Positions 1 to 47,469 of a DNA stretch of 47,469 bases are shown piece after piece (positions within the stretch are counted from its first letter, which is position 1; every line of letters starts with the position of its first letter). The notes beneath the pieces are model-generated. The model made no database searches. It had not been told where the DNA came from and worked only from the letters and a program-made list of their open reading frames with translations. The translations under genes and the position numbers were made by a program. The stretch comes from a virus (lineage: Duplodnaviria; Heunggongvirae; Uroviricota; Caudoviricetes). The stretch lies in IMG/VR virus record IMGVR_UViG_2877274432_000010; one strand, given 5' to 3'.

Positions 1-436
1 ATGAAGCGTGAAGAAATCGCTGATCTGATGGCGTTTGTCGTCGTTGCAGAGGAGCGTAGCTTCACTCGCGCAGCAGCCCGCCTGAGCATGGTGCAGTCAG
101 CTTTAAGCCAGATAGTGCGCCGTATAGAAGAACGATTGGGATTGCGGCTTCTGACGCGAACCACGCGCAGCGTTGTACCCACTGAAGCGGGCGAGCATCT
201 TTTGTCTGTTCTTGGCCCTATATTGCATGACATAGATTCTGCCCTGACATCCCTGAGCGATCTGCAGAACCGCCCATCCGGGACAATACGTATTACTACT
301 GTAGAACATGCAGCAAAAACGATATTGTTACCAGCCATGCGCACATTCCTGAAATCGCATCCTGAAATTGATATTCAGCTTACCATTGATTATGGTTTGA
401 CCGATGTCGTTTCTGAACGTTTTGATGCAGGCGTCC
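1..436 (+). pseudogene. LysR-family transcriptional regulator, N-terminal fragment truncated by IS600
   Basis: N-terminal HTH-like sequence (ADLMAFVVVAEERSFTRAAARLSMVQSALSQ) typical of LysR regulators; reading frame runs into the IS600 terminal inverted repeat at 437 and the C-terminal substrate-binding half is absent. Confidence 0.7.
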
Positions 437-479
437 TGAGGTGTACTGGCAATAGCGGATACTACCATTTGTTCTTTTT

Positions 480-1298
480 TTAAGCAGCCATCTGATGATA
501 TTTTTCCCTGAAGGCTGCCGGGGAGATATTCCCCAGACGAGAGTGACGACGCTGACGATTGTAGAAAATCTCAATGTATTCCCGTATTACTGAGATGGCT
601 TCATCCCGGTTATTAAAACGATAGTGGCTCAGGCTCTCATTTTTCAGCGTTCCCCAGAAGCTTTCCATCGGAGCGTTGTCGTAACAGTTACCTTTACGCG
701 ACATTGATGTTTTCAGACCAGACTGCTCCTGTATGACCCGGTAATCGTATGCGCAGTACTGTGAACCTCGATCAGAGTGGTGGATTAGCCCGGCAGGTGG
801 GCGCTGGCTCCTGAGCGCCATAAACAGGGCTTTACCTGTCAGCTCTTTTGTCATGCGCTCTCCCATGGCGTAGCCGACAATTTCGCACGTATAAACATCT
901 TTGATGCCAGCGAGGTACAACCATCCCTCCTGTGTGGCAACATACGTCAGGTCCGCCACCCAGACCTGATTTGGTGCTGTAGGAGCGAACGTCTGGTTCA
1001 GCAGATTTGGCGCAACTGGCAGATTGTGGTTCGGGTTCGTAGTCGCTCTGAACTTGCGTTTCTGCTTACAGCGTAGCCTCAGCTCCTTACGAAGACGTGC
1101 CAGTCGGTCACGACCAACGATGATGCCATTCTCTGCCAGCTCCGTCTGGAGCCGCCGGGTTCCATATGTTTCGCGAGTGCGGATATGTGCCACCTTAATC
1201 TCCAGTTTTAGCCGCTCATCACTTTGTTTTCTGTCTGAGGGTTCATGCTGTACCCAGTTGTAATAACCGCTCCTGGATACACCAAATACCTGACACAT
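480..1298 (-). CDS. IS600 transposase OrfB (DDE integrase-like)
   Basis: 272-aa ORF, identical or near-identical in all IS600 copies in the window. Confidence 0.9.
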   Translation of the reverse strand: MCQVFGVSRSGYYNWVQHEPSDRKQSDERLKLEIKVAHIRTRETYGTRRLQTELAENGIIVGRDRLARLRKELRLRCKQKRKFRATTNPNHNLPVAPNLLNQTFAPTAPNQVWVADLTYVATQEGWLYLAGIKDVYTCEIVGYAMGERMTKELTGKALFMALRSQRPPAGLIHHSDRGSQYCAYDYRVIQEQSGLKTSMSRKGNCYDNAPMESFWGTLKNESLSHYRFNNRDEAISVIREYIEIFYNRQRRHSRLGNISPAAFREKYHQMAA

Positions 1299-1333
1299 CG
1301 CTTCAATGGGAAATTGTTGTCGCCATTGTTCGA

Positions 1334-1636
1334 TTAACGCGTATTTTTCAGCGACTCCTGTGCAAAATACGCTGTTGCTTTTTTTAATATATCTCGCTCA
1401 AGGCGAGCTTCATTTAACGCCTTACGCAGTTGCAGAATTTCAGATTCCAGTTCAGCCAGCGTGCGGGAACCAGGAGTACCGAGCCCTTTTCTGGCGGCGG
1501 TAACCCATTGTCCTAAAGTGCCTTCAGGAAGGGATAATCGGGAAGCGCCTTCACTGATTGAAAGTTGATTTTCAAGAACCGTTCTGACAGCTTCGGCTTT
1601 GAACTCTTTAGAGTAACGTTGGGTTTTTCTGCTCAT
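1334..1636 (-). CDS. IS600 OrfA (HTH DNA-binding)
   Basis: 100-aa [20 protein letters not shown]...; A-rich frameshift window at its 3' end. Confidence 0.9.
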   Translation of the reverse strand: MSRKTQRYSKEFKAEAVRTVLENQLSISEGASRLSLPEGTLGQWVTAARKGLGTPGSRTLAELESEILQLRKALNEARLERDILKKATAYFAQESLKNTR

Positions 1637-2163
1637 TATTAGCTCCTTCTGATGCCATTCTATTTCAGGAAGGAGTGTCCGTTAAACTCAGGCTACCTCA
1701 CTTATTCTAAGCAACCGGGTAGCATCATACGGGGCAATTATGGCCGCATTACCATACATGCAACTGTACATAGCTGATTACCTGGCTGACACCATGCATT
1801 TGTCAGCAGAGGAGCACGGCGCGTATTTGTTGCTGATGTTCAATTACTGGCAAACAGGAAAGCCAATACCCAAAAACAGGTTGGCAAAAATTGCCCGTCT
1901 GACTAACGAGCGATGGGTTGATGTTGAACCATCCTTGCGGGAGTTTTTTTGTGATAACGGCGACGAATGGATGCATCTTCGGATTGAGGAAGATCTGGCA
2001 TCTGTCAGAGAAAAATTAACCAAAAAATCAGCCGCAGGAAAAGCATCTGTTCAGGCCAGAAGAAGCAGAAAGGAAGCAGATGTTCAAACAAAACAAGAGA
2101 GAAATTTAACAGGTGTTCAAACAGATGTTGGAGTGGTGTTCGAACATGATGCTGGATTTGCCC

Positions 2164-3069
2164 TTATATTTCCAGACATCTGTTATCACTTAACCCATTA
2201 CAAGCCCGCTGCCGCAGATATTCCCGTGGCGAGCGATAACCCAGCGCACTATGCGGATGCCATTCGTTATAATGCTCGAACGCCTCTGCAAGGTTCTTTG
2301 CTGCCGTTAACCCGTCTGGTTTGGGCATGATACTGATGTAGTCACGCTTTATCGTTTTCACGAAGCTCTCTGCTATTCCGTTACTCTCCGGACTCCGCAC
2401 CGCCGTGTTCTTCGGTTCAAGTCCCAACATCCGGGCGAACTGGCGTGTTTCATTAGCCCGGTAGCATGAACCATTATCCGTCAGCCACTCCACTGGAGAC
2501 GACGGAAGATCGTTGCCGAAGCGGCGTTCCACCGCTCCCAGCATGACGTCCTGTACTGTTTCACTGTTGAAGCCGCCGGTAGTCACCGCCCAGTGCAGTG
2601 CCTCACGATCACAGCAGTCCAGCGCGAACGTGACACGCAGTCTCTCTCCGTTATCACAGCAGAACTCGAACCCGTCAGAGCACCATCGCTGATTGCTTTC
2701 TTTCACGGCCACTCTGCCTGTATGTGCCCGTTTCGATGGCGGTACAGCAGGTTTTCGCTCAAGCAACAGCGCATTCTGGCGCATGAGCCGGTAAACACGT
2801 TTGGCATTGATCGCAGGCATACCATCAAGTTCTGCCTGTCTGCGAAGCAGCGCCCATACCCGACGATAACCATACGTGGGCAGCTCTCCGATAACATGGT
2901 GTATACGGAGAAGCACATCCGTATCATCAGTGTGACGACTGCGGCGGCCATCCATCCAGTCATCGGTTCGTCTGAGAATGACGTGCAACTGCGCACGCGA
3001 CACCCGGAGACAACGGCTGACTAAGCTTACTCCCCATCCCCGGGCAATAAGGGCGCGTGCGCTATCCAC
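2164..3069 (-). CDS. insD: IS2 transposase InsD (OrfB)
   Basis: 301-aa ORF recognised as IS2 OrfB. Confidence 0.9.
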
Positions 3070-3392
3070 TTTTTTGCCCGTCCATATTCAACGGCTTCTT
3101 TGAGGAGTTCATTTTCCATCGTTTTCTTGCCGAGCAGGCGCTGGAGTTCTTTAATCTGCTTCATGGCGGCAGCAAGTTCAGAGGCAGGAACAACCTGTTC
3201 TCCGGCGGCCACAGCAGTAAGACTTCCTTCCTGGTATTGCTTACGCCAGAGAAATAGCTGGCTGGCTGCTACACCATGTTGCCGGGCAACGAGGGAGACC
3301 GTCATCCCCGGTTCAAAGCTCTGCTGAACAATTGCGATCTTTTCCTGTGTGGTACGCCGTCTGCGTTTCTCCGGCCCTAAGACATCAATCAT
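3027..3392 (-). CDS. insC: IS2 InsC (OrfA)
   Basis: 121 aa from [18 protein letters not shown]...; the six-frame ORF extends upstream but the canonical start is this Met. Confidence 0.85.
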
Positions 3393-4230
3393 CTGTTCTC
3401 CAATGACTAGTCTAAAAACTAGTATTAAGACTATCACTTAAATAAGTGATACTGGTTGTCTGGAGATTCAGGGGGCCAGTCTAGATGCCAACACAAAGGC
3501 AACTAATAAAGATACAGATAAAGATCTAAAAACAGATCTAACCCATCCCAAACCCTTCCCTTCCGGAAGGGAGTTTCGGGATTTTGTGGCTGGAGTGCTT
3601 GAGGGGAGATTATCTGGCGGTACTGCAGCGGAATTTTGTAATTCTGCGGTGGTTGCGTTGCAGGCTGCTGGCCTGGATGTCTGTCGTGAGTATCCGGTGC
3701 CAGAGCGTGGTGACGGTTGCGGAGGGCGGATTGATATCGTCGTGACTGACAGGAACGGTGTCCGGTGTGGGATCGAGCTTGACCGAAATTCTCCGCGACA
3801 GAAATCACTGCTCAAAATCGGTGCTGTTGAAACCGGGATATGTGTCTTGCGGCGCAGTGATATCGCAAGGCACACCGAGCAGGGAATTCTGGTTATCGGT
3901 GGGGCTGTTCGCCAGAAAAAATTTGACCCGTTGTCAGTTGATCTGCCCGACTGGTTGTCAGAAACACTCTGGCATGAGTGGGTCCAGTTCAGGCAGGCAT
4001 TGCGAAAACCGATTCGAACGGAGCTGGGCGCTAACGGGGCGATACGGGAACTGGAAAAATTCCGTCAGCAGGGTTTTACACCTGAGCAGGTGATTCGACA
4101 CAGCATCGCCAATGAATACCAGGGTCTGTTCGCGCCGAAAGGTGTTCGGCCTGAGACGTTGCTCCGACAGGTTAACACCGTCTCGTTGCCGGACAGTGCG
4201 ATCCCGCCAGGCTTCAGGGGGTAACAGACC

Positions 4231-4977
4231 ATGAAAAATATTGCGACAGGAGGCGTTCTGGAGCGTATCCGCAGACTGACCCCACCACATGTAACCGCCC
4301 CATTCAGAACGGTTGCGGAGTGGCGCGAGTGGCAACTTGCTGAAGGCCAGAAACGTTGCGAGGAGATCAACCGCCTGAATCGTCAGTTGCGGGTGGAAAA
4401 AATCCTGAACCGCTCCGGCATCCAGCCGTTGCACCGGAAGTGTTCGTTTGCGAATTACCGGGCGCAGAACGACGGTCAGCGACATGCACTGAGTCAGGCG
4501 AAATCCATAGCTGACGAACTGATGACAGGCTGTACGAATTTTGTGTTCAGCGGTAAGCCCGGCACCGGAAAAAATCATCTTGCAGCCGCGATTGGCAACC
4601 GGCTGATGGCGAAGGGGCGTAGCGTGATTATCGTCACCGTGTCCGATGTCATGAGCGTGTTGCATGAGAGCTACGACAACGGCAAATCCGGTGAAAAATT
4701 TTTACAGGAGCTTTGTGGTGTTGACCTGCTGGTCCTGGATGAAATTGGCATGCAGCGGGATACGAAAAACGAGCAGGTGGTACTGAACCAGATTGTTGAT
4801 CGCCGGACGGCATCGTTACGCGGTGTGGGGATGCTGACAAATATTAACCATGCAGCGATGAATACACTTCTCGGCGAGCGGGTGATGGATCGCATGGTCA
4901 TGAACGGCGGGCGCTGGGTGAATTTTAACTGGGAGAGCTGGCGTCCGAATGTTAGCCATTCGAGGGTTGTTAAGTAG
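4231..4977 (+). CDS. DnaC/IstB-like replication ATPase (helicase-loader homologue, YdaV-like)
   Basis: Walker A GKPGTGKNHLAAAIG and Walker B DLLVLDEIG; located directly downstream of the YdaU-like gene as in Rac-type prophage replication modules. Confidence 0.85.
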   Translation: MKNIATGGVLERIRRLTPPHVTAPFRTVAEWREWQLAEGQKRCEEINRLNRQLRVEKILNRSGIQPLHRKCSFANYRAQNDGQRHALSQAKSIADELMTGCTNFVFSGKPGTGKNHLAAAIGNRLMAKGRSVIIVTVSDVMSVLHESYDNGKSGEKFLQELCGVDLLVLDEIGMQRDTKNEQVVLNQIVDRRTASLRGVGMLTNINHAAMNTLLGERVMDRMVMNGGRWVNFNWESWRPNVSHSRVVK

Positions 4978-4991
4978 TTTCAGGAGGATTT

Positions 4992-5414
4992 ATGGCGAAA
5001 CCTTTTACTCCCGAACAGCGGGAAGAACTGAAGACGCGAATTGTGGAACTCGTGCATCAGGACGGTCGGGTCACGATTCGGCAGTTGTCCGATGAAACAG
5101 GTATCAGTCGTGCGTCTGTCGGTCGCTTATGCATAGAACTGGTCGCAAGTGGTGATGTATATAATTCTGGCTACGGCTTATTCCCGTCTGAACAGGCTCG
5201 CAAGGACTGGCAAAGCGCCCGCAAAAAACTCTCGAGAGTAAAGGTGAGGAAACCGGTTGTTGTTGATCCGGACCTTATCTGGTCATTACCTGACAGAGAA
5301 ATACGCCGCTACGACAGGCGCCTGAATATAATCTGTCGCGAGTGCCGGAAGAGCGAAGCTATGCAGCGTGTACTGGCTTTCTATCAGGGTAATTTTCAGG
5401 AGGCGATACTGTGA
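4992..5414 (+). CDS. Hypothetical phage protein with predicted HTH
   Basis: 140-aa ORF with RBS-like AGGAGG upstream; motif RQLSDETGISRASVGRL. Confidence 0.5.
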   Translation: MAKPFTPEQREELKTRIVELVHQDGRVTIRQLSDETGISRASVGRLCIELVASGDVYNSGYGLFPSEQARKDWQSARKKLSRVKVRKPVVVDPDLIWSLPDREIRRYDRRLNIICRECRKSEAMQRVLAFYQGNFQEAIL

Positions 5415-5828
5415 ATGAAATTAGCTATCAGGCTTCAATTACCGCTGGCATTCGCATCAAAGGAGAGGAGCATGGAAATAAAACCAGAAGATGAGTTAAG
5501 CAATATCGTTTTATTTCCGATAAAAGAGGATGACCCTCGTAATCAGGTTAATTTTCTTTATAAGCCATCGGAAAGACCATATTGCCATCACGCCTCTGTA
5601 CGGGTTGACGAAAAAGAGCGTCAGGTCCGCTGTAAAATCTGCGGTGCGGTTGTGGAGCCGTTTGACTGGATGCTCTCTGTGGCAAAAAGAGAAACCAGAC
5701 TGGCAGATGATGTAAGGCTATTGCGCCAGGAGGAACAGGAAAGGCGGAGAAATATAGAAAAGCTGATACAGATTGAGCGTAACGCGAAAGCGCGGATACG
5801 CAGGGCGACAAAATCCAGAACTGAATAA
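5415..5828 (+). CDS. Hypothetical phage protein (Cys-rich, Arg/Glu-rich C-terminus)
   Basis: 137-aa ORF overlapping the stop of the previous gene; true start may be the internal Met at 5472. Confidence 0.45.
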   Translation: MKLAIRLQLPLAFASKERSMEIKPEDELSNIVLFPIKEDDPRNQVNFLYKPSERPYCHHASVRVDEKERQVRCKICGAVVEPFDWMLSVAKRETRLADDVRLLRQEEQERRRNIEKLIQIERNAKARIRRATKSRTE

Positions 5829-5920
5829 TTAAATTTAGCACTGTTAAAAATTTAATCCTTAACCGGAGGGATTTCTGCACCCTCAAATCATCAGGAGACC
5901 GCCCGAAAGGGCGGTAATGA

Positions 5921-6139
5921 ATGGTTACATTATTTAGAAAAAAATATCCGCGAAAGAGTAGAACAACAGAATTCCTGTTTCTCATTCTGTTTATCGTGTT
6001 GATGACACCGATATCCCCGCAAATTTTTGTCTGGATAATCGGAAAAATAATTGAGCCAGTTATTGAATTGTATAACGACGTGGTATGGGCGTCATTCAAC
6101 ACACTGCACAATAAAATTAATCCGTATAAGGAAAGCTGA
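5921..6139 (+). CDS. Small hydrophobic hypothetical protein
   Basis: 72-aa ORF with a hydrophobic central segment (FLFLILFIVLMTPISPQIFVWIIG); coding status uncertain. Confidence 0.3.
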   Translation: MVTLFRKKYPRKSRTTEFLFLILFIVLMTPISPQIFVWIIGKIIEPVIELYNDVVWASFNTLHNKINPYKES

Positions 6140-6140
6140 T

Positions 6141-6506
6141 ATGGCACTGACGAAAAAACAACGTGCAGAACTGCGCATGAAGTTCGGTGGTCGCTGCGCT
6201 TATTGCGGCTGCGAACTTGGCGAAAAGTGGCATGCAGACCATGTAAAACCGGTCATTCGTTTTGATGGAAATATGCTTCACCAGGAACGTGACGATATAT
6301 CCAACATGGTACCAGAATGCCACCCATGCAATCTGCACAAGCATTGCAGTAGCCTGGAAGATTATCGACGAATTATCAGTGATGGTCGTCGTGAATTCCT
6401 TGCGTCCGGGAAAGGCAAAGCGCTGGTTCGTATGGGATTGGTTGAAATGAAATCTGACCCGGTTGTGTTCTGGTTTGAAATATATCAAGAAGGGGCTACG
6501 GCATGA
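6141..6506 (+). CDS. HNH endonuclease
   Basis: CAYCGC...WHADHVKP...NMVPEC..CNLHKH arrangement typical of HNH nucleases; start at ATG 6141 after AAGGAAAG. Confidence 0.7.
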   Translation: MALTKKQRAELRMKFGGRCAYCGCELGEKWHADHVKPVIRFDGNMLHQERDDISNMVPECHPCNLHKHCSSLEDYRRIISDGRREFLASGKGKALVRMGLVEMKSDPVVFWFEIYQEGATA

Positions 6507-7168
6507 CTACTATTACCAAAGAGCGACTGCAATGGCTGGCTAACATTTCTGGCCGCGATGATATTGACGATATAGACGGCGGTGAAATTCGTGAACTGGC
6601 GCTTATCGCTCTGGCATCACTGGAAGCAGAGCCTGTAGCGGAATGCATTGTTGAAGATGGGGGCATGTGTATTGATGGGTTCGGTGAGTATGTGGGTCAC
6701 TCGCTGCCTGATGGAATGCATGAGCTTTATGCTGCCCCGCGAATGCGACAACCTGATGGATGGAAAGCCGTAGCTGTAGCGTGGAAGGTGACGTTTACTC
6801 AAGTTGACCAGGAATCTAATACGTTCACTGCTATATATTTTTACAAAGCGGAAGTTGAGCGTTGGGTACGACTGCATAAAGCATGTGATTTTCGGGCAGA
6901 TATAACACCGCTTTACGCAGCGCCGGCAGTGCCGGTTGCAGTAAACGACGACATGGCTTACGCATTCCATCACGCACTGTCAGATTCATCGCTTGGCTCT
7001 GATGAAATCGAAGAAATTAAAACCGGTTTGCGTGCTGCCTTTGCCAACGTCACTATCCAACCAGAGCCGATAGTGCCGGATGAAATCGGGCCAAACGATA
7101 GTAATACGTTTGATTATGTTGATGGCTGGAACGCCTGCCGCGCTGCCATGCTTAAGGGAGATAAATAA
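6503..7168 (+). CDS. Hypothetical phage protein
   Basis: 221-aa ORF, start overlaps previous stop (ATGA coupling). Confidence 0.5.
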   Translation: MTTITKERLQWLANISGRDDIDDIDGGEIRELALIALASLEAEPVAECIVEDGGMCIDGFGEYVGHSLPDGMHELYAAPRMRQPDGWKAVAVAWKVTFTQVDQESNTFTAIYFYKAEVERWVRLHKACDFRADITPLYAAPAVPVAVNDDMAYAFHHALSDSSLGSDEIEEIKTGLRAAFANVTIQPEPIVPDEIGPNDSNTFDYVDGWNACRAAMLKGDK

Positions 7169-7533
7169 TGATTAATCGAACCAAACTGGAGCACATTCTC
7201 GAATATGCCAGGCAGCAGAAATGTATTGGGCAACTTTGTAAAATTCCACCAGGAGATATGGTTGAAATCGTGGAAATGGCCATGCGTAAGGCTGGCAACT
7301 CTCCGGTAACTCTGGCTGGCTGGATAAGCTGTAGTGATGCAGTTCCTGCTGAATATTGCGATGTGATTCTTCTCGATGATCTCGGGAATGTATTCCCCGG
7401 TTCCTGGGATAAGGTTTTTTGCCCCACTCGTGGCGGGAATAAGATGGCTTTTGTGGACAAAGACGGCGTTGAAGTAGAGAGCTCAACTCACTGGATGCCG
7501 CTACCGGAACCACCGCAGGAGGTGAATCAATGA
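7168..7533 (+). CDS. Hypothetical phage protein (nin-region type)
   Basis: 121-aa ORF, overlapping start/stop with neighbours. Confidence 0.5.
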   Translation: MINRTKLEHILEYARQQKCIGQLCKIPPGDMVEIVEMAMRKAGNSPVTLAGWISCSDAVPAEYCDVILLDDLGNVFPGSWDKVFCPTRGGNKMAFVDKDGVEVESSTHWMPLPEPPQEVNQ

Positions 7534-7613
7534 CCTGGCCTGAGGCATTCACCACGGTAGGAATTGCGATGGCGGTGGCGCTGGTGGTGTATTCGATTTG
7601 CCGTTGGGGTTAA
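7530..7613 (+). CDS. 27-aa small membrane peptide, translationally coupled
   Basis: ATG overlaps the upstream TGA (ATGA), preceded by AGGAGGTG; MTWPEAFTTVGIAMAVALVVYSICRWG is one hydrophobic helix; followed by a terminator. Confidence 0.45.
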   Translation: MTWPEAFTTVGIAMAVALVVYSICRWG

Positions 7614-7617
7614 CAAA

Positions 7618-7650
7618 CAAAAACCCCGGATTGATGGTCCGGGGTTTTTG
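7618..7650 (+). terminator. Rho-independent terminator
   Basis: CCCCGGA...TCCGGGG stem followed by TTTTT. Confidence 0.7.
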
Positions 7651-7987
7651 AAGGAAACAAAACAGAAACAGCAATTGCCGTTACCTGTTGTTACCATGGC
7701 AAGTAAACGTATCTCAGGCGAGCGCATTGCGCCGTTCTGACGCAGATAAATTAGCCTGGATAGAAGGTGCTGGCAATAAAAAATAGCGTTTTCTTATCGG
7801 TATCGGTAAGATTGCTGCGGGTGCTTGAGGCTGTCTGCCTCGGGCATGCCACTGTAAGGCAGACAGAGAAAAGCCCCAGTTAACATTACGCGTCCTGCAA
7901 GACGCTTAACATTAATCTGAGGCCCAATCTATGTCTCACAAATGTAGGTTAGCCTCTTACGTGCCGAAAGGCAAGGAGAAGCAGGCT

Positions 7988-8143
7988 ATGAAGCAGCAAA
8001 AGGCGATGTTAATCGCCCTGATCGTCATCTGTTTAACCGTCATAGTGACGGCACTGGTAACGAGGAAAGACCTCTGCGAGGTACGAATCCGAACCGGCCA
8101 GACGGAGGTCGCTGTCTTCACAGCTTACGAACCTGAGGAGTAA
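7988..8143 (+). CDS. hok: Hok/Gef-family type I toxin
   Basis: MKQQKAMLIALIVICLTVIVTALVTRKDLCEVRIRTGQTEVAVFTAYEPEE matches the Hok family (HokD/RelF-like); structured leader with long hairpins upstream. Confidence 0.85.
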   Translation: MKQQKAMLIALIVICLTVIVTALVTRKDLCEVRIRTGQTEVAVFTAYEPEE

Positions 8144-8210
8144 GAGACCAGGCGGGGGAGAAATCCCTCGCCACCTCTCATGTGTCAGGCATCCTCAACG
8201 CACCCGCACT

Positions 8211-8233
8211 AAACCCGCTTCGGCGGGTTTTTT
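8211..8233 (+). terminator. Rho-independent terminator after hok
   Basis: CCCGC-TTCG-GCGGG hairpin followed by TTTTTT. Confidence 0.7.
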
Positions 8234-8379
8234 GTTGCGTGCTGAATACGCAGGGTGAAAAATAACCATATATTTGATTATATACACAACAAAAAATAAA
8301 AGTCATTGTACTTGCACATTAAACAATCAAATATACGGCGTGAAATAAATATTTATCAGATTAATATTTTTGTCTCTAT

Positions 8380-8631
8380 GTGGATATAACCGTTTGTACT
8401 TATAAACCTGGGGGCATCGTGGAAAAAATAAAGAAACTATTTAGTAGCAAATACGCAGTCATACGTCGTGATGACCTGTCAGTTATAGTCGAAATGGATT
8501 ACTTCCCTGAAACCCCAAAATCAATAATGTATCGTAATGGTCGAAAGGCAATTTTTTTACCGATGAGGGTAAGTGACATTATGGGAAATGATAAACTGCT
8601 GGATGAATTGCGAGTCAGAGCATCCTGTTAG
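8380..8631 (+). CDS. Hypothetical protein (size and position like rem of Qin-type prophages)
   Basis: 83-aa ORF in AT-rich context downstream of hok; stop codon lies inside the IS1 target duplication. Confidence 0.4.
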   Translation: MDITVCTYKPGGIVEKIKKLFSSKYAVIRRDDLSVIVEMDYFPETPKSIMYRNGRKAIFLPMRVSDIMGNDKLLDELRVRASC

Positions 8632-8648
8632 TAGGTAATGACTCCAAC

Positions 8649-9152
8649 TTACTGATAGTGTTTTATGTTCAGATAATGCCCGATGACCTTGTCATGCAGC
8701 TCCACCGATTTTGAGAACGACAGTGACTTCCGTCCCAGCCTTGCCAGATGTTGTCTCAGATTCAGATTATGTCGCTCAATGCGCTGAGTGTAACGCTTGC
8801 TGATAACGTGCAGCTTTCCCTTCAGGCGTGATTCATACAGCGGCCAGCCATCCGTCATCCATACCACGACCTCAAAGGCCGACAGCAGGCTCAGAAGACG
8901 CTCCAGTGTGGCCAGAGTGCGTTCACCGAAGACGTGCGCCACAACCGTCCTCCGTATCCTGTCATACGCGTAAAACAGCCAGCGCTGACGTGATTTAGCA
9001 CCGACGTAGCCCCAATGTTCGTCCATTTCAGCGCAGACAATCACATCACTGCCCGGTTGTATGCGCGAGGTTACCGACTGCGGCCTGAGTTTTTTAAGTG
9101 ACGTAAAACCGTGTTGAGGCCAACGCCCATAATGCGTGCACTGGCGCGACAT
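8649..9152 (-). CDS. insB: IS1 InsB
   Basis: 167-aa ORF. Confidence 0.85.
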
Positions 9153-9346
9153 CCGACGCCATTCATGGCCATATCAATGATTTTCTGGTGCGTACCGGGC
9201 TGAGAGGCGGTGTAAGTGAACTGTAGTTGCCATGTTTTACGGCAATGAGAGCAGAGATAGCGCTGATGTCCGGCAGTGCTTTTGCCGTTACGCACCACGC
9301 CTTCAGTAGCGGAGCAGGAAGGACATCTGATGGAAATGGAAGCCAC
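9071..9346 (-). CDS. insA: IS1 InsA
   Basis: 91-aa [25 protein letters not shown]... Confidence 0.85.
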
Positions 9347-9479
9347 GCAAGCACCTTAAAATCACCATCATACACTAAATCAGTAAGTTGGCAGCATTAC
9401 CCTGTTAGTATTGGCATTAATTCTGGTATACTACATAACGGGCTGAACACCCATTCTACTGCGCCAGCGGAGAACTACG

Positions 9480-10079
9480 ATGGCGCATATACAACTGGTC
9501 AAACAAACCTCTTCCGGATTACTTCTCCCGGCGACGCCGGAGAGTTGCGATTTTTTGCATCAAATCAAAATAGGTGAGTGGATACACGCAGACTTTAAGC
9601 GTGTGCGTAACTACGCATTCCACAAGCGTTTTTTCAAACTCCTGCAACTGGGATTTGATTACTGGACTCCGGTCGGTGGGGCGATCACGCCTCGCGAACG
9701 AAAACTGGTATCAGGCTTCGTTGATTACCTGTGCGAATCAGTAGGTCGGGAACACACTCCAGCCCTGAGTGATGCCGCAGAGCAATACCTTAATACAGTT
9801 GCGACATGCAGAACCCGGGATACGGCATTGCTAAAGTCGTTTGACGCTTTCCGCGAGTGGGTAACCATTCAGGCCGGATTTTACACCGAGCATATTTATC
9901 CTGATGGTAGTCGTGGGCGCAGGGCAAAATCTATCGCATTTGCGAACATGGACGAAACCGAGTTTCAGCAGGTTTATAAATCTGTACTGAATGTGCTGTG
10001 GAACTGGATCCTGTTCCGTAAATTTTCCTCTCCGGAGGAAGTCGAAAATGTGGCCGCGCAGTTACTGGAGTTTGCGTAA
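9480..10079 (+). CDS. Lambdoid nin-region protein (YdfU / DUF1367-like)
   Basis: 199-aa ORF; position between rem-like gene and the YbcO-like gene; family assignment from memory, uncertain. Confidence 0.45.
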   Translation: MAHIQLVKQTSSGLLLPATPESCDFLHQIKIGEWIHADFKRVRNYAFHKRFFKLLQLGFDYWTPVGGAITPRERKLVSGFVDYLCESVGREHTPALSDAAEQYLNTVATCRTRDTALLKSFDAFREWVTIQAGFYTEHIYPDGSRGRRAKSIAFANMDETEFQQVYKSVLNVLWNWILFRKFSSPEEVENVAAQLLEFA

Positions 10080-10369
10080 TGGTGGATTTACGTAAAGCGG
10101 CGCGGGGGCAGATGTGCACCGTCAGAATTCCTGGCTACTGCAATCACAATCCCGAAACTTCTGTGCTGGCGCATTACAGGCTGGCGGGGACGTGCGGAAC
10201 AGCGACAAAACCACACGATATGCAGGCAGCGATTGCCTGTAGCTCATGCCACGATTTAATCGACGGGCGGGTAAAAACCAGCGATTACACCAAAGAAGAA
10301 TTACGCCTGATGCATGCAGAAGGTGTTTTTCGCACACAAGAAATCTGGAGAAAGGAAGGTTATTTATGA
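10079..10369 (+). CDS. YbcO-like protein (DUF1364, putative nuclease)
   Basis: MVDLRKAARGQMCTVRIPGYCNHNPETSVLAHYRLAG...CSSCHDLIDGR closely resembles DLP12 YbcO. Confidence 0.65.
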   Translation: MVDLRKAARGQMCTVRIPGYCNHNPETSVLAHYRLAGTCGTATKPHDMQAAIACSSCHDLIDGRVKTSDYTKEELRLMHAEGVFRTQEIWRKEGYL

Positions 10370-10920
10370 TTTACCCAACAAATACAGGCAAAAGCGGGGA
10401 ACACCTTCGTCTCACCACGCTGGAAAGTGTCTGGATTCAGGGAAAACTGCGCATGTGGGGGCGCTGGTCGTATATTGGCGGCGGTAAGACGGGAAATATG
10501 TTTAACCAGTTGCTGGCATCCAAAAAATTGACGAAAACAGCCGTCAATGAAGCCCTGCGCAGGATGAAAAAAGCGGGAATAGAGAAACCTGAGCTGGAAG
10601 CGTTTTTGCGAGAGATGATCAATGGCAAGCAAAAGACCTAGCTGGCGCATTGTACTGATGCAGAGGCGTTATGTATTGATAGAGTCATAAGTGAGGTGCT
10701 GGCAGAGCATCCTGGATTGATTAGTGTCCTCCGGCAACGGTATGAAGGGCGGGGGATGACTAAGCGTAAAATGGCTGAATTGCTGAATGACGCACACCCT
10801 GAGTGGTGTTTCCGGACGTGCTGCAGTCGGGTAGATGTATGGCTAAATCTTGCTGAATATATGCTCTATCTACCGATGCGTGATGCATTCTCTTCCGGGG
10901 ATCTAAAAACCGTTTGTTGA
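10366..10920 (+). pseudogene. Antitermination protein Q-like, interrupted by an in-frame amber codon
   Basis: ORF 10366-10641 ends at TAG 10639-10641 and the same frame continues without further stops to 10920; motifs LRMWGRW and CFRTCCS resemble phage-82/QuuD-type Q; position immediately upstream of a late-promoter-like region. Confidence 0.45.
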
Positions 10921-10946
10921 CTCAATCTGTTATCCGGGGCTATATT
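10917..10946 (+). promoter_or_regulatory. Candidate late promoter (pR'-like)
   Basis: TTGACT - 18 bp - TATATT directly downstream of the Q-like gene, followed by hairpins. Confidence 0.45.
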
Positions 10947-11009
10947 CCTCACGCGCCAGCAAAATCTGGCGTCGGGATTGGCGTCCCGGATGTTTACGGA
11001 GCGATATGA

Positions 11010-11029
11010 GACGCGCCCGCGTCTTTTTT
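11010..11029 (+). terminator. tR'-like rho-independent terminator
   Basis: GACGCG-CCC-GCGTC hairpin followed by TTTTTT about 65 bp downstream of the candidate promoter. Confidence 0.55.
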
Positions 11030-11243
11030 CATATCGTTTGCACAGTCACATTCGCGATTTATGGCGGGCTGTGTGGGGGAGCCGAAAGGCTCGCCGGTTT
11101 CCGTACCCGGTTACGCCAACCCTGCACAGTTCGCCACCAGTTCGATTGGCGTCGTCGGTGGCGATAATTTCCAAATGTACGGAGTTATCGTTATGACCAC
11201 TCAAATCTCTGTTGAAACTCTCTCCCCGATCACCCATAACCAG

Positions 11244-12490
11244 TGAGGTAGCCTGAGTTTAACGGACACTCCTTCCTGAAATAGAATGGCATCAGAAGGA
11301 GCTAATAATGAGCAGAAAAACCCAACGTTACTCTAAAGAGTTCAAAGCCGAAGCTGTCAGAACGGTTCTTGAAAATCAACTTTCGATCAGTGAAGGCGCT
11401 TCCCGATTATCCCTTCCTGAAGGCACTTTAGGACAATGGGTTACCGCCGCCAGAAAAGGGCTCGGTACTCCTGGTTCCCGCACGGTGGCTGAACTGGAAT
11501 CTGAAATTCTGCAACTGCGTAAGGCGTTAAATGAAGCTCGCCTTGAGCGAGATATATTAAATTGCACAGGAGTCGCTGAAAAATACGCGTTAATCGAACA
11601 ATGGCGACAACAATTTCCCATTGAAGCGATGTGTCAGGTATTTGGTGTATCCAGGAGCGGTTATTACAACTGGGTACAGCATGAACCCTCAGACAGAAAA
11701 CAAAGTGATGAGCGGCTAAAACTGGAGATTAAGGTGGCACATATCCGCACTCGCGAAACATATGGAACCCGGCGGCTCCAGACGGAGCTGGCAGAGAATG
11801 GCATCATCGTTGGTCGTGACCGACTGGCACGTCTTCGTAAGGAGCTGAGGCTACGCTGTAAGCAGAAACGCAAGTTCAGAGCGACTACGAACCCGAACCA
11901 CAATCTGCCAGTTGCGCCAAATCTGCTGAACCAGACGTTCGCTCCTACAGCACCAAATCAGGTCTGGGTGGCGGACCTGACGTATGTTGCCACACAGGAG
12001 GGATGGTTGTACCTCGCTGGCATCAAAGATGTTTATACGTGTGAAATTGTCGGCTACGCCATGGGAGAGCGCATGACAAAAGAGCTGACAGGTAAAGCCC
12101 TGTTTATGGCGCTCAGGAGCCAGCGCCCACCTGCCGGGCTAATCCACCACTCTGATCGAGGTTCACAGTACTGCGCATACGATTACCGGGTCATACAGGA
12201 GCAGTCTGGTCTGAAAACATCAATGTCGCGTAAAGGTAACTGTTACGACAACGCTCCGATGGAAAGCTTCTGGGGAACGCTGAAAAATGAGAGCCTGAGC
12301 CACTATCGTTTTAATAACCGGGATGAAGCCATCTCAGTAATACGGGAATACATTGAGATTTTCTACAATCGTCAGCGTCGTCACTCTCGTCTGGGGAATA
12401 TCTCCCCGGCAGCCTTCAGGGAAAAATATCATCAGATGGCTGCTTAAAAAAAGAACAAATGGTAGTGTCCGCTATTGCCAGTACACCTCA
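11244..12490 (+). mobile_element. IS600, copy 2, 1247 bp, with 17-bp internal deletion
   Basis: Both IS600 ends present; flanked by direct repeat CAG; 17 bp shorter than the other copies at the orfA/orfB junction. Confidence 0.9.
11308..12447 (+). CDS. IS600 OrfAB transposase, genomically fused single ORF
   Basis: 379-aa continuous ORF; the A-rich frameshift segment is replaced by ...ATATATTAAATTGCACAGG... Confidence 0.8.
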   Translation: MSRKTQRYSKEFKAEAVRTVLENQLSISEGASRLSLPEGTLGQWVTAARKGLGTPGSRTVAELESEILQLRKALNEARLERDILNCTGVAEKYALIEQWRQQFPIEAMCQVFGVSRSGYYNWVQHEPSDRKQSDERLKLEIKVAHIRTRETYGTRRLQTELAENGIIVGRDRLARLRKELRLRCKQKRKFRATTNPNHNLPVAPNLLNQTFAPTAPNQVWVADLTYVATQEGWLYLAGIKDVYTCEIVGYAMGERMTKELTGKALFMALRSQRPPAGLIHHSDRGSQYCAYDYRVIQEQSGLKTSMSRKGNCYDNAPMESFWGTLKNESLSHYRFNNRDEAISVIREYIEIFYNRQRRHSRLGNISPAAFREKYHQMAA

Positions 12491-13096
12491 CAGATTCCTG
12501 TTATTACCACCGAACTTTTGGCGCAGCTTTACGGCACTGAGCCGGTGCGTATTCGCCAGAATCATCATGAGAACAAAGTACGCTTCGTTGAAGGGAAACA
12601 CTTTTTCAAAGTTGTTGGTAATGACCTTAAAGAATTGCGGGTCGCTTTAAACTACTCACAAAATCCAGTTTCACCCAAAGCCCGCTCCCTCATCCTCTGG
12701 ACAGAACGAGGCGCAGCACGCCACGGCAAAATGCTCGAAACCGATCAGGCGTGGGATGTGTTCGAAAAACTGGAAGACTGCTATTTCAGTCAAAGGGATC
12801 CGTCAACGCCAGTTTCATGCCAGAAAAGTTACGACACGCGAGTTCTCTGTTATCAGAGAGGCGGTGTCACTGTTTCCACAATTCAGTTACGGGATGATGA
12901 TATTGTTATTTCCCTTGAGTCATGGCTGGAACTGGCGAGAGCCAATGGTTGGTTTGTTGTTCGCAGAGATAAACTGGTGGAAAGGTTGATGCAGCTTTAA
13001 AAAAGTTCTTGCATTTTTGCACATAAACTGCTTCAATTACGGTAAGCTTCGCAAAGCTGTATCGCGAGGCGAATAGCAGACATGGACACTTGAAAG

Positions 13097-13120
13097 AACC
13101 CGCTTTATGCGGGTTTTTTT
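13097..13120 (+). terminator. Rho-independent terminator
   Basis: ACCCGC-TTTAT-GCGGGT followed by T-run. Confidence 0.65.
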
Positions 13121-13208
13121 GTGCCTGAAAAATGGCACAGGGCGTTAAACGCGCTGGTGGTCAGATGAGTTTGCAGATGTGATGACATATGGTTATTATT
13201 CTGCCTCC

Positions 13209-13285
13209 GGCCCTTTAGCTCAGTTGGTCAGAGCGAGCGACTCATAATCGCCAGGTCGCTGGTTCAAGTCCAGCAAGGGCCACCA
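13209..13285 (+). tRNA. tRNA with CAU anticodon (Met or Ile2/lysidine type)
   Basis: Cloverleaf with 7-bp acceptor stem GGCCCTT/AAGGGCC, anticodon loop CTCATAA, T-loop GGTTCAAGTCC, 3' CCA; resembles E. coli ileX but diverged. Confidence 0.75.
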
Positions 13286-13286
13286 A

Positions 13287-13363
13287 CCACCACTAGCTCA
13301 TCCGGATAGAGCATCAACCTTCTAAGTTGACGGTGCGAGGTTCGAGTCCTCGGTGGTGGGCCA
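13287..13363 (+). tRNA. tRNA-Arg (UCU)
   Basis: Acceptor CCACCAC/GTGGTGG, anticodon stem TCAAC/GTTGA, loop CTTCTAA, T-arm CGAGG-TTCGAGT-CCTCG, CCA end. Confidence 0.8.
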
Positions 13364-13365
13364 GC

Positions 13366-13441
<76 letters not shown>

Positions 13442-13444
13442 TAT

Positions 13445-13519
<75 letters not shown>

Positions 13520-13633
13520 TGACCTTTCTTAAAGTACTCCAACCTACTGAATCCTAAGGGATACGGCTTTAAGCCTCCTTGCAGAGTTACTTACTGTAAC
13601 CCACTGTGTAACCCTCTCAGGGCATGCAGACAT

Positions 13634-15238
13634 ATGATTCAGCTATCCAGTAGTCACAAACTTCCAGCAGTCTACTATCTCTACCAGCGTAACGGCGTCT
13701 ACTACTTCCGTCTTAGGGTCAGACAATCAAACAATGATAGAATGACCTCAATATCATTACGGACCAAGGATAGACGCACCGCTATGGCTTACTCAAGGCA
13801 CATAAAGGCAGCACTCAAGGCAATACACGCAGACAGACCCAACGCTACCTATGAGGAAATGAGGGAACACCTTAAGGACATCGCTGAGTGTGAACTGTCT
13901 ATGGGCCGTTCAGATCTCTTTGAGCCTGACATGAGGGATATCTACCGGGACCAATACGGAGAACTTGGTGAGAGCCTTACCGATGCTCTGGCTAGTGAGC
14001 CGCTAAGCATTGACCAGCATCGTTACATCAATGAGGCCCTGAAGGTGCTAAAAGCCTGTATGAGGCGTATCGAAGCGGGAGACAGTCAGCCTCTGATAGA
14101 TTACGTCGATCTTTTTAATGATATTGATAGGCAAGATAACCAAGCAGACTCTGTGTCCCTATCTGTTAATGCTCCAGAAGTAAAACCAGAAGTTACGCCT
14201 AGCATTACCATAGCGAGCCTCTTTGAACAATACGAAGCGGAGAACTATCAGAACTGGAAGCCTGCAACCTTAAGGGAAAACAAGGCGTCACACGCTGCGT
14301 TAATCGAAATATTCGACCATCTGGGTCTCAATGCAGACGCTAACAGGGCTGACATGCTTAGGGTCCGTGATGTGCTCCAGCAGTTACCTAGGAACCGTAA
14401 GCAGCGCTTCAAGGATGTCCCACTTGCTGACCTGTTGAGCCGTGAAGATAAGACAGATTGTCTGGATGTCGTTACCATCAACAACAAGTATCTTATTAAG
14501 ATGGCTGCTGTCTTTAGGTGGGCTGTGCGCAATGACTTGATTAAAAAGAACATGACTGAGGGTCTGGAGCTTAAAGTCCCTCAGCGTAAAGCCTCAGGGG
14601 CCCGTAACGCCTTCTCTACGGAGCAGGTGGGGCAACTACTGGTCGCAGCTAAGGCATACTCTCAGAAGACCTCTGGTAAGCCGTATCATTATTATGTTAC
14701 CGCCTTGGCTGCTATCACTGGGGCGAGACTCAATGAAATAGCCCAACTACAGGTCAAAGACGTCAGGACCACTGAGGCGGGAACCGTTTATATTCATATC
14801 AATGAAGACGATAGTAGTCTACCCGGTAAGAGCATCAAGAACGCTCATAGTGACCGCTGTGTGCCTCTGGTCGATGGGGCCTATGGTTTTATATTGGCTG
14901 ACTTTATGGCGCTTGTAGAGACCCGTAGAGGCGCTGACGGTGATGACGCTATGGTGTTCGATGGTCTGCGTCTCATGAAGAACGGTTACGGTGAGCAGGT
15001 GAGTAAATGGTTTAATCGGACGTTGTTGCCTAAAGTCCTCGTAGACCGTAGCGGCTTAGCGTTTCACTCGTTTAGACATACAGTTGCGGCCCAGTTAAAA
15101 CAACATGGGGTCGAGTTGGCGTATGCACAGGCGATCATGGGGCATAGTTCAGGGTCTATTACGTACGACCGTTATGCTAAAGAGGTCGAGGTTGATAGGC
15201 TGGTCAATGTGATGGCTGATGTTTATAAGGAGACCTAG
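13634..15238 (+). CDS. Tyrosine site-specific recombinase (integrase), 534 aa
   Basis: C-terminal catalytic region with HSFRHTVAAQL...HSSGSITYDRYA pattern (R, H-x-x-R, Y); starts 114 bp after the tRNA-Gly 3' end in the same orientation. Confidence 0.8.
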   Translation: MIQLSSSHKLPAVYYLYQRNGVYYFRLRVRQSNNDRMTSISLRTKDRRTAMAYSRHIKAALKAIHADRPNATYEEMREHLKDIAECELSMGRSDLFEPDMRDIYRDQYGELGESLTDALASEPLSIDQHRYINEALKVLKACMRRIEAGDSQPLIDYVDLFNDIDRQDNQADSVSLSVNAPEVKPEVTPSITIASLFEQYEAENYQNWKPATLRENKASHAALIEIFDHLGLNADANRADMLRVRDVLQQLPRNRKQRFKDVPLADLLSREDKTDCLDVVTINNKYLIKMAAVFRWAVRNDLIKKNMTEGLELKVPQRKASGARNAFSTEQVGQLLVAAKAYSQKTSGKPYHYYVTALAAITGARLNEIAQLQVKDVRTTEAGTVYIHINEDDSSLPGKSIKNAHSDRCVPLVDGAYGFILADFMALVETRRGADGDDAMVFDGLRLMKNGYGEQVSKWFNRTLLPKVLVDRSGLAFHSFRHTVAAQLKQHGVELAYAQAIMGHSSGSITYDRYAKEVEVDRLVNVMADVYKET

Positions 15239-15326
15239 AGGAGACCATAGTCTAGGATGACACTTACTACAGACCTGTGTGGTCATGTTTTTGACTCATA
15301 GTTTTCTCTACTTGTCAAGTGATAAT

Positions 15327-15349
15327 TAATACGACTCACTATAGGGAGA
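15327..15349 (+). promoter_or_regulatory. T7 RNA polymerase promoter consensus (copy 1)
   Basis: Exact TAATACGACTCACTATAGGGAGA; predicted +1 G at 15344, transcription rightward. Confidence 0.7.
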
Positions 15350-15447
15350 AGGGACACAAAAAGTTTTCTCTTCTAGGATGACACTTACTACAGACCTGTG
15401 CGGTCATGTTTTTGACTCATAGTTTTCTCTGCTTGTCAAGGGGTAAT

Positions 15448-15470
15448 TAATACGACTCACTATAGGGAGA
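15448..15470 (+). promoter_or_regulatory. T7 RNA polymerase promoter consensus (copy 2)
   Basis: Exact TAATACGACTCACTATAGGGAGA. Confidence 0.7.
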
Positions 15471-15567
15471 AGGGACACAAAAAGTTTTCTCTTCTAGGAT
15501 GACACTTACTACAGACCTGTGTGGTCATGTTTTTGACTCATGGTTTTCTCTACTTGTCAAGGATAAT

Positions 15568-15590
15568 TAATACGACTCACTATAGGGAGA
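15568..15590 (+). promoter_or_regulatory. T7 RNA polymerase promoter consensus (copy 3)
   Basis: Exact TAATACGACTCACTATAGGGAGA. Confidence 0.7.
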
Positions 15591-15620
15591 AGGGACACAA
15601 AAAGTTTTCTCTTCTAGGAC

Positions 15621-15987
15621 AACTAACCGTAACTTATCGCATCCTTTCAGGGGCGGGATGACCAATTACAGACACCAAGCGTTCTACTTAAAGTGAATGC
15701 TTCCTGTGTGCTCTGGGTCAGTCGATAAGTGAATAGCAATAAGACACAATCATCTTAATTATGGTCTCTAGTCCCTACAGGGGCTTAACTTAAAGTTAAC
15801 TTAAAGACACAATTAAAGATTAACTTATAGTATTACTTAAAGTTAACTTAAAGACACAATTAGAGATTAACTTTAAGTATTAAATAAAAGATTTAATTAA
15901 AGACCAATTAAAGATTAACTCTAAGGGAATACCTTAAGGGGTGATGATATTTATAATAATCAATCACCAAACCTATAGGTCTTCTCT
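15621..15987 (+). repeat. AT-rich region with short tandem repeats (TTAACTTAAAG / AAAGATTAACT modules)
   Basis: Two ~47-bp tandem units at about 15797-15890 and further degenerate copies; no ORF; region ends at the IS911 insertion. Confidence 0.75.
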
Positions 15988-16059
15988 TGAAGTGGCACAC
16001 TGAATTTGGCCACCTGAACAGAGGTGATATGCTCACCTCAGAACAACACAGGTGCTCCA

Positions 16060-17882
<1,823 letters not shown>

Positions 17883-18110
17883 TCTAGGGTCTCTCTATAG
17901 GTCTTCTCTATGGTCTCTCTATAGGTCTCTCTAGGGTCTCCTCTAGGCATTACCCCCAGAAGCTAACTCTATGGCCCTCTATGGTCCTCTATGGCCCTGT
18001 ACGTCATTCTTTAGGATGCCCTGTAGTTTCGTATAGCCTGATGCCTAGAGAGACCCTAGAGAGACCCTAGAGTGGCTCCTAGAGAGACCCTCCCAGTAGC
18101 TCCGCACAGC
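17883..18110 (+). repeat. Arrays of a 13-bp motif (GGGTCTCTCTAGG-like) in direct then inverted orientation
   Basis: Direct copies at 17883-17945, CTATGGNCCT x3 in the centre, inverted copies CCTAGAGAGACCC x3 at about 18048-18100; the same motif also flanks the left side of IS911 (15965-15987). Confidence 0.8.
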
Positions 18111-18251
18111 TACATCGTCATCATCATAGTATTCAATCTCAAAGTCATTCTGTTTGCATCCTGTTGTCCTGCTGGTCTCCCTTCGCTTGGGGACTTTGAG
18201 TAGGTCAGTGGGGGTGCGACTTCAGGGTGCAAACAAAAAGGAAATCAAGCG

Positions 18252-18407
18252 ATGTCTCAACAACCACAACAACCACAACAAGAAATCAGCATCATTAACC
18301 TCGACCAGCTTGTGTCCATGACCTCAGTTGAAATTGCTGAGCTGACAGGCAAGGAGCACCGAAATGTCCTTCGTGATATTCGTAAGATGCTCGAAGAACT
18401 TAACGCG
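18252..18407 (+). pseudogene. Rha-family phage regulatory protein, N-terminal fragment truncated by IS1
   Basis: SMTSVEIAELTGKEHRNVLRDIRKML matches the Rha N-terminal motif; frame runs into the IS1 end at 18408. Confidence 0.55.
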
Positions 18408-18462
18408 GGTAATGCTGCCAACTTACTGATTTAGTGTATGATGGTGATTTTAAGGTGCTTGC

Positions 18463-18738
18463 GTGGCTTCCATTTCCATCAGATGTCCTTCCTGCTCCGC
18501 TACTGAAGGCGTGGTGCGTAACGGCAAAAGCACTGCCGGACATCAGCGCTATCTCTGCTCTCATTGCCGTAAAACATGGCAACTACAGTTCACTTACACC
18601 GCCTCTCAGCCCGGTACGCACCAGAAAATCATTGATATGGCCATGAATGGCGTCGGATGTCGTGCCAGTGCACGCATTATGGGCGTTGGCCTCAACACGG
18701 TTTTACGTCACTTAAAAAACTCAGGCCGCAGTCGGTAA
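18463..18738 (+). CDS. insA: IS1 InsA
   Basis: 91-aa ORF. Confidence 0.85.
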
Positions 18739-19160
18739 CCTCGCGCATACAACCGGGCAGTGATGTGATTGTCTGCGCTGAAATGGACGAACATTGGGGC
18801 TACGTCGGTGCTAAATCACGTCAGCGCTGGCTGTTTTACGCGTATGACAGGATACGGAGGACGGTTGTGGCGCACGTCTTCGGTGAACGCACTCTGGCCA
18901 CACTGGAGCGTCTTCTGAGCCTGCTGTCGGCCTTTGAGGTCGTGGTATGGATGACGGATGGCTGGCCGCTGTATGAATCACGCCTGAAGGGAAAGCTGCA
19001 CGTTATCAGCAAGCGTTACACTCAGCGCATTGAGCGACATAATCTGAATCTGAGACAACATCTGGCAAGGCTGGTACGGAAGTCACTGTCGTTCTCAAAA
19101 TCGGTGGAGCTGCATGACAAGGTCATCGGGCATTATCTGAACATAAAACACTATCAGTAA
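18657..19160 (+). CDS. insB: IS1 InsB
   Basis: 167-aa ORF (MSCQCTHY variant). Confidence 0.85.
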
Positions 19161-19175
19161 GTTGGAGTCATTACC

Positions 19176-20124
19176 AAAAAAAGCAACAGCGTATTTTGCA
19201 CAGGAGTCGCTGAAAAATACGCGTTAATCGAACAATGGCGACAACAATTTCCCATTGAAGCGATGTGTCAGGTATTTGGTGTATCCAGGAGCGGTTATTA
19301 CAACTGGGTACAGCATGAACCCTCAGACAGAAAACAAAGTGATGAGCGGCTAAAACCGGAGATTAAGGTGGCACATATCCGCACTCGCGAAACATATGGA
19401 ACCCGGCGGCTCCAGACGGAGCTGGCAGAGAATGGCATCATCGTTGGTCGTGACCGACTGGCACGTCTTCGTAAGGAGCTGAGGCTACGCTGTAAGCAGA
19501 AACGCAAGTTCAGAGCGACTACGAACCCGAACCACAATCTGCCAGTTGCGCCAAATCTGCTGAACCAGACGTTCGCTCCTACAGCACCAAATCAGGTCTG
19601 GGTGGCGGACCTGACGTATGTTGCCACACAGGAGGGATGGTTGTACCTCGCTGGCATCAAAGATGTTTATACGTGTGAAATTGTCGGCTACGCCATGGGA
19701 GAGCGCATGACAAAAGAGCTGACAGGTAAAGCCCTGTTTATGGCGCTCAGGAGCCAGCGCCCACCTGCCGGGCTAATCCACCACTCTGATCGAGGTTCAC
19801 AGTACTGCGCATACGATTACCGGGTCATACAGGAGCAGTCTGGTCTGAAAACATCAATGTCGCGTAAAGGTAACTGTTACGACAACGCTCCGATGGAAAG
19901 CTTCTGGGGAACGCTGAAAAATGAGAGCCTGAGCCACTATCGTTTTAATAACCGGGATGAAGCCATCTCAGTAATACGGGAATACATTGAGATTTTCTAC
20001 AATCGTCAGCGTCGTCACTCTCGTCTGGGGAATATCTCCCCGGCAGCCTTCAGGGAAAAATATCATCAGATGACTGCTTAAAAAAAGAACAAATGGTAGT
20101 GTCCGCTATTGCCAGTACACCTCA
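19176..20124 (+). mobile_element. IS600, 5'-truncated partial copy
   Basis: Begins inside the A-rich frameshift region and runs to the normal right end ...GCCAGTACACCTCA; lacks orfA. Confidence 0.85.
19263..20081 (+). CDS. IS600 OrfB
   Basis: 272-aa ORF with copy-specific substitutions. Confidence 0.85.
   Translation: MCQVFGVSRSGYYNWVQHEPSDRKQSDERLKPEIKVAHIRTRETYGTRRLQTELAENGIIVGRDRLARLRKELRLRCKQKRKFRATTNPNHNLPVAPNLLNQTFAPTAPNQVWVADLTYVATQEGWLYLAGIKDVYTCEIVGYAMGERMTKELTGKALFMALRSQRPPAGLIHHSDRGSQYCAYDYRVIQEQSGLKTSMSRKGNCYDNAPMESFWGTLKNESLSHYRFNNRDEAISVIREYIEIFYNRQRRHSRLGNISPAAFREKYHQMTA

Positions 20125-47469: not shown

Follow-up and report, generated by a model that had tools for sequence, protein, structure and literature searches.

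A close described counterpart of the locus analyzed here is the antQ-isrK-orf45-anrP-isrJ region of Gifsy-1 (Hershko-Shalev et al., 2016, PMC4825925), in which the activity of the promoter PisrK was shown experimentally, the IsrK RNA is short and terminated with partial read-through, and orf45 and anrP are translationally coupled. The IsrK promoter was also described as regulated by antitermination (Sy et al., 2020, PMC7547250), which is opposite to the assignment reached below. Other points of reference are the immI locus of phages P1 and P7 (a1 b1 - c4 - a2 b2 - icd - ant), the lambda 6S RNA and the StxS RNA of Stx phages (Sy et al., 2020), and the late-gene antiterminator Q21 (PF06530; PDB 6P18, 6P19 and 6P1A), whose B1-B2 loop touches the DNA minor groove and a second Q protomer.

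We examined a 47,469-nucleotide stretch of a Caudoviricetes virus record (IMGVR_UViG_2877274432_000010, hereafter the window), the relevant features of which are listed in Table 1. Our main reading, to which we assign a probability of roughly 0.7, is that this region represents the junction between Q and the late operon of a lambdoid prophage in advanced decay, with a portable cassette lying between Q and its own late promoter. In the intact ancestor (e.g., the prophage of E. coli VL40), DUF1133, a divergent Q21 relative, would be expressed from the end of the nin region and would engage RNA polymerase at its own late promoter; the modified polymerase would pass the terminator, cross four tRNA genes and enter the holin, lysozyme, Rz and terminase genes. 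An autonomous immI-like cassette (PisrK, IsrK, C4-like RNA, orf45-like leader and ORF6N antirepressor) sits between Q and this candidate promoter. In the window, the change of TGG to TAG at codon 92 leaves a 91-residue stump, the antirepressor is split by an IS3-family element, and everything beyond tRNA-Gly has been lost, with a tRNA-Gly island integrase and IS copies coming next; the surviving small RNAs and tRNAs may still be expressed.

Table 1. Features between Q and the island integrase, in coordinates of the window.
Feature	Coordinates	Strand	Basis and details
DUF1133/Q21-like late-gene antiterminator pseudogene	10366..10920	+	184 codons; PF06576, PF06530, PHROG 753, Q21 profile match
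In-frame amber codon, Trp92 TGG to TAG (G>A at 10640)	10639..10641	+	Alignment to relatives
PisrK promoter, TTGACT-N18-TATATT	10917..10946	+	-35 at 10917-10922, overlapping the Q stop codon; -10 at 10941-10946
IsrK-like sRNA with a1/b1 target sites	10953..11029	+	Rfam RF01394 and RF03163; terminator scan; fold
C4-like antisense RNA (P1/P7 immI type; STnc1160 in Salmonella)	11057..11141	+	Rfam RF01695
orf45-like leader ORF, in frame with the ant start	11061..11192	+	ORF 11061..11246
ORF6N antirepressor, 5' fragment (17 codons)	11193..11243	+	ATG 11193; alignment to intact relatives
IS3-family element, IS600-like, 1247 bp	11244..12490	+	CAG target duplication, 11241-11243/12491-12493
ORF6N antirepressor, 3' fragment	12494..13000	+	Pfam ORF6N, E = 5.6e-18; collinear with relatives
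Candidate pR'	13009..13048	+	-35 TTGCAT 13009-13014; extended -10 TG 13029-13030; -10 TTCAAT 13032-13037
Candidate tR' intrinsic terminator	13092..13120	+	GC stem 13099-13103/13109-13113, then seven Ts
Phage-borne cluster of four tRNAs	13209..13519	+	CAU (tRNA-Ile in relatives' annotation), Arg-UCU, Thr-UGU, Gly-UCC
Tyrosine integrase, 534 aa, tRNA-Gly-associated island	13634..15238	+	Pfam Phage_integrase

The Q gene is one gene inactivated by one nonsense change. Its frame, which starts at an ATG overlapping (as ATGA) the stop codon of YbcO/DUF1364, the preceding gene, and ends with the TGA at 10918-10920, is interrupted once, and comparison with intact relatives, which have TGG at codon 92, shows that a single G>A accounts for the stop. 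When the amber codon was entered as X, the product matched Pfam DUF1133 (PF06576) over positions 1-175 of 176 (355.7 bits, cutoff 23.1 bits; E = 4e-107). Two separate genes are ruled out, as the family HMM spans the stop and the genes of relatives are uninterrupted; the preliminary description, which had reported a lone in-frame TAG within a single Q-like frame open to 10920, was correct on this point, coordinates included. Across the gene, the nearest relative (E. coli VL40) differs at 8 nucleotides, position 10640 among them. The exact Q allele is already on record from Shigella flexneri, its 91-residue stump being in public data (“DUF1133 family protein, partial [Shigella flexneri]”, 18 contigs). 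Sequencing error at the TAG is ruled out, since the same allele occurs on many independent contigs. The inactivation is ordinary prophage decay; the label “domesticated” given earlier implies selection for host benefit, for which we see no support.

Several comparisons connect DUF1133 with the Q21 family. The window product matches PHROG 753 (“anti-termination protein Q-like”, E = 1.4e-80) as well as the Q21/Q933W family PF06530 (28.2 bits, cutoff 26 bits), to which the similarity of single DUF1133 sequences is marginal (27-33 bits), and a Q21-like protein is present among the HMMER matches of DUF1133. Against the PDB, Q21 is the top match both of the single window sequence (E = 0.013) and of the DUF1133 family profile, which aligns with phage 21 Q (PDB 6P18, chain 6p18_P) at E = 5e-10 in two collinear segments (13-39/5-31 and 95-179/57-153, DUF1133/Q21). 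The gene order in intact relatives is DUF1367, DUF1364, DUF1133, optional ant and tRNAs, holin, lysin, Rz and terminase, so that DUF1133 is the last early gene ahead of the lysis genes, at the end of the nin region, and the intact relatives that we examined showed no further gene annotated as Q. On the grounds of distant homology and genomic position, DUF1133 proteins may act as antiterminators. The amber codon removes the whole segment aligning with the DNA-binding half of Q21, and because the 91-residue stump lacks everything aligned to Q21 residues 57-153 (helix-turn[loop]helix plus C-terminal RNA polymerase contacts), no antitermination would be expected from it. Even intact DUF1133 has a gap of ~13 residues where the B1-B2 loop of Q21 lies (residues about 105-121), with the flanking helices aligned, and with this DNA-contacting loop apparently missing, DNA recognition would have to differ from that of Q21. 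A search of 1.84 billion proteins yielded just 76 representatives of this narrow family; the window protein is not covered by any NCBIfam model, a literature search on DUF1133 returned no papers and no experiment on any member, and an AlphaFold2 model from a 14-sequence alignment (pLDDT 54, pTM 0.39) was too poor for a fold search.

Directly behind Q, the preliminary description had placed a promoter and hairpin resembling pR'-qut-tR'. These elements do lie where it put them, but their identity is that of PisrK and the IsrK terminator. The TTGACT-N18-TATATT pattern alone proves nothing, since such sites are no more common in the region than expected by chance (4 found vs. 3.7 expected); support for PisrK comes from the Rfam isrK match, which begins 7 nt past the -10. 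This match (RF01394) reaches 75.6 bits (gathering score 50), the c4-a1b1 match (RF03163, positions 10940-10992) 52.2 bits (gathering score 46.7), and the C4 match (RF01695) 77.6 bits (gathering score 45), with a predicted C4 fold of -45.9 kcal/mol (MFE, z = -4.6). In the IsrK terminator, a T-run follows the hairpin at 11008-11025. The window has the cassette order a1b1, C4, leader ORF, ant (from the Rfam matches and the ORF6N antirepressor), and the orf45-like leader of pPE4 has one extra nucleotide relative to that of the window. Possible pairing of IsrK with C4 is indicated only by their Rfam classes and by an exact complement of 7 nt (IsrK 26-32, C4 57-63); the RNAduplex energy of the two was no better than that of shuffled sequences (56 of 300 shuffles as good).

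The antirepressor gene follows Q and is interrupted by an IS, as had been noted previously. The rejoined protein matches the PHROG 2379 anti-repressor (E = 1.2e-92), and the IS is a shorter version of a 1264-bp element of which the window has four further copies, one of them partial. Its ends were placed from alignments with relatives and with the remaining window copies; a repeat search found no inverted repeats at the chosen threshold. The earlier view that ant and the tRNAs stand in place of lysis genes is not supported: the lysis genes have indeed been lost, but the succession of Q, ant and tRNAs is normal in intact relatives (Q, the ant-bearing cassette and tRNAs, with holin, lysozyme, Rz and terminase behind them), and the loss begins after 13519. 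The absence of lysis genes is explained by a break in collinearity with intact prophages at this position, the 3' end of tRNA-Gly, behind which the island integrase follows; in E. coli, the same integrase DNA sits directly behind a chromosomal tRNA-Gly. We saw no holin or endolysin gene in the listed ORFs that follow the tRNAs, some of which were scanned with Pfam.

A likelier candidate for pR' and tR' than 10917-11029 lies 2 kb further on, at 13009-13120. This element abuts the DUF1133 stop in 666R9, O157 SS52, O157 F8952, O139 W13-16 and EC_T6, where the cassette is absent, and follows ant in CFS3292, pPE4, FDAARGOS_944 and VL40, where the cassette is present. It was detected in 7 of 50,697 phage records (6 DUF1133 phages, the only ones in this collection, and SerU-LTIIb) and at 2696 places in E. 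coli genomes, vs. 2854 for the DUF1133 gene. The promoter-like sequence, a TAnGCT -10-like element (TAAGCT at 13043-13048 in the window, a possible sigma-dependent pause element) and the terminator are conserved and tied to the DUF1133 gene. We infer that 13009-13048 functions as a promoter; its proposed -10 has no A at position 2, where one is usual, and escaped a consensus promoter scan, and no Q-binding element could be defined nearby. RNAalifold covariation of the candidate leader was uninformative, the terminator alleles being out of register, and the terminator was judged from per-allele hairpins: the window version folds with z = -3.7, and relatives keep a hairpin and U-run in differing sequence versions. 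A permissive Rfam search of 12980-13215 gave sub-threshold matches only (the best isrK-like, 21.5 bits; gathering score 50). Gifsy-1 offers a parallel, as its isrJ, located after anrP, is homologous to DNA abutting the Q genes of other phages.

The position of 10917-11029 immediately behind Q, with a -35 reaching into the stop codon, would also suit a Q-dependent pR' with qut and tR', in which Q overcomes the IsrK terminator and the cassette forms the first part of the late transcript. A short terminated transcript is indeed predicted immediately after Q (Rfam isrK match plus terminator), the partial read-through of IsrK in Gifsy-1 and the antitermination-regulated promoter of Sy et al. would fit, and the terminator at 13092-13120 could then be a second one on the same Q-modified transcript. 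The distribution of the cassette argues against this, and we consider it unlikely. The isrK/c4-a1b1/C4 trio is common to Gifsy-1, CFS3292 and the Stx2a phage EH0505, and both Gifsy-1 and the nin region of EH0505 share the promoter, beginning with its -35, together with the spacer and leader, yet the cassette lies behind a Q82-type Q (PF06323, a family unrelated to DUF1133) in the former and about 3 kb upstream of Q (PF06530) in the latter. A query with Q plus cassette recovered 170 phage records, mostly isolated Stx phages plus Gifsy-1, most aligning to the cassette part only, whereas 6 carry DUF1133; conversely, most DUF1133 genes lack the cassette and are directly followed by an element of the 13009-13120 type. 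Promoter and putative loading site are thus not specific to the adjacent Q family, and by these sequence comparisons 10917-11029 is the promoter and terminator of a portable isrK/C4/antirepressor cassette, not a Q-specific pR'-qut-tR'.

The marginal single-sequence scores, the missing loop and the narrow, unstudied nature of the family could alternatively mean that DUF1133 is some other DNA-binding regulator, resembling sigma region 4, at the Q position. This appears more doubtful still, given a collinear profile match to Q21 that covers both ends, the place of DUF1133 in the nin-lysis slot with no other annotated Q in the intact relatives examined, and the conserved promoter-like sequence, -10-like element and terminator tied to it. 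Least probable of all, and very improbable in our view, is that the Q gene of the window is still alive, either through decoding of the TAG (host amber suppressor or read-through) or through a functional stump. It is true that the 92 codons 3' of the TAG are still open, and that the identical allele also occurs in a second, Rac-like context retaining holin and endolysin, and so has survived a recombination or conversion event. However, the downstream half of the gene is identical to that of intact relatives; further decay has had no time to set in, and the open frame therefore carries no weight. Relatives have TGG at codon 92, which is accordingly not a conserved recoding site, and the anticodons of the four window tRNAs (CAT, TCT, TGT and TCC) rule out a suppressor tRNA in the adjacent cluster, since none reads amber.

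Taken by itself, this finding is routine and adds one more inactivated regulator from a Shigella prophage remnant, whose stump was already public as a “partial” DUF1133 protein. It is useful mostly as a correction, in that a promoter and terminator directly behind Q are not necessarily pR'-tR', as a portable IsrK/C4/antirepressor cassette can intervene, and relatives without the cassette can reveal the real late-promoter leader by comparison. A wider reading, which we offer tentatively and at somewhat less than even odds, is that DUF1133 is an unstudied Q21-family branch without the DNA-contacting loop, acting on its own extended -10 late promoter and leader (13009-13120), and that the isrK-C4-antirepressor cassette is a mobile module repeatedly landing exactly between Q and its pR'. 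This would include Gifsy-1, where IsrJ and not IsrK would be the pR' leader RNA, contrary to the existing descriptions of IsrK, and IsrJ, a Salmonella sRNA, would need a new account of its origin. More speculatively, the Q-amber allele, which is found in two prophage contexts (lysis genes being intact in one of them), may have been retained for its silencing of lysis. If the DUF1133-Q21 link and the dedicated promoter hold in experiments, a family carried by about 1960 of 5426 complete E. coli genomes would gain a function; in some genomes DUF1133 lies upstream of toxin cargo (e.g., ADP-ribosyltransferase and AB5 subunit genes in O139 W13-16).

Among the known systems, Q21 shares with DUF1133 the N-terminal W..WG.W helix, the C-terminal C-x-D ... 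TCR ... L.A..ML motifs and the genomic slot ahead of the lysis genes. In contrast to Q21, DUF1133 scores only about 28 bits against the PF06530 HMM, is about 20 residues longer in its N-terminal half, lacks ~13 residues of the B1-B2 loop and is linked to a promoter of other sequence, and the window copy is a nonsense pseudogene. Like lambda 6S RNA and StxS, the candidate transcript at 13044-13120 would be a promoter-proximal terminated RNA (~77 nt) just ahead of phage tRNAs and late genes, although the window leader matches no sequence family. With P1/P7 immI the window shares c4-a1b1 and C4, which precede a small leader ORF and the antirepressor coupled to it, but its context is lambdoid, its a1/b1 segment forms a separate terminated sRNA (IsrK), and its antirepressor is of the ORF6N type. 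The likeness to Gifsy-1 extends through Q, PisrK, IsrK, the C4-like RNA (STnc1160) inside the orf45 leader, the antirepressor, a short terminated RNA and tRNA, with isrK and C4 Rfam matches common to both and DNA homology beginning at the -35. The two differ in Q, which in Gifsy-1 is of the unrelated Q82 family (PF06323), and in the RNA after the antirepressor, which is IsrJ there and an undescribed leader in the window, where orf45 and ant share a reading frame, an IS interrupts ant and Q carries the amber codon.

The Q-like reading frame begins within an ATGA, where its start codon and the stop of the preceding YbcO/DUF1364 gene overlap; the frame is broken at one place only, the TAG at 10639-10641 (codon 92), and stays open beyond it, as the preliminary description had stated. 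With this stop masked, the product matched Pfam DUF1133 (PF06576) across positions 1-175 of 176 (E = 4e-107), and also PF06530, Phage_antitermQ (28.2 bits against a cutoff of 26). As the DUF1133 match runs across the stop and covers both halves, this is one interrupted gene, and the alternative of two separate genes raised at the outset is ruled out. Codon 92 aligns with TGG in intact relatives, the nearest of which (the E. coli VL40 prophage) differs in the Q gene by only 8 nt, including 10640 G>A. Public collections contain the exact 91-residue product on 18 contigs, under the name “DUF1133 family protein, partial [Shigella flexneri]”, which excludes a read error and identifies the TAG as a real allele. 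Judged by their anticodons, none of the four tRNAs in the window's cluster reads amber.

Coordinates of the features of the Q-antirepressor-tRNA region in the window
Feature	Position	Strand	Basis or remark
DUF1133 (Q) gene, single 184-codon frame	10366-10920, stop TGA 10918-10920	+	reading frame
PisrK promoter, TTGACT-N18-TATATT	10917-10946	+	pattern scan
c4-a1b1	10940-10992	+	Rfam, above gathering score
isrK	10953-11029	+	Rfam, above gathering score; begins 7 nt past -10
Hairpin and T-run (IsrK terminator)	11008-11025	+	terminator scan
C4 antisense RNA	11057-11141	+	Rfam, above gathering score
ORF6N antirepressor gene (ant), split	ATG 11193	+	IS insertion
IS in ant	11244-12490	+	CAG target duplication
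Candidate -35, TTGCAT	13009-13014	+	alignment with relatives
Candidate extended -10, TG	13029-13030	+	alignment with relatives
Candidate -10, TTCAAT	13032-13037	+	without usual A at position 2
-10-like TAAGCT	13043-13048	+	alignment with relatives
Candidate terminator	13092-13120	+	z = -3.7
Four tRNAs	13209-13519	+	tRNA scan

A second context for the identical TAG allele is Rac-like (DUF1971, DUF1367, YbcO, Q(TAG), the candidate late promoter pR', a 189-aa ORF, holin, endolysin), where the 3' end of the Q gene is of the type seen in the relative 666R9. This context, which lacks the isrK cassette, was seen in two Logan SRA assemblies (L014 2280-4782 and L015 1031-3197) and in E. coli GPEC206-621 (L019), with the first ~383 nt of the allele 100% identical to the window. 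Being common to two mosaics, the allele has passed through a recombination or gene-conversion event, and its position upstream of an intact lysis cassette is compatible with selection for a lysis-null Q.

The PHROGs label of the product is “anti-termination protein Q-like” (E = 1.4e-80), and the two top matches of the single protein among PDB sequences were chains of phage 21 Q (E = 0.013). When 14 DUF1133 proteins were combined into a profile that included no Q21-like sequence, the profile matched Q21 (E = 5e-10) in two collinear stretches (13-39 with Q21 5-31, and 95-179 with Q21 57-153). DUF1133 is a narrow, enterobacterial family: HMMER, run exhaustively over 1.84 billion representatives, returned only 76 relatives, one of them Q21-like, and our literature search found no paper mentioning the name. 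The AlphaFold model was too poor to be informative (pLDDT 54). Q21 reads DNA by a helix-turn[loop]helix, with a B1-B2 loop at residues about 105-121, and touches RNA polymerase with C-terminal residues (bioRxiv 10.1101/651190). Since the corresponding parts of DUF1133 all lie past the amber codon, the 91-residue stump is expected to be unable to bind DNA or to antiterminate. DUF1133 differs from Q21 by a gap of about 13 residues at the B1-B2 loop and, if a Q, would have to read DNA somewhat differently.

Where such a Q would have acted is a separate question. The preliminary description took the promoter and hairpin/T-run immediately 3' of the gene for a pR'-qut-tR'-like element. Both sites exist, and promoter-like patterns are no commoner in this region than in shuffled sequence, so that the pattern alone is weak evidence. 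The interval also holds three RNA elements of existing Rfam families (isrK, c4-a1b1 and C4), and the trio at 10940-11141 is, judging from sequence, the isrK locus as described in Gifsy-1. There, a 77-nt IsrK is made from PisrK, some transcription passes the terminator into orf45-anrP, a processed ~80-nt RNA (STnc1160) comes from the orf45 region, and IsrK in trans opens the leader ORF to translation and thereby also the antirepressor, whose translation is coupled to it (PMC4825925). The same three families stand behind an unrelated Q82-family Q (PF06323) in Gifsy-1, and in the Stx2a phage EH0505 they are part of the nin region and precede a PF06530 Q by about 3 kb, with DNA homology among the three cassettes starting exactly at the -35 TTGAC. 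A Q-plus-cassette query matched 170 phage records, most of which (chiefly Stx phages) aligned only to the cassette part, and only 6 carried the DUF1133 gene; the isrK/C4/antirepressor cassette is thus portable. A promoter that accompanies Q proteins of unrelated families, and that also occurs at a distance from Q, offers no Q-specific loading site, and we therefore read 10917-11029 as PisrK and the IsrK terminator rather than as pR'-tR'.

The orf45-like leader ORF (region 11061-11195) shares its frame with the start codon of ant both in the window and in the relative CFS3292, whereas phage pPE4 has one extra base in this region and Gifsy-1 a stop-start AUGA overlap; the coupling arrangement therefore varies between alleles. 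A second copy (isrK 39382-39458, C4 39270-39357, with an antirepressor gene, at 38877-39458 on the minus strand) has a divergent promoter region and is cut on its 3' side by an IS at 38624; inspection of the ORF list revealed no Q-like ORF upstream of it.

The late promoter is more likely at 13009-13048 than at 10917-10946. In 666R9, whose DUF1133 Q lacks the cassette, an element directly 3' of the gene comprises TTGATT, a 17-nt spacer ending in TGC, TTCAAT, TCCGG, TATGCT, TCGCAAAGCTGTATCGCGAGGCGAA and a GC hairpin with U-run. In CFS3292 and the window this element comes after the stop codon of the antirepressor gene, and in four more E. coli loci (O157 SS52, O157 F8952, O139 W13-16 and EC_T6) it overlaps the DUF1133 3' end. 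Comparison of eleven sequences shows the -35, TGc-TTCAAT and TAnGCT to be conserved; the terminator versions differ, yet every one keeps its hairpin and U-run. Among 50,697 phage records the element was found in seven, namely six DUF1133 phages and the partial SerU-LTIIb record (upstream of tRNAs and holins), and in complete E. coli genomes at 2696 places vs. 2854 for the DUF1133 gene. This co-occurrence supports a link between the two, and we propose that DUF1133 is a relative of Q21 with a dedicated promoter. Promoter, -10-like element at the transcript start and terminator are arranged as in lambda pR', from which we infer promoter activity, pausing and Q binding. No Rfam family covering the candidate leader was found. 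A further promoter-like site just upstream of the first tRNA (TTTGCA-N18-TATTAT, 13170-13199), of a kind present at chance number and hence weak evidence, could drive the tRNA cluster independently of Q.

The tRNA cluster and the IS-split ORF6N gene were described correctly, but not as standing in place of lysis genes. Intact prophages of VL40 and FDAARGOS_944 have the order DUF1367, DUF1364, DUF1133, ORF6N, tRNA-Ile/Arg/Thr/Gly, holin, lysozyme, Rz, terminase, so that an antirepressor gene and tRNAs after Q are normal. The window is collinear with both up to 13519, the last base of tRNA-Gly, broken only by an IS1-like insertion (8634-9400) and the IS in ant. The DNA from 13520 on carries the integrase (534 aa, 13634-15238) of an island that E. 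coli has directly behind a chromosomal tRNA-Gly, next to actS (L013, compared with window 13520-15990); IS copies come next, and then, at 21069, a tail-fibre gene. Loss of the late operon therefore took place downstream of the tRNA cluster. The integrase abutting the prophage tRNA-Gly suggests integration into the phage tRNA gene, and the loss likely came about by this integration and then IS-mediated deletion, an order of events that we infer; a search of the window gave no second copy of the tRNA 3' end.

One IS3-family element occurs five times in the 47 kb (437-1700, 11244-12490, 19196-20124, 33741-35007, 45717-46980): three full-length copies of 1264-1267 bp, one partial, and the 1247-bp copy in ant, whose deletion fuses two transposase frames into one 379-aa ORF. 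The nin region holds a hok/sok-type toxin-antisense pair (7819-8143; Rfam sok/CssrC, 118 bits), also present in the intact relatives. A region of cargo and remnants (21069-43751) contains the tail-fibre gene (to 22337), RecE-like early genes of a second prophage and, on the minus strand, four sitABCD-like ORFs (23112-26561; two match ABC-3 permease and ZnuA-type binding-protein families), a group II intron with reverse transcriptase (29262-30875) and an IpaH-type NEL E3 ligase (42036-43751); the Shigella sRNA CssrB follows at 43880-44062.

In the ancestor, Q would have been a product of the early-right transcript, loading at the 13009-13048 promoter and taking polymerase past the 13092-13120 terminator, over the tRNAs and on to the genes for lysis and morphogenesis; the IsrK/C4 cassette would have gated antirepressor synthesis independently. 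In the window this switch is disabled by three independent lesions (Q amber, IS in ant and late-gene loss). The earlier view of a dead, deleted prophage remnant thus stands without its promoter assignment and its reading of ant as a replacement for lysis genes: what remains is an inactivated Q in a prophage that has decayed. Compared with intact relatives, the window shows no change in the small-RNA genes, both promoters, the terminators or the four tRNAs (VL40 matches 13001-13125, candidate promoter through terminator, at 99.2%), and the small RNAs and tRNAs may still be expressed.

Two other loci invite comparison. In W13-16 (L011 1893-3111), a scabin-related ADP-ribosyltransferase and an AB5 toxin binding subunit lie directly 3' of DUF1133 and the promoter-terminator element, as toxin cargo at the position where Stx phages have stx. 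In Gifsy-1, the isrJ gene and promoter (L003 6835-6960) lie just 3' of the antirepressor gene anrP. In Klebsiella, Enterobacter and E. coli PPompW phages, DNA homologous to the isrJ region overlaps annotated Q genes at their 3' end. This homology suggests that Gifsy-1 is likewise arranged as Q, cassette and pR' leader, so that IsrJ, and not IsrK, looks like the pR' leader RNA of a Q82-type Q, and a cassette between Q and pR' may be a recurrent arrangement.

Follow-up and report, generated by a model that had tools for sequence, protein, structure and literature searches.

What becomes of an IS3-family insertion sequence when the programmed frameshift that joins its two reading frames has been deleted? 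This question is raised by the IS600 copy at positions 11244-12490 of the stretch of DNA analysed here (47,469 nucleotides, referred to below as the window). The window is a piece of the Shigella flexneri chromosome, and Rfam also recognises in it the Shigella small RNA CssrB. The initial annotation of the window proposed that a 17-bp deletion at the orfA/orfB junction of this copy had fused the two genes into one transposase gene, and that the copy might therefore be constitutively hyperactive, or else a fossil of a transposition intermediate. The window contains four full-length IS600 copies, the one at 11244-12490 included, and one truncated copy; the other four served for comparison. They and the features of the copy under study are:

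437-1700, minus strand: full-length IS600, 1264 bp, wild-type tract
11244-12490, plus strand: IS600 copy with the 17-bp deletion, 1247 bp
19176-20125, plus strand: IS600 truncated at the 5' end, starting from the A-run and abutting IS1, wild-type tract
33741-35004, plus strand: full-length IS600, 1264 bp, wild-type tract, nonsense codon in orfA
45717-46980, plus strand: full-length IS600, 1264 bp, wild-type tract, GTT target duplication
11244-11272, plus strand: left terminal inverted repeat of the deleted copy, TGAGGTAGCC..., identical to that of the other IS600 copies
11308-12447, plus strand: fused orfAB reading frame, 379 aa (open reading frame, Pfam and alignment)
11559-11564, plus strand: deletion junction AAA/TTG, with the break between 11561 and 11562
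12462-12490, plus strand: right terminal inverted repeat, ...CAGTACACCTCA, identical to that of the majority of copies

Near-identity over the whole length and the same termini (5'-TG...CA-3') identify the copy at 11244-12490 as IS600. Aligned with the local wild-type copies, it differs by 1-3 substitutions and by the 17-bp deletion. This gap is the sole length difference in the alignment with the other window copies, and its placement is unique because the junction has no microhomology. The missing bases are IS nt 319-335 (AAAAGCAACAGCGTATT). Where the wild-type tract reads ...GATATATTAAA followed by AAAAGCAACAGCGTATT and then TTGCACAGG..., in the deleted copy ...GATATATTAAA is joined directly to TTGCACAGG... 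The tract is present in all four comparison copies (three full-length, one truncated) and absent from this one, which bears out the deletion as first described. The left-end sequence of the deleted copy has four exact matches in the window. A repeat finder extended the similarity between this copy and that at 437-1700 by 22 nt beyond their left ends, but this was a tolerated low-identity extension and the two do not have a flank in common.

Could the gap be an assembly or sequencing artefact at a homopolymer, the outcome that the initial annotation itself had named as fatal to its proposal? The deletion does begin in an A7 run, and two assemblies are off by one nucleotide elsewhere in the element (1246 and 1248 bp). 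On the other hand, the same insertion with the same deletion is present at the same locus in eight long S. flexneri chromosome assemblies that we fetched (eight more were listed as similar), the identical junction recurs in 461 complete E. coli genomes and in 33 metagenome contigs, and the loss of 17 bp of mixed sequence is unlike a homopolymer error. We regard the chance of an artefact as negligible.

The element interrupts an antirepressor gene of a cryptic prophage, as laid out below:

10953-11141, plus strand: isrK and C4 antisense-RNA immunity module (Rfam), just upstream of the antirepressor gene
11193-11243, plus strand: 5' part of the interrupted prophage ORF6N antirepressor gene, 17 codons, MTTQISVETLSPITHNQ
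11241-11243, plus strand: left CAG of the 3-bp target duplication
12491-12493, plus strand: right CAG of the 3-bp target duplication
12494-13000, plus strand: 3' part of the interrupted ORF6N antirepressor gene

The antirepressor gene is broken after codon 17. When the site was rebuilt with a single CAG, 400 bp of it aligned without gaps to uninterrupted ORF6N antirepressor genes of E. coli prophages, with 99.8% identity, thus confirming the clean CAG target duplication that had been noted from the sequence. At 11244-12490, IS600 has made a canonical simple insertion and duplicated 3 bp of its target, as is usual for this element, and the suggestion that the copy is a fossil of a transposition intermediate is not borne out. 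Also upstream of the interrupted gene is a Q-like gene with an internal stop, and downstream are four tRNA genes and an integrase gene.

Translation confirmed the continuous 379-aa OrfAB frame. Pfam assigns HTH_Tnp_1 to residues 3-75, HTH_21 to residues 134-190 and rve to residues 214-312, and the catalytic D223, D283 and E319 are in place, with no variation in an alignment of relatives. The protein is hence a DDE (DD35E) transposase with an rve core and an N-terminal HTH, like other IS600 transposases. Its sequence is that of the conceptual -1 frameshift OrfAB of the consensus copy with one difference: a single N stands where the consensus has KKSNSVF, which makes the protein 6 aa shorter. 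The two frames are joined because losing 17 bp has the same effect on the reading frame as gaining 1 nt, and the net result is that of a -1 ribosomal slip. The claimed fusion of orfA and orfB and the removal of the frameshift window are thus borne out, and neither the ends nor the DDE triad nor the target duplication is damaged. Database proteins of 376 aa named 'ISSfl10 family transposase' were considered as single-ORF relatives and rejected by alignment, as they are ordinary frameshift-annotated IS600 OrfAB proteins that lack 9 aa of the catalytic core, a deletion unrelated to the one studied here.

The six lost residues raise the possibility that the fused protein is dead, either because of this loss or because OrfA is not made, and that any moves of the element are due to wild-type transposase acting in trans or to gene conversion. 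The missing residues fall between the leucine-zipper helix and the next helix. With L63 at heptad position d, the zipper keeps its four heptads (d positions L63, L70, A77 and L84), and the lost segment that follows would place N88 and F91 at heptad positions a and d. Structure models of low confidence (mean pLDDT 48 and 51), too poor for a fold search and used for helix boundaries only, have the zipper helix spanning residues 60-84 and ending at 84-85. In these models, the deleted residues would tentatively lie in a linker that shrinks from about 10 to about 3 residues, and the retention of the four main heptads together with this predicted linker position argues against a dead protein. So does the conservation of the rest of the sequence: the protein encoded in the window has no other amino-acid difference from the consensus, whereas the three neighbouring copies have one to four changes each (V60L, H287Y, or a nonsense codon plus three missense changes). 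In favor of a dead protein is the high sensitivity of the IS2 zipper, in which single substitutions abolish transposition (PMC3219604); by analogy, the function of the 17-bp-deleted OrfAB may be impaired.

The deletion also dismantles the frameshift signal. In the wild type, orfA encodes 100 aa, reading through TTA AAA AAA GCA, and a hairpin (AACAGCGUAUUU / AAAUACGCGUU) lies a few bases 3' of the A7 run, with a predicted fold of -22.3 kcal/mol (z = -3.0 against shuffled sequences). The deletion takes four of the seven slippery A's (A7 becomes A3), the spacer and the 5' arm of the hairpin, and the sequence that is left folds no better than shuffles (z = -0.6). The loss was scored by folding; the Rfam family of ALIL frameshift pseudoknots matches none of the IS600 copies in the window. 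That family does match another insertion sequence at 31871-31987. With its signal gone, the copy at 11244-12490 neither needs nor can perform frameshifting and makes no OrfA. Each ribosome that starts at the orfA ATG makes one OrfAB-like protein of 379 aa and no separate OrfA. A single reading frame thus takes the place of the two overlapping frames joined by a programmed -1 frameshift that are typical of IS600, and the copy is an IS600 derivative that is atypical in its frame organisation.

Compared with wild-type IS600 (IS3 family, IS3 group; 1264 bp), the deleted copy retains the same ends, 3-bp duplication, promoter-proximal region and DDE core. It differs in having one ORF instead of two, no frameshift, no OrfA and an OrfAB that is shorter by 6 aa. 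Its closest functional parallels are engineered fusions of IS911 (a 1-bp insertion) and IS2 (A6G to A7G), which likewise make OrfAB without frameshifting. In those constructs a single base is added, the OrfAB sequence is unchanged and OrfAB becomes the main product (PMC2909936, PMC3219604). They have been used to raise the supply of transposase, whereas the 17-bp-deleted IS600 shows no gain in copy number in populations and, unlike these constitutive mutants, does not preserve the OrfAB sequence, six amino acids being lost.

Of 5426 complete E. coli genomes, 461 (about 8%) carry the 56-bp deletion junction, at 469 places in all, with a median of one place per genome and a maximum of two. The one two-copy genome that we examined has a tandem duplication of the whole island. 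At every E. coli locus fetched, the 17-bp-deleted IS600 lies in the fec island, between lpxM (of the capU-virK-lpxM module) and a BCCT transporter gene. RefSeq lists its product at this locus as 'IS3 family transposase' (WP_000088357.1) without a frameshift annotation, and this protein differs from that of the window by P196S and S300F. The exact window protein was found at 19 places on 19 contigs, one on each. In three of these contigs (L003, L010 and one more) it is at the lpxM locus, where accession CP162080 has the exact protein, and the SNP patterns of the lpxM-locus contigs with the exact protein are intermediate between those of the E. coli and S. flexneri alleles. Of the near-identical variants, three (P0002, P0003 and P0006) have lpxM on one side and the BCCT gene on the other, while P0008 has a different left flank. 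The 33 metagenome contigs with the junction show several other flanks, one of them with an AAC duplication; the count of loci was based on the other assemblies, as short-read assemblies can be chimeric across a 1.2-kb repeat. The junction was not found in the Shigella plasmids of PLSDB, and no shortened tracts were found in a collection with one genome per species. Full-text literature searches found no description of the allele. It is nevertheless common and already in RefSeq, and is a genuine, modestly interesting variant of an element that was already known.

These counts bear on the proposal that the frame-fused IS600 provides a constitutive full-length transposase and is hyperactive, being free of the frameshift limit and of control by OrfA. 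In its favor, the frames are joined, the DDE triad, the DNA-binding domains and both ends are intact, and OrfAB is the main product of the engineered IS2 and IS911 fusions (PMC3219604, PMC2909936). In addition, the deleted allele occupies more than a single site, with the target cleanly duplicated at 11244-12490, and two other natural in-frame fusions of IS600, described below, have clean duplications at new sites; clean 3-bp duplications at new sites, for all three alleles, would also fit fused alleles that are proficient in transposition. But no genome shows proliferation, so that hyperactivity is unsupported. In E. coli the allele stays at one copy (469 places in 461 genomes, never more than two), and several of the listed chromosomes have no other place that matches IS600. 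Each S. flexneri contig likewise has one copy, against four copies with the wild-type tract in the window alone, and IS600 is one of five insertion sequences that have expanded in all Shigella species (PMC7373316). Copy number is a proxy only, as selection could remove a hyperactive copy before it is detected, and the quiescence seen in E. coli transfers incompletely to the S. flexneri allele, because the E. coli allele has P196S and S300F whereas that of S. flexneri matches the consensus. The protein itself gives a further reason for doubt: the residues just after the leucine zipper are gone and no OrfA is made, while the engineered 1-nt fusions leave the protein unchanged. Taken together, we consider hyperactivity quite improbable. 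Judged by its copy number, the 17-bp-deleted element is not hyperactive, and appears as a quiet, vertically inherited single copy.

The element has not stayed entirely in place. The same rare deletion is found between lpxM and the BCCT gene and, with its own target duplication, in the S. flexneri antirepressor gene, so that the allele has moved at least once; a third left flank is seen in L031. The window copy reached the antirepressor gene of the cryptic prophage by ordinary simple insertion, duplicating 3 bp, and many S. flexneri assemblies share it. Such changes of location appear to be rare, and may reflect either low-level autonomous transposition or mobilisation of the intact ends by wild-type transposase.

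Apparent movement could also be imitated by gene conversion. IS600 copies do exchange sequence, as all four combinations of the deletion and SNP 621 are seen, and this four-gamete conflict is among the observations that a dead fused protein would accommodate. The same holds for the fact that a gain in copy number is seen nowhere, and for the many wild-type copies in S. flexneri that could supply transposase (PMC7373316). A further point comes from an IS600 with an 80-bp deletion between 7-bp direct repeats, which yields a 358-aa fusion with half of the zipper removed. One site of this allele is in a php-like gene, where TCT is duplicated, and another adjoins the lpxM-side flank. Since even a fusion that has lost half of its zipper is present at two loci, such a distribution does not prove that the protein is active, and it weakens the case for hyperactivity as well. 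Transposases of the IS3 family act preferentially in cis, as established for IS911. By analogy, this preference would speak against mobilisation in trans and, together with the retained heptads and the otherwise unchanged S. flexneri protein, it leads us to consider a dead protein unlikely. The reading that we favor, and hold to be likely, is that 11244-12490 is a natural IS600 allele that has lost its translational regulation, is quiet and not hyperactive, and has rarely moved.

How did the deletion arise? The tract that was lost is also a landing site of another insertion sequence. In strains EC2, K-12 and LS45, IS30 separates IS600 nt 327 from nt 328 and is flanked by a duplicated AC. The IS30 of EC2 points the other way, so that the same dinucleotide has received IS30 in independent events. 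The 17-bp deletion (nt 319-335) spans this point, consisting of 7 nt, the AC that IS30 duplicates, and 8 nt. The orthologous IS600 copy in the fec island, where the order is fecE, ISEc52', IS600 and the BCCT gene, has its right-hand junction with the BCCT gene in 1495 genomes, about three times as many as have the 17-bp deletion. The state of its tract differs among strains:

LS45: IS30 in place
K-12: IS30, with loss of the right part
BL21 and many others: TGTAGATT (the first 8 nt of IS30) replaces AGCGTATT
Strains with the 17-bp deletion: the deletion, with the lpxM module on the left

The BL21-type allele of E. coli B and the IS600::IS30 of K-12, LS45 and EC2 thus resemble the deleted allele in having a lesion in the same tract, and the BL21 allele does so at the same orthologous copy beside the BCCT gene. 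They differ in that the BL21 allele keeps 1264 bp, both frames and the IS30 bases TGTAGATT, whereas the 17-bp-deleted allele has fused frames and no IS30 nucleotides. Other alleles of the tract were also found. These include 3-bp deletions beside nt 327, a 13-bp deletion of nt 317-329 that is out of frame, and a 14-bp deletion of nt 320-333 that is in frame, gives a 380-aa fusion and has an ACC duplication, on the pINV of enteroinvasive E. coli. The 14-bp and 80-bp deletions are like the 17-bp deletion in fusing the frames and in having clean 3-bp duplications, but their end points differ.

One possible origin of the 17-bp deletion is therefore the imprecise, host-mediated loss of an inserted IS30. 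The right breakpoints of the BL21 scar and of the 17-bp deletion are at most 3 nt apart, and both arms of the IS600::IS30 of EC2 match the deleted allele of E. coli with 100% identity. L048 and L071 probably keep terminal bases of IS30. At the 17-bp junction, in contrast, no terminal nucleotides of IS30 are left and microhomology is lacking, which is evidence against an IS30 origin. IS30 transposes by a copy-out-paste-in mechanism and is not excised conservatively (PMC9333248), so that its loss would need a deletion made by the host. A621, T667 and T980 form a haplotype common to IS600::IS30, the BL21 scar and the deleted allele of E. coli. This seemed at first to prove an IS30 origin, but the argument was dropped because uninterrupted wild-type IS600 copies carry the same haplotype, and the existence of such copies counts against that origin. 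The alternative is a direct spontaneous deletion. That such a deletion should cover the IS30 site is not very improbable, because any deletion that fuses the frames must fall in the short orfA/orfB overlap, and the apparent cluster of lesions has to be read with the fact that allele searches were confined to the nucleotide tract of the 17-bp deletion. On balance we lean towards a direct spontaneous deletion, and regard the loss of an IS30 as a serious possibility that falls short of an even chance.

A broader proposal is that the repeated landing and imprecise loss of IS30, along with other small deletions in the frameshift window of IS600, repeatedly create single-ORF derivatives, such as those with the 14-, 17- and 80-bp deletions, at least some of which would be autonomous without frameshifting or OrfA. 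We consider this speculative and rather unlikely; if true, it would be a natural route by which one insertion sequence (IS30) rewires the regulation of another (IS600). The recurrent lesions at the IS30 hot spot in the frameshift signal are nonetheless the most interesting by-product of this study, and the hot spot is a small, concrete case of one insertion sequence targeting another.

Within the window, the copy at 11244-12490 is one more degenerate insertion sequence in the IS-laden chromosome of Shigella, where it has knocked out the antirepressor of a cryptic prophage. For those who annotate or count such elements, it is relevant that the RefSeq name 'IS3 family transposase' hides both the IS600 identity and the loss of the frameshift, and that counts of IS600 by length or coverage still include the 17-bp-deleted copies. 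For the IS3 family, the allele is a natural experiment on what follows the loss of frameshift control. Because it is old enough to be present in about 8% of complete E. coli genomes and has never multiplied there, it suggests that frame fusion alone is insufficient for runaway transposition, or that these fusions are crippled.

In the S. flexneri antirepressor gene, the IS600 allele whose 17-bp deletion fuses orfA and orfB lies between AACCAG (11238-11243) and CAGATTCC (12491-12498), and at the E. coli locus L012, where the same allele sits between lpxM and a BCCT transporter gene, its flanks are AACCAA (L012 2501-2506) and ACATTCC (L012 3754-3760). The flanks at the two sites resemble each other, and the motif common to them was absent from the other IS600 insertion sites; no mechanism behind the likeness was found. 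Because the Shigella flank sequence is seen in the empty site, it represents the native target. At the E. coli lpxM locus, the left side is occupied by the following segment:

L012 2425-2506: 82-bp segment immediately left of the deleted IS600

Copies of this segment occur in numerous unrelated settings on plasmids and chromosomes, where its neighbours include, for example, a flavin monooxygenase gene or IS66 tnpA. On S. flexneri pINV plasmids, its last 10 nt also adjoin a wild-type IS600. The segment is probably a piece of some other repeated element.

Two further IS600 copies in the window carry lesions of their own:

33741-35004, + strand: full-length IS600 copy with a nonsense codon at about 33835
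19176-20125, + strand: 5'-truncated IS600, abutting IS1 at 18407-19175

The full-length copy is dead: codon 11 of its orfA is changed from GAG to TAG, and its conceptual OrfAB has three missense changes besides this nonsense codon. It has no duplicated flanks (left CTC, right CAG) and is possibly a recombinant. The abutting IS1 truncates the other copy precisely at its A-run, near IS nt 316, and the resulting 5' end is one more lesion with an end point in the frameshift tract, i.e., the slippery run, spacer and hairpin at the orfA/orfB junction.

At the BL21-type locus (L016), 8 nt of an IS30 end replace the 5' arm of the frameshift hairpin at about IS600 nt 328-335. Despite these IS30 nucleotides, annotation treats the sole IS600 of E. 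coli B strains as intact and as having a programmed frameshift. One IS600 copy is recorded for the E. coli B strain REL606 in the long-term evolution experiment (PMC7881107). In K-12 the only IS600 is the IS30-truncated remnant, which showed no transposition in mutation-accumulation lines (PMC5009759).

With four IS1 and five IS600 copies, the 47-kb window is very IS-dense, and it holds other repeats and mobile-element features as well:

8634-9402, - strand: IS1
18407-19175: IS1
27633-28403: IS1
44237-45005: IS1
2151-2450 and 37338-37637: paired long repeat
22170-22469 and 41115-41414: paired long repeat
16591-16890 and 17237-17536: paired long repeat
31871-31987, - strand: ALIL frameshift pseudoknot (strong Rfam match), part of another IS3-family element
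29262-29348, - strand: group II intron domain match, near the pseudoknot

Other features of the window are the following:

10366-10920: DUF1133 gene resembling a Q antiterminator, upstream of the isrK/C4 module
12353-13000: ORF running from inside the right end of IS600 into the antirepressor 3' part
13209-13519: cluster of four tRNAs (Met-CAT, Arg-TCT, Thr-TGT, Gly-TCC), between the antirepressor and integrase genes
13634-15238: integrase ORF, 534 aa
15251-15613: tandem repeat of a 121-bp unit, with three copies that are 100%, 97% and 69% identical to the reference copy, just downstream of the integrase ORF
39270-39458, - strand: second isrK and C4 antisense-RNA module

The Q-antiterminator-like gene is intact (184 aa) in some other S. 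flexneri assemblies; in the window its codon 92 (10639-10641) is an in-frame stop, which is a further sign of prophage decay. The ORF at 12353-13000 crosses the IS600 terminal repeat in frame with the antirepressor 3' part, and in related assemblies gene callers predict a 160-186-aa ORF6N protein beginning inside the IS600 right end. In principle, this predicted ORF could yield an antirepressor with a replaced N-terminus. A search for paralogues of the antirepressor target sequence showed no uninterrupted one in the window. The second isrK/C4 module points to a second, related prophage remnant.

Follow-up and report, generated by a model that had tools for sequence, protein, structure and literature searches.

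When a plasmid carries a T7 origin, a pac signal and a terminal repeat, T7 replicates it, packages it in multimeric form and transduces it, according to one account of T7 phagemids (PMC13236587, citing Chung & Hinkle 1990). Among natural elements, PICMI of the Vibrionaceae and the marine VEIMEs are tiny and integrase-bearing, exploit virulent phages and travel as concatemers in full-size helper capsids, with packaging achieved through a DNA motif (PMC10803314; PMC9618062; PMC11389934). RAZR, in turn, is an RNase that acts by abortive infection and is switched on by the portal proteins of T7 and T3 (PMC13017515); under its earlier name, PD-T7-4, its genes were reported by Vassallo et al. to "often overlap an integrase gene" (PMC9519451). 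Adjacent native T7-group promoters and end mimics go unmentioned in both RAZR papers (PMC9519451; PMC13017515). T7 itself is the virulent phage of the textbooks and a mainstay of biotechnology. To our knowledge, no natural satellite has been reported for it, and neither native T7-group promoters in islands nor satellites of the T7 group are described in the literature that we searched, in which subscription journals were thinly covered.

The window analyzed here, a 47,469-nucleotide stretch of viral DNA (IMGVR_UViG_2877274432_000010), contains a tandem array of perfect T7 promoters. We propose that this array is probably the promoter/origin module of a decayed, small integrative island that parasitizes phages of the T7 group (Studiervirinae); that is, a natural "T7 phagemid". 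The initial annotation had described a host locus made for an incoming T7-type polymerase. The polymerase half of that description agrees with the promoter, origin-like and terminal-repeat motifs found in the same element, while the "host locus" gives way to a small integrase-bearing mobile island in a prophage-borne tRNA-Gly gene. Three roles had been offered without ranking (a phage-triggered switch, a replication or packaging signal of a satellite, and a promoter decoy), and the satellite is now favored by origin-like sequence and by terminal-repeat boundary motifs that co-vary with promoter type. The main evidence lies outside the array itself, at 14149-14168 (within the integrase gene) and at 15785-15968.

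As criterion for a T7 class III promoter we used the 23-bp consensus from -17 to +6, TAATACGACTCACTATAGGGAGA, which occurs in the window in three exact copies, all rightward and with 0 mismatches (Table 1). No further T7 promoter site exists in the window at up to 3 mismatches, and the shuffled control gave 0/100. By BLAST against T7, the three promoters are identical over 23-27 bp to phi6.5, phi9, phi10, phi13, phi17 and phiOR. The description of one promoter per direct repeat of about 121 bp was borne out by Tandem Repeats Finder (TRF), and the point differences that had been listed between units are present in the sequence. Earlier remarks on the surroundings also stand: no phage RNA polymerase gene lies nearby, and single-subunit RNA polymerase, T7-type replisome and virion genes are all lacking from the islands of 4.2-6.5 kb. 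The lack of an ORF immediately downstream, correctly noticed, is owed to an IS3-family insertion; in intact relatives, a leader and then a KilA-N or Rha-type gene follow the array. The window's copy can probably still be transcribed by T7 RNA polymerase, with starts predicted at 15344, 15465 and 15585.

Table 1. Coordinates of the island copy in the window and of the features that flank or interrupt it (slash, repeat boundary).
Feature	Position	Strand	Basis
tRNA-Gly(TCC), last of a 4-tRNA cluster; 3' end 13497-13519, TTCGATTCCCGCTGCCCGCTCCA, is the attL core	13445-13519	+	ARAGORN, pattern search
Island tyrosine recombinase integrase, 534 aa	13634-15238	+	Pfam Phage_integrase, E=2e-17
Terminal-repeat end and concatemer-junction mimic CTCTGTGTCCCT/ATCTGTTA in integrase linker; ATCTGTT at 14161-14167	14149-14168	+	20/20 vs T7 149-168
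Tandem array, 121-bp unit x3.1, one T7 promoter per unit	15251-15619	+	Tandem Repeats Finder, 96% matches
T7 class III consensus promoter, copy 1	15327-15349	+	Exact match
T7 promoter, copy 2	15448-15470	+	Exact match
T7 promoter, copy 3	15568-15590	+	Exact match
Conserved non-coding leader, opening ~170 nt of the transcript predicted from the last promoter	15620-15790	+	Cross-island conservation
AT-rich TTAACTTAAAG-type repeats, origin-like, GC 19-30%	15785-15935	+	TRF, composition profile, local alignment
Palindrome GGTGATGATATTTATAATAATCAATCACC, counterpart of the post-phiOR GGTGAT...ATCACC element	15940-15968	+	Comparison with T7, T3 and islands
IS3-family insertion sequence, foreign to the element, splitting the island's non-coding region	15988-17877	+	ORFs; comparison with L009
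Short tandem repeat arrays, iteron-like, island-specific	17878-18091	+	TRF; position homologous to L001 repeats 15860-15990
5' fragment of the first promoter-driven island gene (Rha-type DNA-binding), cut by IS1 at ~18408	18252-18407	+	Pfam Phage_pRha, E=6e-10

Upstream of the integrase, the tRNA cluster reads Met-Arg-Thr-Gly(TCC) (ARAGORN) and looks like part of a lambdoid prophage. The sequence that follows the tRNA-Gly matches the island left arm behind glyU in locus L001, and the integrase shares 71-89% identity with its counterparts in all related islands. Two insertion sequences have since altered this copy. The IS3-family element is missing from the independent assembly L009, which runs from 15987 straight into 17878; the Rha-type fragment on its far side is 93% identical to the N-terminus of the L005 Rha protein. 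The rest of the island is missing beyond IS1, and a search across the whole window found neither the terminal-repeat-start element nor attR. The repeat-start or left-end cleavage sequence (…AAAAATCTGAG…TA/TCTCAYAGT…CCCCC) is absent from the window, where IS1 has truncated the island. Disrupted by insertion sequences and deprived of its right end, the window's copy is therefore probably not mobilizable. We regard it as a decayed member of the family in which the integrase, the junction motif, all three promoters, the origin-like region and also the palindrome survive, and in which packaging has probably been lost. Rfam returned nothing but tRNAs at threshold over the island region.

Comparison among genomes indicates that the array is part of a small mobile island that integrates into tRNA-Gly genes and spans 4.2-6.5 kb when intact. 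The whole island was matched in 385 of 5,426 complete E. coli genomes, always on the chromosome, and an integrase alignment led to 14 loci in other Enterobacterales (Klebsiella, Citrobacter, Enterobacter, Buttiauxella, Shimwellia, Pectobacterium, Serratia, Rouxiella, Lonsdalea and Edaphovirga). The islands of FT130 (L001) and 14EC001 (L002), at 4.28 and 4.20 kb, lie between the 3' end of tRNA-Gly(CCC) (glyU) and a 23-bp direct repeat; other copies measure 4.16-4.45 kb or about 6.4 kb, and the att repeats of the islands are 17-23 bp long. An intact island is also carried by E. coli O103:H2 12009. The predicted attP of an intact island runs, for example, from a right arm ending in CGATAC through the core TTCGATTCCCTTCGCCCGCTCCA into a left arm opening with TGACCTTTC. 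The same island type is found at chromosomal glyU and at prophage-borne tRNA-Gly(TCC). Several islands were also seen in tandem behind the att scar of another element.

Along the islands, the following come in turn: the integrase, often with an overlapping DUF4145 gene; 1-4 phage-type promoters; a non-coding leader of 0.5-0.9 kb; one DNA-binding gene; in many copies, a conserved ORF of 64-76 aa; variable cargo; and attR. The DNA-binding gene comes in four interchangeable types, namely KilA-N, Rha, a 163-aa Ant-like protein and a 161-aa protein. Most of the cargo stayed without assignment in Pfam, PHROGs and PADLOC, and the island ORFs scanned there gave no hit to replication, capsid/structural or terminase families. 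No excisionase is recognizable in the islands, and the conserved 64-76-aa ORF is a candidate for that function. The DUF4145 gene is PD-T7-4 (E=8e-99), now named RAZR. It is present in L004-L007, L011 and L036, directly after and overlapping the integrase gene and upstream of the promoters. This ZFD and DUF4145 (HEPN) protein is absent from L001, L002 and the window, where the promoters directly follow the integrase. On this distribution, RAZR is best described as optional cargo of the island family.

The promoters vary in kind from island to island. A loose T7-group promoter-core pattern identified 17 sites in 11 of the 14 foreign loci, all on the integrase (+) strand and 50-1000 bp past the integrase, and none elsewhere in about 170 kb of these loci; the chance expectation, estimated from the information content of the pattern, is ~0.65 sites. 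Their specificity regions are T7-type, K11-type (perfect AATTAGGGCACACTATAGGGAGA), T3-like, or CTTAACTATCACTATAGGGAGA, the last of which has its match at phiOR in Kayfunavirus phages that infect Citrobacter, Cronobacter, Enterobacter and Shigella. In the L004/L011 island, T7-type, K11-type and a third promoter type stand side by side.

Beyond the promoters, BLAST similarity between the window and T7 is limited to end motifs. The sequence at window 14149-14168 (CTCTGTGTCCCTATCTGTTA) equals T7 149-168 at 20/20 positions, which in T7 comprise the end of the terminal repeat and the unique bases right behind it. T3 shares the motif, as does K11, where it is annotated as "concatemeric junction", and its ATCTGTT core is the class II pause/termination signal of T7 RNA polymerase at the concatemer junction (10.1101/2021.01.11.426313). 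A repeat end of the form …GTGTCCCT/ATCTGTT is found in the window, and the motif is conserved, with variants, in all islands. It occupies the same integrase position, on the + strand, in every island and there encodes S-V-S-L-S-V in a hypervariable linker. The Leu codon of the motif is always CTA or TTA, while CTA accounts for 7.7% of codons at invariant Leu columns, which average 3.3 different codons; the Ser codon is always TCT and the Val codon GTT or GTA. In the codon-diversity test on the protein alignment, the hypervariable linker was misaligned, which partly compromised the result, and the motif was then anchored directly on DNA. Conservation of S-V-S-L-S-V could be partly for protein reasons.

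The opposite boundary of the repeat is represented in the intact islands. About 255 bp before attR lies a repeat-start element, TTTAAAATTTCCCACAAAAATCTCAGCGTCTA/TCTAATAGT...TTCCCCCATA, on the + strand, whose island form is AAAAATCTGAG...TA/TCTAAYAGT...CCCCC. It aligns with T7, T3 and K11 across the start of the right-hand terminal repeat, i.e., the mature left end, with local-alignment scores of 32-60 in 11 islands compared to 22-30 for shuffled sequence and 20-28 for the opposite strand, and it recurred in 10/10 further E. coli loci.

Both boundaries follow the promoter. Kayfunavirus junctions (SH4, K1F) read ...GAGTCCCT/ATCTGTAT, and the islands with Kayfunavirus-type promoters, exactly those, read ...GTCTCCCT/ATCTGTAT. 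Islands with T7 or K11 promoters carry ...GTGTCCCT/ATCTGTTA, or else AACTCT, GCGTCCCT or GCGTCCTT followed by ATCTGTT(A/G). Likewise, the repeat start of Kayfunavirus-type islands best matches SH4, down to GACGATGAGTTTTG, and that of T7-type islands best matches T7. Promoter type, junction motif and repeat-start motif thus vary in step with the T7-like genus that belongs to each host (T7/T3/K11 or Kayfunavirus), which is hard to explain unless the three signals work together with that phage.

A T7 origin consists of a T7 promoter followed by an AT-rich stretch, at which transcripts of the phage RNA polymerase prime T7 DNA polymerase. The window has this arrangement, with a GC content of 19-30% across 15785-15960 behind the promoters. 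The AT-rich repeats of the islands align with the T7 primary origin (T7 5929-5995, just past phi1.1B) at scores of 35-47 relative to a block-shuffle maximum of 26-30, with the region past phiOR in K11 at 38-45 relative to 29, and with the T3 left-end region above block-shuffle controls. For the region past phiOL in T7, the alignment is significant in L001 (41 vs 25) and not in the window (33 vs 32). A palindrome, GGTGAT, an AT-rich stretch of 14-17 nt and ATCACC, lies ~100 bp past phiOR in T7 (39329-39354) and T3 (37538-37563) and recurs at the equivalent place in L001, L002, L004, L011 and the window; the right ends of K11 and SH4 have palindromes that, judged by eye, are similar and non-identical. 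Folding gives the hairpin a weak energy. Chung, Nardone and Hinkle, in part III of their 1990 work, reportedly placed a hairpin intermediate near phiOR. Between array and AT-rich repeats, the leader is 90-100% identical among the E. coli, Rouxiella and RIT691 islands and 80% identical in a Klebsiella-type island, and is better conserved than the integrase. Its consensus fold is a multi-stem RNA of ~100 nt (z=-1.9) with few compensatory pairs and weak covariation support, and the leader is possibly a structured RNA or an origin core.

Circularization of an intact island places these elements in the order promoter(s), AT-rich repeats, phiOR-type palindrome, island genes, repeat start, attP, 5' third of the integrase, and repeat end with ATCTGTT. 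This matches the order and orientation of the T7 concatemer junction, with the island genes where T7 has gene 19.5. The resulting pseudo terminal repeat is ~925 bp long in L001 and includes coding sequence, as against 160-277 bp in the phages. Since it spans attP, excision to a circle or head-to-tail concatenation is needed to make it whole. At the level of DNA sequence, then, mimicry of T7-group cis signals by these islands is established, and a satellite life cycle is the most likely mechanism behind it, one that we hold with moderate confidence.

From these signals we infer excision, replication and packaging as follows. Upon infection, the island promoters would be fired by the phage RNA polymerase, an enzyme not subject to the phage's own shut-off of host transcription, and this in turn would lead to expression of island genes and to priming of T7-type replication in the AT-rich region. 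The island would be excised and replicated as head-to-tail concatemers, T7 RNA polymerase would pause at the junction motif, and the phage terminase would cut at the two mimic sites. Multimers of ~39 kb would then enter normal T7 capsids, as engineered T7 phagemids do. Once delivered to a new cell, this terminally redundant DNA would circularize, express the integrase and integrate at tRNA-Gly. T7 degrades host DNA fast, so the island's escape would need to be fast. Triggering of RAZR by the T7/T3 portal seems at odds with dependence on T7/T3 capsids; RAZR may exclude non-helper phages or act late. Island size was also considered as an integer fraction of the T7 genome and set aside: nine units of 4.2-4.45 kb and six of 6.4 kb both come to ~39 kb, and such a test does not discriminate, since nearly any unit size fits some multiple within capsid tolerance.

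Other readings of the promoters deserve to be weighed against a satellite. Expression vectors use the same 23-bp sequence, which speaks for cloning-vector contamination or an assembly artefact. This reading is refuted by the genomic record, which leaves it next to no probability. The array matched none of 72,556 plasmid records and no vector, its region was matched in 92 of 5,426 complete E. coli genomes, on the chromosome in every case, and it is flanked by island-specific sequence that is conserved across genera. Three independent public assemblies contain this prophage-borne locus at 99-100% identity to the window, and of these L008 and L010 have three array units and L009 has one; unit number across other array copies is 1-3. 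Independent assemblies with differing unit counts show that the array is no artefact and that its copy number varies among strains. The earlier view of naturally diverged copies rather than vector sequence, and the presence of the array in independent assemblies that had been named as its check, are thereby confirmed. A more substantial case can be made for an inert deletion remnant; i.e., a temperate T7-like prophage at tRNA-Gly that was reduced to its genome-end region, with signals that persist as functionless fossils. The only full-length phage relatives of the integrase belong to ~40-kb Pseudomonas phages (30-32% identity, 97% coverage, E=4e-63); the one that we checked, vB_PsyP_3MF5 (Warsawvirus), is a member of the Studiervirinae and carries its integrase gene between phiOR and the right terminal repeat, and the island layout resembles an expanded phiOR-to-junction region. 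A plausible ancestor of the island is the end region of such an integrase-bearing phage. Other results speak against a remnant. BLAST against T7 recovers promoters and end motifs without any T7 gene fragment, the promoters are still perfect and variable in copy number, and the non-coding leader is conserved above the integrase. The compact architecture and intact att repeats recur in at least 10 genera, with cargo and promoters swapped to match the local phages. The lack of phage gene fragments, together with the diversification of cargo and signals across genera, argues against an inert relic, and a recurrent architecture with matched promoter types requires ongoing selection and transfer rather than decay; we consider a remnant improbable.

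Of the same signals, a defence cassette gives a different account: the phage RNA polymerase would trigger expression of toxic or defensive genes of the island (the KilA-N/Rha protein, a membrane protein, other cargo) without any transfer, and the junction and origin mimics would serve as decoys for polymerase, replisome and terminase. RAZR/PD-T7-4 is a validated anti-T7 system and is frequent in the island family (PMC9519451; PMC13017515). All promoters face the KilA-N/Rha gene and the cargo, the KilA-N protein weakly matches PD-T4-2_B (E=4e-5), and host-type promoters are not enriched (8 sigma-70-like sites found vs 8.5 expected). A free or packaged form, moreover, was not found in IMG/VR, JGI metagenomes or assembly look-ups. 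Neither IMG/VR nor the JGI metagenome contigs contained the exact 44-mer across the attP junction (0 hits), and a 37-mer of promoter plus transcript was recovered from three short metagenome contigs, collinear with the integrated form. The exact-protein contig look-up, which favors long contigs, returned chromosomes only, and only integrated forms of the island were recovered. A promoter alone would nevertheless suffice for expression, and a defence cassette leaves unaccounted for the ordered, oriented and helper-matched repeat boundaries, the origin-like region and the palindrome, just as it leaves unexplained the position of attP within the pseudo-repeat. RAZR, being encoded upstream of the promoters, is not driven by them, and the occurrence of islands with intact att sites in different genera points to efficient horizontal transfer. 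On this evidence we judge defence without transfer to be unlikely, though it deserves to be taken seriously. Because most satellites also interfere with their helpers, a defensive or decoy function is compatible with the satellite model.

Returning to the satellite, we lean slightly towards the broader view that these islands are widespread, protein-minimal satellites of virulent T7-group phages, with attP inside the packaged repeat and swappable promoter and junction variants that set helper range, and that they ferry anti-phage genes such as RAZR between Enterobacterales. If so, they would be the first natural parasites reported for the T7 phage group, and strictly lytic T7-like phages would move genes, including RAZR-type defence, between Enterobacterales. 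An island mobilized in this manner would spread by means of an integrase and copied DNA signals alone, with transcription, replication and packaging outsourced to the phage. Hitcher and helper could be paired from sequence alone by matching promoter type and junction motif. The islands also put RAZR into its native context, could offer natural, evolution-tested designs for T7 transducing particles, and indicate that wild E. coli and Shigella strains can harbor perfect T7 promoters together with T7 packaging signals.

Finally, the island can be placed among the systems that it most resembles. In vB_PsyP_3MF5, a related integrase (32% identity) likewise sits by phiOR and the terminal repeat, and the genome ends carry the same junction motifs; phages of this type, however, are complete at 40 kb and encode RNA polymerase, replisome and virion genes, none of which the island has. 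Like PICMIs and VEIMEs, the island is very small, bears an integrase and lacks capsid-remodelling genes. PICMIs and VEIMEs have their own primase and AlpA genes and no phage-RNAP promoters, whereas the island relies on promoter and origin mimicry. Of the PICMI genes, the integrase alone is shared; the core genes alpA, prim and fis are absent from the islands, whose other ORFs are KilA-N, Rha or without match in Pfam, PHROGs and PADLOC. Induction and replication are apparently delegated wholly to the RNA polymerase and replisome of the helper, and helpers and hosts also differ, being Studiervirinae and Enterobacterales for the island. The closest parallel is engineered. T7 phagemids and the plasmids of Chung & Hinkle (1990) share with the island a T7 promoter with an AT-rich origin and a concatemer junction bearing the two repeat boundaries, and neither requires phage genes in cis. 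Replication by T7 proteins, packaging of ~40 kb multimers and their transduction, described for phagemids in that account (PMC13236587), are what we predict for the island. Unlike these constructs, the island is natural, chromosomal and self-integrating, by way of a tyrosine integrase and an att site in tRNA-Gly; attP and a portion of the integrase gene lie within its pseudo-repeat of ~925 bp, its promoters suit several phage genera, and it carries cargo and defence genes.

In the relatives L004-L007, the gene for RAZR, an anti-T7 abortive-infection RNase, adjoins the phage promoters. The first promoter begins a few bases past the end of RAZR in L004, L006 and L007, and the first promoter-like site overlaps the last bases of the gene in L005. 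All of these promoters thus lie downstream of RAZR and do not drive its expression. In one island, represented by L004 and L011, the promoter battery comprises a perfect T7-type promoter, a perfect K11-type promoter with another carrying one mismatch, and a third type, AATTAGGTAGCACTATAGGGAGA. Because three specificities coexist, this island suggests a multi-helper range.

The leader that follows the promoters is 90-100% conserved between genera, exceeding the conservation of the integrase. Its RNA can form a multi-stem fold of ~100 nt (z=-1.9, with few compensatory pairs); the block may be a structured leader or the origin core, or may hold a site for RNase III. Short tandem repeats specific to the island look like iterons. 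Many islands encode a small, conserved ORF directly 3' of the KilA-N/Rha-type gene; it has no family match, is missing from the islands L001 (E. coli FT130) and L002, and is a candidate excision factor.

Features of the island and related loci, with coordinates.
Feature	Locus and coordinates	Position
RAZR (PD-T7-4)	L004 7745-8377; L005 7735-8394; L006 4259-4888; L007 4260-4901	abutting/overlapping integrase stop
Promoters of three specificities	L004 8384-8963; L011 7036-7612	inside 600 bp, one island
Non-coding leader	window 15620-15790; L001 15499-15670; L013 9318-9479; L019 9401-9566	immediately 3' of promoters
64-76-aa ORF (MIDPRTPEGR...LRYRGLPT)	L016 10947-11141; L015 3973-4167; L014 10628-10834; L005 10033-10233; L004 9971-10201	
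GATGACCATAGGC x13 array	L001 15050-15215	
TCTCTATAGGTC-type, CTCTATGGCC and CCTAGAGAGAC arrays	window 17878-18091	
AATCAATACG x3, then degenerate promoter CAATACGACTTACTAATAGGAGA	L001 16003-16046	
Four-tRNA cluster, Met-CAT / Arg-TCT / Thr-TGT / Gly-TCC	window 13209-13519	within lambdoid-prophage-like region
IS3-family element splitting island	window 15988-17877	
IS1 copies and IS2/IS3-like fragments	window 8634-9402, ~18408-19175, 27633-28400, 44237-45005	
Related integrase region, Studiervirinae phage vB_PsyP_3MF5 (L045)	39105-41608	between phiOR (T7-group promoter) and right terminal repeat

The attachment site of the window's island is a phage-borne tRNA-Gly(TCC), and nearly all relatives lie at chromosomal glyU (tRNA-Gly CCC). 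Five loci (L012, L018, L019, L021 and L024; ~6780-7000 of each) have no tRNA upstream of the island. Since a degenerate att core, itself preceded by the right arm of another element, stands before the island in each, these loci indicate tandem island arrays at a single site.

The window carries multiple insertion sequences, a load typical of Shigella-like genomes. IS1 cuts short the Rha-type gene of the island, and the IS3-family element contains an internal tandem duplication of ~646 bp; its orfB copies (16389-17228 and 17158-17874) have the C-terminal ~230 aa in common. This duplication is missing from L008, an otherwise identical assembly of the locus.

Finally, a related integrase is carried by the Studiervirinae phage vB_PsyP_3MF5, in which the junction motifs …GTGTTCC|TATCTGTAAG and …AAAAATCTGAGAGCC|CATCTCACTCAG show that the junction signals are conserved over a wide range.

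Follow-up and report, generated by a model that had tools for sequence, protein, structure and literature searches.

The AT-rich block of 163 bp at positions 15776-15938 of the window, by which the whole 47,469-bp stretch of DNA analysed here is meant, may well be the unwinding and priming region of a cis-acting, helper-dependent origin of replication, a reading that is given a probability of about 0.5 on the basis of sequence comparison. The block lies within a T7 island, a class of element that is already published (Chen & Schneider 2006, Nucleic Acids Res 34:1133, PMC1380254). As the non-coding DNA of the island copies the layout of T7 origins, the island most likely lets an infecting T7-like phage transcribe it and probably replicate it as well. 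The copy in the window is a Shigella flexneri remnant, in which the promoters and the AT block are intact, but which is split by an IS911-type element and truncated by IS1. Its features, from left to right, are as follows.

13445-13519, plus strand: tRNA-Gly(tcc), found by ARAGORN, the last gene of a prophage-type tRNA cluster (Met/Ile-Arg-Thr-Gly)
13634-15238, plus strand: tyrosine integrase of 534 aa (Pfam Phage_integrase, E = 2e-17)
15251-15619, plus strand: 121-bp unit, 3.1 copies, with one perfect T7 class III promoter per unit
15327-15349, 15448-15470 and 15568-15590, plus strand: T7 class III promoters, all rightward
15621-15775, plus strand: conserved segment of 43% GC between the promoters and the AT block, shared by 31 related loci
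15776-15938, no strand assigned: AT block of 23% GC with CTTAAAG-type words, the proposed DNA-unwinding and priming region of a T7-type origin
15940-15968, no strand assigned: inverted repeat GGTGATGATATTTATAATAATCAATCACC, which resembles GGTGATTATATTGTATTAGTATCACC downstream of T7 phiOR (T7 39329-39355)
15988-17882, plus strand: IS911-type element, in part internally duplicated, recognised by its terminal inverted repeats and a TCT duplication of the target
17886-18100, no strand assigned: short tandem arrays that continue the module (CTCTAGGGTCT / CTCTATGGTCT / CTCTATAGGTCT, CTCTATGGCC, CCTAGAGAGACC; Tandem Repeats Finder)
18101-18251, plus strand: conserved leader upstream of the first cargo gene, with invariant CCTGCTGGTCTCCC
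18252-18407, plus strand: 5' part of a Rha/Ant-type cargo gene (Pfam Phage_pRha, E = 6e-10)

The tRNA-Gly(tcc) gene is the integration site of the island on the attL side, and its 3' end is exactly where homology with other E. coli genomes stops. The integrase is 100% identical to a Shigella flexneri protein cluster of 769 members, and its reading frame ends 13 bp before the promoter array, which directly follows it; the RAZR gene is absent from this copy of the island. The flanks of the promoter region are chromosomal and prophage sequence of Shigella/E. coli, and the sit island adjoins the locus. The IS911-type insertion is foreign to the island, as it splits the non-coding module and is missing in the intact sister islands, and the native sequence picks up again at about 17886; the end at 15987 that the initial annotation had set for the repeat block is thus the left junction of this insertion. 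Further to the right, the Rha/Ant-type gene, of which sister island L006 has a full-length homolog, is cut off by IS1 starting at 18408, and the rest of the island is missing from the window together with attR. Only the tRNA-side copy of the att repeat was found in the window, which therefore holds a truncated member of the T7 islands whose right end was lost to IS1 and rearrangement.

The three promoters are exact copies of the T7 class III sequence TAATACGACTCACTATAGGGAGA, beginning at 15327, 15448 and 15568, and none is found elsewhere in the window or expected there by chance. Their best match in T7 is phiOR, including the transcribed leader (36/42), and the 121-bp unit that carries them is present in 1, 2 or 3 copies depending on the strain. 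On reading the list of open reading frames for 9-27 kb, no RNA-polymerase-sized gene was noticed near the promoters. It had been supposed that the DNA becomes AT-rich directly after the promoter array, which is incorrect, as 15621-15775 has 43% GC and the block proper starts at about 15776. As a side observation, this conserved segment is probably structured as RNA, with a predicted domain, about 100 nt long, that is closed by the helix ACTTATCG/CGATAAGT, and after it a small hairpin directly in front of the AT block; RNAalifold returned a closing helix of 9 bp in which one pair is compensatory (UA to CG), support that is modest because the variation comes from only two haplotypes. The leader at 18101-18251 likewise has a stem (CTCAAAGTC/GACTTTGAG), which covaries in other islands, and a search of Rfam returned tRNA only. 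The inverted repeat at 15940-15968 is conserved in sister islands L001, L003, L005 and L011. The likeness of this GGTGAT...ATCACC hairpin to its T7 counterpart is real, but as mimicry of the T7 end it is given little weight because the hairpin is weak (modest stability, z about -1.8).

The core of the AT block, 15785-15920, was scored by Tandem Repeats Finder as a 47-bp repeat in 2.9 copies (86% matches, score 200), and also with periods of 23 and of 11, the latter with the consensus TTAACTTAAAG in 6 copies. The tandem units of about 47 bp seen in the initial annotation are thereby confirmed, and the short modules that it had picked out (TTAACTTAAAG, AAAGACACAATTA and AAAGATTAACT) are all present in the block. 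The GC fraction is 0.184 for the core and 0.233 for 15776-15938, and the block, at 77-82% AT, begins about 190 nt past the last transcription start. A melting prediction, earlier proposed as a check, placed the lowest duplex stability of the entire window in this block at lengths of 60, 100 and 140 bp; at 140 bp the dG is -147, against a mean of -197 (sd 10). Between 15200 and 16000, neither an intrinsic terminator nor an excess of sigma-70-like promoters was found. That the repeats are iterons for a protein of the island was considered and rejected, because the conserved start of the block goes together with first cargo genes of different types (KilA-N, Rha, others). Distant blastn comparison of the module and of a whole intact island with 50,697 phage records gave only promoter-sized matches, from which it follows that the block was not captured from a known phage.

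The block is also linked to T7 replication by recognition sites of the T7 gene-4 primase, of which it has three on the bottom strand (GACAC at 15806 and 15853, GACCA at 15902), where 0.064 would be expected in a 141-bp stretch of 19% GC; only one in 20,000 shuffles reaches three. Their strand is that of the single site in the T7 primary origin. In the non-coding DNA of the island family, TGGTC/GACCA ranks first of all 512 pentamers (151 observed, 38 expected), with GTGTC 17th and GGGTC 39th; for the latter, the strongest site of the T7 primase, the enrichment is only mild and the polarity does not flip. When unique contexts alone are counted, 268 sites are present versus 106 expected, with an excess in 23 of 23 islands, although these counts, as all those for primase sites, are inflated by shared ancestry. 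The strand bias of the sites flips at the block, with 27 on the top and 54 on the bottom strand to its left and inside it, and 40 and 17 to its right. In seven divergent lineages the flip is 7/25 versus 25/7 (p about 1e-5 in a test that is post hoc), and there the polarity runs counter to the local GC skew; a strand flip is also seen in several unrelated conserved motifs. Some islands have tandem arrays of primase sites, such as 14 copies of GATGACCATAGGC in FT130 and 8 copies of GGGATGACCCAA in L040. In the window, T7 primase pentamers occur in most units of the arrays at 17886-18100, and 17886-18091 consists almost entirely of such sites. Heptamers of the CTTAAAG type are enriched in the AT regions of T7 ori1.1, phiOL and phiOR, and the same holds for 11 of 12 AT blocks of islands.

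Taken against the initial annotation, which had compared the block to both an origin and the end repeats of T7, the likeness to an origin is strengthened by the phiOR-like promoters, the CTTAAAG words, the primase sites and the strand flip, and the end-repeat or packaging half is not supported, with neither homology to a phage terminal repeat in the 50,697 records nor an attP junction or circular contig in the viral and metagenome collections. The view that the resemblance is one of architecture and not of sequence identity was borne out, as it holds at the level of motifs, and the 64-70% similarity to T7 origin DNA is that of low-complexity, AT-rich sequence. Its two statements on T7, a primary origin made of two promoters followed by an AT-rich segment and CCTAAAG-type arrays beside the terminal repeat, both agree with the T7 record.

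Of 5426 E. coli genomes, 385 have relatives of the island, and at least 13 further genera of enterobacteria have them too. These islands are about 4-7 kb in size, carry an integrase and are inserted in a tRNA-Gly gene; the sister islands sit in glyU and have as their boundaries 23-bp direct repeats of the 3' end of the tRNA, one copy at each end of intact sisters (about 9982-10004 and 14262-14284 in L001, and likewise in L004). Intact islands are also present in the E. coli strains FT130 (NZ_CP040090, at 917623-921902) and 1332KP. The presence of the family at tRNA-Gly sites in many genera points to horizontal mobility. In each of the 25 related islands, which come from at least 13 genera, the integrase or RAZR gene is followed by 1-4 promoters of the T7 group in the same orientation. 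The specificity regions of these promoters differ, each island having promoters for another RNA polymerase of the T7 group. An AT block of 90-165 bp and 22-28% GC, located 180-420 bp past the last promoter, is found in 14 of 26 islands; its sequence turns over fast, and its AT-richness and opening motif GGGGCT(T)AACTTAAAG are retained. The AT block is dispensable for the island class, being absent from roughly half of the islands, termed sub-family B. The cargo of sister islands consists of KilA-N, Rha/Ant, small membrane proteins and small unknown proteins, with Fic/Doc in one, and many islands, sisters L004, L005, L006, L007 and L011 among them, encode the anti-T7 RNase RAZR, whose gene in the sisters directly overlaps that of the integrase (PADLOC E = 2e-102).

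None of the islands examined has replication, terminase or capsid genes, and of the PICMI core genes int, alpA and prim only int was found among the island reading frames tested with Pfam and PHROGs; no excisionase or small terminase was recognisable either. Without replication proteins of its own, an island must rely wholly on the phage for any replication. The predicted attP junction (containing ...CGATACTTCGATTCCCTTCGCCCGCTCCATGAC...) had no match in viral or metagenome collections, though the island is present in 29 contigs there, and no excised, circular or concatemeric form was seen among these 29 metagenome or proviral contigs, which counts as weak evidence against helper-induced excision and replication. 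Three integrase-bearing sequences of 4.2-4.4 kb (L007, L008 and L010) were considered as free circles and turned out to be chromosomal fragments with no terminal overlap, and terminal repeats were likewise absent from the contigs of 4.4-7.3 kb that pattern scans gave. The island matches in IMG/VR are read as proviral predictions in isolate genomes and not as virome DNA, because they have IMG taxon-style names and two of the three share the IS-disrupted Shigella layout of the window.

If the block does act as an origin, the course of events might be as follows. Upon infection by a T7-like phage, the phage RNA polymerase would fire from the consensus promoters of the island, as is suggested by their perfect identity. 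The transcripts would pass through the conserved, structured leader and enter the least stable duplex of the region, where T7 DNA polymerase could use the 3' end of the RNA, or the opened DNA, as it does at the T7 primary origin, and the gene-4 helicase-primase could load and prime at the many GTC-type sites on both sides of the block; for these two steps the architecture, the enrichment of primase sites and their polarity switch are the grounds. From the same transcripts the cargo further downstream would be expressed (KilA-N, Rha/Ant, small membrane proteins and, once, Fic). Amplification would raise the dosage of the cargo and compete with the phage for its polymerase and replisome, to the benefit of the host, and it might also yield concatemers for occasional packaging. 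It is suggested, tentatively, that T7 islands in general may be gene-poor parasites or guardians of T7-group phages that have no replication genes and replicate by way of a cis-acting copy of a T7 origin, made up of promoters suited to the polymerases of local phages, an unwinding block and oriented arrays of primase sites; on infection they would be amplified and their anti-phage cargo switched on.

Much of the same evidence can be read in other ways, the most serious being that the region is an expression module only, in which the promoters switch on cargo for infection-triggered defence or abortive infection and the block is a T7-style leader or spacer, whose AT-richness and CTTAAAG words would then copy T7 intergenic or leader DNA such as the gene 10 leader TTAACTTTAAG. 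This is possible, though on balance unlikely. The cargo does look defence-like rather than satellite-like (RAZR, Fic/Doc, small membrane proteins, KilA-N, Rha/Ant), the islands of sub-family B manage without a block, the block lies inside the transcribed region between conserved and probably structured RNA segments, and no free or amplified form was detected. However, a passive spacer leaves unexplained why AT-richness is kept amid sequence turnover and tandem duplication, why the stability minimum is so extreme, and why primase pentamers are enriched throughout the family with a polarity switch centred on the block. The promoters, the block and the primase-site arrays might instead be bait that ties up the phage RNA polymerase and gene-4 helicase-primase and so slows the development of the phage, with no productive replication or transfer of the island taking place. 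The strongest possible T7 promoter in multiple tandem copies, whose number varies between strains, would suit such a sink, as would arrays made almost wholly of primase sites (FT130, L040 and window 17886-18091) and the association of the islands with a known anti-T7 gene. Yet many islands have no arrays, the polarity switch is what a working origin and not a bait would be expected to have, and one copy in the chromosome makes a weak sink if it is not first amplified, which leads back to an origin; the decoy is thus regarded as improbable.

The suggestion that the block, the GGTGAT...ATCACC hairpin and the short repeats mimic a T7 genome end, such that concatemers are cut and packaged and the island is a transducible satellite, is also judged quite improbable. 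It draws on the order of phiOR-like promoter, AT-rich DNA, GGTGAT...ATCACC and CCTATAG/CCTAGAG-type repeats, which parallels T7 39229-39777, on the horizontal mobility implied by tRNA-Gly sites across many genera, and on precedent: virulent phages package the PICMI satellites, which are about 5.5 kb in size, in the form of concatemers (PMC10803314), and T7 packages plasmids with an origin, a pac site and a terminal repeat (PMC13236587). But the 50,697 phage records hold no terminal repeat or concatemer junction with similarity to the island, islands with promoters for several phages could hardly carry all the matching pac sites, and neither an attP junction nor circular contigs appeared in the viral and metagenome collections. 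There is no recognisable excisionase or small terminase, and in the regions read by eye the exact class II pause signal ATCTGTT was not seen, the leader having the near-matches ATTCTGTT and ATCCTGTT only. A function on the side of the host, with the block as an H-NS-type nucleation site or read-through barrier that keeps the cargo off until a phage polymerase arrives, deserves very little credence. This would suit DNA that was acquired horizontally, is extremely rich in AT and separates genes needed constitutively from cargo that may be toxic, and T7 does encode an H-NS inhibitor, gp5.5, according to the annotation of its record. Against it, 15200-16000 has no intrinsic terminator and no excess of sigma-70-like promoters, the T7-specific words and the primase sites with their polarity are left without explanation, and sub-family B does without the block.

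Were the origin reading true, a virulent phage would replicate a chromosomal island from cis-acting DNA alone, and the islands would represent a new minimal design for satellites or inducible defence islands. They would be the first elements known from nature that commandeer the replisome of a phage through mimicry of its origin and nothing else. They would also supply the natural genomic context of RAZR, explaining why this anti-T7 gene, characterised in 2022-2026, adjoins an integrase, and could be seen as natural phage-specific sensor modules with promoter sets for T7, K11 and other polymerases, of possible relevance where T7-like phages are used therapeutically against E. coli, Klebsiella, Shigella and their relatives. 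In the searchable literature no experimental follow-up of T7 islands was found, and they go unmentioned in the recent satellite and defence literature retrieved and in the searchable text of the RAZR papers. The accessible literature likewise did not yield the enrichment of primase sites and their switch in polarity, the division into two sub-families by presence or absence of an AT block, the spread to more than 13 genera and hundreds of E. coli genomes, or the link to RAZR.

Chen & Schneider, in 2006, reportedly described 12 T7 islands of 4-13 kb by sequence analysis and are said to have proposed that these are satellites of T7-like helper phages. The elements studied here share with them tandem T7-like promoters without a polymerase gene, an Int-family integrase upstream, enterobacterial pathogens as hosts, a handful of phage-related genes that are not structural and, in the sisters, short direct repeats at the ends; the window copy has the promoters, the upstream integrase and the Rha-type fragment at 18252-18407, but not the repeats at both ends. 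The locus in the window is almost certainly the same Shigella flexneri locus as that of Chen & Schneider 2006, a paper that a review cites in the section on the sit island. As for the defence gene of the sisters, RAZR (PD-T7-4) has been found in experiments to be activated by the portal proteins of T7 and T3 and to defend against both (PMC13017515; PMC9519451), and the overlap with the integrase gene fits the published remark that PD-T7-4 'often overlaps an integrase gene'. When the text of the same two papers was searched, neither natural phage promoters nor an origin-like block beside the gene came up.

The primary origin of T7 itself consists of phi1.1A/phi1.1B and a 61-bp AT-rich region, with secondary origins at phiOL and phiOR. 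It has in common with the island the tandem T7 promoters leading into an AT-rich segment, the gene-4 primase site on the same strand, the words CTTAAAG / CTTTAAG / TTAGAG, which T7 origins share, and structured RNA near the promoters, which in T7 is the R1.1 RNase III hairpin between the two promoters. The island block, in contrast, is two to three times longer than that of T7, tandemly repeated, and located about 190 nt from the nearest start rather than the roughly 10 nt after phi1.1B; it lies in a bacterial chromosome beside an integrase, and its likeness to the T7 origin is at the level of motifs, with no alignable homology.

Among satellites, the PICMIs (PMC10803314) come close, as they too are minimalist islands, integrated and about 5 kb in size, and rely on virulent phages. 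One of their genes overlaps that of the integrase, and they combine large non-coding regions with anti-phage cargo. They travel as concatemers in capsids that are not remodelled (Barcia-Cruz et al. 2024, PMC10803314). PICMIs, however, have an AlpA regulator and a primase of their own and integrate next to fis in Vibrionaceae, whereas the islands described here have no AlpA, primase or recognisable excisionase, sit in tRNA-Gly and use promoters for phage polymerases; excision, replication, packaging and transduction have been demonstrated for PICMIs (PMC10803314). A functional analogy is offered by T7 itself, as plasmids with a T7 origin are replicated by T7 during infection (PMC13236587, citing Chung & Hinkle 1990). 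The transducing phagemids of that source resemble the islands in being DNA free of phage genes, which T7 replicates by way of the cloned origin, but for packaging they need a T7 pac site and terminal repeat, for which no counterpart was detected in the island. T7 phagemids are the proof of principle, in the laboratory, of a process that the island may carry out in nature.

Melting prediction, suggested in the initial annotation as a check, marked the AT-rich block downstream of the T7 promoters as the least stable duplex of the entire 47,469-bp window at each of three lengths, 60, 100 and 140 bp (for 140 bp, dG was -147 kcal/mol, whereas the window averages -197, sd 10). The tandem-repeat character claimed for it is also real and far from chance, with the 47-bp unit confirmed by Tandem Repeats Finder at 15785-15920 (2.9 copies, 86% matches, score 200), a stretch that can also be read as 6 copies of an 11-bp unit, TTAACTTAAAG. 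Just upstream, a 121-bp unit is repeated 3.1 times (15251-15619), and every copy carries a perfect match to the 23-bp T7 class III consensus, TAATACGACTCACTATAGGGAGA. The window has these 3 matches and no others, where chance predicts none. The block had been drawn at 15621-15987, directly after the promoters. Its AT-richness stands for 15776-15938 (23% GC), but 15621-15775 is 43% GC and not AT-rich, and at 15987 the sequence meets the left edge of an inserted IS911 (15988-17882, TCT target duplication), beyond which native DNA continues from about 17886. The IS911-type element has an internal partial duplication, about 17237-17882 repeating its 3' part, and splits the island's non-coding module. 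A tandem repeat with a 60-bp unit (3.5 copies, 75% matches), unrelated to the island, lies elsewhere in the window at 43197-43409, where GC is about 40%.

The surrounding element is a T7 island, an integrase-bearing mini-element in tRNA-Gly with T7-group promoters, and it can be compared with an intact and small (about 4.3 kb) copy in E. coli FT130 (L001).

Window 13445-13519: tRNA cluster ending in tRNA-Gly(tcc), upstream of the block
Window 13634-15238: tyrosine integrase gene, upstream of the block
FT130, first part: tRNA-Gly (glyU), integrase, short tandem arrays, two T7 promoters
FT130, middle, after the promoters: conserved segment, AT block, inverted repeat, more short arrays
FT130, last part: conserved leader, KilA-N gene, small membrane-protein gene, 23-bp tRNA-end repeat

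The window integrase matches a Shigella flexneri protein cluster at 100% identity, and homology of the flank to other genomes stops exactly at the tRNA 3' end. The insertion target here (13209-13519) is the tRNA-Gly(tcc) of a prophage-type tRNA cluster, which adjoins an ORF6N-domain gene in related genomes, as opposed to the chromosomal glyU in E. coli; evidently the island integrase can use a second, phage-borne tRNA-Gly. No second att repeat was found in the window, the right part of the island is lost, and an IS1 at 18408 to about 19175 truncates a Rha-type cargo gene. The Shigella island is a decayed remnant in which the promoters and AT block are still intact. Promoter-plus-block DNA is present in 91 of 5426 complete E. 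coli genomes, invariably chromosomal and nowhere annotated.

Other parts of the module are also conserved. Between promoters and block, a segment of about 100 nt (15621-15740) without a match in Rfam has a predicted domain fold in which ACTTATCG/CGATAAGT is the closing helix, replaced in the Klebsiella-type haplotype by ACTCATCG/CGATGAGT with wholly different apical hairpin sequences; the segment may be a structured RNA transcribed by the phage polymerase. Between block and cargo genes, FT130 has a second, degenerate T7-like promoter, CAATACGACTTACTAATAGGAGA (L001 12718-12770), preceded by three copies of AATCAATACG, an arrangement repeated in the sister locus L003. Almost all islands have a conserved leader 5' of the first cargo gene (window about 18130-18251, L001 12860-12985, sister locus L005 9350-9475), in which CCTGCTGGTCTCCC is invariant and the stem CTCAAAGTC/GACTTTGAG reads CACAAAGTC/GACTTTGTG in L005; part of this leader is similar to the region of the T7 R1.1 RNase III site (15/17 nt).

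The same site holds a related integrase in 385 of 5426 E. coli genomes, and such integrases occur across the Enterobacterales. The family set comprised several E. coli variants and 20 further loci from 13 genera (Klebsiella, Lonsdalea, Rouxiella, Pectobacterium, Morganella, Enterobacter, Citrobacter, Buttiauxella, Shimwellia, Kluyvera, Proteus, Serratia and Edaphovirga). All 25 aligned islands carry one to four T7-group promoters (N10-CACTATAGGGAGA, up to two mismatches) just beyond the integrase region, essentially all in one orientation. The specificity region varies widely, from TAATACGACT (T7) and AATTAGGGCA (K11) to AATTAACTAT, AATTAACCCA, AATAACGACT and others, and E. coli ESY003 and K. 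pneumoniae ATCC 13883 have mixed arrays of K11, T7, K11 and a fourth, AATTAGGTAG type. In many islands the integrase gene is overlapped by a full-length match to PD-T7-4 (E = 2e-102), now named RAZR, which therefore lies directly upstream of natural phage-polymerase promoters.

L005 8387-8965 and L011 about 8263-8840: mixed promoter arrays, nearly identical between E. coli and a Klebsiella pneumoniae genome
L004 3260-3901, L005 7745-8377, L006 7735-8394 and L007 1861-2502: RAZR (PD-T7-4, DUF4145/HEPN)

RAZR is described as a HEPN RNase activated by the T7 and T3 portal proteins (PMC13017515), and its discoverers remarked that the gene "often overlaps an integrase gene" (PMC9519451); text searches of the RAZR papers turned up neither T7 islands nor the phage-promoter context of RAZR. 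The window island has no RAZR gene. Other cargo includes KilA-N, Rha/Ant and small unknown or membrane proteins. In a single case, the Edaphovirga cremea island (L030, about 9320-9670), a Fic/Doc-family protein is encoded (Pfam E = 3e-9), which fits a toxin-like or defensive view of cargo driven by phage promoters.

The AT block itself is found in 14 of 26 islands (sub-family A), the rest (sub-family B) having no such block. It measures 90-165 bp at 22-28% GC, lies 180-275 bp (up to 420 bp) past the last promoter and nearly always starts with GGGGCT(T)AA(A)CTTAAAG, beyond which the sequence turns over fast and duplicates in tandem. CTTAAAG is present in 11 of 12 blocks, and words of the CTTAAAG, CCTAAAG, CTTATAG, CTTAGAG and CTTTAAG type are in strong excess in 11 of 12. 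The same words are equally in excess in the AT-rich T7 DNA past phi1.1B (4 observed, 0.06 expected), phiOL (3 against 0.06) and phiOR (2 against 0.10), an enrichment that is descriptive and no independent test, because the word family was defined after both sets had been viewed. The likeness to T7 was said to lie in architecture and not in sequence identity, and this was upheld: direct alignment of the block gave no more than 64-70% identity in low-complexity stretches. The promoters best match phiOR, including 19 nt of leader (36/42).

The T7 gene-4 primase recognizes 5'-GGGTC, TGGTC and GTGTC in its template. The window block holds three such sites against 0.064 expected by composition, a number reached in 1 of 20,000 shuffles, although the three are not independent since the block is a tandem repeat; the AT region of the T7 primary origin has a single GACCC, on the same strand. 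A ranking of all 512 strand-collapsed pentamers by enrichment across 23 non-redundant islands (non-coding DNA) put TGGTC/GACCA at the top (151 observed, 38 expected, z = 18), with GTGTC 17th and GGGTC 39th. With duplicate contexts removed, there were 268 primase sites against 106 expected, the expectation was exceeded in 23 of 23 islands, and no strong longer motif surrounded the pentamers. The short tandem arrays vary between islands, and most have repeat units based on these pentamers; where an island lacks RAZR, arrays of this kind are found at the site of that gene.

L001 (FT130) 11770-11935: primase-pentamer array, 14 copies of GATGACCATAGGC
L040 (sister locus) 3136-3252: primase-pentamer array, 8 copies of GGGATGACCCAA
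Window 17886-18091: primase-pentamer arrays CTCTAGGGTCT, CTCTATGGTCT and CCTAGAGAGACC

The sites also switch strand at the block. In 12 sub-family A islands there are 27 top and 54 bottom sites left of and inside it, and 40 top and 17 bottom in the 400 bp to its right (Fisher p = 3e-5); seven divergent lineages gave 7/25 and 25/7 (p = 1e-5), in a test that was post hoc and drew on related islands as non-independent samples. The bias is opposite to the local GC skew, GGGTC shows no flip, and other conserved motifs likewise differ between the two sides. The T7 helicase-primase moves 5'-to-3' along the template of the lagging strand, which is the bottom strand when a fork moves left and the top strand when it moves right, so the polarity would be that expected with forks diverging from the block.

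On the best-supported reading of these sequence features, a helper-dependent origin would use the block for unwinding and priming. T7 RNA polymerase would fire the island promoters in vivo, transcripts or the opened duplex would prime T7 DNA polymerase at the block, and the island would be amplified. Perfect promoters, block instability, T7-like words and the enrichment and polarity of primase sites argue for this, as do the experimentally established RAZR link of sister islands to T7/T3 and the islands' own genes, among which no replication initiator, primase, helicase, terminase, capsid protein or recognisable excisionase was found. As a precedent, plasmids with a T7 origin are copied by T7 (PMC13236587, citing Chung and Hinkle 1990). 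In the main rival reading, cargo expression is the module's sole role and the block is a T7-style leader. A decoy role is less likely, and so is host-side silencing, with no terminator or sigma-70 promoter cluster found around the block (15200-16000).

Packaging mimicry is also less likely. Its sole hints, read from the sequence, are a feature order like that of T7 and the inverted repeat GGTGAT...ATCACC (15940-15968), which resembles one downstream of phiOR. The terminal repeats of phages (50,697 records) showed no similarity to island DNA, and no attP junction of an excised or tandem element was found in IMG/VR or the metagenome collection. The island's conserved segment occurs in 3 IMG/VR and 26 metagenome contigs; small contigs considered as free circles proved to be integrated fragments with no terminal overlaps. 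The IMG/VR matches have IMG taxon-style names and two of the three share the window's IS-disrupted Shigella layout, so they are read as proviral predictions in isolate genomes. The junction and contig negatives weigh little on excision because the sampled material was not infected cultures, and the packaging idea is without positive support. Of the resemblance to a T7 origin and end-repeat in the initial annotation, the origin half is plausible, and better supported by word usage, primase sites and their polarity, while the end-repeat half is unsupported.

Chen and Schneider reportedly described, in 2006, 12 islands, 4-13 kb long and spread over nine enteropathogens, that have an upstream integrase, 2-3 tandem promoters and direct repeats of 17-24 bp, and are said to have proposed them as satellites of T7-like helper phages. 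A few kb downstream of the window island are sitABCD iron/manganese transporter genes and prophage tail-fibre genes (about 23112-26561, minus strand), a region matching the published Shigella flexneri sit island. Since the sit island section of a review cites that 2006 paper, and sitABCD adjoins here, the window locus is probably among the original examples. No experimental follow-up of T7 islands was found in the literature searched. The element class is already known, so this is no discovery of a new kind; rather, the primase-site enrichment, polarity switch, two sub-families, phage-matched promoter sets and RAZR link make a precise, testable hypothesis out of what was an old bioinformatic description.

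Follow-up and report, generated by a model that had tools for sequence, protein, structure and literature searches.

The closest described counterpart of the locus analysed here is the right end of the genomes of T7, T3, phiYeO3-12, and K11. T7-like phages are strictly virulent and serve as model phages, and in the T7 group the terminal repeat is flanked by the short repeats SRL and SRR. Phage satellites such as PICI, P4-like elements, PLE, and the vibrio PICMI are small, carry an integrase, reside at tRNA genes, often bring anti-phage genes with them, and stay silent until a specific helper infects. We know of no satellite of a T7-like phage, and full-text searches of the literature turned up no description of such satellites or of chromosomal islands with promoters for a phage RNA polymerase. 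T7 replicates and transduces engineered plasmids that carry its origin, pac, and terminal repeat (PMC13236587, citing Chung and Hinkle 1990), so that a natural hitch-hiker is plausible. Iterons of plasmids and phages are a further point of comparison; for iterons a conserved number of 17–22 bp direct repeats, bound by a cognate Rep encoded close by, is expected.

The window, i.e., the whole stretch of 47,469 nucleotides that was analysed, contains three arrays of short repeats that lie in the non-coding cis module of an integrative island at tRNA-Gly, and it is highly probable that this module belongs to a T7-responsive island. Taken alone the arrays are a modest feature, and as far as our searches show the element that hosts them is an undescribed variant of phage-responsive islands.

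The Island and Its Non-coding Module in the Window

A lambdoid prophage (replication genes, DUF1367, Q-like) occupies the left part of the window, and the last gene in its cluster of four tRNA genes is tRNA-Gly(TCC) (13445..13519, plus strand; ARAGORN and Rfam). The 3′ end of this gene is the left attachment site of the island, and in relatives a direct repeat of it bounds the island. A pair of TGTAACC motifs with 12 bp spacing (13595..13613, plus strand), which are candidate arm-type sites of the integrase, is followed by an intact tyrosine integrase gene of 534 aa (13634..15238, plus strand; Pfam Phage_integrase, E 2e-17). The order in the island is int, T7 promoters, a structured element, an AT-rich block, a GGTGAT...ATCACC hairpin, the arrays, a leader, and a Rha-like gene, and in the stretch from int to the Rha-like gene prediction gave zero sigma-70-like promoters and zero intrinsic terminators.

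The promoters reside in 3.1 tandem units of 121 bp (15251..15619, plus strand), each with a perfect, rightward T7 consensus promoter, TAATACGACTCACTATAGGGAGA, and the exact matches at 15327-15349, 15448-15470, and 15568-15590 (plus strand) compare with zero expected. The structured element (15620..15739, plus strand) has an 8-bp closing helix, ACTTATCG/CGATAAGT, and a hairpin, CATCC-TTTCAGGGGCG-GGATG. It covaries across genera (91.6% paired, double changes in 10 of the 13 pairs, 0 of 500 shuffles), for a structure chosen by eye, as MAFFT and RNAalifold on full-length sequences missed the long-range helix, which was recovered after the variable middle had been excised. Neither the structured element nor the arrays match a family in Rfam. 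The AT-rich block (15785..15920, plus strand) consists of TTAACTTAAAG-type repeats with a 47-bp unit present 2.9 times and a GC content of about 17–18%, measured at the block equivalent to 15800-15940. The hairpin, GGTGATGATATTTATAATAATCAATCACC, is located at 15940..15968 (plus strand).

The first unit of the direct array, CTATAGGTCTTCTCT (15973..15987, plus strand), is separated from the remaining array by an IS911 with a partial duplicate (15988..17882, plus strand) and a TCT target duplication. The insert comprises IS911 (15988-17236) and, at 17237-17882, a second copy of the 3′ part of IS911 in direct orientation, 646 bp long, and the left end of IS911 (TGAAGTGGCACAC, from 15988) directly abuts CTATAGGTCTTCTCT. 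The first-pass annotation had placed a motif immediately left of IS911 at 15965-15987; the motif does touch the insertion, and the unit itself occupies 15973-15987. It had further proposed that the AT-rich block formed one continuous stretch with the array until IS911 arrived. This is borne out by an IMG/VR relative (L012, 99% identical, no IS), which reads AATCACCAAACCTATAGGTCTTCTCT directly followed by AGGGTCTCTCTATAGG and thereby matches the proposed reconstruction exactly, its empty site being the window minus 15988-17882 and one TCT. Most other strains have the 1249-bp IS911 alone (1247 bp in one strain), and CP012735.1 has an identical integrase and the same 1895-bp insert as the window. 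The integrase protein of the window is identical in many complete NCBI genomes of 4.6–4.7 Mb; CP012735.1 and the like accessions with an identical integrase are, we take it, Shigella flexneri.

To the right of the arrays lies a conserved leader (18135..18251, plus strand), which starts TCTCAAAGTCATTCTGTTTGC, contains inverted repeats, and precedes the Rha-family gene; it is also kept in islands of Citrobacter, Enterobacter, and Proteus. Only an N-terminal fragment of the Rha-family regulator gene is present (18252..18406, plus strand; Pfam Phage_pRha, E 6e-10), as the gene is truncated by an IS1 (18407-19175). Since IS1, IS600, prophage tail-fibre genes, and sitABCD are found rightward beyond this fragment, the right part of the island has been lost. 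The copy in the window is dead: its array is split by IS911, its gene is truncated by IS1, and its right end is gone.

Layout, Variation, and Possible Origins of the Arrays

The direct array of 12-bp, TCTCTAKRGGTC-like units was expected at 17883-17945, where it is indeed present, and it extends in reality to about 17950 (17883..17950, plus strand). Tandem Repeats Finder reports 17883-17945 as period 12 with 5.4 copies, and also a period of 24 with 2.8 copies from 17878. This array forms the left arm of a long inverted repeat. Between the arms, as the first-pass annotation had seen, stands a motif repeated three times, CTCTATGGNCC or CTCTATGG(C/T)CC, with period 10 (17967..18001, plus strand; Tandem Repeats Finder and repeat search), of which Tandem Repeats Finder reports 17967-17998 as 3.2 copies of CTCTATGGCC. 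The right arm (18044..18091, plus strand) is the reverse complement of the left array and consists of three copies of CCTAGAGAGACC and a degenerate fourth copy, CCTAGAGTGGCTC. Tandem Repeats Finder describes it as period 11 with 4.3 copies (CCTAGAGAGAC), and the repeat search finds the three exact copies of CCTAGAGAGACCCT at 18044, 18055, and 18078. The three inverted copies claimed earlier are thus real, but their span is 18044-18091 rather than about 18048-18100 and it includes the degenerate one. The two arrays are mutual reverse complements with arms of up to 29 nt, including perfect matches of 17 and 15 nt.

When up to one mismatch is allowed, all six matches to GGTCTCTCTAKRG in the 47.5-kb window lie at the array locus, while 0.12 occurrences were expected and the maximum in 100 shuffles was two. 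The claim that the motifs are clustered in both orientations and specific to this island therefore holds, and generic dispersed repeats of the REP/ERIC type, a high-copy alternative raised in the same annotation, are ruled out by copy number. Its suggestion of iterons fares worse. Like iterons, the arrays are clustered direct repeats adjoining an AT-rich region. Unlike iterons, their units of 10–12 bp have half the length, vary in number, and include inverted copies, and no cognate Rep gene was found in any family member, so that classical iterons find no support.

It is conceivable that the arrays are neutral by-products without a function of their own, formed in a decaying element by replication slippage and by template switching between the arms of a quasi-palindrome. 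Most relatives with flanks 85–95% identical carry only one copy of each array motif, and the E. coli relatives, about 92% identical over the segment, show a single CCTATAGGTCTCCTC and a single CCTAGCGTGGCTCAGAGACCC in place of the 6–7 and 3–4 units of the window lineage. The arrays are therefore expansions specific to the window lineage, and since both motifs are single copy in most relatives, long arrays are dispensable for the module. The expanded part does not align in the best-ranked E. coli genomes, and no genome covers at least 80% of the query. Copy numbers also vary among strains with an identical integrase, which have 1, 2, or 3 promoter units, a left array of 68, 80, or 81 nt (71 and 84 nt in the strings of IS-bearing strains when the duplicated TCT is counted twice), and 2, 3, or 4 units in the right array. 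All of this would be expected of neutral slippage, as would a window copy riddled with IS elements, and slippage remains a serious rival because long arrays are confined to a single lineage, whose copy is disrupted by IS elements. Against it, the three motifs within 210 bp have converged on CTCTA(T)(A)GG/CCTAGAG, which seems beyond one-unit slippage, and the window lineage shows a concerted G-to-C change from CTGTATGG to CTCTATGG in all three copies. Moreover, relatives carry CTGTATGGCC 2.5–3.5 times in place of the period-10 array, and 10–13 bp arrays recur elsewhere in E. coli-type modules (GATGACCATAGGC in up to 12.5 copies, CCTATGTGGT, CTGTATGGCC, and AATCAATACG) and are rare in other genera. 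E. coli-type modules generally have tandem arrays of 10–13 bp. Comparable repeats also exist at the junctions of T7-group phages (see below). On balance we consider a purely neutral origin rather unlikely.

The arrays may alternatively act as RNA, i.e., the arms would pair in a transcript from the T7 promoters into a hairpin of about 60 bp that serves as an RNase III site, a stabiliser, or an attenuator ahead of the Rha-like gene. RNase III processes T7 mRNAs at hairpins, and the arrays are placed between promoters and gene in a stretch free of terminators. The folded arrays have a predicted dG of −101 kcal/mol (z −6.65 as RNA; z −5.8 as DNA). This fold is however specific to the lineage, as the homologous segment of E. 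coli FT130 is no better than shuffles (z −0.28). No U-run follows the stem, and the lengths of the arms vary independently among strains. A role as RNA is accordingly improbable.

Operator or iteron-like sites for a DNA-binding protein of the island are a further alternative, the protein being of the Rha type here and of the KilA-N type in E. coli relatives. The Rha-type gene goes with the lineage in which the CTCTAGG-type motif is expanded and the KilA-N-type gene with the unexpanded lineages, and a spacing of about one helical turn would suit protein binding. The correlation rests on two lineages only, however, and the motif is missing from the conserved leader beside the gene. A Rep-like protein is absent, and the single-copy version in relatives does not obviously constitute a binding array. 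We regard operator function as very improbable.

The arrays had also been proposed as recombinase arm sites, for which proximity to int and the repetition of motifs are the only arguments. The arrays are in the middle of the island, about 0.7 kb past the 3′ end of int when the IS insertion is discounted and outside the attP arms, their motifs are single copy in relatives, and islands whose integrases are closely related differ in the number of copies. Position and lack of conservation lead us to exclude arm-type sites for practical purposes. The TGTAACC pair is the better candidate. In the seven islands checked the motif is found about 90 bp inside both ends, with two copies at both ends in three (L015, L018, and L031) and one or more copies at each end in the other four (L001, L021, L023, and L032), and the pair occupies both arms in most of them.

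Resemblance to the Genome Ends of T7-Group Phages

The first-pass annotation had pointed to T7, and this was apt. The module resembles in its construction the region from phiOR to the concatemer junction of T7-group phages, as far as sequence comparison can tell. First, its consensus phage promoter is closest to phiOR, which is the best T7 match of the promoter in the window when positions +1 to +20 are included (42 nt, 86%). Second, the promoter is followed by an AT-rich stretch with CTTAAAG-type motifs. The block is weakly similar to T7 5912-5995, which is the AT-rich part of the primary origin, and to the region after phiOL, and it is situated about 200 nt from the last promoter, a distance greater than in T7. 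A phage promoter with an AT-rich region downstream is what characterises a T7-type origin, and both features are present in the module. Third, the GGTGAT...ATCACC hairpin downstream of the promoter aligns with T7 39316-39365, which is located about 100 bp downstream of phiOR, and K11 and phiYeO3-12 have an analogous hairpin after phiOR. For hairpin and flanks the similarity to T7 had a z of 3.4 with the window copy, a score attained by 5 of 300 shuffles, and of 4.5–4.9 with two E. coli relatives (0 of 300). Fourth, relatives carry a second, weaker T7-like phage promoter at the position of phiOL. Finally, the short repeats of 10–13 bp have cores, CCTA(A/G)AG, CTATGG, and TATAGG, like those of SRL and SRR.

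When promoters were excluded, 17 of 40 weak HSPs between the module and T7 fell around the junction, in a part that makes up 3.2% of the T7 genome (0.5 in shuffles), and so did 8 of 14 HSPs for hairpin and arrays (0.4 in shuffles), counts that are in both cases inflated by the repeats. The HSPs at the junction strike the phiOR hairpin, SRR (39666-39741), and SRL (303-339). The array region shares an identical GATGCCCTGTAGTT and also CTATGGTCTC with the right end of phiYeO3-12, where CCTAAAGAGACCCT, the counterpart of CCTAGAGAGACCCT in the island, is found 33 nt before the terminal repeat. The array region aligned with a z of 3.0–3.8 to phiYeO3-12 and of about 2, which is not significant, to the SRR of T7.

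There are also clear differences from the phage ends. The repeats of the island are merely loosely similar to SRL and SRR in sequence, the promoter is followed by the structured element of 120 nt, and the module is chromosomal and adjoins an integrase. The island lacks the terminal repeat of 160–230 bp; no equivalent was recognised in the modules, nor could a unit of repeat length be defined. The class II junction pause site ATCTGTT is likewise absent from all ten modules scanned. The proposal that the motifs are terminal packaging sequences is thus only partly upheld, in that the context fits while the similarity to the short repeats is weak to moderate and both terminal repeat and ATCTGTT are missing. 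TCTCANAGT, which in T7 and K11 is confined to the start of the terminal repeat, occurs as TCTCANAGT/TCTCAAAGT at position 18137 of the window; other E. coli-type modules have one or two copies, and it is not found in other genera. A phage-database search for the motif had been suggested; blastn of module and arrays against 50,697 phage records left the arrays unmatched and gave no match beyond the promoters. A further 87 short-query matches in T7-like phages were rejected as chance, because they are inside the coding sequence of gene 19 at E = 6, and matches to the repeat unit in two IMG/VR records (L013 and L014) turned out to be unrelated contigs. The Klebsiella island shows little similarity to K11 beyond the promoters, and the same applies to the Citrobacter island and CR44b.

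The explanation that we favour, at just short of an even chance, is that the arrays are short repeats similar to SRL and SRR in a mimic of the T7 origin and junction that is used upon infection by a T7-like phage. The island would be silent until such a phage infects, whereupon its promoters would be fired by the RNA polymerase of the phage. Transcription into the AT-rich region could then allow the phage replisome to initiate, as at T7 origins, and by this the island would be amplified and its genes expressed. The short repeats may act as SRL and SRR do beside the concatemer junction, i.e., as binding or pausing sites in helical phase, and may help the element to be processed or packaged with the phage, or to interfere with it. 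The repeats may also contain start sites for primase (GGGTC/TGGTC), which are on one strand in the left arm and on the other strand in the right arm. Such sites (GGGTC/TGGTC/GTGTC) number 25 in the module against 5.6 ± 2.0 in shuffles, a count that the repeats inflate, and the Klebsiella island is not enriched; those in the left arm are on the top strand only and those in the right arm on the bottom strand only. Promoter firing, initiation at the AT-rich block, and a role of the repeats in processing, pausing, priming, or packaging are steps that we infer from sequence. That the repeats themselves have the proposed origin or junction function is possible, though clearly less than an even bet. 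If they do, the island would be a natural system for probing the role of the long-unexplained SRL and SRR of T7.

The Island Family and Its Relation to Phage Satellites

Homologs of the integrase, with 65–87% identity, are found in 20 species of Enterobacterales, at tRNA-Gly wherever the site could be located. The units of the family measure 4.3–6.5 kb and are bounded by a 22-bp repeat of tRNA-Gly, which is perfect in 6 of 10 bounded relatives and has 2–4 mismatches in the remaining four. The unit of E. coli FT130 measures 4.3 kb and is bounded by a perfect 22-bp repeat of the 3′ end of the tRNA gene, and in E. coli the same module adjoins glyU (tRNA-Gly CCC). Among 5,426 complete E. coli genomes 92 match the promoter side and 346 the leader side. 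The gene set of the family comprises int, RAZR, a gene of the KilA-N/Ant/Rha type, a protein of about 65 aa, DUF6971, and an unannotated protein of 330–400 aa, and the non-coding module is located between RAZR and the KilA-N/Ant/Rha-type gene. RAZR is the DUF4145 protein that many relatives encode directly after int, and it corresponds to PD-T7-4 (PADLOC, E 8e-99); it is absent from the island in the window and from the glyU variants of E. coli. PD-T7-4 is a published anti-T7 defence gene that, like its homologues, is said to often overlap an integrase gene (PMC9519451), and it has been renamed RAZR (PMC13017515). A term search of both papers found promoters and the non-coding module unmentioned.

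A discrete mobile unit with integrase and attachment sites is one mark of a phage satellite, and the family has it. Genes of its own for replication or for redirection of packaging are another, and searches with Pfam, PHROG, and PADLOC found no replication, capsid, terminase, or packaging-redirection genes in the family islands. In size, integrase, tRNA location, and anti-phage gene the islands are similar to PICI, P4-like elements, PLE, and PICMI, and like these they are proposed to be silent until the helper infects. They differ from them in lacking a replication initiator, a primase, a small terminase subunit, and capsid-remodelling genes. Furthermore, their putative helpers are virulent T7-like podophages, and induction would run via promoters for the phage RNA polymerase and not by derepression. 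With the engineered T7 phagemids (PMC13236587) the island would have in common that a small non-phage unit depends on a T7 promoter-origin and junction sequences for amplification and transduction by T7; it differs in being natural, integrative, and without a recognisable terminal repeat. In a small sample of IMG/VR and JGI metagenome contigs only the integrated form was seen, and excised, concatemeric, or virion-derived copies were not found; each of the eight metagenome contigs in which the conserved element was seen runs collinear with the integrated island and shows no circular or concatemer junction.

It is tempting to speculate further that virulent T7-like podophages have, in the 4–6.5 kb islands at tRNA-Gly, their natural satellites or else defence elements that the phage triggers. 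The islands would be mimics of origin and junction whose promoters have been swapped to fit the local phage (T7, K11, Kayfunavirus, or others), amplified by the polymerase and replisome of the phage and packaged as concatemers, with the arrays as packaging or pausing repeats and the covarying element as a new RNA transcribed by phage RNA polymerase. As a whole this is doubtful. If true, a chromosomal element that the phage activates through its own RNA polymerase, and whose construction follows the origin and packaging end of that phage, would constitute a new induction route and a new means by which mobile elements sense virulent phages, exploit them, or block them, and it would account for the mobility and genomic context of RAZR (PD-T7-4).

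The promoter swaps between host genera may also provide a readable record of the phages met by each lineage. A promoter motif of the T7-family type is present in 15 of the 19 loci scanned, about 0.1–1.3 kb downstream of int, and the specificities differ between host genera. K. pneumoniae ATCC 13883 has AATTAGGGCACACTATAGGGAG twice, plus one T7-type promoter, and one of the two copies is 100% identical over 24 nt to K11 phi9/phi13 while the other has 1 mismatch. In Citrobacter, Enterobacter, and some E. coli the promoter is ACTTAACTATCACTATAGGGAGA, for which the best database matches are the right-end (phiOR) promoters of Kayfunavirus phages, e.g., EcoDS1 and CR44b; in CR44b the matching promoter is the sole one between gene 19 and the terminal repeat. 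Proteus and Kluyvera carry AATTAACCCACACTATAGGGAGA, which resembles promoters present at 12–15 copies per genome in several T7-like phages.

A structured element downstream of the phage promoters

Directly downstream of the phage promoters lies a conserved structured element, found at 15620-15739 in the window and at 8468-8588, 8023-8130 and 8455-8558 in the related loci L015, L032 and L023, respectively. It contains a closing helix of 8 bp together with a hairpin whose loop reads TTTCAGGGGCG, and both the closing helix and the hairpin helix covary between genera, the versions seen being ACTTATCG/CGATAAGT, ACTCATCG/CGATGAGT, ATCTACC/GGTAGAT and CAATCTC/GAGATTG. In an alignment from which the variable middle was taken out, 91.6% of cells were paired and double changes were present in 10 of the 13 pairs, values matched by none of 500 shuffles. 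No Rfam family matched the element. It is possible that it represents a new RNA made by the phage RNA polymerase.

Primase-type pentamers and the leader of the Rha-like gene

Pentamers of the T7 primase type (GGGTC, TGGTC and GTGTC) are enriched in the E. coli-type modules, with 25 copies counted over window positions 15238-15987 and 17883-18251 and 5.6 +/- 2.0 in shuffles, although part of this excess is an effect of the repeats; no such enrichment was found in the Klebsiella island. Within the arrays, the left arm carries these pentamers on its top strand and the right arm on its bottom strand.

The leader ahead of the Rha-like gene (window 18135-18251) is kept across genera in the form CTCAA(A)GTCATTCTGTTTGC..., and carries two inverted repeats, CTCAAAGTC/GACTTTGAG and TTTGCATCCTG/CAGGGTGCAAA, which adjoin the ribosome-binding site. 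Its first bases, TCTCAAAGT, are similar to TCTCANAGT, the sequence at the left end of genomes of the T7 group. In the E. coli relatives one to three copies of AATCAATACG ahead of the gene lead into AATCAATACGACTTACTAATAGGAGACA (7000-7050 in the related island L001), and this AATCAATACGACTTACTAATAGGAGACA is a degenerate T7 class II-like promoter. The window lineage is without the AATCAATACG/AATCAATACGACTTACTAATAGGAGACA stretch owing to a deletion of about 110 bp between 18095 and 18100.

Integration site, gene content and rearrangement of the island

Most relatives are integrated at the chromosomal glyU, whereas the target of the window island is the tRNA-Gly(TCC) of a lambdoid prophage, the last gene of a tightly packed Met, Arg, Thr and Gly tRNA cluster (13209-13519), and the island is therefore carried inside a prophage. 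E. coli EPSSH018 (L002) has the same arrangement of island and four-tRNA cluster. TGTAACC motifs (window 13595-13613; L001 4358 and 8460/8472; L015 5937/5949 and 12198/12210) occur about 90 bp inward from both ends in all seven islands checked, usually as a pair with 12 bp spacing; three islands have two at both ends and the other four at least one at each. These motifs are likely arm-type sites of the integrase.

In most family members the integrase is immediately followed by the anti-T7 defence gene PD-T7-4/RAZR (DUF4145; L015 7624-8256, PADLOC E 8e-99; homologs in L018 and L021-L025), and the window island is without it.

Window positions 15988-17882 hold IS911 followed by a second, directly oriented copy of its 3' portion, the 646 bp at 17237-17882 being identical to 16591-17236. 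Most related strains have IS911 alone (1249 bp), and one 99%-identical relative has none. Directly past the prophage tail-fibre genes are sitABCD-type metal ABC transporter genes (23112-26561). Copies of IS1 and IS600 fill the intervening stretch, indicating that the prophage late region and the right end of the island were deleted through IS elements.
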